Below are positions 1 to 64,000 of a DNA stretch of 64,000 nucleotides, in pieces. Each line of letters begins with the position of its first letter. Within the stretch, counting starts at the first letter, position 1. The position numbers and the translations under genes are program-made. Below the pieces are notes generated by a model, which saw only the letters and a list, made by a program, of their open reading frames with translations, was not told the DNA's origin and made no database searches. Source of the DNA: Octopus bimaculoides (Eukaryota); contig NC_068987.1 in NCBI RefSeq assembly GCF_001194135.2, forward strand, positions 13,213,980 through 13,277,979, in the 5' to 3' direction.

Positions 1-278
1 TGTATATATATATATATGTGTGTGTGTGTGTATGTATGTATGTGTATGTATATATGTGTATATATGTATATGTGTATATATGTATATGCGTATGTATATA
101 TGTGTATATGTGTATGTATACATGTGTATATAGGTATATGTGTATGTATACATGTGTATATAGGTATATGTGTATGTATACATGTGTATATAGGTATATG
201 TGTATGTATACATGTGTATATAGGTATATGTGTATGTAGGTATATGTGTATGTATATATGTGTATATATGTATATATA
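1..278. repeat. TA/TG microsatellite containing a 30-bp minisatellite
   Basis: Unit GTATATGTGTATGTATACATGTGTATATAG repeated about 4 times (~104-237) within (TATG)n-type sequence. Confidence 0.9.
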
Positions 279-299
279 AGAACGGAACGAATTCAATAA

Positions 300-447
300 A
301 AGCATCTAAATATGAAACATGATGAAAATTGTTCAAACTGAAGTCCTTCTTGAGCGACACATTTTTCTATTTGAGTTAATACAGAATTACAGATGGTATT
401 TATGGAATTTTGATTTACTGTCTGGACCAACCCTGTATACACATATA
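300..447. mobile_element. Possible Tc1/mariner-type DNA transposon end
   Basis: Ends in ...CCAACCCTG-TA (reverse TA-CAGGGTTGG), similar to mariner-class termini; partner end not found. Confidence 0.3.
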
Positions 448-692
448 TATATAAAATGGTTCAATGACTCAGCATACACACGCACACACACATATGTCTT
501 TGTAAACAGAAGCCATAAGGAGTTCCAGTTTACTCTAGTAAACTGCAGGAAATGTTATATACAACCAAATTCCTCCTTTGATGGGCCTAGGGAAAGTAGT
601 TAAAAACATACCACTCCTTCTTGGAATTATAGAGTTTACAGTGTTACCCCATCAACCCATGGTTACTATAATGCATCAAGCTAATTTTACTA

Positions 693-1110
693 CTGGCATG
701 GCTGTATGGGAAACAAGATTGCTTCCCAATCACTTGGTTGCAAGTTTAGAACCACTGCACAGCCCCCCCTGGGCTAGTGTCTTCTACTGTAGCCCTGAAC
801 TGACCAAAGCTTTGTGAATGGATTTGAGAAAAGGAAATTGAAAGGAACCCATCGGCTCGTGTGTGTGTGTTTCATTATTTTGACATTGGATGACAGTTGT
901 AAATGTGTAAATGATTGTCCCTGCCATACAAGTCATTTTCCAGTATTCTGCAAAAGCATATTTGGCCATGGGGAAACATTGCCTTGAATGGAAACAGCTG
1001 AGGGTTGATTACAGGAAGGGCATCCATCTGTAGAAAATCTGCTTCAATGAAATTCTGTCTGACCCATGTAAATGCAGAAAAAAAGTAAACATTAAATGAT
1101 GTTGATGACA
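693..1110 (+). mobile_element. SINE A2 (family-A head with LINE-type (GAT)n tail), degenerate
   Basis: Head matches other A copies; 3' part AGGAAGGGCATCC..TGTAGAAA..GACCCATG..(GAT)n is shared with family C. Confidence 0.75.
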
Positions 1111-1982
1111 TCTGAGGAATAATGTCTTCATTGAAATTAGTTATTAGCATTGTTCTTTGATTCCAGCAGAAAATATGAATTTAATAGATTATGCACACAT
1201 ACAGGCATGCACGCACACAGACACACACACACACACACAGATGCATAGACAGAAACAAGTGAGCTCAGATGTATACATAAACATAGATTTTAGCAGAAGG
1301 CATGTTAATTTTGTGAATAGCTAATGCACAGGAACTGGAAAGGTTACTATATCCTCCTATTCATTCAAATTCATTATCATCCAAAGAACAGATGGTACTG
1401 TCAGTGGTATACCTATGTGTGATGTTACTTGTCTGCTTGCTTGTTCCATATTCAAATCTTGTAGTTTCATATGCCACCTCAACTGCAGCAGCTAAGTGCT
1501 TCTAATGGAACACCAGAATATTATGATACATTAGTCACATTGACTTAAATAGTTGTGAAGCTGAAGCTGTGGAGGATGATAAAAGATAAGGGAGACAAAC
1601 CTTCAAGTGTTACTACAGATCTTCTGTAGGTCAAGGTAAATGCAATTTCTGAAAGAACATGTTTGCATCTCCACCAAGAATTTACACCACAGAGTACTTC
1701 CTGGGCTATTAGATAAGAGAATGTAATGGATTTAAGATTAAGATTAGGTGTTAAAAGTATAAGCGAATTCTGAATCTTTTCGCCATATGTTGCTAGGAAT
1801 ATCCTTTTATTTGATCCAGTCGTTGATTGTGCATGCTGGGGCACTACTTTGAAGGCATTTTATGTGGTTTTCTTTTTGTCAATCAACCAAATTGACCCCA
1901 GTGTTTATTTTAAGTATGGTAAGTTGCAGGGACATAAACAAGCCTCTGTGTGTGTGTGTGTGTGTGCGTGTGTGCGCGTGTA

Positions 1983-2137
1983 TCATCATCATAATCATTA
2001 CTTAACGTCCTTTTTTCCATGCTAGCATGGGTTGGGCAGTTTGATAAAAAAAAAGACAAGCTAGAGGTCTCTGTCAGGTTTCATGTCTGCTTTGGCATTA
2101 TTTCTACAGCTGGATGCCCTTCCTAATGCCAGCCACA
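1983..2137 (-). mobile_element. Family C LINE 3' end fragment
   Basis: Reverse complement of the C 3' end with (CAT)n tail. Confidence 0.75.
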
Positions 2138-2350
2138 AGCTGGCAGAATCATTTAGCATGCTGGACAAAATGCTTAGCAATATTTCGCCGTCGCTACATT
2201 CTGAGTTCAAATTCCGCCAAGGTTGACTTTGCTTTTCATCCTTTTGGGGTCAATAAAATAAGTACCAGTTGAACACTGGGGATCGATGCAATCATCTCAT
2301 CCCTACCTCCCCCAAGCTGCCCTTGTGGCAAAAATTTGAAATAATTATTA
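2138..2350 (+). mobile_element. SINE B
   Basis: AGCTGGCAGAA head, GAGTTCAAATTCC B-box, CTTTTCATCCTTT..AAGTACCAG core; over 15 copies in window. Confidence 0.85.
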
Positions 2351-3117
2351 TCAACAGCAGCAGTAGGGGCTTCTATGAGGGGGAAAAAGTGTAGTATAGG
2401 ATAAGATTTTGAATGAGTTGAATTAGGGTGCTTAACTGGGTAGAAATGGGAGCCAGTAAAAGCAAGAAATATAAGTACTTTGAAGACAATATGTTCTAGA
2501 GACATGCAGTTCTAAGAATGAAAGGTTATGTGTACTATTGATTTTGGTCTCTAGAAAGGAAGAAAGCGGGAGAAGGGAAGGATAATGGCAGAGGTAAGTG
2601 AATGAAAAGGCAAGAAACAAGGACAAAGGGTGAGGGTGGGTGGATGGAGGTTGTTTTAGCTTCTTCAAAGGAAAGGAAAATTGTAGTTTGAGTAGAAACA
2701 AGCATAGAAGTGAGGCATGACAGTGATAGACTAAGTGTTGGTGTCTGCTTTGTCTTGGGAATTCTTTCATTTATTTATTTATTCTTTTTTTTTTTTTCTT
2801 TTTTTGAGTCATTAGACTGCAGTTTATCTGTGATGTTTCAAGTAAATATATTAATCTCCTCTGGAACAGTTCTCTTGCAATATATTTTGAAATTTTTTTC
2901 TTCTGTTCTTTCTTCTCTATCTTGAACTTGGACAGTTATAATTCGTTACATTGATGCATTGCCCCCATCTTGTTTCTATAGATAGATCGTATTTGTAGTT
3001 ATGCTTGATACCAGCATGTTAATAGCCATCAATTTCTGCAATAGATATAAAGAATTAGTGTCTTAATGATGCATAGGGTAGTGTTCCAATATGGCCACCA
3101 AGGAGGAAAGTGTTTAT

Positions 3118-3315
3118 AATCATTTCTACTATTAGCACAAGGCCTGAAATTTTGGAGGAAAGAGTTTGTGGATTATATCAACCCTAGTGCTCAACTGGTA
3201 CCTATTTTATTGATCCCAAAAGACTCAGAGGCAAAAACAACCTAAATGGAATTTCAACTCAGAATTAAAGCCAGAAGAGTGCTACGAAGCATTTCGTCTG
3301 GCATGCTAATGACTG
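3118..3315 (-). mobile_element. SINE B, degenerate
   Basis: Similarity to other B copies. Confidence 0.7.
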
Positions 3316-3741
3316 TTTTGGAAAGAGTTAATAAGGATTTGAATTCTAGTGTGAATAATTTTTACCCTCATTCTACAACATTCCTTAACTTCTTCCAGGT
3401 ACAATCACCTGAAACCATTTCTGGTTTAATGATACAAAACTTGTTTTAAAAATGTTCACATCTAGATTAAACCAGTTCATCATAATTTTATGTGAGAACT
3501 TTTTGTTAGATCATGATCTAAACACTAGTATATAAATAGGTGTTAATTTGCTAAAGCTTTCCATTTATTATTGTTATTCAATAGTCTTATTTTCATCACA
3601 TGCTTTCGCTGCACTACTGAGCACAGCTCTGTGTGCCTTGGGTACGTACTATGGTTTGTTGTGGTGCTCTTATTTTCACTTACTATTATTATTATTATTA
3701 TTGAGTGCGCTGTGCATGTCATCAAAGTGACACTGGAGTAT

Positions 3742-4143
3742 ACTCTTACTCTTTACTCTTTTACTTGTTTCAGTCATTTGACTGTGGCCATGCTGGAGCA
3801 CTGCCTTTAGTCGAGCAAATCGACCCCAGGACTTATTCTTTGGAAGCCTAGTACTTATTCTATCGGTCTCTTTTGCCGAACCGCTAAGTTACGGGGACGT
3901 AAACACACCAGCATCAGTTGTCAAGCGATGTTGGGGGGACAAACACACACGCAAACATATACACACACATACATATATATACATATATACGACGGGCTTT
4001 CAGTTTCCGTCTACCAAATCCACTCACAAGGCTTTGGTCAGCCCAAGGCTATAGTAGAAGACACTTGCCTGAGGTGCCACACAGTGGGACTGAACCCGGA
4101 ACCATGTTGTTGGTAAGCAAGCTACTTACCACACAGCCACGCC
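3742..4143 (-). mobile_element. SINE A1, full length and young
   Basis: Near-identical to 24385-24790 and 60762-61190; internal (CA/TA)n; AAAGAGT-type tail. Confidence 0.92.
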
Positions 4144-4508
4144 TACGCCTATAATTTATTATTATTATTATTCTCATTATTATTATTGTCATTATTATTA
4201 TTATTCTCATAAAGTCTAGTACTTAATCTGTTGGTCTCTTTTGCTAAACAGCTAAGTTATGAGGATGTAAACAAACCAGTGCCAGCTGTCAAATAGTGTG
4301 GAGGACATGCATGAACATGTGTACATGCGCACACACAGACTTACAACAGGCTTCTTTTAGTTTCCATCAACCAGATTCACTCACAAGGTTTTGGTTGGAC
4401 CAGGGCTTTTATAGAAGACACCCGAGGTACCACACAATATAGGTTGAACCCAAAACTACGTCAACATTGGTTGTCAAGCGATGGTGGGGCGACAAACACA
4501 GACACATA

Positions 4509-4561
<53 letters not shown>

Positions 4562-4692
4562 GCTTCTTTCAGTTTCCATCTACCAGTTTCCATCTACAAG
4601 GCTTTGGTTGGTCCGAGGCTATAGTTGAAGACACTTGCCCAAGGTGCCATTTTGGGATCTTTTGCAAATATCTATGTGGATAGAAGCAATAG

Positions 4693-5066
4693 GCACAGAT
4701 GTGGCTGTGTTGTAAGAAGCTGGCTTCACAACTACATGGTTCCAGGTTCAGTCCCACTGCATGGTACCTTGTAGCTAATGTCTTCTATTATAGCTTTGGG
4801 CCTTGTGAGAAAGCCTAATGAGTAGATTTGGTTGACAGAAACTGAAAAATGTCCGTAATATGTGTGTGTGTGTGTTTGTCCTCCACCATCGCTTGACAAC
4901 CAATGTTGGTGTGTTTGTCTCTGGTTCAGCAAAAAAAGACACCAATGGACTAAGTACCAGTACTTTAAAAAAAAAAATTAGTACTGGGGTCGATTCATTC
5001 AACTAAAATTCTTCAAAGCAGGGTCCCAACATGGCCACAGTCTAATGACTGAAACAAGTAAAAGTT
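4693..5066 (+). mobile_element. SINE A1
   Basis: Head, internal (TG)n and tail all present. Confidence 0.85.
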
Positions 5067-5619
5067 AAAAAAAAAAAAAAGGATAAGAAAACCCTTTGTA
5101 ATAATCGTGTCTACTGAGAAAATGGTATTGATTTCATTTTGCGAAAATTACAATAGTGTCACTCCTTGCTACTATATAATACCTAGAATATCTGTTTACT
5201 GTGTCAGAATTGCTCATCAGGTAACATAAAAAGATCACATACCACACCTGTGTCTTTTTTTCTGACACAGCTAATTTTTATAGTGTAATAAGAAGCGAAA
5301 AGTACTGAAAAAAAAAAAGGCAATAAAAACAAATCAGAAAATGTGTGTGACTAAACTGATTTATTATCAAACTTATGACACAACAGTGAAAAAATAACCA
5401 TATTGTTGCTGTTGTTGTTGTTGTTGAACCCCCCCCCCCCNNNNNNNNNNNNNNNNNNNNNNNNNNNNNNNNNNNNNNNNNNNNNNNNNNNNNNNNNNCC
5501 CCCCCGCAGTCAGCTCTTGACAGGACTACACTGGCTTAAAAACCAAGGACATTCTCACTAGGACATCCTATCTTTTTACATGGAGGTGTCTTTCAGACTA
5601 TATTTCTATCTCCTTCATT

Positions 5620-5850
5620 GTTATACACACATACATACACACACACACACACATACATCCATTATGTATACTTCTATGCACACACACACACACACACACA
5701 CACATCCATTATGTATACTTCTATGCANNNNNNNNNNCATTATGTATACTTCTATGCACACACACACACACACACACACATCCATTATGTATACTTCTAT
5801 GCACACACACACTCACACACACACACACTCATACACACACACACACTCAT
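5620..5850. repeat. Tandem repeat CATCCATTATGTATACTTCTATG(CA)n
   Basis: At least 4 copies; spans a 10-N gap, so copy number may be an assembly artefact. Confidence 0.8.
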
Positions 5851-6364
5851 GTGTGTCTACATAGGACTACGTTATCTAATGTGTCCTTCGTTACTTGTAA
5901 GATGATAGGTGTAATTTAAGGAAGATTTGGCTGTTATATCAAACAGGTGAAGCAATTGTGTACAAGCTCCCAGTATGAATGCTCACTAGTCATGTGGTAT
6001 TTTTTTCTTTTTCTTTTTACTGTGATATTGGTATTGATTATTTTATGTTGACCTAACAACTTAAACTTTAAGGTTGGTGGTATTAGGAAATGTATCATTC
6101 ATTCTTTTCTGAGAAGCCTAAATGGGTTGGCATAAATAAAATGTGTGACCAGGATGTGATCAGGAATTTAAAAAGTAATCGTTTGTAAAAAGCACAAAAG
6201 AAGTTTCTGTTTGGCAATTTCTGTAAAAAAAAATTTTTCTTTTTTTTTTTTCTTCAGCATAATCATTTCATTTTCATTTTCATTTCATCTAGTTTCAGCT
6301 CATGAGCTGTGACCATGCTGGGGCACCGCCATTTATGCATTTTTTTTTTTTGTGTGTGTGTGTT

Positions 6365-6745
6365 GAGAAGTCCCTGACCCCCCTGGGGTTTGTCGGGGTG
6401 CTGCAGCCATGCAGAGTATCTAGGGTGAGAAAGCCCGGCAGAGCCCATCCCTCTCCAGGCTACACTCACTTCTACAGCTGGGTGGACTGGAGCAACATGA
6501 AATGAAGTATGTTGCTCAAGAACACAATGGATCACCCGGTCCATGAATTGAAATCACAATCTTACAATGGTGAGTCCAACATCCTAACCACTGCGCGTTG
6601 TGCCTCCACTAGTGATACTCATTTCTACAGCTGAGGGAACTGGAGCAATGTGAAGTGAAGTGTCTTGCTCAAGAACACAACGCATCACCTAGTCCAGAAA
6701 TCGCAACCACAATTTTACAATTGTGAGTCCAACGCCCTAACCATT
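6365..6745 (-). mobile_element. Two tandem SINE E-type heads, one with a variant GC-rich body
   Basis: CTCA(C/T)TTCTACAGCTG..GGAGCAA..TTGCTCAAGAACACAA occurs twice and matches the head of 27216-27550. Confidence 0.7.
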
Positions 6746-6866
6746 AAACCACACTGTGTATATGTGTATGTATGTGTATGTAAGTATATGTATGTATGAG
6801 TATACACATACATTCACACACAAATACATACATACACAAAAAAATACATAAACATAAACAAATCAG

Positions 6867-7210
6867 CCCTTCAGCATTTAACCCTTTTGTTACCGTATTT
6901 ATTTTGAGATGCTCTGTTTCTTTCAATTACTTTAAATATAACAAAGAATTTAGTAAAATAACTTAGTTATCATTAAGCTAGTGTTAGGAACATAAATTGT
7001 GACTAAGGTTTGGTGGAAGATTTTAATTCAGAACTTATGAAAACAAGACATTTGTACTCAGAGCCTGAGCCAGTTTCAGCCAGCTTGGTAACGAAAAGGT
7101 TAAACTGGCTGTATCTGGCTGAAATATTCTTCTTGTTTTATGCTCAAATTGGCCAGGTCCAGCCTCTCACATCTACTCTATAATGTTAGCCTAAAAAATG
7201 TAGTCACATA
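6867..7210. mobile_element. piggyBac-type MITE family 2, interrupted by MITE 1
   Basis: CCCTTCAGCAT-TTAA[insert]TTAA-ACTGGC.. is collinear with copies at 16491-17063 and 40005-40190. Confidence 0.7.
6882..7099. mobile_element. piggyBac-type MITE family 1
   Basis: TTAA at 6878-6881 and 7100-7103; TIRs CCCTTTTGTTACC / GGTAACGAAAAGG. Confidence 0.85.
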
Positions 7211-7740
7211 AGTGGTCGATTTTTTTTCAACTAAATCCTTCAACACGGTGCCCCAGCATGGCCGCTGTCCAATGACTGACACTAGTTACAAAGAATTATT
7301 TAAAATATGCAATGGAACATTTCTTCATGACTTTGCTATTTCTTATCTTCGTTACAAATGTTTGTGACGAGAACTTGATAGCTCTTTTATATTCCTCTCT
7401 ATGTCCTCTGGTTTCAGTGCCAACTAGTAACCATACTTTTTATCTCCTTCATAAAACAAGTTGCCACTCTCTGTGTGGTATTTTGTAAAGTATCCGATTA
7501 ATCATTCTTTTGAAATTAGTTCTATGTTAACTTCATCTATTGATATAAATCATTTTTATTCATGTAGGTTCATCTACCTCTTTGTCTATTTGTCTAGTCT
7601 ATGTCTGTCTTTCTCTCTGTCAGGCTGTCTATCCATCTGTCTGTCTGTTTGTCTCACTGTTTGTCTGTCTATGTATCTATCTATCTGTCTGTCTCTATAT
7701 CGAGAGAGAGAGAGAGAGAGAGAGAGATCTATATAGATAG

Positions 7741-7785
<45 letters not shown>

Positions 7786-9588
7786 ATGCCCCCGGACAGT
7801 CAACCTTGGCAGAATGTGAAGACAGGCAAAATACCATTCAGCATGTTGCCCGATGTACTAACAGTTCGGCCAACTTTCCGTCTTTGAACTGGTAATAACA
7901 TTGCAATTAGTACCATAGATGTATGGCGGGCCAAGCTATCCTACATACAACAAAGGGTTAGATGTTATTTGAGCATTAACAGCAGTAGTTAAATATATTT
8001 AGTTTGATTTTTAGCTGAGCAGCGTTTGCCATTCCTAATTGTGATGAATTTTTTGTTATCACGTAGAATATGATAACAGTAACATAATGTATTTGCTTTG
8101 TACACAATTGCAAACAGGTTGGTCTTATCACTTTCGTATATCACAACTTTGTGGTTATTTGTTAGTTCCTGCAGAGCGAGTTTAAAATTCTTGTTAAGTG
8201 CAATATTGTTGCAGTTATATCTATTTGGTTTTCATGAGTAAACCTGAAATCAGGTGGATGTGACTCAAGCTTCTTAGCCACACAGCTATGTGCTTGTTCA
8301 CATATATGTTTGTGTGTGTATATATATATATTTGTGTCCTTTTAGTCAACAGACACCTTTTGTTATTCTTGTTTGTATGTGTAATCATATAACATTTTCT
8401 CCATTTTCTCGTTTTTTTTTTGTTTTTTTTTTTTCCGTGTTGGTGCACATATTCACTTACTTTCTTCCAAAAATTTAATGCCTTTAGCTTAGATTTTTGG
8501 GGGTCTACCAATTTTGAACAGACTCAGGTGTAACAGGCCGAAACTGTAATGATGACCGGAAGCTTGACTGATGACTAGAAAACCACAAATGTTCCGTCCT
8601 GGTTTTCCTGTCCATCTTTGTATCGTCCATCTGTCCATATGTTTTTATTGTCATCTGTTACATTCTTGTTCTGGTTTTATATATATATATATATATATAT
8701 NNNNNNNNNNNNNNNNNNNNNNNNNNNNNNNNNNNNNNNNNNNNNNNNNNNNNNNNNNNNNNNNNNNNNNNNNNNNNNNNNNNNNNNNNNNNNNNNNNNN
8801 NNNNNNNNNNNNNNNNNNNNNNNNNNNNNNNNNNNNNNNNNNNNNNNNNNNNNNNNNNNNNNNNNNNNNNNNNNNNNNNNNNNNNNNNNNNNNNNNNNNN
8901 NNNNNNNNNNNNNNNNNNNNNNNNNNNNNNNNNNNNNNNNNNNNNNNNNNNNNNNNNNNNNNNNNNNNNNNNNNNNNNNNNNNNNNNNNNNNNNNNNNNN
9001 NNNNNNNNNNNNNNNNNNNNNNNNNNNNNNNNNNNNNNNNNNNNNNNNNNNNNNNNNNNNNNNNNNNNNNNNNNNNNNNNNNNNNNTATATATATATATA
9101 TATATGCATATAAAGAAGCCAGAATATGGAGGAATATCGATGAACAACAATTGACTTACATCAATTATTACTTATTAATTCAATACAAATAGACTACATC
9201 CCATCTAACAACTGTTTCTGCTTCCAGTGTTGTATGGTATTGTCATTGACATGCTAAAATATTTACCTATAATTTATGAGCATAGTATGCTGATATACCC
9301 ATGGTTAAACATAGATAATATACCGGTAGTGTAATGGTACTTCTATCCCTTAAACGGCTGTTTTAACCTCTAACTCAGCTAACCTTTGGCGTTTGGAAGG
9401 GCATCCAACTGTAGAAACTTTGCCAGATCAGATTGGAGACTGGTGACGAGCACAACAAAGACGATGATGACAACAACCCCAACAATGATGATGATGATGA
9501 CAACGACCACAACAAGGATGATGATGATGAGATGCACATGAACCTGGACAACAATTTTTTTGTTTATCTTATTTAGCAAGATATTTAA

Positions 9589-9799
9589 CCCTTAGGAAAC
9601 GACAGGGCCATTATATCAGCTGAAAATCTAAATGACACGATTGTATTAGTTCATTCAATTTCCTACAAGAATATACATAGTTTTACATTTGTAAAGTAAT
9701 TTATTTTTTATAATTCTTTTTGAAAAATAAGTGCATGCCCTCCCTCTGTAGGGCTTCTGAAAAGGGCTCCACCTTCTATGTACTGAAACTCCAAATGGG
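9589..9799. mobile_element. piggyBac-type MITE family 3
   Basis: TTAA-CCCTTAGGA ... TCCAAATGGG-TTAA. Confidence 0.65.
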
Positions 9800-11695
9800 T
9801 TAATGACTGAGAGAGCACAATGGTTATATAAATAATCTATGCTTTTGACTTCCGTGTCTCTTGTGAAATACACAGAACTGGAAAATTGGGAAGCCTAGAC
9901 ATTCCCCTACCCCTACCCCTACCCCCCACCATCCCACTGCCTGCAATTATTTCATTTATTTATTTGTCTGTCTGTCACGGATGAAAGGGCAGCACTCCTG
10001 ACCCCNNNNNNNNNNNNNNNNNNNNNNNNNNNNNNNNNNNNNNNNNNNNNNNNNNNNNNNNNNNNNNNNNNNNNNNNNNNNNNNNNNNNNNNNNNNNNNN
10101 NNNNNNNNNNNNNNNNNNNNNNNNNNNNNNNNNNNNNNNNNNNNNNNNNNNNNNNNNNNNNNNNNNNNNNNNNNNNNNNNNNNNNNNNNNNNNNNNNNNN
10201 NNNNNNNNNNNNNNNNNNNNNNNNNNNNNNNNNNNNNNNNNNNNNNNNNNNNNNNNNNNNNNNNNNNNNNNNNNNNNNNNNNNNNNNNNNNNNNNNNNNN
10301 NNNNNNNNNNNNNNNNNNNNNNNNNNNNNNNNNNNNNNNNNNNNNNNNNNNNNNNNNNNNNNNNNNNNNNNNNNNNNNNNNNNNNNNNNNNNNNNNNNNN
10401 NNNNNNNNNNNNNNNNNNNNNNNNNNNNNNNNNNNNNNNNNNNNNNNNNNNNNNNNNNNNNNNNNNNNNNNNNNNNNNNNNNNNNNNNNNNNNNNNNNNN
10501 NNNNNNNNNNNNNNNNNNNNNNNNNNNNNNNNNNNNNNNNNNNNNNNNNNNNNNNNNNNNNNNNNNNNNNNNNNNNNNNNNNNNNNNNNNNNNNNNNNNN
10601 NNNNNNNNNNNNNNNNNNNNNNNNNNNNNNNNNNNNNNNNNNNNNNNNNNNNNNNNNNNNNNNNNNNNNNNNNNNNNNNNNNNNNNNNNNNNNNNNNNNN
10701 NNNNNNNNNNNNNNNNNNNNNNNNNNNNNNNNNNNNNNNNNNNNNNNNNNNNNNNNNNNNNNNNNNNNNNNNNNNNNNNNNNNNNNNNNNNNNNNNNNNN
10801 NNNNNNNNNNNNNNNNNNNNNNNNNNNNNNNNNNNNNNNNNNNNNNNNNNNNNNNNNNNNNATATATATATATATATATATATATAGTGTGTGTGTGTGT
10901 GTGCAAGTATGTATGCACAACCAGAAGGGGAAAGGTCTTTTCTCACTCCCCCCTCATTCTCACTCTCTCTCTCTTGATTATTCCTTCATGACTCCAACAA
11001 GGCTATCAGGTTATGATATTTTCATAATGTCCCTTATTATCTTTCCATACTTCCTACCTAATATCTGCCATTGTTCTTTGTACTGTCTAATTCATCTATG
11101 TGTTGACGCTGGTGGTGCTGGTGGAGGCAACGGTGTCTGCAGCAGCAACAACACTAGTGGAAGCAGCAGGGGCTAGTTACTGGCAGAAATGTTGTGTAAT
11201 CAACAGAACAATTATACATAGAGTAAAATAATTTTAGATATTTTTTTTATCGCTGGCTTCCATCCCTACCTTGTTTTCTTAAAAGCAAATAAAAACGAAA
11301 AGACCTTTACAAAAATACATTCTTTTTTCATTTTATCTAGTTTCAGCTCATGAGCTGTGACCATGCTGNNNNNNNNNNNNNNNNNNNNNNNNNNNNNNNN
11401 NNNNNNNNNNNNNNNNNNNNNNNNNNNNNNNNNNNNNNNNNNNNNNNNNNNNNNNNNNNNNNNNNNNNNNNNNNNNNNNNNNNNNNNNNNNNNNNNNNNN
11501 NNNNNNNNNNNNNNNNNNNNNNNNNNNNNNNNNNNNNNNNNNNNNNNNNNNNNNNNNNNNNNNNNNNNNNNNNNNNNNNNNNNNNNNNNNNNNNNNNNNN
11601 NNNNNNNNNNNNNNNNNNNNNNNNNNNNNNNNNNNNNNNNNNNNNNNNNNNNNNNNNNNNNNNNNNNNNNNNNNNNNNNNNNNNNNNNNNNNNNN

Positions 11696-11866
11696 AAACA
11701 CACACACACACAATAGGCTTTCTCACAGTTTCCATCTCACAGGGCTTTGGTTGGTCCAAGGCTGTAGTAGAAGACACTTGCACAAAGTGCCATACAGTGG
11801 TGGGACTGAACCCAAAACCATATGGTTGCAAAGCAAACTTCTTAACCACACAGCGTGCCTGCGCCT
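11696..11866 (-). mobile_element. SINE A head
   Basis: Similarity to A copies; abuts a gap. Confidence 0.8.
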
Positions 11867-12492
11867 AGGGTTAGGGAGTGATGTAAATGACTACTTCCCT
11901 CCCCCAAATGTCAAGGTTCACACATATCTGTGCATGCACATGCACACATGTGCAACACACTTCTTGCAGTTCCTGTCCACCAAATTCCTTCACAAGGCAT
12001 TGGTCAGCTTGGGGCTACAGTAAAAAGACATTTATCCAGGATTGAACTCCAAACCATGTGATTAAAAAGGAATCTTGTTTACCATGAACCTTTGCCTGTA
12101 CTTGTGTGTGTGTGTGTGTGTTATGCTAACACTGGTCTAATATCTGTTTTTTTTTTTGTATGTGTGGTGTCCCTTCATGTTGTGTCCAACAGATTATCCT
12201 ACTACGAAGTGTTAGCTAAGGAGATCAACAACGAAGTAATCACCTGACTAAAATAAGTATCTGAGGGTCTGTATGATTGACTAAAACTGTTACAGTCAAT
12301 GTGTTCCAGCATGGCCAGAATTCAATTAAAGAACACTATATGTATATGTATGTTAGCAATTGTATAAATGTATGTCAGTGTGCTCTTACATTACAATAGC
12401 TGTCTTCTGACTGGGTACTATTTATATCCACTCTCTTCCAGCCTCTGTTTCTTGTCCTCTCTGTCTCTCTTTCTTTCAGCCTCTCTTTCTCC

Positions 12493-12527
<35 letters not shown>

Positions 12528-12904
12528 AGAATCTGTGTCCCTCTCATTATGCTCCACTTAGAGAGCTGCTTCCTGAAAGCAGATAAGAGTTTGACCTCCC
12601 ATTTGATTTTCAGAGACGTTTTTATCCCAACACTATACTGCATTATACCGCCCTGAGCTCATTCAGTTTCTCCATTTACTTGGTTGCTTAACAATGCTGT
12701 ACTATTGGCATAACAGCAAACTGATACTCACCATAATTAGTTGAGAACTTGAGATTCTATACAAATCCTGCTTGAAGTGAAAGTTCATGTATACTTATTA
12801 ATCTCTTTTTGTTGCCATATTTCTTTTGAAATACACTGCCTTTCTTTCAACATGTAATGAAAACAAGCTGCTGAAAAGGGGTTCCTCCATAGAATCTCTG
12901 GAGT

Positions 12905-13080
12905 AGGGGTAAAGACCCTCTTTGGCCATGAATGACCATGGGATTGAATCTAGAAAGTTCCCCTCTCAGATACAAGTCCTAGCAATGTTGTTTGTGGAAG
13001 ACCAATAATTGCCCATGCATAACAGTCTCCTCTCTCAATGTCACCGATGTCCATGGGAAAGGCAAAGGCCAATACAGCCT
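12905..13080 (-). mobile_element. SINE E body fragment
   Basis: Reverse complement of ~27385-27550. Confidence 0.75.
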
Positions 13081-14105
13081 TTCATTTTAACTTTGTCCTC
13101 TATTAGATAATTTGTCTATAACCCTACACCCACTCCTTTTTTGTTACTTGACCCTTTAGCTTAAGCTAAACCCCTTGTAATTTCCCCTAACATACTTACT
13201 TAGCTTGCCTTTGTGGTAGCTATTAACAGCACTGTTCTGCCAGTTATGAGGAAAAGCTGCATACATGGGGGGTATGGTTAAAATGTTCACCTCACAGCTA
13301 TGCGAATTTGGCTTCCGTCTCACTGTGTGCCCCCCCCAGGCAAGTTCGAGCTGGTATAGTCTCGAGTCAACAAATGGCTTGTGAGTGAAATTTGGTTGAC
13401 AGAAACTCTACTGAAGCCTGTCCCATGTGTGTGTGTGTGTGTGTGTGTTAACATTTATGACCTGTCACTTAGTGGTTTAACTAATAAGAATCAATAGAAT
13501 AAGTACTGGAATTATGTATGAGCACTGGGGTCAGTATGATTAAATAAATCCTTGAAAGTGGTGACCAATTTTGAGAGTAAAAGACTAAAAAAAATGCATG
13601 TAATAAAGATTACTGTACCCCCCCCCCTACACACACACACACACACACACATACATACATACACACACTGTGGTTGTATCTTAAGAACTATTCCTGAAAA
13701 TCTTTACAGTCTTTCCAGACATCATAGATTTAATTACACTCGTCTCGATCTCCCCACCCCCACTTAATCCCTCCTGTACGGTCTGCTGGGATGCTGGGAA
13801 CAGTGCTTTTCATGAAGAAATGGGTGGAGGTTGTGATGGTACAAAAAGGGAGCAGACAAACTCCCCTGTCAAATAAAATAAAATCACTTGTAAACTTTTT
13901 AACACTCTTGTTACCATATCTCTGTCGGAATACACACACCACCCTTGTTTCAACTAATTTTGAAGAATCCAGTGAAATAACTTTATCATTATTAAGCTGG
14001 TATTTTGGAACCTAGATTAACATAAAATTTCAATGAAAGGTTTTTCTGTATTTGATGGCATAAAAGATGCACAGGCATATTAGACACAGCCCAATTTCAG
14101 CAGTG

Positions 14106-14107
<2 letters not shown>

Positions 14108-14138
<31 letters not shown>

Positions 14139-14292
14139 ACGTCCATTGTCCATGCTGGTATGGATTGGACAATTTGACCAGGGCTGGTAAGCTGGAAGGT
14201 TGCACCAGACTCCAGTCTGATTTGGCATGGTTTTCTATGGCTGGATGCCCTTCCTAACGACAACCAATCTGAGAGTGTAATGGGTGTTTTTA
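14108..14292 (-). mobile_element. Family C LINE 3' end
   Basis: (CAT)n tail followed by the C 3' sequence. Confidence 0.8.
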
Positions 14293-14884
14293 CTTGCTAC
14301 ACAGTGGGACTGAACCCAAAACCACGCGGTTGCAAAACAAGCTGCTTAACCACACAAGCATGCCTGCACCTACCACACAACCACACCTGATGTTACTGAA
14401 GAATTAATCAACTTCTATACGTTTCTTCTCTTGTATAATACACCATTATAGAATCTAAATGAAACCATTCTGTGGAGGAAAATTATATCTGGTTTTTCAC
14501 TGCAACACTTAGAAATATCATCTTACATAGAAATAACTCACTTTTCTTGAAGCAAGAGTGGGATGAGGGGGGAGGGGCTTTCTTTCTCACCCTCTTTGTT
14601 CTTTAATCTAAATATGCCACTAATTTATGTCAAGAGGCACCTTATTCTTCGGTTAACATGGCTCTCTGTCTTGACAGAAGAAAGAAAAATTTGCTTGTCA
14701 GTCTCGCCTGATTAGTGAGTAGATTGGTCGGCTGGTTCTTTGAAGCTGGAGTTACATATATGGTGGATGGCGGTTATTTGCTAAACACTACACAGAACTT
14801 TGTCCCTTCCACTATAACTTATATTAATATCATCATCATCAGCAGCAGTAGCAGCAGCAACACCATCAACAATAGCAACATCAT

Positions 14885-15350
14885 ACTCTTTTACTCTTTA
14901 CTCTCTTTTACTCTTTACTCTCTTTTACTCTTTTACTTGTTTCAGTCATTTGACTGTGGCCATGCTGGAGCACCGCCATTAGTCAAGCAAATCGACCCCA
15001 GGACTTATTCTTTGGAATCCTAGTATNNNNNNNNNNNNNNNNNNNNNNNNNNNNNNNNNNNNNNNNNNNNNNNNNNNNNNNNNNNNNNNNNNNNNNNNNN
15101 NNNNNNNNNNNNNNNNNNNNNNNNNNNNNNNNNNNNNNNNNNNNNNNNNNNNNNNNNNNNACACACACACACATACATATAGACAATGGGCTTCTTTCAG
15201 TTTCCGTCTACCAAATCCACTCACAAGGCTTTGGTTGGCCCAAGGCTATAGTAGAAGACATTTGCCCAAGGTGCTACGCAGTGGGAATGAACCCGGAACC
15301 ATGTGGTTGGTAAGCAAGCTACTTACCACACAGCCACTCCCGCGCCTACA
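14885..15350 (-). mobile_element. SINE A1 with internal assembly gap
   Basis: Tail and head flank the N-run at 15027-15160. Confidence 0.85.
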
Positions 15351-15689
15351 TCATCATTATCATCTTTTAACGTTAAATGGTTTTACAGGATCTGATGGGT
15401 TTGGGGACTTTATTGTGCTTCAATGTCTCTTTTGGCATGGTCTCTATGGCTGGATGCCCTTCCTAACACCAAACACTTTGTAGAGTGTACTGGGTGCTCT
15501 TTTTTCATGCCACAACACTAGTGAGGTTGCCATGCAGCTTGTAATACTAAGATTGTTGCTGACTAACTGGGGCTACAGTAGAAAGAAAGGCAGCTTTATG
15601 CTAGTAGATGAGAGGTTAAAGTATGAAAGAAGGATGCTACATTATTATTTACAGTTATATCTTACTTTACAAGGACCCAGATTTACAAA

Positions 15690-16194
15690 TTTTATTTTTC
15701 AAGCACAAGACCCAAATTTTGAACAAAGTGCAAAAGTTTTTACTGCCACAACAAATGCTTCTGCATGTAATGAGAAATTTATAGAGAACAAAAAAAAGCC
15801 TCTTCTGAGCAAATAACTCTAGACTTGTTTTTAAAATGAAATCTATGAGTGCTTGATGAATCAGCAATCACATCTACGAGTGATGGTGTACGTGAGTCAG
15901 GTGCAAGTGAATGTGATTAAGAAAACGATTATAATAATAATAATATTTTTTTTAATATAAATGATCTTGACACTCTTTTGACTTTACATAAAATATTCTT
16001 TACATTCTACTGTTGTTTTATTGCCATTTATTTATGACTATTATAAATTTTATTGGTAAAATAATTTTCTGAGAACAAATTATTATTTATAACATTGTTT
16101 TACTATGGAAAATTATTGCTCTGCTTTATGAGTTTTCACTTAATGAGCAGTCTCGAGGAACAAATTAACTTGTATATATTGAGGCATTAGTGTA
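15690..16194 (+). mobile_element. Tigger/pogo DNA transposon 3' remnant
   Basis: Decayed peptide AQDPNFEQSAKV..KKASSEQITLDLF resembles the Tigger transposase C-terminus (from memory); Tigger-like right end ..GAGGCATTAGTG-TA at ~16181-16194. Confidence 0.65.
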
Positions 16195-16490
16195 TATTAT
16201 AGAAGAAGGGATGGGAGTAACCATGGTGGAGCTGTAAAAGAGATAAAAGGACCCTTGAAGTACAAGATAAGAAGTAAGTATGGGCAGAAGAAGAGAGAAT
16301 GTGTGTGAGTAGAAGTTGTGAGAGTGTAAGAGTGAGGGAAACTTGCCTTCTACTCAATTTCATCCACAAACCTTGAGTTGACCTAAGGTTGTAGAAAAAG
16401 ACTGTTAATCCGTTTGGTAGAAAAAGAAAGGGAAAATAAAGTAAGCTTCTGTAATACAATGCTTCAAGTAAACTACAACGCTCTTATTAA

Positions 16491-17063
16491 CGCTCTAGTA
16501 TTCTGGTTACTCTTTTAAATGTAAAGCTTATTTATTTGCATTGTTTTGAATCAATCAGGCATTGTCTTGTGGCTTTTAGATTTCGATAATCTGATTGTTT
16601 AATTTTAGAATGACACCATTTTGAGCATGGCCGTTGCCAGTACCGCCTGACTGGCCTTTGTAGGATTTTCGAGCGAGGTCATTGCCAGTGCCCCTGGACT
16701 GGCTCTTGTGCAGGTGGCACATAAAATACACCATTCTGAACGTGGCCGTTGCCAGTACCACCTGACTGGCCTTCGTGCAGGTGACACGTAAAAGCACCCA
16801 CTACACTCTCTGAGTGGTTGGCGTTAGGAAGGGCATCCAGCTGTAGAAACTCTGCCAAATCAGATTGGAGCCTGGTGTAGCCATCTGGTTTCACCAGTCC
16901 TCAGTCAAATTGTCCAACCCATGCTAGCATGGAAAGCAGACGTTAAACGACGATGATGATTGTAGGGTAGGTATGTGATGCCAGAACTGGCCAATTTGAA
17001 AATATAAAAAAAAAAACAGATAGAATATTTGAGCCAGATATGGCCAGTTTAAATACTAAAGGG
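16491..17063. mobile_element. piggyBac-type MITE family 2 hosting a family C insertion
   Basis: TTAA-CGCTCTAGTATT ... AATACTAAAGGG-TTAT. Confidence 0.7.
16616..16959 (+). mobile_element. Family C: 5'-truncated LINE 3' end (probably RTE clade) with hairpin repeats and (GAT)n tail
   Basis: Variable 5' truncation among copies, common 3' end GCATGGAAAGCGGACGTTAAACGATGATG. Confidence 0.85.
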
Positions 17064-17944
17064 TTATTTAAATTTTTAGCTGATTAACATATTACATGCA
17101 AATTAGAAAAAACCCATTTTTGGTGAAACAACTGTTGTAATCAGTACAGTTGATAGAGCATAAGACTCCTAATCTCAGGGTTGAAGGTTTGTACTCCATG
17201 TTGCGCTTGATACATCTTTTAATGGCAGTACTCCAGCATGACCTCAGCGTCTGGCTGAAACCATTAATAATAGAATAAATTACTAGTAACTGAAGAATAA
17301 AGGGTATACTTTTCTCTGAAAAGGAGAGAGACAATACACTCTTAAACCGATCTCCAAGAAGATTATTGGTTATTAACATTAAGCTGTTTGCTCATCAACC
17401 ATCGTTTCATAGCTTTCCAAATAACTGGCTGTAGATATGTCATTTGAAGGGTCTTCTAGCTATTTGGTGACCACACTGGTGCCACATAAAAAGCACCTAG
17501 TATACTCTGTAAAGTGTTTGGGGTTAGTAATTGGATCTTGGCACAGTCATCTAGCATACCAGCATGGAAAATAGATGTTAGACAATGATGATAATCATCA
17601 TCATTATTATATCTACTTTATACAAATTAAACTAATATTAATCAATGACTAATATTGTTTTTGTTTTTTGTTTTTTTTCTCTTGACATAATTATTTCCAT
17701 TTAGCAGCTTAATGCTCCATGCATTAAATATGTTAACACTAACTTAATTGTTATTCTTCAAGACAATCAGGTTTCTGACTAATTTATTTGCTAAACAATT
17801 GGCTGCTTTTTTCTACGCCAACCAGTGTATATTTTTGCCCATTTTACATAATGAGTCCTCCATATTTGCTGACAAGTGTCTCATACATAATTTTGCTCGC
17901 TGCATAAATTTTTCTCATTAGTTTTATAATGTGCTCTGAATTAA

Positions 17945-18151
17945 CCCTATTGATGCCATATTTCAGTTGAAATACACTGCATTTGTCTCAGTTAATTTAG
18001 AAAATAATGAAGAATTTAGTAAAATAACTTTGTCGTTATTAAGCTGCTAATTGGAGCATAAATTAACATGAAATTCTGATGGGTGGTTTTAATTTAGATC
18101 GCTTTAAAACAGGAAGTTTGTGCCACAGAATTAGGGGCAGTCTCAGGCGGG
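17945..18151. mobile_element. piggyBac-type MITE family 1 relative
   Basis: TTAA-CCC start, GGG-TTAT end; internal similarity to 6882-7099. Confidence 0.7.
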
Positions 18152-18859
18152 TTATGTTAATGCTAAGGGTAATGTTAATACTAACTTAACCATTGAGATT
18201 TAAGTGTATTTTGGTTATTGTCACAATGCAGTGCCATTGACAAAAGATAAACTACCAACCTCTTACTCAAATAGCCACCCAATTCGCCATATTGGATTGT
18301 ACATCTGCATATCTACATTCCTGGTTGCTATTATTTCTTCCCCAACCCCTCGTCTAAAATAATGACCAGTCCCATTTTGCAAATGTGTTGTTAGTAATTT
18401 GACAATTAGCAAGCTGTGAAAATATATGTTGGTGTTATATGTAGCCTATTTTGCAACACCAGAAAGACAAAGAAAATAGTGAGAACAAAAATAATGCATC
18501 TTCGCTATAAAACAATGGATAATGGAGTAAAAGACCTCACTGAACTCTTGTAGTTCTATTAGTGCTGATGGGGAGATTTACCTAATTAGGACTAAAACTT
18601 TCAGTTATCTTGGTCTTCTACTAGCTCTCTGTCGATTATGACGACAAGGGTTCCAACGGAACAGCCTACTCATGAAATTAATGTGCAAGTGGCTGAGCGC
18701 TCCAGAGACACATGTACCCTTAATGCAGTTCTCAGGGAGATTCAGCATGGCACAGAATCTGACAAGACTGGCCTTTTTGAAATACAGGTACTACTCAATT
18801 TTGCCACTGCATGAACTGGAGCAATGTGAAATAAAGTGTCTTGCTCAAGGACACGATGC

Positions 18860-19157
18860 TCAAGTGGTGTTTTTTACGTGCCACCTGGACAGGAGTCAGT
18901 CCAGCAGCACTGGCAATGACCTCGCTCGAATGTTTTGTTCACGTGCCACCAGCACAAGTGCCAGTAAGGCGACACTGGTAATGATCATGCTCAAATGGTG
19001 CTTTTTACGTGCCACTGTCACGGAAGCCAGACAGCTGCTCTGGCAATGATCCTGCTCAGATGATACTGTTAGCGCTCCACTGGCACGGGTGCCAGTCATC
19101 AAATTTGGTTAAATTTCAATTTCACTTGCCCCAACAGGTCTTCGCAAGCAGAGTTTA
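18860..19157 (-). mobile_element. Family C upstream hairpin-repeat region
   Basis: About 4 units of ~66 nt containing GTGGCACGT and GCCAG..CTGGC. Confidence 0.75.
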
Positions 19158-19176
19158 GTGTCCAATGAAGGAAGGT

Positions 19177-19222
<46 letters not shown>

Positions 19223-19929
19223 GGCTTCCACAGTTTCTATCTACTAAATTCACTCACAAGGCATTCAGCCTGGGCCAATAATAGAAGACATTTGCCCAAG
19301 GTGACTGCACCGTGGGACTGAACCAAAAACCACATGGTTGCAAAGTGAGCTTCTTAATCACTCAGCCTTGCCTTCATTTATCTGTTTGCTAAAACATGAA
19401 AATGTGCTGCTAAGCAACTCCATATCAACCAGTCAGCTTGATTTTCTTTTGGCTCATTGCCAAGCATTTTACAAAGTTACGCTTATACTTTCATTGACAA
19501 ATTACAGTGGAGTGTATTCTTTTCATTTAATGGAGATAATTTTCAGAGAACGGGAGGTGGGTGAAATTGAAGGTGTTATTACTGTAATCTCTATGACATT
19601 CTAAAGTTCAAAATTGTTTAATAAATAACTAACCAACCGGATGTAATTTTCATTACACCTGCTCATTAGCTATGATAAACTTGTGCCAGTTGTTAACAGT
19701 CAGGACACCATGATCTTCAAAAATTCCATGTATCCCGAAATTTGCCAATACAACTCTGGATGTGCCCATGTACCCTTCCCTCTTTATGGCTGTTTTAGTG
19801 TTTGTCTTTCTATCTTCTTGTGTAAAGTGCATGCTTCTTTGCTTGACTTATTGTAGCTTGCTGTCCCCTTTATTCACCCTTTTCTAAAGAGTTATAGTGC
19901 ATCTGAGCAGTGTATACAAATAAAATCAT

Positions 19930-20359
19930 TAGCACACTGGGCAAAATGCTTAATGGCATTTCATTGGCTTTACATTCTGAGTTCAAATTGTGTGGAGGTC
20001 GACTTTGCCTGTCATCCTTTCAGGGTCAATAAAATAAATACCAGCTGAATACTGAGGTTGATGTAATTAAGTAGCCGTCTCCCTCAAAATTGCAGACATT
20101 ATACCTATAGCAGAAAAGATTATTATCATTATCATTTTAATTATTAAAGTGGTGAACTAGCAGTATCGTTAGCAAACTAAATGAAATGCTTAGTGGTATT
20201 TTGCCTGTTGCTACATTCCGAGTTCAAATTCCACAGAGGTTAACTTTGCCTTTCATCCTTTCGGGGTTGATAAATTAAGCCCCAGTGAAACACTGGGGTC
20301 AATATAATTGACTAGTCCCTGCCCCCAAAATTTCAGGCCTTGTGCCTATAGCAGAAAGG

Positions 20360-20391
<32 letters not shown>

Positions 20392-21220
20392 GGCAGTACA
20401 ATTAGCACATTGGACGAAATGCCTAGCAGTATTTCGCCCATTGTGGAGGCGCAATGGCCCAGTAGTTAGGGCAGCAGACTCGTGGTCATAGGATCGCGGT
20501 TTCGATTCCCAGACCGGGCGTTGTGAGTGTTTATTGAGCGAAAACACCTAAAACTCCATGAGGCTCCGGCAGAGTATGGTGGCGAAACCTGCTGTACTCT
20601 TTCGCCACAACTTTCTCTCACTCTTACTTCTTTTTCTGTTGTGCCTGTAATTCAGACAGCCAGCCTTGTCACAGTGTGTCACGCTGAATATCCCCAAGAA
20701 CTACGTTAAGGGTACACGTGTCTGTGGAGTGCTCAGCCACTTGCACGTTAATTTCACGAGCAGGCTGTTCCATTGATCGGATCAACTGGAACCCTCGATG
20801 TGGTAAGCGACGGAGTGCCAACAACAATTTTGCCCATTGCTATGTTCCAAATTCAAATTCTCTCAAGGTCAACTTTGCCTTTCATCCTTTCAGGGTCAAT
20901 AAATTAAGTATCAGTGAAACACTGGGGTTGATGTAATCAACTCCTCTACTCCTTTAACATTTCAGGGCCTTGTGCCTATAATAAAAAGGATTATTATTAT
21001 TAAGGTGGCAACCTGGCAGAATTGTAAGCACACCAGACAAAATGCTTAGTAGCATTTCGTTCATCTTTACATTCTGAGTTCAAACTCTGCTGAGGTCATC
21101 TTTGCCATTCATCCTTTCAGGGTCAATAAAATAAGTACCGGTTGAACACTGGGGTCAATGTAATTGCCTTAATCCTTCCCTGAAATTGCTGACCTTGCAC
21201 CAAAAATTGAAATTATTATT
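19930..21220 (+). mobile_element. Cluster of about 4 head-to-tail SINE B copies, one split by SINE D
   Basis: Repeated B cores separated by (ATT)n tails. Confidence 0.85.
20444..20826 (+). mobile_element. SINE D1 (tRNA-like head, (AAC)n tail)
   Basis: A-box TGGCCCAGTAG, B-box GTTTCGATTCC; 13-bp TSD ATTTCGCCCATTG (20431-20443) / ATTTTGCCCATTG (20827-20839). Confidence 0.9.
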
Positions 21221-21227
21221 ATTATTA

Positions 21228-21490
21228 CTGGCTCCTGTGCAGGTGGCACATAAAAAATACCATTTGAGCGTGGTCATTGCCAGTACCGCCTGACTGGCCC
21301 TCTTGCTGGTGGCACGTAAAAGCACCCACTACACTCTCAGAGTGGTTGGCATTAGGAAGGGCATCCGGCTCTAGAAACTTTACCAGATCAGATTGGTGCC
21401 TGGTGCCGCCTTCTGGCTCGCCAGTCCTCAGTCAAACCATCCAACCCATGCCAGCATGGAAAGCGGACATTAAACGACGATGATGATGAT
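21228..21490 (+). mobile_element. Family C LINE 3' end
   Basis: Match to other C copies. Confidence 0.85.
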
Positions 21491-21733
21491 TACTATTATT
21501 ATTATTTCGTCTTTGCCTTTCATCCTTTTTTTTTAGGGGGGGGGGCGATAAATTAAGTACCAGTGAAACAGTGGGGTCAATGTAATCCACTAGTCCCCTC
21601 CCCNNNNNNNNNNNNNNNNNNNNNNNNNNNNNNNNNNNNNNNNNNNNNNNNNNNNNNNNNNNNNNNNNNNNNNNNNNNNNNNNNNNCAAAATTTCAGGCC
21701 TTGTGCCTTCAGTAGAAAGGACTATTATTATTA

Positions 21734-21787
<54 letters not shown>

Positions 21788-22598
21788 CTTTTCCCCTTCT
21801 AAGATATGTGCTGCACCACTGAAGCTCACTCTAAACAGATGTTTTAACATGCAACAGTCTCCATTGTGTTAATAATATCTCCTAGGAAGGCAGACAAAAA
21901 GTTTTACTCTCCAGCTAGTAAGTTGTAAAAGTAATCTCTTGTGTAATCAGCATGAAGACACTTATTGAGATACATATGTTAGCAACAAAATTAAGAACCA
22001 TTATTATACTTTAGATGTTATTTGTTATCTCCCTTCCTCTGATAGCTCTTTAATGTAATGACTTCTAGTTTAACTCGCTAAGTTTATTGTAAATTTGGCA
22101 GAAATTCTTAACACAAAACCTTCTTGTTTTAATAAAGACAGTAAGAATAACATCAAAAAGCATGTCGATAGCATATTCTATGAAATGGTTATGGGATTTA
22201 GTTTCACAAATCAAAGATTCATACCTGTAAAGTCATATATTTTCAGGGAGGTGACAAAAAGATGTATCCAGTCACTTAAGTTTGAGAACAAATAAATATT
22301 TAAGCCATAATTGTTAATCCAACCAAAAATATTTTTTGTTTTACTTAGGTGATTATGGATTAAATGTTCACATTTTTTCTTATGTGTAGGCACAGTTGTG
22401 GCTGTGTGGTAAGAAGTTTGCATCTCAACCGCATGGTTTTGGGTTCAGTCCCACTGTGTGACACCTGTGGCACGTGTCTTCTTCTATAACCCCAGGCCAA
22501 CTACAGTCTTGTGGATTTGTTTGACAGAAACTGAAAGCCAATTGTGTATGTGTATGTATATATTTGTATGTATGTATGTATATATATATATGTGTGTG

Positions 22599-22784
22599 TA
22601 TAAAAGAGACCACTAAGTGGACTGCTAATGTGCTAGAAGAAGATCACTTAAAAATTCTCAAAGAAAATTCAGCGGAGCAAAAACAGGCAGGCAAAACTAG
22701 GGAAAATTATAAATACCTCGGTTATCTGTAGATAACTGATCTTCTTCTAGCACATTAGCAGTCCACTTAGTAGTCTCTTTTATA
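22599..22784. repeat. Foldback element with 48-bp inverted arms
   Basis: 22599-22646 versus 22737-22784 match at 47/48; 90-bp spacer. Confidence 0.9.
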
Positions 22785-23460
22785 TACACATGTACTATAG
22801 TTCTTTTGAGATCTCAGAAAATTTTTTCTGAATCTTCTGATTCTTTTAATGTGCTGGTTTCCTGGTATTAAATTGATATTAATTAATATCAAATTTTTTA
22901 CCATATTATGTTAATTATATATATATATATATATNNNNNNNNNNNNNNNNNNNNNNNNNNNNNNNNNNNNNNNNNNNNNNNNNNNNNNNNNNNNNNNNNN
23001 NNNNNNNNNNNNNNNNNNNNNNNNNNNNNNNNNNNNNNNNNNNNNNNNNNNNNNNNNNNNNNNNNNNNNNNNNNNNNNNNNNNNNNNNNNNNNNNNNNNN
23101 NNNNNNNNNNNNNNNNNNNNNNNNNNNNNNNNNNNNNNNNNNNNNNNNNNNNNNNNNNNNNNNNNNNNNNNNNNNNNNNNNNNNNNNNNNNNNNNNNNNN
23201 NNNNNNNNNNNNNNNNNNNNNNNNNNNNNNNNNNNNNNNNNNNNNNNNNNNNNNNNNNNNNNNNNNNNNNNNNNNNNNNNNNNNNNNNNNNNATGTGTGT
23301 GTGTGTGTATGTATATATGAGCATATGTATGAACATATGTGTGTGTGTATACGTATATATATATATATACATATGTATGTATATGCATATGTATGTGTGT
23401 ATATGCATATATGTGTGTGTGTATATGCATGTATATGTATGTGTGTGTGTATACGTGTGC

Positions 23461-23499
<39 letters not shown>

Positions 23500-24384
23500 T
23501 GTGTGTGTGTATAAATGTGTGTATGTATATATAGTACATAAATGTGTCTGTGTTTCTATTTGTCCAACTTCATTAATTGACTACCGGTGTTAGTTTGTTT
23601 ACATCCTCATAACTTAGCAAGTCAGCAAAAGAGACAAATAGAATGTGTACCAAGCTGAAAAAAATGAAAAGTAGTGTGTTCAATTTGATTGTCTAAACCC
23701 TTCAAGGTAACACCCCAATGTTTGCTAAAGCAGACCCTTTGAGTTGCACATACAGCCTATATCGCAGGCTTCTACATAGTCTCCATCTGACCAATTTCAC
23801 TCATGGAACTTGGTTTAACCTGAGGCTATAATAAGACACTTGTTAAAAGTTTCTTGCTATGGAATTGAACCCAGCATCTCAAGGTAGCTAAGCAAACTTC
23901 TTAACCACTAGGCCATGCATGCACACACGCACACAGACACACACACACACACACACTGACACTCTCACACACATGCTCAACCAAATCTGCAAAGACAGTA
24001 TGTGTGTATGCGTGTGTGTGTGTGTGTGTGTGTGTGCCCATGCGCATGCGTGCATGCACCTGCACACGTGCACCCCCCACACGTCTGTGCAGAAATGCAA
24101 AAGTAACTGAATTGGGCTTCTTACACATATTAACCGCACCCATTCATTCTACAATGAAGAGATAACAATGCACACTCAACATGAATAGCCTAATCGCATT
24201 CATGCACACACCCTCACACACATGCAAACACGCTCTCACGCAAACACACACACACACACACACACCATTCAAAATAGTGACTCAAAATGAAAGATTTTAT
24301 AAAGTCTTCATATCAATTATTACTGGATTCGTTTTCCAGAAGAATATTTTACAAGGAAAAGTTTAAATTTCAGTTGTAAATGTA

Positions 24385-24790
24385 ATTTTTTTTACTCTTT
24401 TACTTGTTTCAGTCATTTGACTGTGGCCATGCTGGAGCACCGCCTTTTAGTCGAGCTAATCGACCCCAGGACTTATTCTTTGTAAGCCTAGTACTTATTC
24501 TATCGGTCTCTTTTGCCGAACTGCTAAGTTACAGGGATGTAAACACACCACCATCGGTTGTCAAGCGATGTTGGGGGGACAAACACAGACACACAAACAT
24601 ACACACACATACATATACATATATATACGACAGGCTTCTTTCAGTTTCCGTCTACCAAATCCACTCACTAGGCTTTGGTCGGCCCGAGGCTATAGTAGAA
24701 GGCACTTGCCCGAGATGCCACGCAGTGGGAATGAACCCGGAACCATGCGGTTGGTAAGCAAGCTACTTACCACACAGCCACTCCTGCGCT
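24385..24790 (-). mobile_element. SINE A1, full length
   Basis: Near-identical to other young A1 copies. Confidence 0.92.
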
Positions 24791-24829
24791 TTAATTTTAT
24801 TCTTTTGAATAATTATATCCTTTCTCCAT

Positions 24830-24882
<53 letters not shown>

Positions 24883-25299
24883 AGTCCATTTTCCTCCCTC
24901 TTGTACTTCTTTCACTCCTACTCTCTCTCTCTCTCTCTTTCACTTTCTCTAATTTTACTTATGACTCAACCTTTGTTTATTCACTGATTTAATCAATTAA
25001 AACATTTTCTTCTCTCCTTTTAACTTATTTTTAGATCTCTTTATAGTCTCTCCTTCCATCCTGTTGCTGAAATCTCTCTATCTCCTTATATATAGGCGTG
25101 GTTGTGTGCTAAGAAGCTTGCTTCTCATTCCCACTGCGTGACGTCTTGGGCAAGTGTCTTCTACTATGGCCCCGGGCTGACCAAAGCCTTATGAGCCGAT
25201 TTGATAGCCGGAAACTGAAAGAAGCCTGTTGTATATACATCTTCGAAACGCCTAGTTTAGAATAGAGGCAACTGATGAAGGAAAAGCTTAGTCTCACTG

Positions 25300-25497
25300 T
25301 GGTCAATCCCCATGCTAGAAAGAATAACCAAATCTTCAAATCACACCATGTCATCTTAAATAAGGGCCTCATTTGGTAACATGTTCTTATTATACAGTCT
25401 TCTTACCAAAATAGATGGTGAGGTCACAGCTGGAATCCCTTTGATCATTGGTCTGCTCACTGAGAGCTGACATGAGACAAAACAGCAACAACAACGT
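25300..25497 (+). mobile_element. Repeat F 3' segment with (AAC)n tail
   Basis: Related to 28430-28645 (+), 34225-34385 (-) and 40250-40430 (-). Confidence 0.65.
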
Positions 25498-26029
25498 TTT
25501 TCATTCATCCATTTCATTAGATGCACTTTTGTACAATATCCAGTTGTCTTTTTGATTCACTTAATATATCACTGAAGTTCATTCATCTCCAATTTCAGCA
25601 GGTCATCTGCACCCACTTCTTTACATATCCCTGCCATATGTTACTTTCTTCACCCNNNNNNNNNNNNNNNNNNNNNNNNNNNNNNNNNNNNNNNNNNNNN
25701 NNNNNNNNNNNNNNNNNNNNNNNNNNNNNNNNNNNNNNNNNNNNNNNNNNNNNNNNNNNNNNNNNNNNNNNNNNNNNNNNNNNNNNNNNNNNNNNNNNNN
25801 NNNNNNNNNNNNNNNNNNNNNNNNNNNNNNNNNNNNNNNNNNNNNNNNNNNNNNNNNNNNNNNNNNNNNNNNNNNNNNNNNNNNNNNNNNNNNNNNNNNN
25901 NNNNNNNNNNNNNNNNNNNNNNNNNNNNNNNNNNNNNNNNNNNNNNNNNNNNNNNNNNNNNNNNNNNNNNNNNNNNNNNNNNNNNNNNNNNNNNNNNNNN
26001 NNNNNNNNNNNNNNNNNNNNNNNNCCCAA

Positions 26030-26590
26030 AAGGACGAAAGGCAAGGTCAACGTCACCGAAATTTTAACTTGGAATGCGAAGAACCAGAAGGGATGCTGCT
26101 AAACATTTTGTCCAACATGCTAACAATTCTGCCAGCTCCCCACCGTTATATACTAATAATCCTTTTTACTAATGGCACAAAGCCTGAAATGTTAGGGAGG
26201 GTACTTGTTGATTACATTAACCCCAGGGCTCGCCTGGCACTTAATTTATCTGCTTTGAAAGGATGAAAGGCAAAGTCGACCTTGGTGGGGATTTGAACTC
26301 AGAATGTAAAGACAGATGAAATGCCACTAAGCATTTTGTCCAGTATTATAATGATTCTGCCAGTTTGGCACCTTAATTGTTCCAAATTTTGACACAAAGA
26401 AAAGAATTTTTTCTAGCGGGAGGGTGGATGTAATCAACCCCCGTACTTGACTGGTACTTTATTTTATCAACTCTGAAAAGAAGAAGGCAAAGTTAACTTC
26501 AACTGGATTTGAACTCAGAACATAATGAGCCTGAAGAAATGCCACTAAGCGTTTTATCCAACATACAAATGATGCTGTCTGCTCCTGCCT
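26030..26590 (-). mobile_element. Cluster of SINE B copies
   Basis: Repeated AAGGCAAAGT..GAACTCAGAA segments. Confidence 0.75.
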
Positions 26591-26719
26591 TTAAATATTA
26601 ATAATGCTATTTCTTCCTCTATTCTTAGCAATAATATGATTACTTATAACAGAAAAATAATCTTCATCTCTATGCTCGCCAGATTCATCAGAACCATCTT
26701 TGGCATTCAGGCTTTCACT

Positions 26720-26940
26720 GTTCACATTGTTAGTTGTACCAGTACATACAGTGTACTCCAAATGTTGGTCCTCTCTTGTCATCTTAAACCTTACTACATC
26801 TTTGATGTACCTAGTAATTCATTGCCTATATATCTCTAACGTACCTCGCAAATCATTGCTTAGAACACTCTACTTAGAACACTCAGCGCTTTTCTATACA
26901 GCTGTTATCCTCCTTATGCCTTATGTGCCTGAACCAACAC
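26720..26940 (-). mobile_element. RTE-clade LINE ORF 3' remnant
   Basis: Decayed peptide WFRHIRHKEDNSCIEK*..VE and MTREDQHLEYTV resemble the RTE C-terminal W(F/Y)GHV.R...DR..W motif. Confidence 0.55.
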
Positions 26941-26948
26941 ATTCTTCA

Positions 26949-27124
26949 CCCTTTCAGTGCTATATTTCAATTAAATGCACTGCCTTCATTTCAATTAATT
27001 TTGAAAGAAAATAATTAGGAATTCAGTAAAATTAATTTGTTCTTATTAATCTGGTGTTTAGAACTTTAATTAACATGAAATTTTAATGGATGGTTTTATC
27101 TCAAGTAGGTTGATACCAACAGGG
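26949..27124. mobile_element. piggyBac-type MITE family 1 relative
   Basis: CCCTTT start, GGG-TTAA end; internal similarity to 17945-18151. Confidence 0.6.
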
Positions 27125-27215
27125 TTAATAAATAATACTCCAGTTTGTTAATGGTTTCTAATTTTGGCACAAGGCTAGGGCAAGTCGATTATATTGATCC
27201 CTGTACTTGACTTGT

Positions 27216-27550
27216 GAAGACGCATGGCTCAGTGGTTAGAGCATTGAGCTTACGATTGTGAGGTTGTGAGTTCGAATCCTGGACCGGGCAGTATGTTGTG
27301 TTTTTGAGCAAGACACTTTATTTCACATTGCTCCAATTCACTCAGCTGTAGAAATGAGTTGCGACATCACAGGTGCCAAGCTGTATCGGCCTTTGCCTTT
27401 CCCTTAGATGACATTGGTGACGTGGTGAGGGGAGGCTGGTATGCATGGACGACGGCTGGTCTTCCATAAACAACCTTGCCCGGACTTGTGCCTGGAAGGG
27501 TAACTTTCTAGGTGCAATCCCATGGTCAGTCATGACCGAAAAGGGTCTCA
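27216..27550 (+). mobile_element. SINE E, full length, inserted in a SINE B
   Basis: A-box TGGCTCAGTGG, B-box GTTCGAATCC; perfect 11-bp TSD ACTTGACTTGT (27205-27215, 27551-27561). Confidence 0.92.
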
Positions 27551-28429
27551 ACTTGACTTGTATCTATTTTATTGAGTTGAAAGGACAAAGGACAAAGTCG
27601 ACTTTGGCGGAATTTGAACTCAGAATGGACAGGGCCAGAAGAAATACCACTAAGCCATTTTGTCCAACTCACTAGCAATTCTGCCAGTTTACCACCCTAT
27701 TCTAGTTTATTAATAAACTCCACTCATATTTCGCAGTTGAGTGATTAACAGTATGAAGGGTATCAAGCCATAAAATCAATAACCGCAACAAGTAAATCAT
27801 CTCACATATGATAGAATAGAAAAACGAATGTAAAACAATAAAATAGAAACAAACAATTTCTTCCAGCAACAGATTTAGTCTTTTGTTTACAGTAAATTAT
27901 TTTATAGAAATGCCAGACCATCATCTACATCAATCAATGTTTTATTGACTTATTCTGTTTATGCTCAATCTGGTATTGTTTTGAATATGCAGCTTTTCAC
28001 TTGTCTGTCGTTTGCCTACTGAATAAAATCCTTTATTTGGAACTTACAGTGTATTATTAACTATTGCCTGTCTAGGTTGCTCACCGGCAAAAAAAAAAAA
28101 AAAGAAAAAAAAGAAAGCATTGTCCTTGGGGAGCCTCTGTATGAGAGCTTTTTATACTCTATGCGGCAGCACTGCTGTACGTCACTGAAAAGCTTTTGGT
28201 GGTCATAATATTAATTCAGTTGTGATCAATTTTTACGAATATCTGGAGGTTGTGAAGTATATTTGAGATCCGATAACTTTGCATGCAATTAAACAAGTAA
28301 CTGGCAACAGGATACAATGTTAATTTGCTAATTTAAACTTAATTGATGTTTCACTGTGTCAGCAAAAGTTTTGTATTTTGTAAATGAGTCAGTTGAGTAA
28401 AAAAAATTTGGAAAGCTCTACTTTGCGCG

Positions 28430-28645
28430 ATTGATCCATGCGCTGGAAATAGCAACCAAATCCCCTTCAAGTCACTTCTTACTGTCTTTAAAATAAACAA
28501 AAATAAAAGGACATTGGATAATGTAGTCCTAGATAAACTGTGTCTGGATAAAAGACAACATGAACAGAGTTGGAATATCTTTGACCATAGATCTATTTGA
28601 TCAGAGATGACTCGGGGCCAAATAAAAACAACAACAACAATAACC
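28430..28645 (+). mobile_element. Repeat F 3' segment
   Basis: Similarity to 25300-25497; (AAC)n tail. Confidence 0.65.
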
Positions 28646-29242
28646 TAATTTGCTAGTAACCAGGTGTATAATATGTTTACTGTAAGTATTCATTTTCTGT
28701 TTTTTTTTAAAAATATAATCATCTCTCACCTCAAGAAATTTCAGGAGTTTAACATTTTCTTCACGTTCTTCTGTGATAAACATAAAACTTCTTATATGTC
28801 AAAATAGGTGTCACGAGTGTTCGCCAAAATAGCTGCCCATGCAGCTATATAAATATTTCTGTTATTTGTTAGGAGGCTGAAATAGTTGGTACTCCTACAT
28901 GTTTCATAGACTATATTCGCCTCATGTAGGCTGCATTTTCCAGGTTGTTTCTTTCATATCAATATTCACTTTTGCCATAACAATATTATTGTAACATTTA
29001 TCTAACTATGAATATCTATCTATCTATCTATCTATCTATTTGTCTCTCTTTCTCTCTCTATTTGACTATGTATCTATTCAAATTACGATAAACGTAAAGA
29101 AACAAACGAAGTTTGCTTTTAGAAGCGTTGAGATGTCTTAGAAAGTTAAAGAATTGATTTTAAATTCTCAAACGCAGGATAATGCTAATGATATAGCCTG
29201 AACAGGATAAACTACCCCTATTTTGCAGAAAAAAGTGTAGGC

Positions 29243-29317
29243 GGCCAGCTATGAGACTCGAACTCACACCTCCGTGATTACGCGTCGTGGTGCTCTAACC
29301 GATTAAGCTAAACTACC
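29243..29317 (-). pseudogene. tRNA-like gene or pseudo-tRNA, Thr(CGT)-type loop
   Basis: D arm GCTT/GAGC, T arm GTGAG/CTCAT with TTCGA loop, intact A and B boxes, T6 terminator ~9 nt downstream; acceptor and anticodon stems carry mismatches and U33 is G. Confidence 0.7.
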
Positions 29318-29489
29318 CACTACAAATTCTTCTGCAAATTTAAATACACATATAGACAGACAGACAGATTGATATTCATCCATCCATCCATCCATCCAGT
29401 CACTGAAATGAAGCAACACCAAACCTAATTGGTTAGTATTTAAATGGGTGACCACTTGGGAAATCTAGATGCTGTAAACATCTTTAGGT

Positions 29490-29850
29490 GCAGGTGTAGT
29501 TAAACTGAGCACAAGACCACATGGTTGGGGACCTTGCTTGATTTAGTATCAGCATGTGGAACTTTGAGCAAGTGTCTTTCAATATAACCCCTGGCCAATG
29601 AAAGCCTTGTGAGTGAATGAGGTAGATGGCAAATGAAAGAAGCTCATTGTATATAGGTGTTTGCGTGTACCCCTGTCTTGATATCATGCGATAGCTGTAA
29701 ACACGCATCCCTATTATACAAATGGTGTCCATCATACAACAGGCTGGTAACAGGAAAGGCATCGAGGTATAGAAAATCTGCCTCAACGAACTCCATCTGA
29801 CCCATACAAGTATGGGAACGTAGATGTTAAAACGATGATGATGATAGTTA
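29490..29850 (+). mobile_element. SINE A2
   Basis: A head plus C-type (GAT)n tail. Confidence 0.75.
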
Positions 29851-30034
29851 GGAAAGAAAGCCTATGGTCTTTTACAAGATCTCCGAAACTAGTGGGAGGG
29901 AGTAAAGTATCTTCAAACTGGAGACCTGCCCTGAATGTTTGCCCCAGATGGGCTCTGCTAAGGCACTTTTAAACTGATAGACATCACATGAACTCCAAAA
30001 CAGATCCTTTAAATTTTTCAAACTTCATTATCTT

Positions 30035-30244
30035 TTATATTTTTCTTAGTTCATTTATTAGACTGCATCCATGTTGGGGTACCACCTTGACGGGATTAGT
30101 CAAACAAATTGGCCCCAGTACTTTTTGTTTAAATCTCATTTTTTGGGACCCTTTTTGTTGTACCACTAAGTTATGGTGATGTAAACAAACCAACACCAAT
30201 TGTCAACCAGTAGTGGAGGACAAACACACACACACTTATATACA

Positions 30245-30293
<49 letters not shown>

Positions 30294-30450
30294 ACACACA
30301 CACATATATACAACAAGCTTTCTTCAGGTTCTACCTTCCAAAACCACTCATTAGGCTTTGGTTACCCTAGGGCTATTGTAGAAGACACTTACCCAAGGTG
30401 CCATGCAGTGGGACTGAACCCAGAACCAAACATCTTATCACACAGCCATG
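30035..30450 (-). mobile_element. SINE A1, older copy
   Basis: Head, (CA)n and tail recognisable. Confidence 0.75.
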
Positions 30451-31394
30451 CCTGTATCTATTAGTGGAAATTATTAAAAAAATATTTTTTCAGAACCTGT
30501 TGGGACAAGCAGGCAAGAAAGATTACATTGATGACTCTCATATATATAAATATATTTCAATCACAATGGTAACACCTACACAAAGGAGTTAATATACTGC
30601 TTTATATATGACCAGGCATAAGTGTGGCTGTATGTTTAAGAAGCTTACTTCCCAACCTCTTAATTCAGTTTCCATCTACCAAATCCACTCACAAGGCTTT
30701 GGTCAGCTTGGGACTGTAGAAGAAGGCAATTACCCAGTGTCATGCAGTGGGACTGAACCTGAAACCATGTGGAACCCGTTGGAATAATGATACACATTTA
30801 CAGCCATAATTATAGAGGCACAAAAATAAACATCCTTCATAGTCTCTTTAGTGTGCATTATTGCGTTAGGTACTTAAGTACATAAAAGATGTTATCAATA
30901 AAATGGGTGTTCATGGTTTAGATAAGAGGCATTAATTTACAGTTAATTACAGGAAGGATTAATTTTGATTGGCCTTAGAAAAAAAAATGTGAAACAATGA
31001 AAAAGCTGATTGTTTGATTGTAGGTCAAAGGTGTGTGCATCTAGATACAAAGTAAATAAAAATGAAAGGGAATATAGAATATAAAATGAATGCACAACTC
31101 CTTTGTCAATATAGATTCTATTTATGTGGGGTACAAATTTTTAGCATTTAATTACCCTAATTTCTAATGAGTGAATATAAGGAATAATGAAATGGAATAT
31201 GTTGATAATGTTTGTACAAAATGAAAGGATACAATTCTATATTTCTGAGATGAGAAATTTATTTTATGTATTCTGTTTATATTAGTCAAACTGGTACCCT
31301 CATCTTAATTGTTGTTTTTACTCTATTTCGGTTGTTGTATGCTCCAATCTTCCTCAGGTGTCTTGTGTTCTTGTGTTGAACTCAGTTGTAAGTT

Positions 31395-31530
31395 CCAAAT
31401 TCTGATACAACAACCAAGTTCAACACGAGACACCTGAAGAAAGCTAGAGTGTACAACAGCCAAAATGTAGTGAAAGCAACAATCAAGATGAGGATGCTAG
31501 TATGACTAATATAAACAGTATACATAAATG
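31395..31530 (+). mobile_element. Penelope-like terminal-repeat fragment with decayed minimal hammerhead
   Basis: CAC-CTGAAGA-AAGCT..AGCC-AAA-ATGT-A-GTG at 31431-31472 keeps hammerhead topology. Confidence 0.55.
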
Positions 31531-31584
31531 AAAGAATGGTTTCTATATTGCAGATAGGTCGATTCAGGTATTGGTGCATACGCT

Positions 31585-31720
31585 GTTGCAATGCATTATT
31601 GCTTTTCCATCATTTGTCAGTATTTACTTGGGACATCTTGGGCGACCCTCCAAGCAGTGTCCCAGTCTGTCCCCATCTCCATAAGTTATTTTCTTCATCC
31701 ACTGCGACCATGTGGTCTGT
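31585..31720 (-). mobile_element. Possible RTE-like LINE 3' remnant
   Basis: Minus-strand peptide DWDTAWRVAQD resembles the W.EA...AQDR..W motif. Confidence 0.35.
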
Positions 31721-33202
31721 AACCACCTAACATGAGGCATCATTCCAGCTGGATCCTTAGAGAAGAAAACACAACACGCAGGATCCAACTTGGAAAATCA
31801 AACATGACGAAACAGTCTGAGCTTACACCCCAAATCATACAAATGGTAAGATGCATCTCAGTTTCTGAGCATAGTCATTGTTTGGACACAAATCTCAGTT
31901 ATTACACTCACAGTTCCTTGGTCGGCCCAAAGTTATAGTAAAAGACACTTGCCCAAGATGCCTCGCAGTGGGACTGAACCCAGAATCTTGTGGTTGGGAA
32001 GCAAACTTCTTACCACACAGCCACACCTTCACCTATAGATAGATAGATAGATAGATAATATAGAATCTGGTTGAACTCTCTGCCTCCTCTATTCTGGTCA
32101 AACTGTCCAACTCATGCCAGCATGGAAAAGAGGACATTAAATGATGATGATGATGATGCAACTAGTTTCCACAGACTTTCGTGACTACTTACAAGGCGCT
32201 AGTCAGCATGGGCCTATAATCGAAGAAAGACACTGGACCAACCAAGGTGCTACATGGGAATGAACCTGCGACTTCATGATTGCAAAACAAACTTCTTAGC
32301 CACACAGCCATGCCTGTGGCTAATCTGCGACTTAATAAAAGACAGATATTTAACAAGTGAAGTCTAATGTTATCTTACATATAACAGCGAAATGTCAGCT
32401 TAAGCTTTGAACCAAAATTTCGAACACTTAAAATAAGCCAGTTTGATGCGGGCTGTTGAAAGGGTTAACAGTTAAGATTTTTGCATAAATGCTATTAGAT
32501 ATTATAAACATCAATTTGAGATAGTGTAAAAGAGCAGCTGATTCTCTGACGTCAATGGGCTTGTTGCTGGTGTTTTTTTTTCTTTTTCCTGTCTCAAACC
32601 TGTGCTTGTTATGACTTAATGTCATCTTCTATTATGCTTGTGATCCAGATTTCTTTCTTTTATTTGTTATTCATTATTTAATCGAGAGAAGGAGGGACAG
32701 TGCAGGTGACCTTTGCAGACCGTCCTAGATTGGCTGAGGTTGATAAATAGTGGATGTTCTGTCGATGCGTGAAAGGAAGCAACAGACAGGGGAGTGACTC
32801 TCCAGAAGGTTGCAGATTTGGAAGAAAGGATTGGGTTTGTATTTAGTGTGTGGTTAGGATGGAGTCGGATGCTGTACTGAAGGGTTTCAAGAGGAATTTG
32901 GGTGAAAAAGGTATGTACGACGTAAACATAAATGAGCTGAGAGAAATACCTTAAAGTGATTAGAGACATGTATTTGAACAAATACAGGTATATCAAATAC
33001 CACACAACATAAATTTTTGATTTATTCTTTTATTCCTTTACTTGTTTTAGTCATTTGACTGTGGCCATGCTGGAGCACCACCTTGAATGGTTTTTTAGTC
33101 AAACAAGTCAACTCCAGGACTTATATTTTTTTAAGCCTCGTACTTATTCTATCAGTCTCTTTAGCTAAACCACCAAGTTTCAGGGATGTAAACACACCAA
33201 CA

Positions 33203-33502
33203 TGGAGTCACATGGCCTAGTGGACTCCCACGGTTGAGGGATCATGGGTTCAAATCTCAGTCCGGGCGATGTATGTGTTTATGAATAAAAAAAACCTAAG
33301 CTCCATGCGGCTCCAGCAGAAGGTAATGACGAACTTCTGCTGACTCTTTCACCATAACTTTCTCTCACTCTTTCCTCCTGCATCTAGCAGCTCACCTGTG
33401 ACAGACCGGTGTCCTGTTCAAGTGAGGTACCTATATGCCAATGAAACTGGGAAAGCAGCCCTTATGAGCCAGGCATGGCTTGAGAGAGAACAAACAACAA
33501 CA
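33203..33502 (+). mobile_element. SINE D2 (D head, different 3' half), inserted in a SINE A1
   Basis: Perfect 13-bp TSD AAACACACCAACA (33190-33202, 33503-33515); host A1 continues on both sides. Confidence 0.85.
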
Positions 33503-34928
33503 AAACACACCAACACTGGTTGTCAAATGGTGATGTGGGACAAACATAAACACAAAGAGACTCACACACACACACACATATATGTGACGGGCTTCTTTCA
33601 GTTTCCATTTCCCAAGTTCACTCACAAAGCTGTGGTCATCCCAAGGCTATAGAAGACATTGCTCAAGGTGCCACACAGTGGGGACTGAACCTGGAACCAC
33701 ATGGTTGGGAAGCAAGCTTCTTACCAGACAGCCATATTAAAATTACCTCCACTTCTAGAGAACGTACCATAATTATCAAGTGATAATTTAAGAGTTGTAA
33801 TGTTTGGAGTTCACCAGCATAGATAGTTGATAAAATAAAAGACAACCAATATATAAAGAATTTTACGTACCTTACTAATCCAAAACATATTTTGGCATAC
33901 ATGACACACATTCTTCTTCTCTGAGAGTGATTCTTTGCTTTCTGGGATTCTTTTTCTTCTTTTTTTTTCTTTTTGTTCTGACATTTTTACTTTTCATGGA
34001 TACCATACGCAAATCTTTCATTTCATCTGGTTTATAATGGTACTTGTGTGGTGGGGATAACTGATGTGCATGTATGTGAGTGTGTCTGTATGTGTTCACT
34101 TCTTGAAATCTGTTTTATAATACAGAGTGTGTACATACATATAAATATGAGTGTGTGTAATGTTTATGTACAAATAGTTTCCAATATTGATTATAATGTG
34201 ATTTGAATGTGTGAGTATATGTATTTATGTTGTTGTTGTTGTTTAGCTGCAGACATTCCATCTGTGACTGTCTTGTATTATTTCTAAAGGACCACATTAT
34301 GCAGCATGTCCTTCCTTTTTTTAAGATGGTCAAGCAGAGTTTGAGTGAAACTTGGTTGCTGTTTCTAGCAGGTCAGGCAGTTATCTAAGTTGAGTAAACC
34401 TATTATTAGGAGTTTTCTGGCCATGACCGTCTTGTATTTTTAGTGATTTCTCAGACTACTTTATCAAATGTGCCAGTAAGATCACAGAGCTAACTTAGTA
34501 CTTTATTTTAATGACACCCCCCACACGCACACACACACACACTCACCTTCAAGAAAAGGACGAGAGGCAAAGTTGATTTCAGTGACATTCAGACACAGAA
34601 TGTAAAGAACTTGAAGAAATGCTGCTCGGCAGTTTGGACTGTAGAATAGGATTTGAGACAGATTTGACTATTTCTAGAAGACTGGGCAACCAACATATAA
34701 GCACCCTTATTTGTTTATATTTGTGTGTATGTATGTGTGTATGCTATCTTCTTAAAATCTATTTGTGAGTAGTACATACATATACATATAAATCTTAAAA
34801 TTTGTTTACCAAGAGAACATACATGCAAATATATATTTGTGTATGATGTGGATCTGTGTGTGTAGGTGTGTGTGAATGTGTGTTTCTTCACATAAACTCC
34901 ATATTTTGTGGCCATTATGTAGAGCATC

Positions 34929-35146
34929 TATAAGGCGGCGAGCTGGCAGAAACATTAACATGCCGGGCGAAATGCTTAGTGGGATTTCATCTGACTTTGC
35001 GTTCTGAGTTCAAATTCCGCTGAGGTCAACTTTGCCTTTCATCTTTTCAGAGTTGATAAATTAAGTACCAGTTGCATACTGGGGTCGATCTAATCGACTG
35101 GTTCCCCTCCCCCAAAATTTCTGTCTTTGTGCCTAGAGTAGAAAAG
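34929..35146 (+). mobile_element. SINE B, full length
   Basis: 15-bp TSD ATTATGTAGAGCATC (34914-34928, 35147-35161). Confidence 0.92.
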
Positions 35147-35424
35147 ATTATGTAGAGCATCCAATCAAAAACATTTGTTTGAGTTAGACATGTTGAAGCT
35201 AAGTACAATTATATGTAGCATTATTCATCTTCAGAGGTTCTATGCTCACATACATATTTCAACAGACTCATCTAACCCATGTACATAAATCCAAGTATGA
35301 AAAATTGACATTAAATGAAATTACATATCACTGCATTTCGTTTTTGTAATTTAGTTTGCAAGATTCTTGATGTGAACTCATGTTTTGGAAACAGATTTTG
35401 TTGTTTGTATCCCATTAAGGCTAT

Positions 35425-35600
35425 TATAGTTAGTTATCTCCATGCCACGGGGCACATAAGACCACGACACAATCTCTCCGACACTGTTCTGGTCTCAATC
35501 TCCACCATTTGTCACTTTAGTGCTACCATACAATCGCTTTCTCAATCTTGTCTGAAGACGTGTCCAATCTAGTTCTAGCATCTCTGTCTAAATTCATCAG
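35425..35600 (-). mobile_element. RTE-clade LINE extreme 3' remnant
   Basis: Minus-strand peptide ..VVVLCAPWHGDN* followed by a short TAAC-type tail. Confidence 0.5.
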
Positions 35601-38179
35601 TAATCCTGTTGATTTGAGGGTCATTATGCCAATAATAAACGCAGGCACTGGTTCTATTTCACTTCCTTTTTGTATTATTATTATTATCGTCAGTCAATTC
35701 GTTAGCTAATCAATTATTCAATTAATCACTCAGTCAATGAATTAATCAGCTAGATTTGTCAGCCCTTTTTTCACCTCATCAAAGACATTCCTTCTCTTAT
35801 CCAAGTTTCGTTTTAAGTAATCCAGCTGAAATTATGTTTCTCACAATAATTTTAATTTTTCTTACAATATTTTCAAACTAAGAAAAGTGAAATAATTCAT
35901 CATATTCCTGAATTGGCTGAAATGTAATGTAATAATAATAGTTCAGCCAAGTGCATAACTGTTATTTTAAGTTGCTTGAATTCTCATCTGCTGAAGACTA
36001 TGTATGTCTTTTCCTCTTTGCTCTGGTTTCTTTTCATTATTTAGATTGCTAAATAATTGTTCTGTCCCACTTTCATGTTTTTTCTCTTCGTTTCTCTTTT
36101 GCTGGTCTTTTTGCTTTAATGTAAAAAACCCCGTCAAAAGGCAAAGGCTTACTAAGTGTTTTGGTTTGAGTTTGTTCAACAGGAAATATATCCCCAGGTC
36201 TGAAATAATAAAATGGTGAAAGGCACTTGAGAGCTAGCCAAATTCTTCAAGGGCAAGTAATGAAGATAGATTAATTGAAGTCAGTTCCAGGTAGCAGAGC
36301 AGCAACTCTCAACAGAAAAAACATAAAAACATTTGGTTTCCAGGTGGACTCCATATCCGGTTCTCATTAATCTTTTTCACAACCAAAACATTTTGATGGG
36401 AGAAGAGGGACACTAAAAAAGGAATTCTAAATTCTCATATATTTTTATGTTATAATCTTTTATAGGAATCTACATTATCATTCTTTAAACTCTTTAAACC
36501 CATATTTTCGTTTCTTCTTCATTTGCCACATATCTTGTTTATTTTCATTTAGGTTTTGGAAGAGTTTTTGTTGTTGTTGTTCATTTTCATTGGCTGTCCC
36601 TTCATTTCAATCATAACATCTCTTTTCAAAGGAGTTATAAATGATTATTATTATTGTTATTATTATTGGAATTGTTGGCACACCGGGCAAAATGCTTATG
36701 AGTATTTTGTCCATCTTTACGTTCTGAGTTCAAATTCCGCCAAGGTTGACTTTGCCTTTCATCCTTTTGGGCCAATAAAATAAGTACTAGTTGAGCGCTG
36801 GGGGAGGGGTCAATGTAATTGACTAAAACTCCCTCAAAATTGCAGGCCGTGTGCCAAAATTTGAAATCATTGTTAATATTATTTAGTTGATAACCAACTG
36901 AAACTATGCATATTATCCAACCATCTCATTCTTGAGCTACCCCTAGATTTCTTGTTGGCTGGCTTGGCTTGAAGATCCAAACTAAAAGACAAAAAAAGAA
37001 AAAGGAATGGTAGGGTGAGATTTGAGGGTGATTTGGCTGCTATTTCTAACAAGGAAAATTACCACATACAGCCTTTGCCATTGACTCTCTAATTCTTAAT
37101 TATATCATTCTTATGTTTGTACACACCACTAAAGTTGTTATTTTAATTAAAATTCCTTAGCTTTCATTACATTAAGTACACTAGCGCCCTCTTTGCTATT
37201 AAAGATACACAGGTGTTACACCTTACCAGGAATGCTTCATCCCAAGCCATAGAGGCTTTGAAAATAACCAAGCCATCTCCAATGATGATGATGATGATGA
37301 TGATGATGATCAGGAGTTAGCAGTTTTGTAGCTTTTATCTTTTACTTTTTACTTGTTTCATCATTGGACTATGGCCAAGCTGGGGCACCACCTTAAATGG
37401 TCTTAGTCAAACAAATCAACTCCAGTGCTTCTGACTTTTTTTTTTTTTTTAAGTTTGCTGCTTATACTATCGAATCATTTTATTGCTGAACTTGTAAGTT
37501 ACAGGGACATAAACAAACCAACATCAGTCGTCAAGCAGTAAGGAGACAAGTCCAAAGACACACACATATAAAGATGGTTTTATACATGCACACACACACT
37601 GAGCTTCCACACAGTTTCCATCTACAGGCATTGGTCAATCCAAGGTTTTAGTAGAAAACACTTGCCCAAGGTGCTATACACTGAAACTGAACCCCAAACC
37701 ACGTAGCTGCAAAGCAAGTTTTTTAACCACACAGCCACCCTGAACCTATGTATGTATCCAATGTAGTGTGAACTCAACAGCTAGACAACAACTTTCAGCT
37801 ACATTTGTATTATGATAAGCTCAACCTCTATAAAAATACATCATAGATGAGTTTTTATCTAGCATTAGCTTATCACTGGTTATCATCTTCAGTGTCTTGA
37901 CTTGTGTTTCAATATCTAAAATAGAGTTTATGTATTTGAATTCACATATAGACCTCAGTATCTCTTAACTTTTTAACAAAAGGGGATTCTTTACTTAAAG
38001 CTCATCAGTCGTAATAACCACAACTGATATGTATGTATGTATGTATGTATGTACGTATGTACGTACGTACGTACGTATGTACGTACGTACGTACGTATGT
38101 ATGCATGCATGCTCAAAAAGTATCAGAACTGGTTTTATAAAAAGAAAACTACTATACATAACAATTTAGCATACATATT

Positions 38180-38343
38180 AAGACATCATAAAGAAGAATG
38201 GAGAATCGTACATCTACAAAATTTGTTCATTACTGTATTATTCTCATTAAATTCCAATCCGACACGTGTTTCTGCTACATAGGTGTCCTAATGTCCATTG
38301 ATGTAGCATTCTTCTTTATGATGTCTTGATTATACACCCTGTA
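38180..38343. mobile_element. Small inverted-repeat element, Tc1/mariner-like MITE
   Basis: Perfect 21-bp inverted repeat 38180-38200 / 38307-38327; right end CACCCTG-TA. Confidence 0.6.
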
Positions 38344-38595
38344 TTCATAAAAGAAATCTAATGAAGTGAACTCTGGATTTATCTATGAAGTGAAGTACTG
38401 TGTAATTGTTTATCTTTAAACAATTTTGTATGTACCCTATCATTCAATGGGGTTAGCCAGATCTGGATTATATCAGAGTGCTGATTAGGTACCTGCCCAG
38501 ATTCCAAATCTCTATTTCTTTATGTCGTGCATACATATTATATACATACAAAACACATATCATGTACACACATATAGACAGACAGAGATATATAG

Positions 38596-38895
38596 ACATG
38601 GGATCGTTGCTGGTGCCCCTGGGCTGGCTCTTGTGCGGGTGACACATGAGGTTTCTCAAGCGAGATGAGCGTGGCCTTTGCCAGTACCGCCTGACTGGCC
38701 TTCGTGCAGGTGACACGTAAAAGCACCCACTACACTCTCTGAGTGGTAGGCTTTAGGAAGGGCATCCAGCTGTAGAAACACTGTCAAATCAGATTGGAGC
38801 CTGGTGTAGCCATCTGGTTTCACCAGTCCTCAGTCAAATCGTCCAACCCATGCTAGCATGGAAGGCGGACGTTAAACGATGATGATGATGATGAT
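38596..38895 (+). mobile_element. Family C LINE 3' end
   Basis: Match to other C copies. Confidence 0.85.
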
Positions 38896-40004
38896 ATATA
38901 CATACATATACATGTGAGTTTTTGGTTACATAGTGTATTTTATTTTGCCCAAGTCTTGACACCCCCTTTTAAGATAAATAAATAAAACCTTACTACTATA
39001 TTATCTTACAACACCATAACAAACAACATTTTCAGTAAACTTCTAAATAAATAAATAACTTGTTTACTATTATGGTTTTGATTTTAAATAAAGTTCCTTC
39101 TGTTCTTACGATATACAGGCAAAAATATTCACTCGAAAAAGAAACTGCCAAACTAATATTACGCATTACAAACTATTTGTATCAAGTTAGTTGTACAATA
39201 ACGACTTGATAAACATGTCTGACTATAAATGGAAAACTGTATTGGACATATACTAGTTTCTTGTTTAACAGAAAAAGATATATATATATATATATATGTG
39301 CTGACCTAATATATACTGGCTATAATAAATAAATTTGTATTTGAAATAAATTGCTTCATATGAAATAATGTCTCTTGTTTGTCTTTGACATTAATAATTA
39401 CTGTTTTAGCTTATTGCAGTGTATCGTTCTTAAATAGATGAATTTCATAAAGATATATATAAATTTTTTTTTTTTTTTTTTCTCCCAAATTTTATATGTA
39501 ATTTGTTTACATAGAAATGTTAATTGCGAAATCGTTTTTATATTGTCCACTTAGCAAATATTATTTTGGGGAAAATAATGACAACAGCAAGTTGACAGTA
39601 GAATACCAAGGCTGTTTTTTTGGTTTTTTTTAAGTTTTTATCTGGGTTAGAAATTTTGTCCCTCATACCTCCTGGTTTGACATACCAGTAATATACATGA
39701 ATTGGTTTAATTAAAATAAATATTTGCTTTCATTTACTATTTATAATAAAACTACTGTATTTGATGGTGTGGCAGAGCTTAGATTTGAAACTGTATTCAT
39801 CCAGTATCGAGAAATAGGCCACAACTTACCCTAGGTTCTAACAAGAGCATTTCAACTGTATGTGTACACTCAGTGAAATTTTCCATGAATTTTCCCACCA
39901 AAATATAGTTATAGGTATAGATGCAGGGTACAATCAGTACAGAGGTTGAGAGAGGTTCCTGTTAGGATGGATAAGCACAGGATACTTCGTCAAATGCTCA
40001 ACCT

Positions 40005-40190
40005 TGGGTTAAATAGGCCATATCTGGCCCAAATCTATTGCCTGTTTTATGGTAAAAACCAGCCAGATCTGGCATCTCACACCTATCCTACAATGCAATA
40101 CTAAAAATAAGCAGTCACCTCATTGGAGTTTTGAAGCTACGAGATAATGCATGAATGCGAATAAATAAGCAAAGCGATTTTGTGAGGTAT
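40005..40190. mobile_element. piggyBac-type MITE family 2 fragment
   Basis: Similar to 7104-7210 and the reverse of 16960-17063. Confidence 0.65.
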
Positions 40191-40903
40191 TTATTTTGAA
40201 AAAGCATGCATATTCAGTCAAATATGTGTGCCTCAGTTCAACTGTGTTCATTGAAAAAGTCCCTTGATCAAATATGTTCCAGCCATGACCATCATGCCTT
40301 TATTTCAAAACTTTTGTGTCAGGACCATTCTATCTGATAGGTCATTTCTTTTAGAATACTTGAAGGTGTGATCTGAGGAAGATGTAGCTGCTGGTTCTTG
40401 CGGGTTAAATAAACAACTACTTTAAAGCTTTTTTCAGGAAAACCATATCATGTCAGGTTTTTCTCCTATCTTCTGCTTTAATTTTTCTATGAATATTTTA
40501 CACACCTGGGTGTGTAACATCCCCCACACAAAAAAAAAAAAGAAGAACGAACTCTTAAGAAGGATTATTGTTTGGTTCTATTATTTTTTCTAATGATTAT
40601 TCTACAGTAAAGATTACCCAACCATATTATTTTATTTTGCCATAAGTTTACTTCCTAGCATTATTATCACTCATACATACTACAATCATAACACCCTATC
40701 ATGCCATATGTTGCTGTTATTGTATGACATATATCATAACAAGCCATTTATTTTGACTTGAAGTATTTTGTTTGTTTGTTTCGTTTTTCGTTTTGGGTTG
40801 TTTTTTTGTTTATTTGCTGTTGTTAGTTTACCACTGAATTAATCGCAGTCAAGTAAGATAACAGTAGCATGAACCAATCTCTGGACCACAGACTCTGAAA
40901 AAA

Positions 40904-41330
40904 TATGAGCCAGCAAGGAGGCTCCCAAGTGCAGCTGGATATGAGGCCCCCTGGTGCTACTGAGCATGAAACTGACTCCCAAGTCCTGTCGAGTATGGAG
41001 CAAGCTTCCAAGTGTTCCAAATGCACTCAAGTGCCCCAGAGTAGGAAGCAGGTCTCTCAGTGCCACTGGGTACAGAGCAGGTCTCTGTGCTACTGGGTAT
41101 GAAGCAGGTATGCCAATGCCACTTGGGTATGGAGCAGGCTCCTAAGCATGGCGGCTTGTAGGGCAGGCTTCCAAGTGCTGCTGGATATGGAATAGGTTCC
41201 TAAGTATGACTGCTTATGGAGGAGGCTTATGGAATAGGTTCCGAAGCATGGCTGCTTATGGGAGAGGTTTCCAAGCACTGTTACGTATGGAGCACTTTTC
41301 CAAATACTACTGAATATGGAACAAGCTTTT
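40904..41330. repeat. Diverged 29-bp minisatellite, ~14 units
   Basis: Consensus approximately TATGGAGCAGGCTTCCAAGTGCTACTGGG; most unit spacings are 29 nt. Confidence 0.8.
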
Positions 41331-42030
41331 GAGTGTTTCTATATATAAAGACTCAAAACGGTGGTGTGTTGTGAGCAAATTCCACAACATGCAAAAGCTT
41401 ATGCAAACTGGAGATAGAATTGTGCTTAAATTGGGGCTGTGTTGCCTTTGGTGCACTATTTTGAACAAGCTGAAATTCATGCATTCTTTCGAATCAACTT
41501 GTTATTGCATTTAGTTTTTAAGCAAATTGTTGCTAGTTCAGTATTTAGAGCAGGCCACAGTTGTTAACTTTTGCATTTTGAGTAGCTTTGTGCTTGTTAA
41601 TGTCATGTTTGCAGCAGAACTTGTCTCGTTTCACTTCACCATTTTCATGAAGGTGGTCTGGTCCCTAACCAACCAATAACTACTCTTTTATTTTTTCTCA
41701 TTCATTTATTTATTTATTTAATTATTCGTGTGCTTATTTTGCCTGTCAGTCAGTCAGTCAGTCTGCAGGGGTGTTTGGGCCAATTACAGCTCCATCTGCA
41801 CACCTATTGCCTATAAATCTCAATTGTTCATTAGCCTACATCCTATTGTAATTACTGTGCTGGTCCTCCACCAGTCTGAAAGGTAAAGATAGCATTCCCT
41901 TACAGATAAGGTAGTTTTTAACAACTGAGTCTGGTCCTGTCTATCAGTTTACTACTTAGAACTAATTCTTCCCAATCTTTTAGGGACGAATACCTACTTA
42001 TGTCTCCCTTTCCATCCCTATACAAATCTC

Positions 42031-42085
<55 letters not shown>

Positions 42086-42742
42086 CTTTCTCCCTCTATC
42101 ACTCTCACATTTGGTGTAACACCTTTATTTAATAGTGTTACTATTTCATTTTTTATTTGCTCTCTTTTCCCTCTGTCTATGAATCTATCTATCTGTCTCT
42201 CTCTCTCCATTTTCTGTTTTAGACATAGCTTTCTCATTGTCTTCCCTTCAAGTTACCCTCTGTCCACTTACAAAACTATATCATAATTCCATATTCTCTT
42301 TCTCTCCCTCCTCACTCAAAGTCCCACTCACTTATACATCTATCATTCACACCCCATTCTCTACCTCACCCTCACACGTCAGTGTGCATGTGTGTGTAAT
42401 CATTATTTCCCTCACACCACTCTCTCTCTCTACCTGTCTACTTGGTCCTGTCTATCTTCTGACTCATTCTTTTCATTTTCTTATTTTTTCTTCCTCTATG
42501 TATCCAGCTGTTTGTTACTACCTCTCTATCAATCTATTTCTCTACTGTTAATCTACCCCCCCCCCCCCACACACACACACAGTTTCATGTCTGCTTTCCC
42601 TGCTGGCATAAGTTGGTCAAGGTTTTCAAGGCTATATTCTAGTTTGATGACCTTCTTGATATTAACCTTTTACAGTATGCCCTATTGCAATGTACCTTTC
42701 TAAAAAATATTTTTTCAAAAGTAGAAAGTGAGCATCAAAATT

Positions 42743-43105
42743 GGAGTGGCTGTGTGGTAAGTAGCTTGCTTACGAACCACATGGTTCCGGGTTCAGTCCC
42801 ACTGCGTGGCACCTTGGGCAAGTGTCTTCTACTATAGCCTCGGGCCGACCAAAGCTTTGTGAGTGGATTTGGTAGATGGAAACTGAAAGAAGCCCATCGT
42901 GTGTCTGTGTGTGTGTGTGTGTGTATGTGTCCCCCCCCCCCAATCGCTTGACAAGTGATGTTGGTTTGGTTACATCTCCGTTTGGCAAAAGCAACTGATA
43001 GAATAAGTACTACTAGGCTTACAAAGAATAAGTCCTGGGGTTGATTTGTTTAACTAAAGGCAGTGCTCCAGCATGGCCGCAGTCAAATGACTGAAACAAA
43101 CAAAA
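42743..43105 (+). mobile_element. SINE A1
   Basis: Young head and tail. Confidence 0.88.
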
Positions 43106-43134
43106 GAATATATATATATATGCACGTACACACA

Positions 43135-43390
43135 CAAATGGTGTAGAGAGGTTACAGAATATGGGGGGGACAAACACAGACACGCAAACACATACACACA
43201 CATACACACACATACATATATATATATACATATATACGACGGGCTTCTTTCAGTTTCTGTCTACCAAATCCACACACAAGGCTTTGGTCGGCCCGAGGCT
43301 ATAGTAGAAGACACTTGCCCAAGGTGCCACGCAGTGGGACTGAACCCGGAACCATGTGGTTGGTAAGCAAACTACTTACCACACAGCCAC
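43135..43390 (-). mobile_element. SINE A, 5' two-thirds, inverted relative to the preceding copy
   Basis: Young head at 43236-43390. Confidence 0.88.
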
Positions 43391-44560
43391 GTTGACTGCT
43401 TAAAAAATGGAATCTGTGGAAGAAAAAAATCCCAGGATGACATTGAGCAATGAATTTTGAGCTTCAAGAAAGAGACAACTGCAATGATGGGGATCACACT
43501 GTGCCGGAGAAGACCTTCCTTCCCCTGCAAATTTGTTGAAAAGAATGCTAAAATGGAAGTAATGATAGAGGTTGAGATGCAATGCTTTCTTACTACTCAC
43601 CCTCCCTTTCAGAGTAGACAGAGGTGAGGATTGCTCTTTAGTTTTGTGATGTACAAGTGCTGGTACTATTATAAAATACCCCCAGTACCCTTTGGTGTTT
43701 GAAAGAGTGTCCAGTCATAATAATCATAGAAATGAATCATAGTCTAGTCATAGAAATAAGGAAGTAAGGTGTGCAGATAGTCTCTTACAGCTGTTTTCCA
43801 AATAGGTGCATGTAAGGTGCATTTCCCAGCAGATGAAGATAAGCTGTCCATATAGTAGCAGCCTAATCTGTCTCCAGAGAGGAAAAGAATGAGGCAGTTC
43901 CTTAGTACAGGATTTTAGTCATGAATATTAGCAGTGGATAGTTCCCTTGTTGAACAGAGAGAATAGGTAATAAGTGAACTTGAGTACTTAATGTATATAC
44001 CAATCACATTATGTTATTAGATGCAAGGCTGGCAGAATTGTTAGTTCTCCAGGCGAAATGCTCAGTGGTATTTCGCCTGCGGCTACATTCTGAGCTCAAA
44101 TTCCGCTGAGGTCAACATTACCTTTCATCCTTTCAGGGTTGATAAATTAAGTACCAGTGAAATACTGGGGTCAATCTAATCGACTGGTCCCCTCCTCACA
44201 AATTTGAGGCCTTGTGCCTCCAGTAGAAAGGATTATGTCATTAAATGCAACTTCTGCCTGGACTCTACATTTATGCATAAGCACATGCATGGCTGTGTGG
44301 TTAAAATGTTTGCTTTGCAACCATAAGGTCTTGGGTTCTATCTCACTACATGGCACCTTGAATGTGTTGTCTTTTTTTCTTTATTATAATGTTGGATTTA
44401 CTAATGTTGCATAAGAGAAACCTATATATCTATATATATATATATATATGTATATATATTCTACTTACATTTACCGGTGTCTGATTGTTGGATATTGTTA
44501 ACCATATTCTTTTAAAACTGAGTGTTTTATTGATATCTGTCTGGATTTTTTTAATCCTTT

Positions 44561-44611
<51 letters not shown>

Positions 44612-45505
44612 CATACATAATAGATATACATGCATTTACACACACAAGTGTGTGTGCGTGTAATTACTGTTGGTGTGTCACTCGTGTATAGGCACGCTGA
44701 AACACCCAACACACACATAATCATTTTCATGTTGTCATATTTTTTATTTGGCATGGGCAGGTGGGAGAGGCAGCAGCATCTCTGCCTGAAGAATCTCTTC
44801 CCTGCACCGCCCCCCCTCCCCGTCTGCTTCTAAGCTACACACTTCAAAACAAGTCTGCTACTGCTAGTGTTTGGTTCCAACCGAGTATTTCTTCCCATCA
44901 GACACTACACAATCTGCAATCACCCACTGTTGCTTCAACCGAGGCCCTTCCAGTCTTTTTTTTTTTTGTGAACCCAACTCTATATACACAGCGAGGTCCC
45001 CCCTGTAAAACCCTACATGCTTGTCTTCATTTGGTACCTGTTCTTGTTTCTGGTTGCATTTGTGTTTGTCTACATATGGTTGCACCCTGGACAGCAGCTG
45101 CACTTGGTAGGAAAAAAATATTCTTTTGTTACTTTTAACTGTTTGTATTTACCTTTNNNNNNNNNNNNNNNNNNNNNNNNNNNNNNNNNNNNNNNNNNNN
45201 NNNNNNNNNNNNNNNNNNNNNNNNNNNNNNNNNNNNNNNNNNNNNNNNNNNNNNNNNNNNNNNNNNNNNNNNNNNNNNNNNNNNNNNNNNNNNNNNNNNN
45301 NNNNNNNNNNNNNNNNNNNNNNNNNNNNNNNNNNNNNNNNNNNNNNNNNNNNNNNNNNNNNNNNNNNNNNNNNNNNNNNNNNNNNNNNNNNNNNNNNNNN
45401 NNNNNNNNNNNNNNNNNNNNNNNNNNNNNNNNNNNNNNNNNNNNNNNNNNNNNNNNNNNNNNNNNNNNNNNNNNNNNNNNNNNNNNNNNNNNNNNNNNNN
45501 NNNNN

Positions 45506-45564
<59 letters not shown>

Positions 45565-46299
45565 ATACACATGCACACACAGACACGCATACATATAATC
45601 ATACACATTCATACATACACACATAAACATATGTTCATAACATGTATATCTGTTTTTATACTCTTTTTTTTTCTCAATACTAGCTTCAGTAAATGGGCTG
45701 TGGCCATGCTGGGGCACTGTCTTTGGGGGTTGTTAATTGATCATAAAAACTTCCCTTTTTACAGCCTGGTCCTTATTATTACTGGTTTTTTTTTTTTTTT
45801 TTTTTTNNNNNNNNNNGATTTTCACCTTTGAAACAACACCTAGGGGTTTTTATTGTTTATTTTTGTAACTAGTAGTGTTATGTCAACCATATAGACATAG
45901 GCAAATGCACACACACACACACACACACAGTTCTGATGGGTTTCTGCACAGTTGAAATTTATTAAATTCCATTCATAAGGTCCCTGGTGAACCTGAGGCT
46001 ACAATAAAAAAACATAGGCTATAATAAAAGACATAGGCTACAATAAAAGACTTGCAGTGGGATTGAACACAGAACCATCTGACTACAAAGCAAACTTCTT
46101 GACCACACAGCCAAACCATATATGTACGAATCATATTGAAAACTCAAGTTTTTTTATTTTGAATTTTTCACCTTATGTATATTTTACACTTTGTTTGGAG
46201 CAGTGAAGTCCTCAGTCTATCAATGAATTAATTCTGTTTAATAGATATAGTGCATGTTGGTTCATAGGTTCATATTCTTATACGCATTTCTTGTGTGTC

Positions 46300-46700
46300 T
46301 TTGGCCAGCAATTTTTAGGGGAAGGGTAAGTCAATTTACATTGACTTATTTTATCGACACCAAAATAATGAAAGGCAAAGTCTACCTCGGCTGAATTTGA
46401 ACTCAAAACTTAGAGATGGACCAAATACCACTAAGCATTTTACCCAGCTTGCCACCTTAATAATAATAATAATAATAATCCTTTCTACTATAAGCACAAG
46501 GCCTGAAATTTGAGGGAGGGAGTTAGTCGATTACATTGACCCCCAGTCCTCAACTGGTACTTATTTCATTGACCCCGAAAGGATGAAAGGCAAAGTTAAC
46601 TTCAGCGTAATTTGAACTCAAAATGTGAAGACAGATGAAATGCCACTAAGCACTTGTCCCCAGCGTGCTTACAATTCTGCCAGCTCACCATCTTAATAAT
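46300..46700 (-). mobile_element. Two tandem SINE B copies joined at (AAT)n tails
   Basis: B cores separated by (TAA)n. Confidence 0.8.
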
Positions 46701-46799
46701 AATAATAATAATAATAATGATTATAATAATGATTATAATAATCTTCACATATTTGTATCTGTGTGAAGTTTAAAGAAATTTTTAAGTCTGGAATATAGG

Positions 46800-47150
46800 T
46801 ACAGGTATGGCTATGTGGTTAAGAAAGCTCGCATTTAGCCACATGGTTCCAGGTTCAATCCTACTGTATAGTACCTTCATCAAGTGTCTTCTACAATATC
46901 CGTCAACCAGCCAATACCTTATGAATGAATTTGTTAACAGAAACTATACAGAGGTCTGTTGTTTGTGTGTGAGGCCCACACTGCTTGACAACCAGTGTTG
47001 GTTTGTTGACGTCCCTTCTAACCTAGCAGTTCAGCACAAGACACTGATACCATAAGTACCAGACTGGAGTTAATTTATTTGACCAAGTCCTTCAAGGCAG
47101 TGCCCCAGCATGACCGCAGTCCAGTGACTGAATCAAGTAAAGGATAAAGA
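46800..47150 (+). mobile_element. SINE A1, older copy
   Basis: Head and tail recognisable. Confidence 0.75.
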
Positions 47151-47174
47151 GAAAGTTCATGAGTTAGATATACA

Positions 47175-47220
<46 letters not shown>

Positions 47221-47244
47221 AATCTATTTTTCGCTTCCTTTTAC

Positions 47245-47670
47245 TACTCCAAGCAGAAGGCACGAAATTTTGGGGGAGGAGGCCAGTCGATTAGATTGAC
47301 CCCAGTATGCAACTGGTACTTAATTTATCAACACCAAAAGGACAAAAGGCAAATTCGACCTCAGCAGAATTTGAACTCAGAACGTTAAGACAGATGAAAT
47401 AATGCTAAGCATTTCACCCGGCATGCTACTGTTTCTTATTTCTTTACTGCCCACAAGGGGCTAAACATAGAGGGGACAAACAAGGACAGACAAATGGATT
47501 AAGTCAATTACATTGACCCCAGTGCGTAACTGGTACTTAATTTATCAACCCCGAAAGGATGAAAGGCAAAGTCGACCTCGGCGGAATTTGAACTCAGAAC
47601 ATAGCGGCAGACGAAATATCGCTAAGCATTTCACCCAGTGTGCTAACGTTTCTGCCAGCTCGCCGCCCTT
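47245..47670 (-). mobile_element. Two tandem SINE B copies with two different tails
   Basis: One ends in the CCCC..AAAATTTC tail, the other in the CCCCTTGTGGGCAGTAAAGAAATAAG tail. Confidence 0.85.
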
Positions 47671-48135
47671 GTGTGTGTGTGTGTGAATAATAGACTTCTC
47701 ATATCTGTGTCTCTGTCAAATTTAAAGACAGTCTGGAATAGATTGGGGTATGTTGAAGGAAAAAGAAAAAGATCAAACACCTCATTATTTACCTCTGCCA
47801 GTGGTGCTGTTTTTTATAATGAAGGAACTGAGCCGGTAGAAACGGTAGGATGAATGCCAAAATAAATACATACTATACTTCCCTTTCCATCAAACACCCC
47901 TTTCCACATTTTTTTTTAAGTAGAGAGGCCCTGTGGGAAGGAGGCAGAGTGGGGGTAACGGTTGAGATAAGTATACCAGTGATACACTGAGGTTCATTCA
48001 GTTGTTTCTTGTGTCAATGTATACATAGTCTGTGAGTTCTTTTTTCTAACAAACACATGTATATGTAAATATAAATAAATACATATATAGATTTATGTAT
48101 ATACATATATGTATGTACGTGTGCATGTGTGTATG

Positions 48136-48170
<35 letters not shown>

Positions 48171-48232
48171 ATGTATGTATGCATACATATATACACAAAC
48201 ATGCATATATGTAAGTATACTTGCATACATAA

Positions 48233-48275
<43 letters not shown>

Positions 48276-49344
48276 CATACATATACGCATACATGTATGT
48301 ATTCATACATATATACAAACATGTATATATATGCAGACCTGGTGCGGCCTCCTGGCTTCCCAGACCCCAGTCAAACCATCCAATCCATGCCAGCATGGAA
48401 GACGAACGTTAAATGATGATGATGATATATGTATATATATATATATACATACAGTCAGGTGCGTATGCATGCACACACACACACACACACACATATGTAC
48501 ATAATTTCAAGTAAGTGAAAATTGTTTGTCATGCGTCATTCATAACTCCTTGAGATAGTTTTATACATACTTGTGTCTGTGTGCATGTGTGTATAATGTA
48601 TACTTATGTATGCATATACCTATATGTGTGTGTGTCTATGAATGTATATTTGTGCTTGCACATATGTATACATACATACATACATGCATGTTTGTGTGTG
48701 TGTATACAGAGTAGTAAAGAAAATGTCTATGCATTGTCATTAATTATTTTATACAATAAAATAAAGTGAGTCAATAACTTTATGTACTTTGGACAGAAAT
48801 CTCCACCTCCTACAAGTAAAACATATTAACTATGAAGGATGTAGAAATAGATATCACATCATTCATGCCTTTCCTAATGGCTTCACTTAGTAAATAACAA
48901 CCAAATCTAATAGTCACCCACTTCCTTTGCTTATATTATGAACCAACACTCTACACAAATCACTTTTAGACGTGTGTAGTATATGTTCACTGTCTTCACA
49001 ACCCTTAAAAAACAGGGGTGGGAGTTCTTCTACTCTTTGGTATTTCTTAGAAAGGTCTGTCTAATTAGCTATTGTGTTGGTATCCCTATTTTTATCTAAC
49101 AGCTAACAGATTGCTGAAGTTGAAACAACTGTGAAACAGCTGCTTTCTCTCTAAGTGGGCTATTACAGCCATGTCTTTTATTGGCATGATTCTACTTCGT
49201 TATAGTCACTTCTCTTACTTACCCATCGGGAAGTTGGTTCCATATACATATGATTAGGGATGTGTGTGTGTCTGTATGTTAATTTTTTTAAGTCAAATTA
49301 TATATAAAAACAATTTAACATTAAACTAAAGAATTACTCAATAC

Positions 49345-49705
49345 GTTTACTCTTTTACTTGTTTCAGTCATTTGACTGCGGCCACGCTGGAGCACCGCCT
49401 TTAGTTGAGCAAATCAACCCCAGGACTTATTCTTTGTAAGCCTAGTACTTATTCTATCGGTCTCTTTTGCCGAACCGCTAAGTTACGGGGACGTAAACAC
49501 ACCAGCATCGCTTGTCAAGCGATATTGGGGGGGACAAACACAGACACACAAACACACATATATATACATATATACGACAGGCTTCTTTCAGTTTCCATCT
49601 ACCAAATCCACTCACAAGGCTTTGGTCGGCCCGAGGCTGTAGTAGAAGACACTTGCCCAAGGTGCCACGCAGTGGGACTGAACCCAGAACCATGTGGTTG
49701 GTAAG
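49345..49705 (-). mobile_element. SINE A1, young, 5' tip missing
   Basis: Near-identical to 3742-4143. Confidence 0.9.
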
Positions 49706-50047
49706 TCTTTTAGATGAAAGATGGTGGCAGTGACTTCGAAGTTTTGGCCTGCTAGCATACTTCACCCAAGTGTGTGTGTGTGTGTACTTTCATGCTCAGG
49801 ATACTCAAAACTGTTATTAGTCAAAGGTTCTGCACAGTGGAACCTGAAGCCACCTGGTTTCAAATTCAGCTTTTTCAATCACATGCAATCTTCCTGTGTT
49901 TGACTGATGTACATTTTGTAAATGTGTTTTTGATTGACAAATGGTTTGACCTGGAATTTACATTTACAGGAAAGAGTTGTTTTAACCCTGTCTAAGAACA
50001 CACAAAAACTGTTACATTCACTTTCAATTTGTTTCTTTATTATACTG

Positions 50048-50163
50048 TTATGAATTGTCTGAAAGCTTATTTGCACTTCTGTGACCTGGTCACCAACATA
50101 GTTTCCACTATGTTGTGTCACTGGCCAGGTCACAAGAGTACAATAAAGCCTTCAGACACATAA
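50048..50163. other. Long imperfect inverted repeat (~115 nt hairpin)
   Basis: GTCTGAA..TGTGACCTGGTCA pairs with TGGCCAGGTCACA..TTCAGAC; inner stem CAACATAG/CTATGTTG; loop TTTCCA. Confidence 0.75.
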
Positions 50164-50769
50164 TAGACAAGGCTGTGATGGGAATAAAATGAAAGTCAAT
50201 GTAACAGTCTTTGAGTGTTTGTTAAATGAGCAAGTATATTCTCCCATGATGTAATTATTCATCATCGTCATTTAATGTCCATTTTCCATGCTGGTATGGG
50301 TTGGATGGTTTGACCAGATCCAGTGAGCCACGGGGCCACATCATGTTCCACTGTCTGTTGTGGTTGGGTTTTATACAGCTTGATGCCCTTCCTAGTGCCA
50401 TCCACTTCACAATGTGTACTGGGTGCATTTTTCATGCCACCAGCACTGGTGGGATTGCCAGGTAACTTCCAAGACAAGGAAGAACAAGAAAAAGGGGGTG
50501 GAAAGGGAAAAATTATACTCACAAAATATTGAAAATGAATGACACTGCTTGTATGTAAGTGATACTCATTTACGACCATCACTTGTTATCAAGACAAGGA
50601 GACACTCACATATACAATGGGCTTCTTTTGGTTTCTCTCTACCAAATACACTCACTAGAGTTGTTGTAGAAGATACTTGCCCAAGACTGAACCCAGAACC
50701 ATGTGGTTGGAAAGCAAGCTTCTTACCAATCAGTCACTCCTGCACCTATCTATTATATCTTAGAGTACA

Positions 50770-50995
50770 AACACCATTTTGAGCGTGGCCGTTGCCAGTT
50801 CCGCCTGACTGGCCTTCGTGCGGGTGACACGTAAAAGCACCCACTACACTCTCGGAGTTGTTGGTGTTAGGAAGGGCATCCAGCTGTAGAAACTCTGCCA
50901 AATCAGATTGGAGCCTGGTGTAGCCATCCGGTTTCACCAGTCCTCAGTCAAATCGTCCAACCCATGCTAGCATGGAAAGCGGACGTTAAACAATG

Positions 50996-51030
<35 letters not shown>
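50770..51030 (+). mobile_element. Family C LINE 3' end, young
   Basis: Match to other C copies; long (GAT)n tail. Confidence 0.9.
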
Positions 51031-51033
<3 letters not shown>

Positions 51034-51107
51034 TACTGCATCTTGCTTATATATAAAATTCTACATGACAGAGTGCTCTTAGTATTGAAAATAATGGAGC
51101 TATTTAA

Positions 51108-51388
51108 CCCATTACCTCCCATAATTCTATTAACTGGAATTTTTTAATGAAACTTTGATGATTTCTAGCATAAAACAGCCTTAGAAACAGGCTGGAATGA
51201 TCAAAATAACATTTTAAATAGAAATAAGCGAGATATTGGGTGAAAAATTAGCAAACCTCATTTGAATATCAGAGAAATATACCTAGTAGATATAGCAAAA
51301 AGGTTAGATATGTGTAAATATTGACAACATAATTACGAAATTTGTAGTTTTTAAGTGATCTCATATGAGATCACTGGTAGGTAATGAG
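51108..51388. mobile_element. piggyBac-type MITE family 4
   Basis: TTAA-CCCATTACCT ... AGGTAATGAG-TTAA; perfect 22-bp subterminal palindrome at 51354-51375. Confidence 0.75.
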
Positions 51389-51876
51389 TTAAATATGACT
51401 ACAGTTATACATTTAATTATACTCGTAAAACAACTCAATCTATAGGAATAGATAATTAAATATTTATAAAAATTACTACAAATAGACTCAATGTTTTGTA
51501 TATCGCTATACTGTTATACTCTTCAGGGAAAAGACAGAATTTTTAAGTATGCTGCCTCTGTTTATAATTGTACAGATTATTGTATACCTCATTAAGAAAG
51601 ACGAAACGAATTATCTTCATTTTTCTATGAAGCAAAGAGATGAAAAATTATGGTTGACTGCAAAATAAACAAACATGATGTGTACTTACAAAGTAAAGTC
51701 CCTTGTATAAATAACCGCTAATGATTAACATTTTAAAGGAACCCTATTTCCTGAATCGGGGAGCAGAAGCCAGTGAATATTCTAATTATATGTTGTAATA
51801 CATACACTATTGTATCTTTCCAATGTGTGTGTGTATGTACGTATGTGTATGTATGTATGTATGTATATATATATAG

Positions 51877-51919
<43 letters not shown>

Positions 51920-52099
51920 GGTGACACGTAAAAGCACCTACTACACTCTCTGAGTGGTTGGCGTTAGGAAGGGCATCCAGTTGTAGAAACTCTGCCAAAT
52001 TTAGATTGGAGCCTGGTGTTGCCATCCGGTTTCACCAGTCCTCAGTCAAATCGTCCAACCCATGCTAGCATGGAAAGCGGACGTTAAACGATGATGATG
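51920..52099 (+). mobile_element. Family C LINE 3' end
   Basis: Match to other C copies. Confidence 0.88.
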
Positions 52100-52220
52100 N
52101 NNNNNNNNNNNNNNNNNNNNNNNNNNNNNNNNNNNNNNNNNNNNNNNNNNNNNNNNNNNNNNNNNNNNNNNNNNNNNNNNNNNNNNNNNNNNNNNNNNNN
52201 ATATATATATATATATATAT

Positions 52221-52432
52221 CATCATCATCATATGTCCACTTTCCATGCTAGCATGGGTTGGACGATTCGACTGGGGACTGGCGAACCAGATGGCTACAC
52301 CGGGCTCCAATCTGATTTGGCAGAGTTTCTACAGCTGGATGCCCTTCCTAATGCCAACCACTCCAAGAGTGTAGTGGGTGCTTTTTATGTGCCACCGGCA
52401 TGAGGGCCAGTCAGGCGGTATTGGCAACACCA
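52221..52432 (-). mobile_element. Family C LINE 3' end, tail-to-tail with the previous copy across a gap
   Basis: Reverse-complement match. Confidence 0.85.
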
Positions 52433-52567
52433 TGTATGTGTGTGTAGGAACATGTATAAGTGTGTGTATTTATATATGTATGTATAAGCATGTGTATGCA
52501 TATGTGTGTGTGTGTGTGTGTATGCATATATGTATAAGCATGTGTGTGTATGTATGTATGTATGTAA

Positions 52568-52915
52568 TAGGCATGGTTGTGCAGTTAAGAAGCTTGCTTC
52601 CCAGCTGTGGTTCAGTTCCACTGCATGGCACCTTGGACAAGTGGTGTGTGCGCGTGCACCATTGTGTGTACATTTGTCTTATCATTATGTGATGGTTCTA
52701 AATAAGCCTCACCATCATGCAAACAATGTTGTTCATTTCCAGTCTTCTGTGGAAAACATTTCTGGCCATGGGGAAAATATTACTTCACCTGGAAACAGAT
52801 GAGGGGTAAGCAATAGGAAGGACATCCAGCCATAGAAAATCTGTCTCAGCAAATTCCATCTGACCCATGCAAACATAGAAAAGTGGACGTTAAAACAATA
52901 CTGATGATGATGATA
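52568..52915 (+). mobile_element. SINE A2
   Basis: A head plus C-type tail; same body as 693-1110 and 56770-56945. Confidence 0.75.
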
Positions 52916-53424
52916 TGTGTGTGTATGTGTGCATACAAAGCAACCTCATCCAATTATGAACAGAATGAGAAAGGCCAAGCAACAATATATAATCTTCCAT
53001 CATTTATGTCAAAATATGTGTTAGTTTAGCAAAATTTCCTGTTCAAATTCCACACTCTGATTCAATATTTAAATGAAACAGTTTTAAAAGTATGTATTTT
53101 ATCTTCTCATTTTTAGTCTTCCAATCTTCAGATTTTTTTTTTTTTCTTTTTTTCTTGGAGTTCCTGTCTGTTAATTCTCAACTTCAAAGTAGTCTGCTCT
53201 TTGTTATGTCCTCTTGTGAAAAGGAAACAACCGCTACTGTGATCATACAGGAAGGAAGCAATCCTGGCTTTCTCTATGTAATTTAAAGACTTCCAGTTCC
53301 TTTTTGTTTGGTAAACGGTGAATCTGTTGTGACTTGTGGAGTACTGAATTGGGTTCTGTGTGTGCTTGTGTGTGTATGAGAAAGAAAGAGAGAGAGAGAG
53401 CTCACATGAGCTGACAGAGAAAAT

Positions 53425-53625
53425 GGACATTGGAGAAAAGACTGTACTAGTAGCAACATGTGATGCATGTGAAGGATGACAATTGGGTGAAGATGTATCA
53501 AACAGTTCAAGGAGCCTGCGGAAGAGGAAGGCGGAACTGAGGAACTGGGGAAGGTGTGGGAAGAAGCCATGAAGTCTGATCTCAGGATACTGGATCTTGT
53601 GAAGATAATAATGTATTACAGCAAG
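53425..53625 (+). mobile_element. RTE-clade LINE ORF 3' remnant
   Basis: Decayed peptide EKRLY**QHVMHVKDDNWVKMYQTVQGACGRGRR..KVWEEAMKSDLRILDL matches the RTE C-terminal RLRW.GHV...GRGRP.K.W...DL motif. Confidence 0.7.
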
Positions 53626-54744
53626 GGTTGAAAAGATATTCTGGGGAGGAAAAAATGGCACAAAATGATGGGGAATGAATATGGTGATAATGATGTATGG
53701 ACGTTTTGTGTGTGTGGATGTGTGCNNNNNNNNNNNNNNNNNNNNNNNNNNNNNNNNNNNNNNNNNNNNNNNNNNNNNNNNNNNNNNNNNNNNNNNNNNN
53801 NNNNNNNNNNNNNNNNNNNNNNNNNNNNNNNNNNNNNNNNNNNNNNNNNNNNNNNNNNNNNNNNNNNNNNNNNNNNNNNNNNNNNNNNNNNNNNNNNNNN
53901 NNNNNNNNNNNNNNNNNNNNNNNNNNNNNNNNNNNNNNNNNNNNNNNNNNNNNNNNNNNNNNNNNNNNNNNNNNNNNNNNNNNNNNNNNNNNNNNNNNNN
54001 NNNNNNNNNNNNNNNNNNNNNNNNNNNNNNNNNNNNNNNNNNNNNNNNNNNNNNNNNNNNNNNNNNNNNNNNNNNNNNNNNNNNNNNNNNNNNNNNNNNN
54101 NNNNNNNNNNNNNNNNNNNNNNNNNNNNNNNNNNNNNNNNNNNNNNNNNNNNNNNNNNNNNNNNNNNNNNNNNNNNNNNNNNNNNNNNNNNNNNNNNNNN
54201 NNNNNNNNNNNNNNNNNNNNNNNNNNNNNNNNNNNNNNNNNNNNNNNNNNNNNNNNNNNNNNNNNNNNNNNNNNNNNNNNNNNNATATATATGGTAATGT
54301 TCCCCACAGTTTCCATCTACCAAAATCAATCACATGGCATTGTTCACCTGGGGTTATTATAGGAGACAGTTGCCTAAGGTACCACTATGTGGCACCTTAA
54401 GGACTGAACTTAAAACTCCTTGGTTACAAAACAAGATTCTTTACCACAAATCCATTATCTAATGATAATTGATATGTAATTTTGCAAAACCAAGAGAAAC
54501 TTTTTCATTATCGTAGTAAAAAGGAAGCCAGATAGTGTCTGTGTGTGGGGGGGGGGGCATTAATTAATATGTACCAGAGGGGTGGAGTTGCTGTTGATGA
54601 TATGTTATGTAAACAGACGACTGTTGGTAGTTGTGCGATAGTGGGTGATACAATAATAATGGGACGACAGCAAGAAATGCTGAGCTCAGATCTGAAAAAT
54701 CCCAATTTCATTTATTTATTCATTTTACTGCATACATGGTGCAG

Positions 54745-55110
54745 GCTTGGTTGTGTGGTTAAAAAGCTCACTTTGCAGCCTCATGGTTCCGAGTTCAGTT
54801 CCACTGCACACTACCTCAGACAAAGTATCTTCTACTATAGCCTTGTGAATGAATTTGGTAGATGGAAGCTGCATGGAAGCCCATTGTGTTTGTGCATGTA
54901 TATATGTATATCTTTGTGTCAATTTGTCCTGCACCCACCATTGCTTGACAGCTGGTGCTGGTTTATTTGTATCCCCATAATTTGGCAGTTTGACAAAAGA
55001 GACCAAAATGTGCTGGGATCGATTTATCCAATTAAACCCTTCAAAGGGAGACTGCAGCATAATCCGCAGTCCAATGACTGACACAAGAAAAGACAAAAGA
55101 TACTTAAACC
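54745..55110 (+). mobile_element. SINE A1, older copy
   Basis: Head and tail recognisable. Confidence 0.75.
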
Positions 55111-55659
55111 ATAAAACAATGATAATGATGATGATATTAATGATGATGATGATATTAATGATGATGATGATGATGGTGATACTAATTGTGATGTTAATGG
55201 TGGTGAATGCAGACTGTGCCAATGAAATTTATAAATTTTTAATCCAGTGCAGCAACTAGTTTGGACTTGACTTTGGGTGAAAACTTTGCTTGTCCTTGTT
55301 GTAAAGTTGTTCTTTTGTTTATCTTTGCCCTCTAGCTTGTGTCAGTGTCAAGGTATTATAAAAGTTGATTTAGATGCAGGTGGAGCTGTGTGGTTAAGAA
55401 GCTTGATTCACAACCTCACTGTTTTGAGTTTAGTTTCAGTGTGTAGCACCTTGGATAAGTGCTTTCGACTATAGCCCCAAGTTGACCAATGCCTTGTGAG
55501 TGAATTTGGTAGACAAAAACTGTGTACAAGCTCACCATATATGTGTGTGTGTGTATCCTCATCATCATCGTTTAACATCCATCTTTCATGTATGCATGGG
55601 TAGGACAGTTGACAGGAGCCGGCCAGGTAGAAAATCTACCCGAGGCTACTGTGCCTGTT

Positions 55660-55895
55660 TTGGCAGGCACAGTACCGTTGCCAGTACCGCCTGACTGGCC
55701 CTCATGCCGGTGGCACGTAAAAGCACCCACTACACTCTCGGAGTGGTTGGCGTTAGGAAGGGCATCCAGCTGTAGAAACTCTGCCAGGTCAGATTGAAGC
55801 CTGGTGCAGCCATCCGGTTCACCAGTCCTCAGTCAAATCATCCAACCCACACTAGCATGGAAAGCGGACATTAAACGATGATGATGATGATGATG
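55660..55895 (+). mobile_element. Family C LINE 3' end
   Basis: Match to other C copies. Confidence 0.88.
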
Positions 55896-56424
55896 AATGT
55901 AAAGAGCTGGAAGAACTGCCACAAAGCATTTCGTCCGATGTCCTAATGATTCTTCCAGCTTGTCACTTTTGTCATTAAATAATGCTATATAACTTTGTCA
56001 GTCCTACATCTTTATTGCTTTGTTCCAGAACTTTTAACTTTTGCTCTTTTTTATTTCTTCCAATTTACAAAAGTTTACATTTCTCTTTGTCATGCTTTGC
56101 TCTTGTTGTTCTCGTTGTCGTTGCTGTGTTTCCTAAGTTGTTTAGCAATTCTGTCCTCCACATTGCTGTCATCTTGCAATGACTCACACCAGCAAGTTTT
56201 TGTCTCAAGTTGTTTCATTTATTTTACTTTATTAAGTTATCCTTATTCATGATGAGGATGCTGATAGTATTAAAGATGACATTGATGGTGATGGTTACGG
56301 TGGTGGTAATGATGATGATGATAATGAAGTGGTAGCAGAGGTGGTGGTGGTGGTGGTGGAAGCAGTGTTGGTGACAATAATACCTTTTTTTTATTCTTCT
56401 TATTTGTTAATCTTATGCTTTCAC

Positions 56425-56532
<108 letters not shown>

Positions 56533-57593
56533 GAAGTGTTTTGCTTAGAATAACAATAAAAAAAATCTAAGTGAAATTACAAAAATAAATAATATTAATC
56601 CCTGCTGCCATGCTACAGTATCCTTGATTAGTCGTAAACTATAAAAGACAACTGATGAGAAGAAAAAAAATGGCTGAGTTTGACATTAAGTTTAAACACA
56701 AACACAATGAACTCCACCCTCCTTTTTTCTTCTTTTAAATTCCGTTTTCTTACTTAGACATTTTACATCATCATCATCATGCCATTCACTTTTCCATACT
56801 TGCATGGGTTGGACAGAGCTTATTGAGGCAGATTATTTGTGGCCAGATGTCCTTCCTGTTGCCAACCTTCACCTGTTTCCAAGTAAGGTACTATTTTCTC
56901 ATGACAAGACATTTTTTCACAGAAGACCAGAAATGAATGGCACTGTTTTGGTTGGCGTTAGGAAGGGCATCTAGCTGTAGAAACTCTGCCAAATTTAGAT
57001 TGGAGCCTGGTGTTGCCATCCGGTTTCACCAGTCCTCAGTCAAATCGTCCAACCCATGCTAGCATGGAAAGCGGACGTTAAACGGTGATGATGATGATGA
57101 TGATGATGATTTTACTACTGTCACATACAAACACTCATACCCCCCCACACACACACACACACGTACAGATGTGAAATGATGATGATGATGTTGAGTCTTT
57201 GTGTTTGTCCCCAACACTGTTTAAGGACCAGTATTGGTTTCTTTACATCCCCGCAACTTAGAAGTTTGGCAAGGCAGGCTGATGGAACAAGTACCAGACT
57301 TACAAAGGACAATAAGTACCGGTGTCGATTTGTTCAAGTAAAACCCCTTCAAGGCAGTGTTCCAGCATGGCCGTACTCCACTGGCTGAAACAAATAAAAA
57401 CTGAAAGAAGACCCCACCCCCATTATCTTCATGATTATCATCATCATAATCATCATAATCCTCATCATAGCCATCATCATTAATGTTCTCAATGTCCCAG
57501 TGGTATTCTATAGTAGAGGATATACCATGTCCCTACCTATGAAAAGGAATGTGCTGATGCAAAAGTTTGGGTTACTTCTTGTTCTTTCTCTTT

Positions 57594-57634
<41 letters not shown>

Positions 57635-57979
57635 GAACTTTTCTTTGACAGAAGCTTGAGAATCAACAGGTGATCTTCAGAAAACAGAAGTTCAGTGCTA
57701 GAAATAGTTCTATGTTATCTATACTTGTAAATGCCTAAAATAAATATCAACCACCACTAAATCCAGACAACCTGTCTAAGAATATCTACAAAGTTGATCT
57801 GGCTTATAGAAATTGTTACAGAATTGAAATATCTTTATCCTCCTCTTCTCTAATCTGTTTTTCTGATGTAAATCTCAGAAACAGAAATAAACATTCAAAG
57901 TTCTTGTCAGAGGTAAATTTATTACTTTTTAGTGATTTCTTATATCAGATATTAATATACAAGAATATCTGATTATAGG

Positions 57980-58345
57980 TGTGGGCGTGGTTGCATGATT
58001 GAGAAGTTTACTTCCCAATCACATGGTTCTGGGTTCGGTCCCACTGCCTAGCACCTTGAGCAGGTGTCTTCTCTAGATCCTGGTCGAGCAAAGCCTTGTT
58101 AGTGGATTTGGTAGACAAACACTGAAAGAAGCCTGTCGTACATATGTGTGTGTGGGTGTGTGTGTGTTTGTCCTCCACCACCACTTCGCAACTGGTGTTA
58201 GTTTGTTTATGTCCACATAAAAGGAAACCAGGAGAATAAATACCATACTTAAAAATAAGTAGTGGGGTCAATTTGTTCAACTAAAAGCCTTCAAGGTGGT
58301 GCTCCAGCATGGCTGCAGTCCAATGACTGAAACAAGTAAAAGAGT
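57980..58345 (+). mobile_element. SINE A1
   Basis: Head, (TG)n and tail. Confidence 0.85.
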
Positions 58346-58954
58346 GTGTGTGTGTATATGTCTTTATCTTGACATTGTATGGAGTTAGACACTCAATACA
58401 TCAAGTAGAGGAATTACTCATTTATTTAAATATCCTTTGAACTGTCCAGTATAGGAGACCCTTCAAGAAGCTTGCACTCTACTGGCATAGCTTTGTGTCA
58501 TTGAGGCATGCAAGCCACTACACCATCACAAGAACTGGACTGGACCTTTTGGTGGGCATAGCATATGTCGGTCTACATTATTTACAGTGTTCATCCTTAG
58601 AAGATGTGATTTTGGGTGTATTTGACTGTTATCTCTAGCAAGTTAATGGACCAGCCACATAGGGGTTCCGATATTTGATAGCAGTCTTTTGTCTTTATTA
58701 TCCACTAAGTAAGGCAGTGAGCTGGCAGAATTGTTTGCACGTTGGGCAAAGGCATTTCATCCAGCTTTACATTCTGGGTTCAAATTCTGCCAAGGTTGAC
58801 TTTGCCATTCATCCTTTTGAGGTCAACGAAATAAGTGTCAGTTGAGCACTGGGGTCAATGTATCTCCCTCTCACAAAATTTTAGGCCTTGTGCCTGTGGT
58901 AGAAAGAATTATCCACAAAGTAGCAGTGCTCCGCAACAAGGTCCAGTCCTTATT

Positions 58955-59640
58955 GCAGTGTGATGGCTTGTGTGGCCCAACTGACCCTAAGAGCTATGCC
59001 AGTGGAGAGCAAGCCGAATAGATCAAAGGACAGAGGTCAGGCAAATATGGACCACCCCATTCCAAATGTAAAAATGGGTTTACAGAGGACCAAGATCCCT
59101 ATTGAGGAAAAAGCAATGTTATAGATCAGGAGTTCTTCACCATTTTTTTGTCTATGGGCCCTTTTGATTACTATTTTATTCTGGTGCCCTGCCCCCACCA
59201 TCGCCATTTTGATGTTTAAAATTTAGTTTTATTGAAACTTCTTTCAAAATTCTTTTTTGAAACTATGTATAATGTCAGAGAAAGAAAATTTTTTTTAGGA
59301 GCCCTTAAAATACTATTGCAGATTGCCCCCCCCCCACACACACACAATTTATTATTTTGTTGCATGAACCCCAAAAGATCTTATATGAACCCTCCAGGCC
59401 ATATGGACCCTGGTTGAGAACTACTGTTATAGAGGCACCAATGACAATTCAAGACCAATTCAAGACCAGGAAGAGGAAGGCCTTCCCTCAAGGAAACATA
59501 TAAGACTGCAGCAAAATTCAAAAGAGAAGGCCAAGATCTAATTTGAGAGAACCGAAAAAGACCACTCAAAGTTGAGAACATTGAAGCAAAGTCGTCAATG
59601 GCCAATGCTCCATAGGGAGAGAAAGGCTTAATTAAGTAAG
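58955..59640 (+). mobile_element. Internally deleted (bipartite) RTE-clade element: 5'UTR-like segment joined to the 3' end
   Basis: TGACCCTAAGAGCTATGCCAG resembles RTE 5'UTRs (from memory); 3' end reads ..KVVNGQCSIGRERLN* with a TAAG tail. Confidence 0.5.
59127..59426. mobile_element. hAT/Charlie-type MITE
   Basis: TIRs CAGGAGTTCTTCACC / GGTTGAGAACTACTG; 8-bp TSD TTATAGAT / TTATAGAG, close to the Charlie NTCTAGAN preference. Confidence 0.85.
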
Positions 59641-60761
59641 CAGTAGTAGTAATAGTGATGAAGTAAGTTCCATTTGTAATTAACCTGGAAACAGTTGCCA
59701 ACTAGAAAGTGGTTTATTTATGTAGATGTGGAATAGATTTTTCACCTCCCCTTCTAGATTAGTTCACTTTAGTCATCGACAGGCGTTGCAGAGGAAATGG
59801 CTGCCAAATTATATCATATCTTTTCAGATGTCTATATGTTGATTAATTTAATGACTCTAGTCATAGACAGGTGTTACGGGGCGATGACTGCCAAATTACA
59901 CCATATCTCCTTATGTCTGAGCATTTGCTAATTCAGTATGTTCTATTGATTACTGCAGCATCAATGTTTATATAGACTCTTTCATGTGTGAGTTAGACTT
60001 CCATTATCTGGCTCATAAAAAAAAGCAATGCTTGTGTATCTGCATACATATACACACATGCAATACACACACATTTATATATATATATATATATATATAA
60101 ATATATATATATTCACATGCACATGCATATATGTGTGTGTGTATTTGTATGTATGTATGCAATATAAACATTATAAGGCACAGGATGGCCAATTAGTTAA
60201 GGAGTTCACTTCAAAAACGATGGGTTCCAGGTTCAATCCCTCTGTGTAGCATCTTGGTCAAATGTCATTTTTTATAGCCTCAGGTCTACCCATACCTTGT
60301 AAACTGAAACTGGATAGATGGAAACTGTACAGAAGCTGATCAAATTAAAAGGTGCAGCCTTGCCACACACACTGTGTTTGGCTCATTATTCTGCCTGAGA
60401 ATTACATTAAGAGTACACATGGCAGTGAAATACTCTGCCACTTTCATGCTAATTCAATGAAGCTAATGCTTTGGTTGATTGAACAGCTAAATACTATTTA
60501 TCAAAACAAGAATAGTTCCATCCATATAATATATATAATGTGTGTGTATATGTACTCACACGTACATATATATATATGCATTCTTATGAGCATGCATACC
60601 ACCATATATATATATATATGTGCACATACATTGTGTGTGTGTGTGTGTGTGTAGATATAAATATGGTGCAAAAAAAATAAAAAAGGACATGAAGTAAACA
60701 GTGTTTTAGGTTTACGCTCAGGAAAAGTAGACAGGGAAAGTCTTTTATGTTTTGAGGCACA

Positions 60762-60936
60762 GGAGTGGCTGTGTGGTAAGTAGCTTGCTTACCAACCACA
60801 TGGTTCTGGGTTCAGTCCCATTGCGTGGCATCTTGGGCAAGTGTCTTCTACTATAGCCTCGGGCCGACCAAAGCCTTGTGAGTGGATTTGGTAGACAGAA
60901 ACTGAAAGAAGCCCATCGTATATATGTATATGTATG

Positions 60937-60971
<35 letters not shown>

Positions 60972-61190
60972 TTGTGTGTCTATGTTTGTCCCCCCAACAC
61001 CGCTTGACAACCGATGCTGGTGTGTTTACGTCCCCATAACTTAGCGGCTCGGCAAAAGACACCGATAGAATAAATACTAGGCTTACAAAGAATAAGTCCT
61101 GCGGTCGATTTGCTCGACTATAGGCGGTGCTCCAGCATGGCCGCAGTCAAATGACTGAAACAAGTAAAAGAGTAAAGAGTAAAAAGAGTA
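60762..61190 (+). mobile_element. SINE A1, full length and young
   Basis: Reference-quality copy. Confidence 0.93.
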
Positions 61191-61984
61191 TGTGCTCCTC
61201 TACAGGAAAAATAGAAGAGGAGAGGAAAACATGGAGAGAGAAAGCAAATATATCCCCCACCACACACACAAAGACACACATGCATGCATGCATACATATA
61301 TACATATATACATGCCATAGGATGTTCCCTGATTTCTCTCGACACTGATAAGCCTGATGTTTATCTTCAGATTTCATAAGATGAAAGATGAACCTTTTTC
61401 AAGAGTTGAATGCCATTTTATTGCAATCAGTCCTCCCAGAAGAGCTAATTATCTCCAAGAACTAGTGGAATCAAGACTTTCTAGGATTAAGTAAACTACT
61501 GCAGATTCAAACCCAACTCCCATTTGTTGTTAATCCCATACTTTAAGTCACTGTCATCATTGTTGTCATCATCATTATGATCCTTATCATTCCAACATCT
61601 ACTGCTTCCCTGTTTGTATGGGTCAGGTTAAATTCAGTGAAACAGTGTTGTAAAGCCAGATGCTCTTTGAACAGCACAACAGCCAGACATGTTTTCACAG
61701 AAGATAGCAAACAACACTGCTTCTGTTGTTGTTGTTGTTGTTGTTGTCATCATCACAGTCGCAGTCCAACGACGTGTACAGCACTCACCATTGTCGTTTT
61801 ATTACCCACTTCAAATCATCATATCTGACCCACTTCTCTCTTTTTATTTTTTTATCTTTTTCTGATAGTCTGTGATCACCAGGGCATAAAGTATCTATGA
61901 TTTAACAGGTTCCCCCCCCCCTGCTGTTTATTCACAACCACTATATCTTGCATCATCATCATCATCACTATTATTACAGGTGAA

Positions 61985-62575
61985 CTTAGGGTGGTGAGCT
62001 GGCAGAATCGTTAGCATGCCAGGTGAAATGTTTAACAGTATTTCACTTGTCTTCACGTTCTGAGTTCAAATGCCGCTAGGGTCAATTTTGCCTTTCATTC
62101 TTTCAGGGTCAGTAAATCAAGTACCAGTTACGCACTGCGGTCGATGCAATTGACTGAATCCCTTCTCCCAAATTTGAGGCCTTGTGTTTCCAGTAGAAAG
62201 GATTATAACAATTGAACTTGGTCTCTGTTCAAATCTCACTGAAGTCATGTTTGCTTTTATCCTTCTGGAATCAAAAAATAAAATAAAATATAGTCAAGTA
62301 CTGGAATCAATGTAAATGGTCAATACCCTACTTCCCCTAAAATTTCTGGCACCATACCAAAATTTGAAACAATTCGAGCTGGCAGAATCGTTAGCACGCC
62401 AGGCGTAATGCTTAGCAGTATTGCGTCTGCTGCTACGTTCTGAGTTCAAATTCCGCTGCGGTTGACTTTGCCTTTCATCCTTTCGGGGTCGATTAAATAA
62501 GTACCAGTTACGCACTGGGGTCGATGTAATCAACTTAGTCCCTTTGTCTGTCCTTGTTTGTTCCCTCTGTGTTTA
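61985..62575 (+). mobile_element. SINE B copies (two plus-strand copies and a short inverted tail fragment)
   Basis: B heads at ~61995 and ~62377. Confidence 0.8.
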
Positions 62576-63513
62576 GCTTCCATCTACCAAATCCTTTCAC
62601 AAGGCTTTCTCAACCCAGGGCTATAGTGGAAAACATTTTCTTAAGGAGCCATGCAGTGGGGGAGCCTGAAACCAATCAGCCACCTCTGCACCTTCAACCA
62701 TATCCAGTATAAAATATGTATTGGTTATATTCTAAGACAGACATGGGTGACCTTTTCTGAGAAGCGGGCCAAATGAGACATGGTTCGCCATCAGGTAGGC
62801 CACACTACTTGTAAAAAAATTCAAGTCAACTTTTCATCAGGCATGCCATTCAGAAAGCCCCACAGGCTACAGATTGCCCATGGCTGGTCCAGGATCAGAT
62901 TAATGATCTTAAAACTTTTCACTGCGATAAAGATCACAAAAACTAGTTTGTATTAGAATCTTGTTATTTACAATTGGCTTCGTGATTGGAGATAATTTTA
63001 ATGTATGGATTACAATTTTTAAAAAATGATTTTCTTTTATCAATTTCATCCAGTCATTTTAGATATTAAGACTACAGATATCACTAGAAGCGAGCCACAA
63101 AAAGCTAATCCCTACCACCACTAAATTTTTAATCCTTCCACATAGAAAATGATTAAGCCTTAATCTTATACACAAATGATTTAGTATCTATTTTAATTAT
63201 ATGTTATTAATCATTTCTTTGTTGCATTTTTTAATAGATTTCTTTCACAATATAAATACACACACACACACACACATTTATTTATTTATTTATTTATGTG
63301 TTTCAGTCATTAGACTGTGACCATGCTGGGGCACTGCCTTGAAGAATTTTTAGTCAAGTGTCTCAACCCCTGTACTTATTTTTATAAGCCTGGTACTTAT
63401 TCTGTCAGACTCTTTTGCTGAACCACTAAGTTACAGGGACGTAAATACACTAACACCAGTTGTCAAGCAGCAGTGAGGAGATAAACATAGACACAAACAC
63501 ACACACGTATAAT

Positions 63514-63787
63514 TACCAACAGGGCAAATTTTAGCCATTTCTCCACAGACTGAAAAATGATGAACAACCTTAATCGATTTCCGAACCTTATTGGGTTCTC
63601 ATCAGAGGCATCCACATCATTTTGACAGTCTCCAGAGAAACAAACAACCAAACTGTTTATATACTCAACAAATGCAGCAGTCATTCTATGAAGGAGTCCC
63701 TAATTTGCATACCGAAAGTGTTTAACACTCTATAGATACCAGTGGCCTGTCAACAGGAATCTTAGTCCACATAGTATCAAGGTATGA
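63514..63787 (-). mobile_element. Hammerhead-containing small element (retrozyme-like)
   Basis: 274 bp of non-SINE sequence between TATAAT repeats (63508-63513, 63788-63793), inside the SINE internal microsatellite. Confidence 0.65.
63538..63640 (-). ncRNA. Type I hammerhead ribozyme motif with A13G core variant
   Basis: Minus strand GCCU-CUGAUGA-GAACC-CAAUAA-GGUUC-GGA-AAUCGAUU-A-AGGU; stem I continues AAAAUGAUG/CAUCAUUUU, AGACUG/CAGUCU, UUUCUCU/GGAGAAA. Confidence 0.8.
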
Positions 63788-64000
63788 TATAATATACATA
63801 TATATATGATAGGCTTCTTTCAGTTTCCATCTACCAGATCCACTCAAGGCTTTGGTCGGTCTGGGACTATAGTAGAAGATGCTTGCTCAAGGTGTCACAC
63901 AGTAGGATTGAATCTGGAACTATGTGGTTGGGAAGCAGTCTTTTGTTTTTTCTTTTTTAAAGCAAATTTTAAAACCTCGCCACAAAGTCTCCACTCACAC

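Follow-up and report, generated by a model that had tools for sequence, protein, structure and literature searches.

Animals in which hammerhead retrozymes are known include corals, mussels and amphibians, among many others. The metazoan non-LTR retrozymes of coral, mussel and axolotl are built from units of 170-400 nt that are low in G+C, highly self-paired as RNA, carry a type I hammerhead and lie head to tail (PMC7229834). A 2-bp stem closed off with a tetraloop of palindromic sequence is typical of metazoan type I hammerheads, which are active as a dimer with a second copy, and a G10.1-C11.1 pair together with a palindromic helix III are signs of a genuine metazoan hammerhead (PMC4209133). 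Penelope-like elements are reported to favour (TA)n and (CA)n targets (PMC8557442), and a 2026 preprint argues that their terminal repeats (pLTRs) gave rise to animal retrozymes. Our literature search found no description of a hammerhead retrozyme in octopus; the giant squid genome paper gives just a count, 235 Rfam hammerhead matches.

Here we describe a short inserted segment in a 64,000-nucleotide stretch of the Octopus bimaculoides genome, which we refer to as the window. We conclude, with a probability of about 0.78, that the segment is one copy, inactivated by mutation, of a non-autonomous octopus retroelement family of about 280 nt with a type I hammerhead, in other words a non-LTR 'retrozyme'. 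The original prediction for this DNA had read it as a dispersed, probably inactivated copy of an octopus retrozyme family. The recovery of a family, a tandem dimer, a core mutation private to this copy and one relative with an intact core upholds that reading.

Results

The segment is an insertion in a SINE

The features of the locus are listed below, from the left part of the interrupted SINE to its right part.

63293-63507, plus strand: left part of the host SINE, ending in (CA)n (from window self-comparison and SINE alignment)
63508-63513: TATAAT (ATTATA on the minus strand), on the element's 3' side; the unit's last 6 nt or a target repeat
63514-63787, minus strand: inserted element of 274 bp, which with one flanking ATTATA makes one 280-nt repeat unit
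63514-63536, minus strand: 3' tail GGCUAAAAUUUGCCCUGUUGGUA, the most conserved part of the family
63537-63641, minus strand: hammerhead domain, with an extended helix I (4+9+6+9 bp) around the core, helix II and helix III
63571-63579, minus strand: helix III palindrome AAUCGAUU (63579-63572) and H17 = A (63571), read directly
63580-63582, minus strand: core positions 12-14, GGA, with A13G at 63581, read directly
63583-63598, minus strand: helix II, GAACC (63598-63594) with GGUUC (63587-63583), including G10.1-C11.1, read directly
63593-63588, minus strand: loop CAAUAA closed by helix II, read directly
63599-63605, minus strand: core C3-A9, CUGAUGA, from direct reading and a descriptor match
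63642-63787, minus strand: 5' domain of the unit, with several hairpins in its fold and no recognised motif; 75% identical to both units of a related dimer (L003a and L003b)
63788-63793: second TATAAT, on the element's 5' side
63794-63944, plus strand: right part of the host SINE, starting in (TA)n (from window self-comparison and SINE alignment)

The segment is absent from five uninterrupted copies of the host SINE in the window, aligned across the breakpoint. The insertion point lies between the (CA)n and the (TA)n of the SINE's internal microsatellite. These five intact copies confirm the earlier statement that the segment interrupts a SINE and arrived by insertion. In the window, copies or fragments of the host SINE number at least 20. 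The window also holds 3,600 N in several gaps, mostly bordered by microsatellites (for example at about 8700-9090, 10000-10880, 11370-11700, 22930-23290, 25660-26020, 45160-45560 and 53700-54280).

A type I hammerhead with one core substitution

Direct reading of the sequence gives a type I hammerhead layout on the minus strand, 63641-63537, and the earlier description of the motif agrees with it base by base, including the GGA and the palindrome. The CUGAUGA of the window copy follows the C3 U4 G5 A6 N7 G8 A9 rule, and its GGA breaks the G12 A13 A14 rule (PMC3088659). The core-adjacent rule of the same work holds: A15.1-U16.1 closes helix III, U2.1-A1.1 is paired, and so is 10.1-11.1. An alternative register, in which an extra G precedes GAA, was rejected on inspection because it breaks core-adjacent pairs in helices I and II. 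Two readings of AAUCGAUU are possible: a 2-bp stem closed by the palindromic tetraloop UCGA, or a palindrome over all 8 nt. The predicted cut falls between 63571 and 63570, after H17 = A.

Next to the core, helix I consists of the 4-bp GCCU/AGGU followed by an internal loop, UGGAU/UGUU. Beyond this loop the minimum-energy fold has helices of 9, 6 and 9 bp, so that helix I comes to 28 bp including G-U pairs. The layout given earlier for this stem is thus retained, and its total (about 26 bp, 4+9+6+7) has to be raised. A fold of 121 nt reaches -42.2 kcal/mol (z = -4.9), a value equalled by none of 200 shuffles. Over the whole element, the minus strand folds at -81.3 kcal/mol compared with -64.0 kcal/mol for the plus strand; the stronger minus-strand fold fits a minus-strand RNA with G-U pairs. 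Apart from A13G, the window hammerhead is the best kept of six copies, and every one of its helices is perfect.

Mutational work on the hammerhead core leads one to expect that A13G abolishes or greatly reduces cleavage. Judged from the sequence, A13G is probably inactivating in the window copy.

To place the motif against background, we scanned both strands of the 64 kb with our own type I descriptor (CUGANGA, GAA, A15.1-U16.1 and H17, with at least 4 bp in helix I, at least 4 bp in helix II and at least 2 bp in helix III), allowing at most one core mismatch. The only site matched was the element's hammerhead. The chance expectation, from 100 dinucleotide shuffles, is 0.07 matches per window, and the shuffles contained no match with zero mismatches. 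At 0.07 per 64 kb, the minimal motif alone would still match thousands of times by chance in a gigabase genome. Our case leans on the insertion, the relatives, the structure and the ends.

Relatives define a family of 280-nt units

The minus strand is open through the hammerhead, and its 62-aa translation was searched exhaustively against 1.84 billion representative proteins. Three matches, P0001 (E = 1.4e-15, in two stretches), P0003 and P0004, were genuine and represent translated copies of related elements; P0002, a WD40 protein, was discarded as a false match. An alignment-based protein search returned P0003 and P0005 only. Where the window copy reads R-F-G-N-R, the relatives read F-E-N-R or S-E-N-R, so their codon at positions 12-14 is GAA and not GGA. 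A word-indexed protein search with the minus-frame translation and a concatenated six-frame query for further copies each gave no match, and exact core-pattern scans of the metagenome and viral collections also gave none. Exact look-ups with the 73-aa reading frame of the window, and with ten of its other frames, were likewise empty. A conserved 20-mer had no match in the viral collection; its metagenome matches (L005-L007) align over just 20-24 nt and were set aside as chance.

P0004 clusters with XP_014774269.1 of Octopus bimaculoides, which leads to L004, 57 kb of chromosome CM046618.1. Three further sequences, L001, L002 and L003, are Logan contigs from runs SRR11869391, SRR11869394 and SRR11869384, respectively. 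Our sample of the family therefore consists of five recovered relatives (L001, L002, L003a, L003b and L004). The element occurs once in the 64-kb window, and the 57 kb of O. bimaculoides sequence in L004 holds no further copy.

Over the hammerhead domain, identity between copies is 71-89%, and the family consensus reads GCCU CUGAUGA GAGCC CAAUAA GGUUC GAA AAUnGAnU A AGGU. In the relatives, positions 12-14 are GAA or AAA. Position 13 is covered by four of them and is A in every case, and A13G is thus private to the window copy. The original prediction had anticipated other copies, tandem arrays and a consensus with GAA at positions 12-14. Each of these has now been found, in the five relatives, in the 280-bp period of the L003 dimer, and in the GAA consensus with A13 in four of four covering relatives.

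The copy in L004 (48255-48412) is 5'-truncated, keeps its 3' end and is 89-90% identical to the window copy. It lies between CA-rich and (TA)n sequence, beside a SINE. Its hammerhead (48309-48351) reads GCUU CUGAGGA GAACC CAGUAA GGUUC GAA AAUUGAUU C AGGU, agrees with the canonical descriptor at zero mismatches and follows the G12 A13 A14 rule. The last 56 residues of the predicted protein XP_014774269.1 are encoded by the SINE microsatellite and the first half of this retrozyme copy (L004 48168-48335). The gene model stops precisely at the point at which loop II has changed to CCA|GUAAGG, a sequence that resembles a 5' splice site. This tail is either an exonisation of the element or an annotation artefact.

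In L003 two units follow each other head to tail; the period is exactly 280 bp, and nothing coding separates them. This dimer is the sole array seen, and both of its cores are mutated; the window copy is a monomer. The two L003 units (720-1000 and 998-1281) are 61-66% identical to each other, and each is 71-81% identical to the window copy. Their low mutual identity implies that the array is very old or was built from unlike units.

L001 is a partial copy. At the end of that contig (1690-1708) the 3' tail runs straight into the 5' start of a SINE of the host type (TTGTTTCAGTCAT); here the SINE seems to have inserted beside or into the element, the reverse of the order in the window. In L002, about 105 nt of foreign sequence stand in place of helix II and loop II (119-221, Logan SRR11869394). 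This insert has an antisense match to eukaryotic 28S rRNA (LSU model 2660-2763, 49.9 bits, E = 6e-10), and may be either a chimera produced by template switching or an artefact of assembly.

The three insertions with visible flanks (window, L003 and L004) all lie in a TA-rich microsatellite adjoining SINE sequence. In the window and in L004 the site is the SINE-internal (CA)n/(TA)n tract; around L003 neither side is CA-rich (flank regions: L003 700-720 and 1260-1290; L004 48240-48260 and 48400-48480). The element and the SINE are not oriented to each other in the same way in the window and in L004. SINEs of the window and of L004 are up to 95% identical, the same range as among the window SINEs.

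Rfam models do not recognise the family

Rfam gave no hammerhead family in the whole window at the gathering threshold, none in a local 501-nt scan at E <= 10, and none among the best 150 of 174 matches in the whole-window E-value table. E-value scans of L001-L003 and of the region of the intact L004 copy returned no hammerhead at E <= 10 either (Hammerhead_1, HH9, HH10, II and 3). The Infernal/Rfam check that had been proposed for this motif was therefore negative for the window copy and even for the intact L004 copy. We believe that this result says more about the models' reach for such an architecture than about the motif itself. 'Near-perfect', as the motif had been called, is not how curated models see it.

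The sole Rfam match above its gathering score in the window is a tRNA at 29243-29317 on the minus strand (33.9 bits against a threshold of 29), which may be a gene or a SINE-related pseudogene. Dozens of sub-threshold matches to mir-297, mir-3149, mir-466 and mir-1277 fall on (CA)n/(TA)n tracts on both strands (for example at 48109-48179, 38037-38109, 23937-24035 and 6765-6837). We rejected these as microRNA genes and regard them as artefacts of microsatellite composition.

Structural support and the predicted dimer

Across five copies, 84.7% of cells in the hammerhead and helix I structure are standard pairs, compared with 37-51% in a control in which the partners were slid by 1-3 columns. 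G10.1-C11.1 is invariant in all five copies, and A15.1-U16.1 is invariant as well. Covariation among the five copies is not significant: the 2 compensatory pairs found were equalled by 166 of 500 shuffles, and covariation could hardly be demonstrated with just five decayed copies.

In ViennaRNA, the best fold of the monomer (-18.6 kcal/mol) is not a hammerhead, as the UGAU of the core pairs with the AUCG of helix III; in the hammerhead fold the monomer reaches -11.7 kcal/mol. When two molecules are folded together (ViennaRNA cofold), the best structure is a double hammerhead at -39.7 kcal/mol, compared with twice -18.6 kcal/mol for the monomers. In this predicted structure AAUCGAUU forms an 8-bp intermolecular helix III, the helices I pair in trans and both cores are free. 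G+C makes up 38% of the 280-nt unit as a whole. Folded as a circle, the unit reaches -75.5 kcal/mol (z = -3.5), and 66% of its bases are paired.

Unit ends and the 3' tail

The 3' tail is where the family is most alike: GGCTAAAATTTGCCCTGTT is 90-95% identical among the window copy, L003a, L003b and L004, compared with 61-89% elsewhere. We propose the tail GGCUAAAAUUUGCCCUGUU as a candidate recognition site of the mobilising reverse transcriptase. ARAGORN found no tRNA in 63300-64000, the local Rfam scan gave no tRNA match, and a search of the element for a B box gave none. A tRNA-derived SINE of the Sm-alpha type was rejected on the ARAGORN and B-box results.

The junction between the two L003 units reads ...CCCTGTTTATGATTATGCCATATGG..., which places ATTATR inside the unit. 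When the ends of the window element are joined through a single ATTATA, they reproduce the L003 unit junction with equal spacing. The original prediction had the element bounded by TATAAT repeats. Both repeats are present; as one of them belongs to the unit, however, 'target-site duplication' is not a safe label for them. The other TATAAT may be target sequence, microhomology or terminal redundancy.

L003b and L004 end in ...TTATACCATATGTT, 9-11 nt into the next unit, and none of the copies ends at the predicted cleavage site. Copies longer than one unit, one 5'-truncation and a common 3' end agree with target-primed reverse transcription from a template that is a multimer or a circle. The same features argue against copying of a linear cleaved monomer.

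Discussion

A model for the spread of the family

Based on the anatomy of the copies and on published retrozymes, we propose a model in which we infer the cleavage, the circular RNA and the identity of the mobilising enzyme. Head-to-tail copies would be transcribed, and two adjacent hammerheads would pair through AAUCGAUU; in the resulting double hammerhead, helix III would be 8 bp long. Cutting after H17 in each of the two would release a 280-nt monomer that a host tRNA ligase could circularise. A reverse transcriptase acting in trans would copy the circle, or a multimer, into nicked (TA)n DNA. The products would be copies of one unit plus a few bases, or 5'-truncated copies.

The mobilising enzyme would most likely come from a Penelope-like element and may recognise the 3' tail GGCUAAAAUUUGCCCUGUU. 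We consider Penelope-like elements the likeliest partner because of their (TA)n/(CA)n preference (PMC8557442) and the 2026 preprint on a pLTR origin. We found no Penelope-like reverse transcriptase, and linked none to the family.

As for the window copy, it is a molecular fossil, and no function is expected of it; we infer that A13G killed its activity. A bolder version of the model would have the family still active. Arrays of masters with intact cores, such as the one on CM046618.1, would give rise to transcripts that cleave themselves as double hammerheads and form 280-nt circular RNAs, and a Penelope-like enzyme would read the 3' tail and insert the element into the (TA)n of SINEs. The lineage would have gone undetected by Rfam and would sometimes have become part of host exons. 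We put this forward tentatively, as a possibility that we think is rather unlikely to hold in full.

Alternative explanations

The segment might not be a separate short element at all, but a solo or 5'-truncated pLTR of an autonomous Penelope-like element. The hammerhead near the insertion's 3' end, the 5'-truncation of the L004 copy, the (TA)n microsatellite target reported for Penelope-like elements and the preprint that derives animal retrozymes from pLTRs would all suit such an origin. On the other hand, the L003 units follow directly on one another at a 280-bp period, and between them lies no frame with reverse transcriptase and GIY-YIG domains. The window copy is exactly one unit, flanked by SINE, and there is no long gap-free reading frame near it in the window. 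Moreover, the octopus hammerhead has a helix III and a helix II of just 5 bp, whereas the 'minimal' hammerheads of Penelope-like elements have no helix III and a helix II of 7-8 bp. We therefore regard a pLTR as improbable. If these elements did spread as separate units, they could have done so as DNA, through unequal exchange or in the manner of a satellite, in which case the dispersed copies would not be products of retrotransposition. A tandem dimer does exist in L003, and the classic hammerheads of newt and schistosome were known first from satellite DNA. Single copies are nevertheless dispersed in SINE microsatellites at unrelated loci, one of them is 5'-truncated with its 3' end preserved, and copies end a few bases into the next unit, all of which leaves spread by DNA exchange with hardly any credibility.

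A more radical doubt is whether there was ever a ribozyme, since a hairpin-rich repeat of some other kind could resemble a hammerhead by chance. No Rfam hammerhead model matches, covariation is not significant, and about 0.07 one-mismatch matches per 64 kb amount to thousands in a gigabase genome. Against chance stand the relatives, which are more canonical than the window copy (A13 in four of four, and one perfect core), the invariant G10.1-C11.1, the palindromic helix III with a dimer fold that is a double hammerhead, and a unit size, tandem layout and composition that fit known retrozymes. Chance resemblance is thus very unlikely. At the opposite extreme, the window copy could still be functional, either because A13G is tolerated in the dimer or through another role such as a structured regulatory RNA. 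Its hammerhead is, save for A13G, the best preserved of the six, and rare natural core variants keep some activity (PMC3088659). It is, however, a lone monomer, the SINE around it is decayed and the 64 kb hold no partner copy, and the same work treats any core change as disqualifying and such matches as cryptic mutant hammerheads in repeats. We give a functional window copy almost no weight. An inactivated copy of a non-LTR retrozyme family remains our preferred reading.

Implications and comparison with known systems

As Rfam does not detect the family even when the core is perfect, annotation by covariance models counts too few of these elements. Three features of the family can be tested: its defined target in SINE microsatellites, its copies longer than one unit, and its sharply conserved 3' tail, which could identify the partner reverse transcriptase.

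The plant LTR retrozymes follow the same logic, as non-autonomous retroelements bounded by hammerheads and with circular RNA intermediates (PMC4918200). They differ in having type III hammerheads, LTRs, a primer binding site and a polypurine tract, whereas the octopus family has a type I hammerhead and no LTRs. Plant LTR retrozymes also make 4-bp target duplications, have about 700 nt between their ribozymes and are high in G+C (PMC4918200).

Sm-alpha of Schistosoma mansoni too is a dispersed, non-autonomous repeat of a few hundred nucleotides with a type I hammerhead. Its loop II, CAAAUA, resembles the octopus CAAUAA in that both are 6 nt long and face an internal loop of helix I. Sm-alpha is, however, tRNA-derived and SINE-like, while the octopus element has no tRNA-like sequence or B box.

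With the minimal hammerheads of Penelope-like elements (PMC4209133), the octopus family shares dependence on a dimer, residence in retroelement repeats and a preponderance of single decayed motifs. G10.1-C11.1, a palindromic 15.2-16.2 and a preference for microsatellite targets are likewise common to both. In the Penelope-like motifs helix III is missing and helix II is 7-8 bp long and contains a bulged base, and the motifs flank a gene for reverse transcriptase; the octopus family shows none of this.

Among the metazoan non-LTR retrozymes, the octopus family differs in sequence from the families of the Hammerhead_1 type and is missed by the Rfam hammerhead models. Its helix II has 5 bp rather than 4, and its helix I has 4 bp before the internal loop and 24 more bp after it. 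The window copy is further set apart as a monomer with a core mutation. In its basic plan the octopus unit is like these retrozymes, being 280 nt long, with 38% G+C, highly self-pairing and without LTRs (PMC7229834). Two of its copies, in L003, lie head to tail, and the family has a short palindromic helix III, which implies dimer-dependent cleavage.
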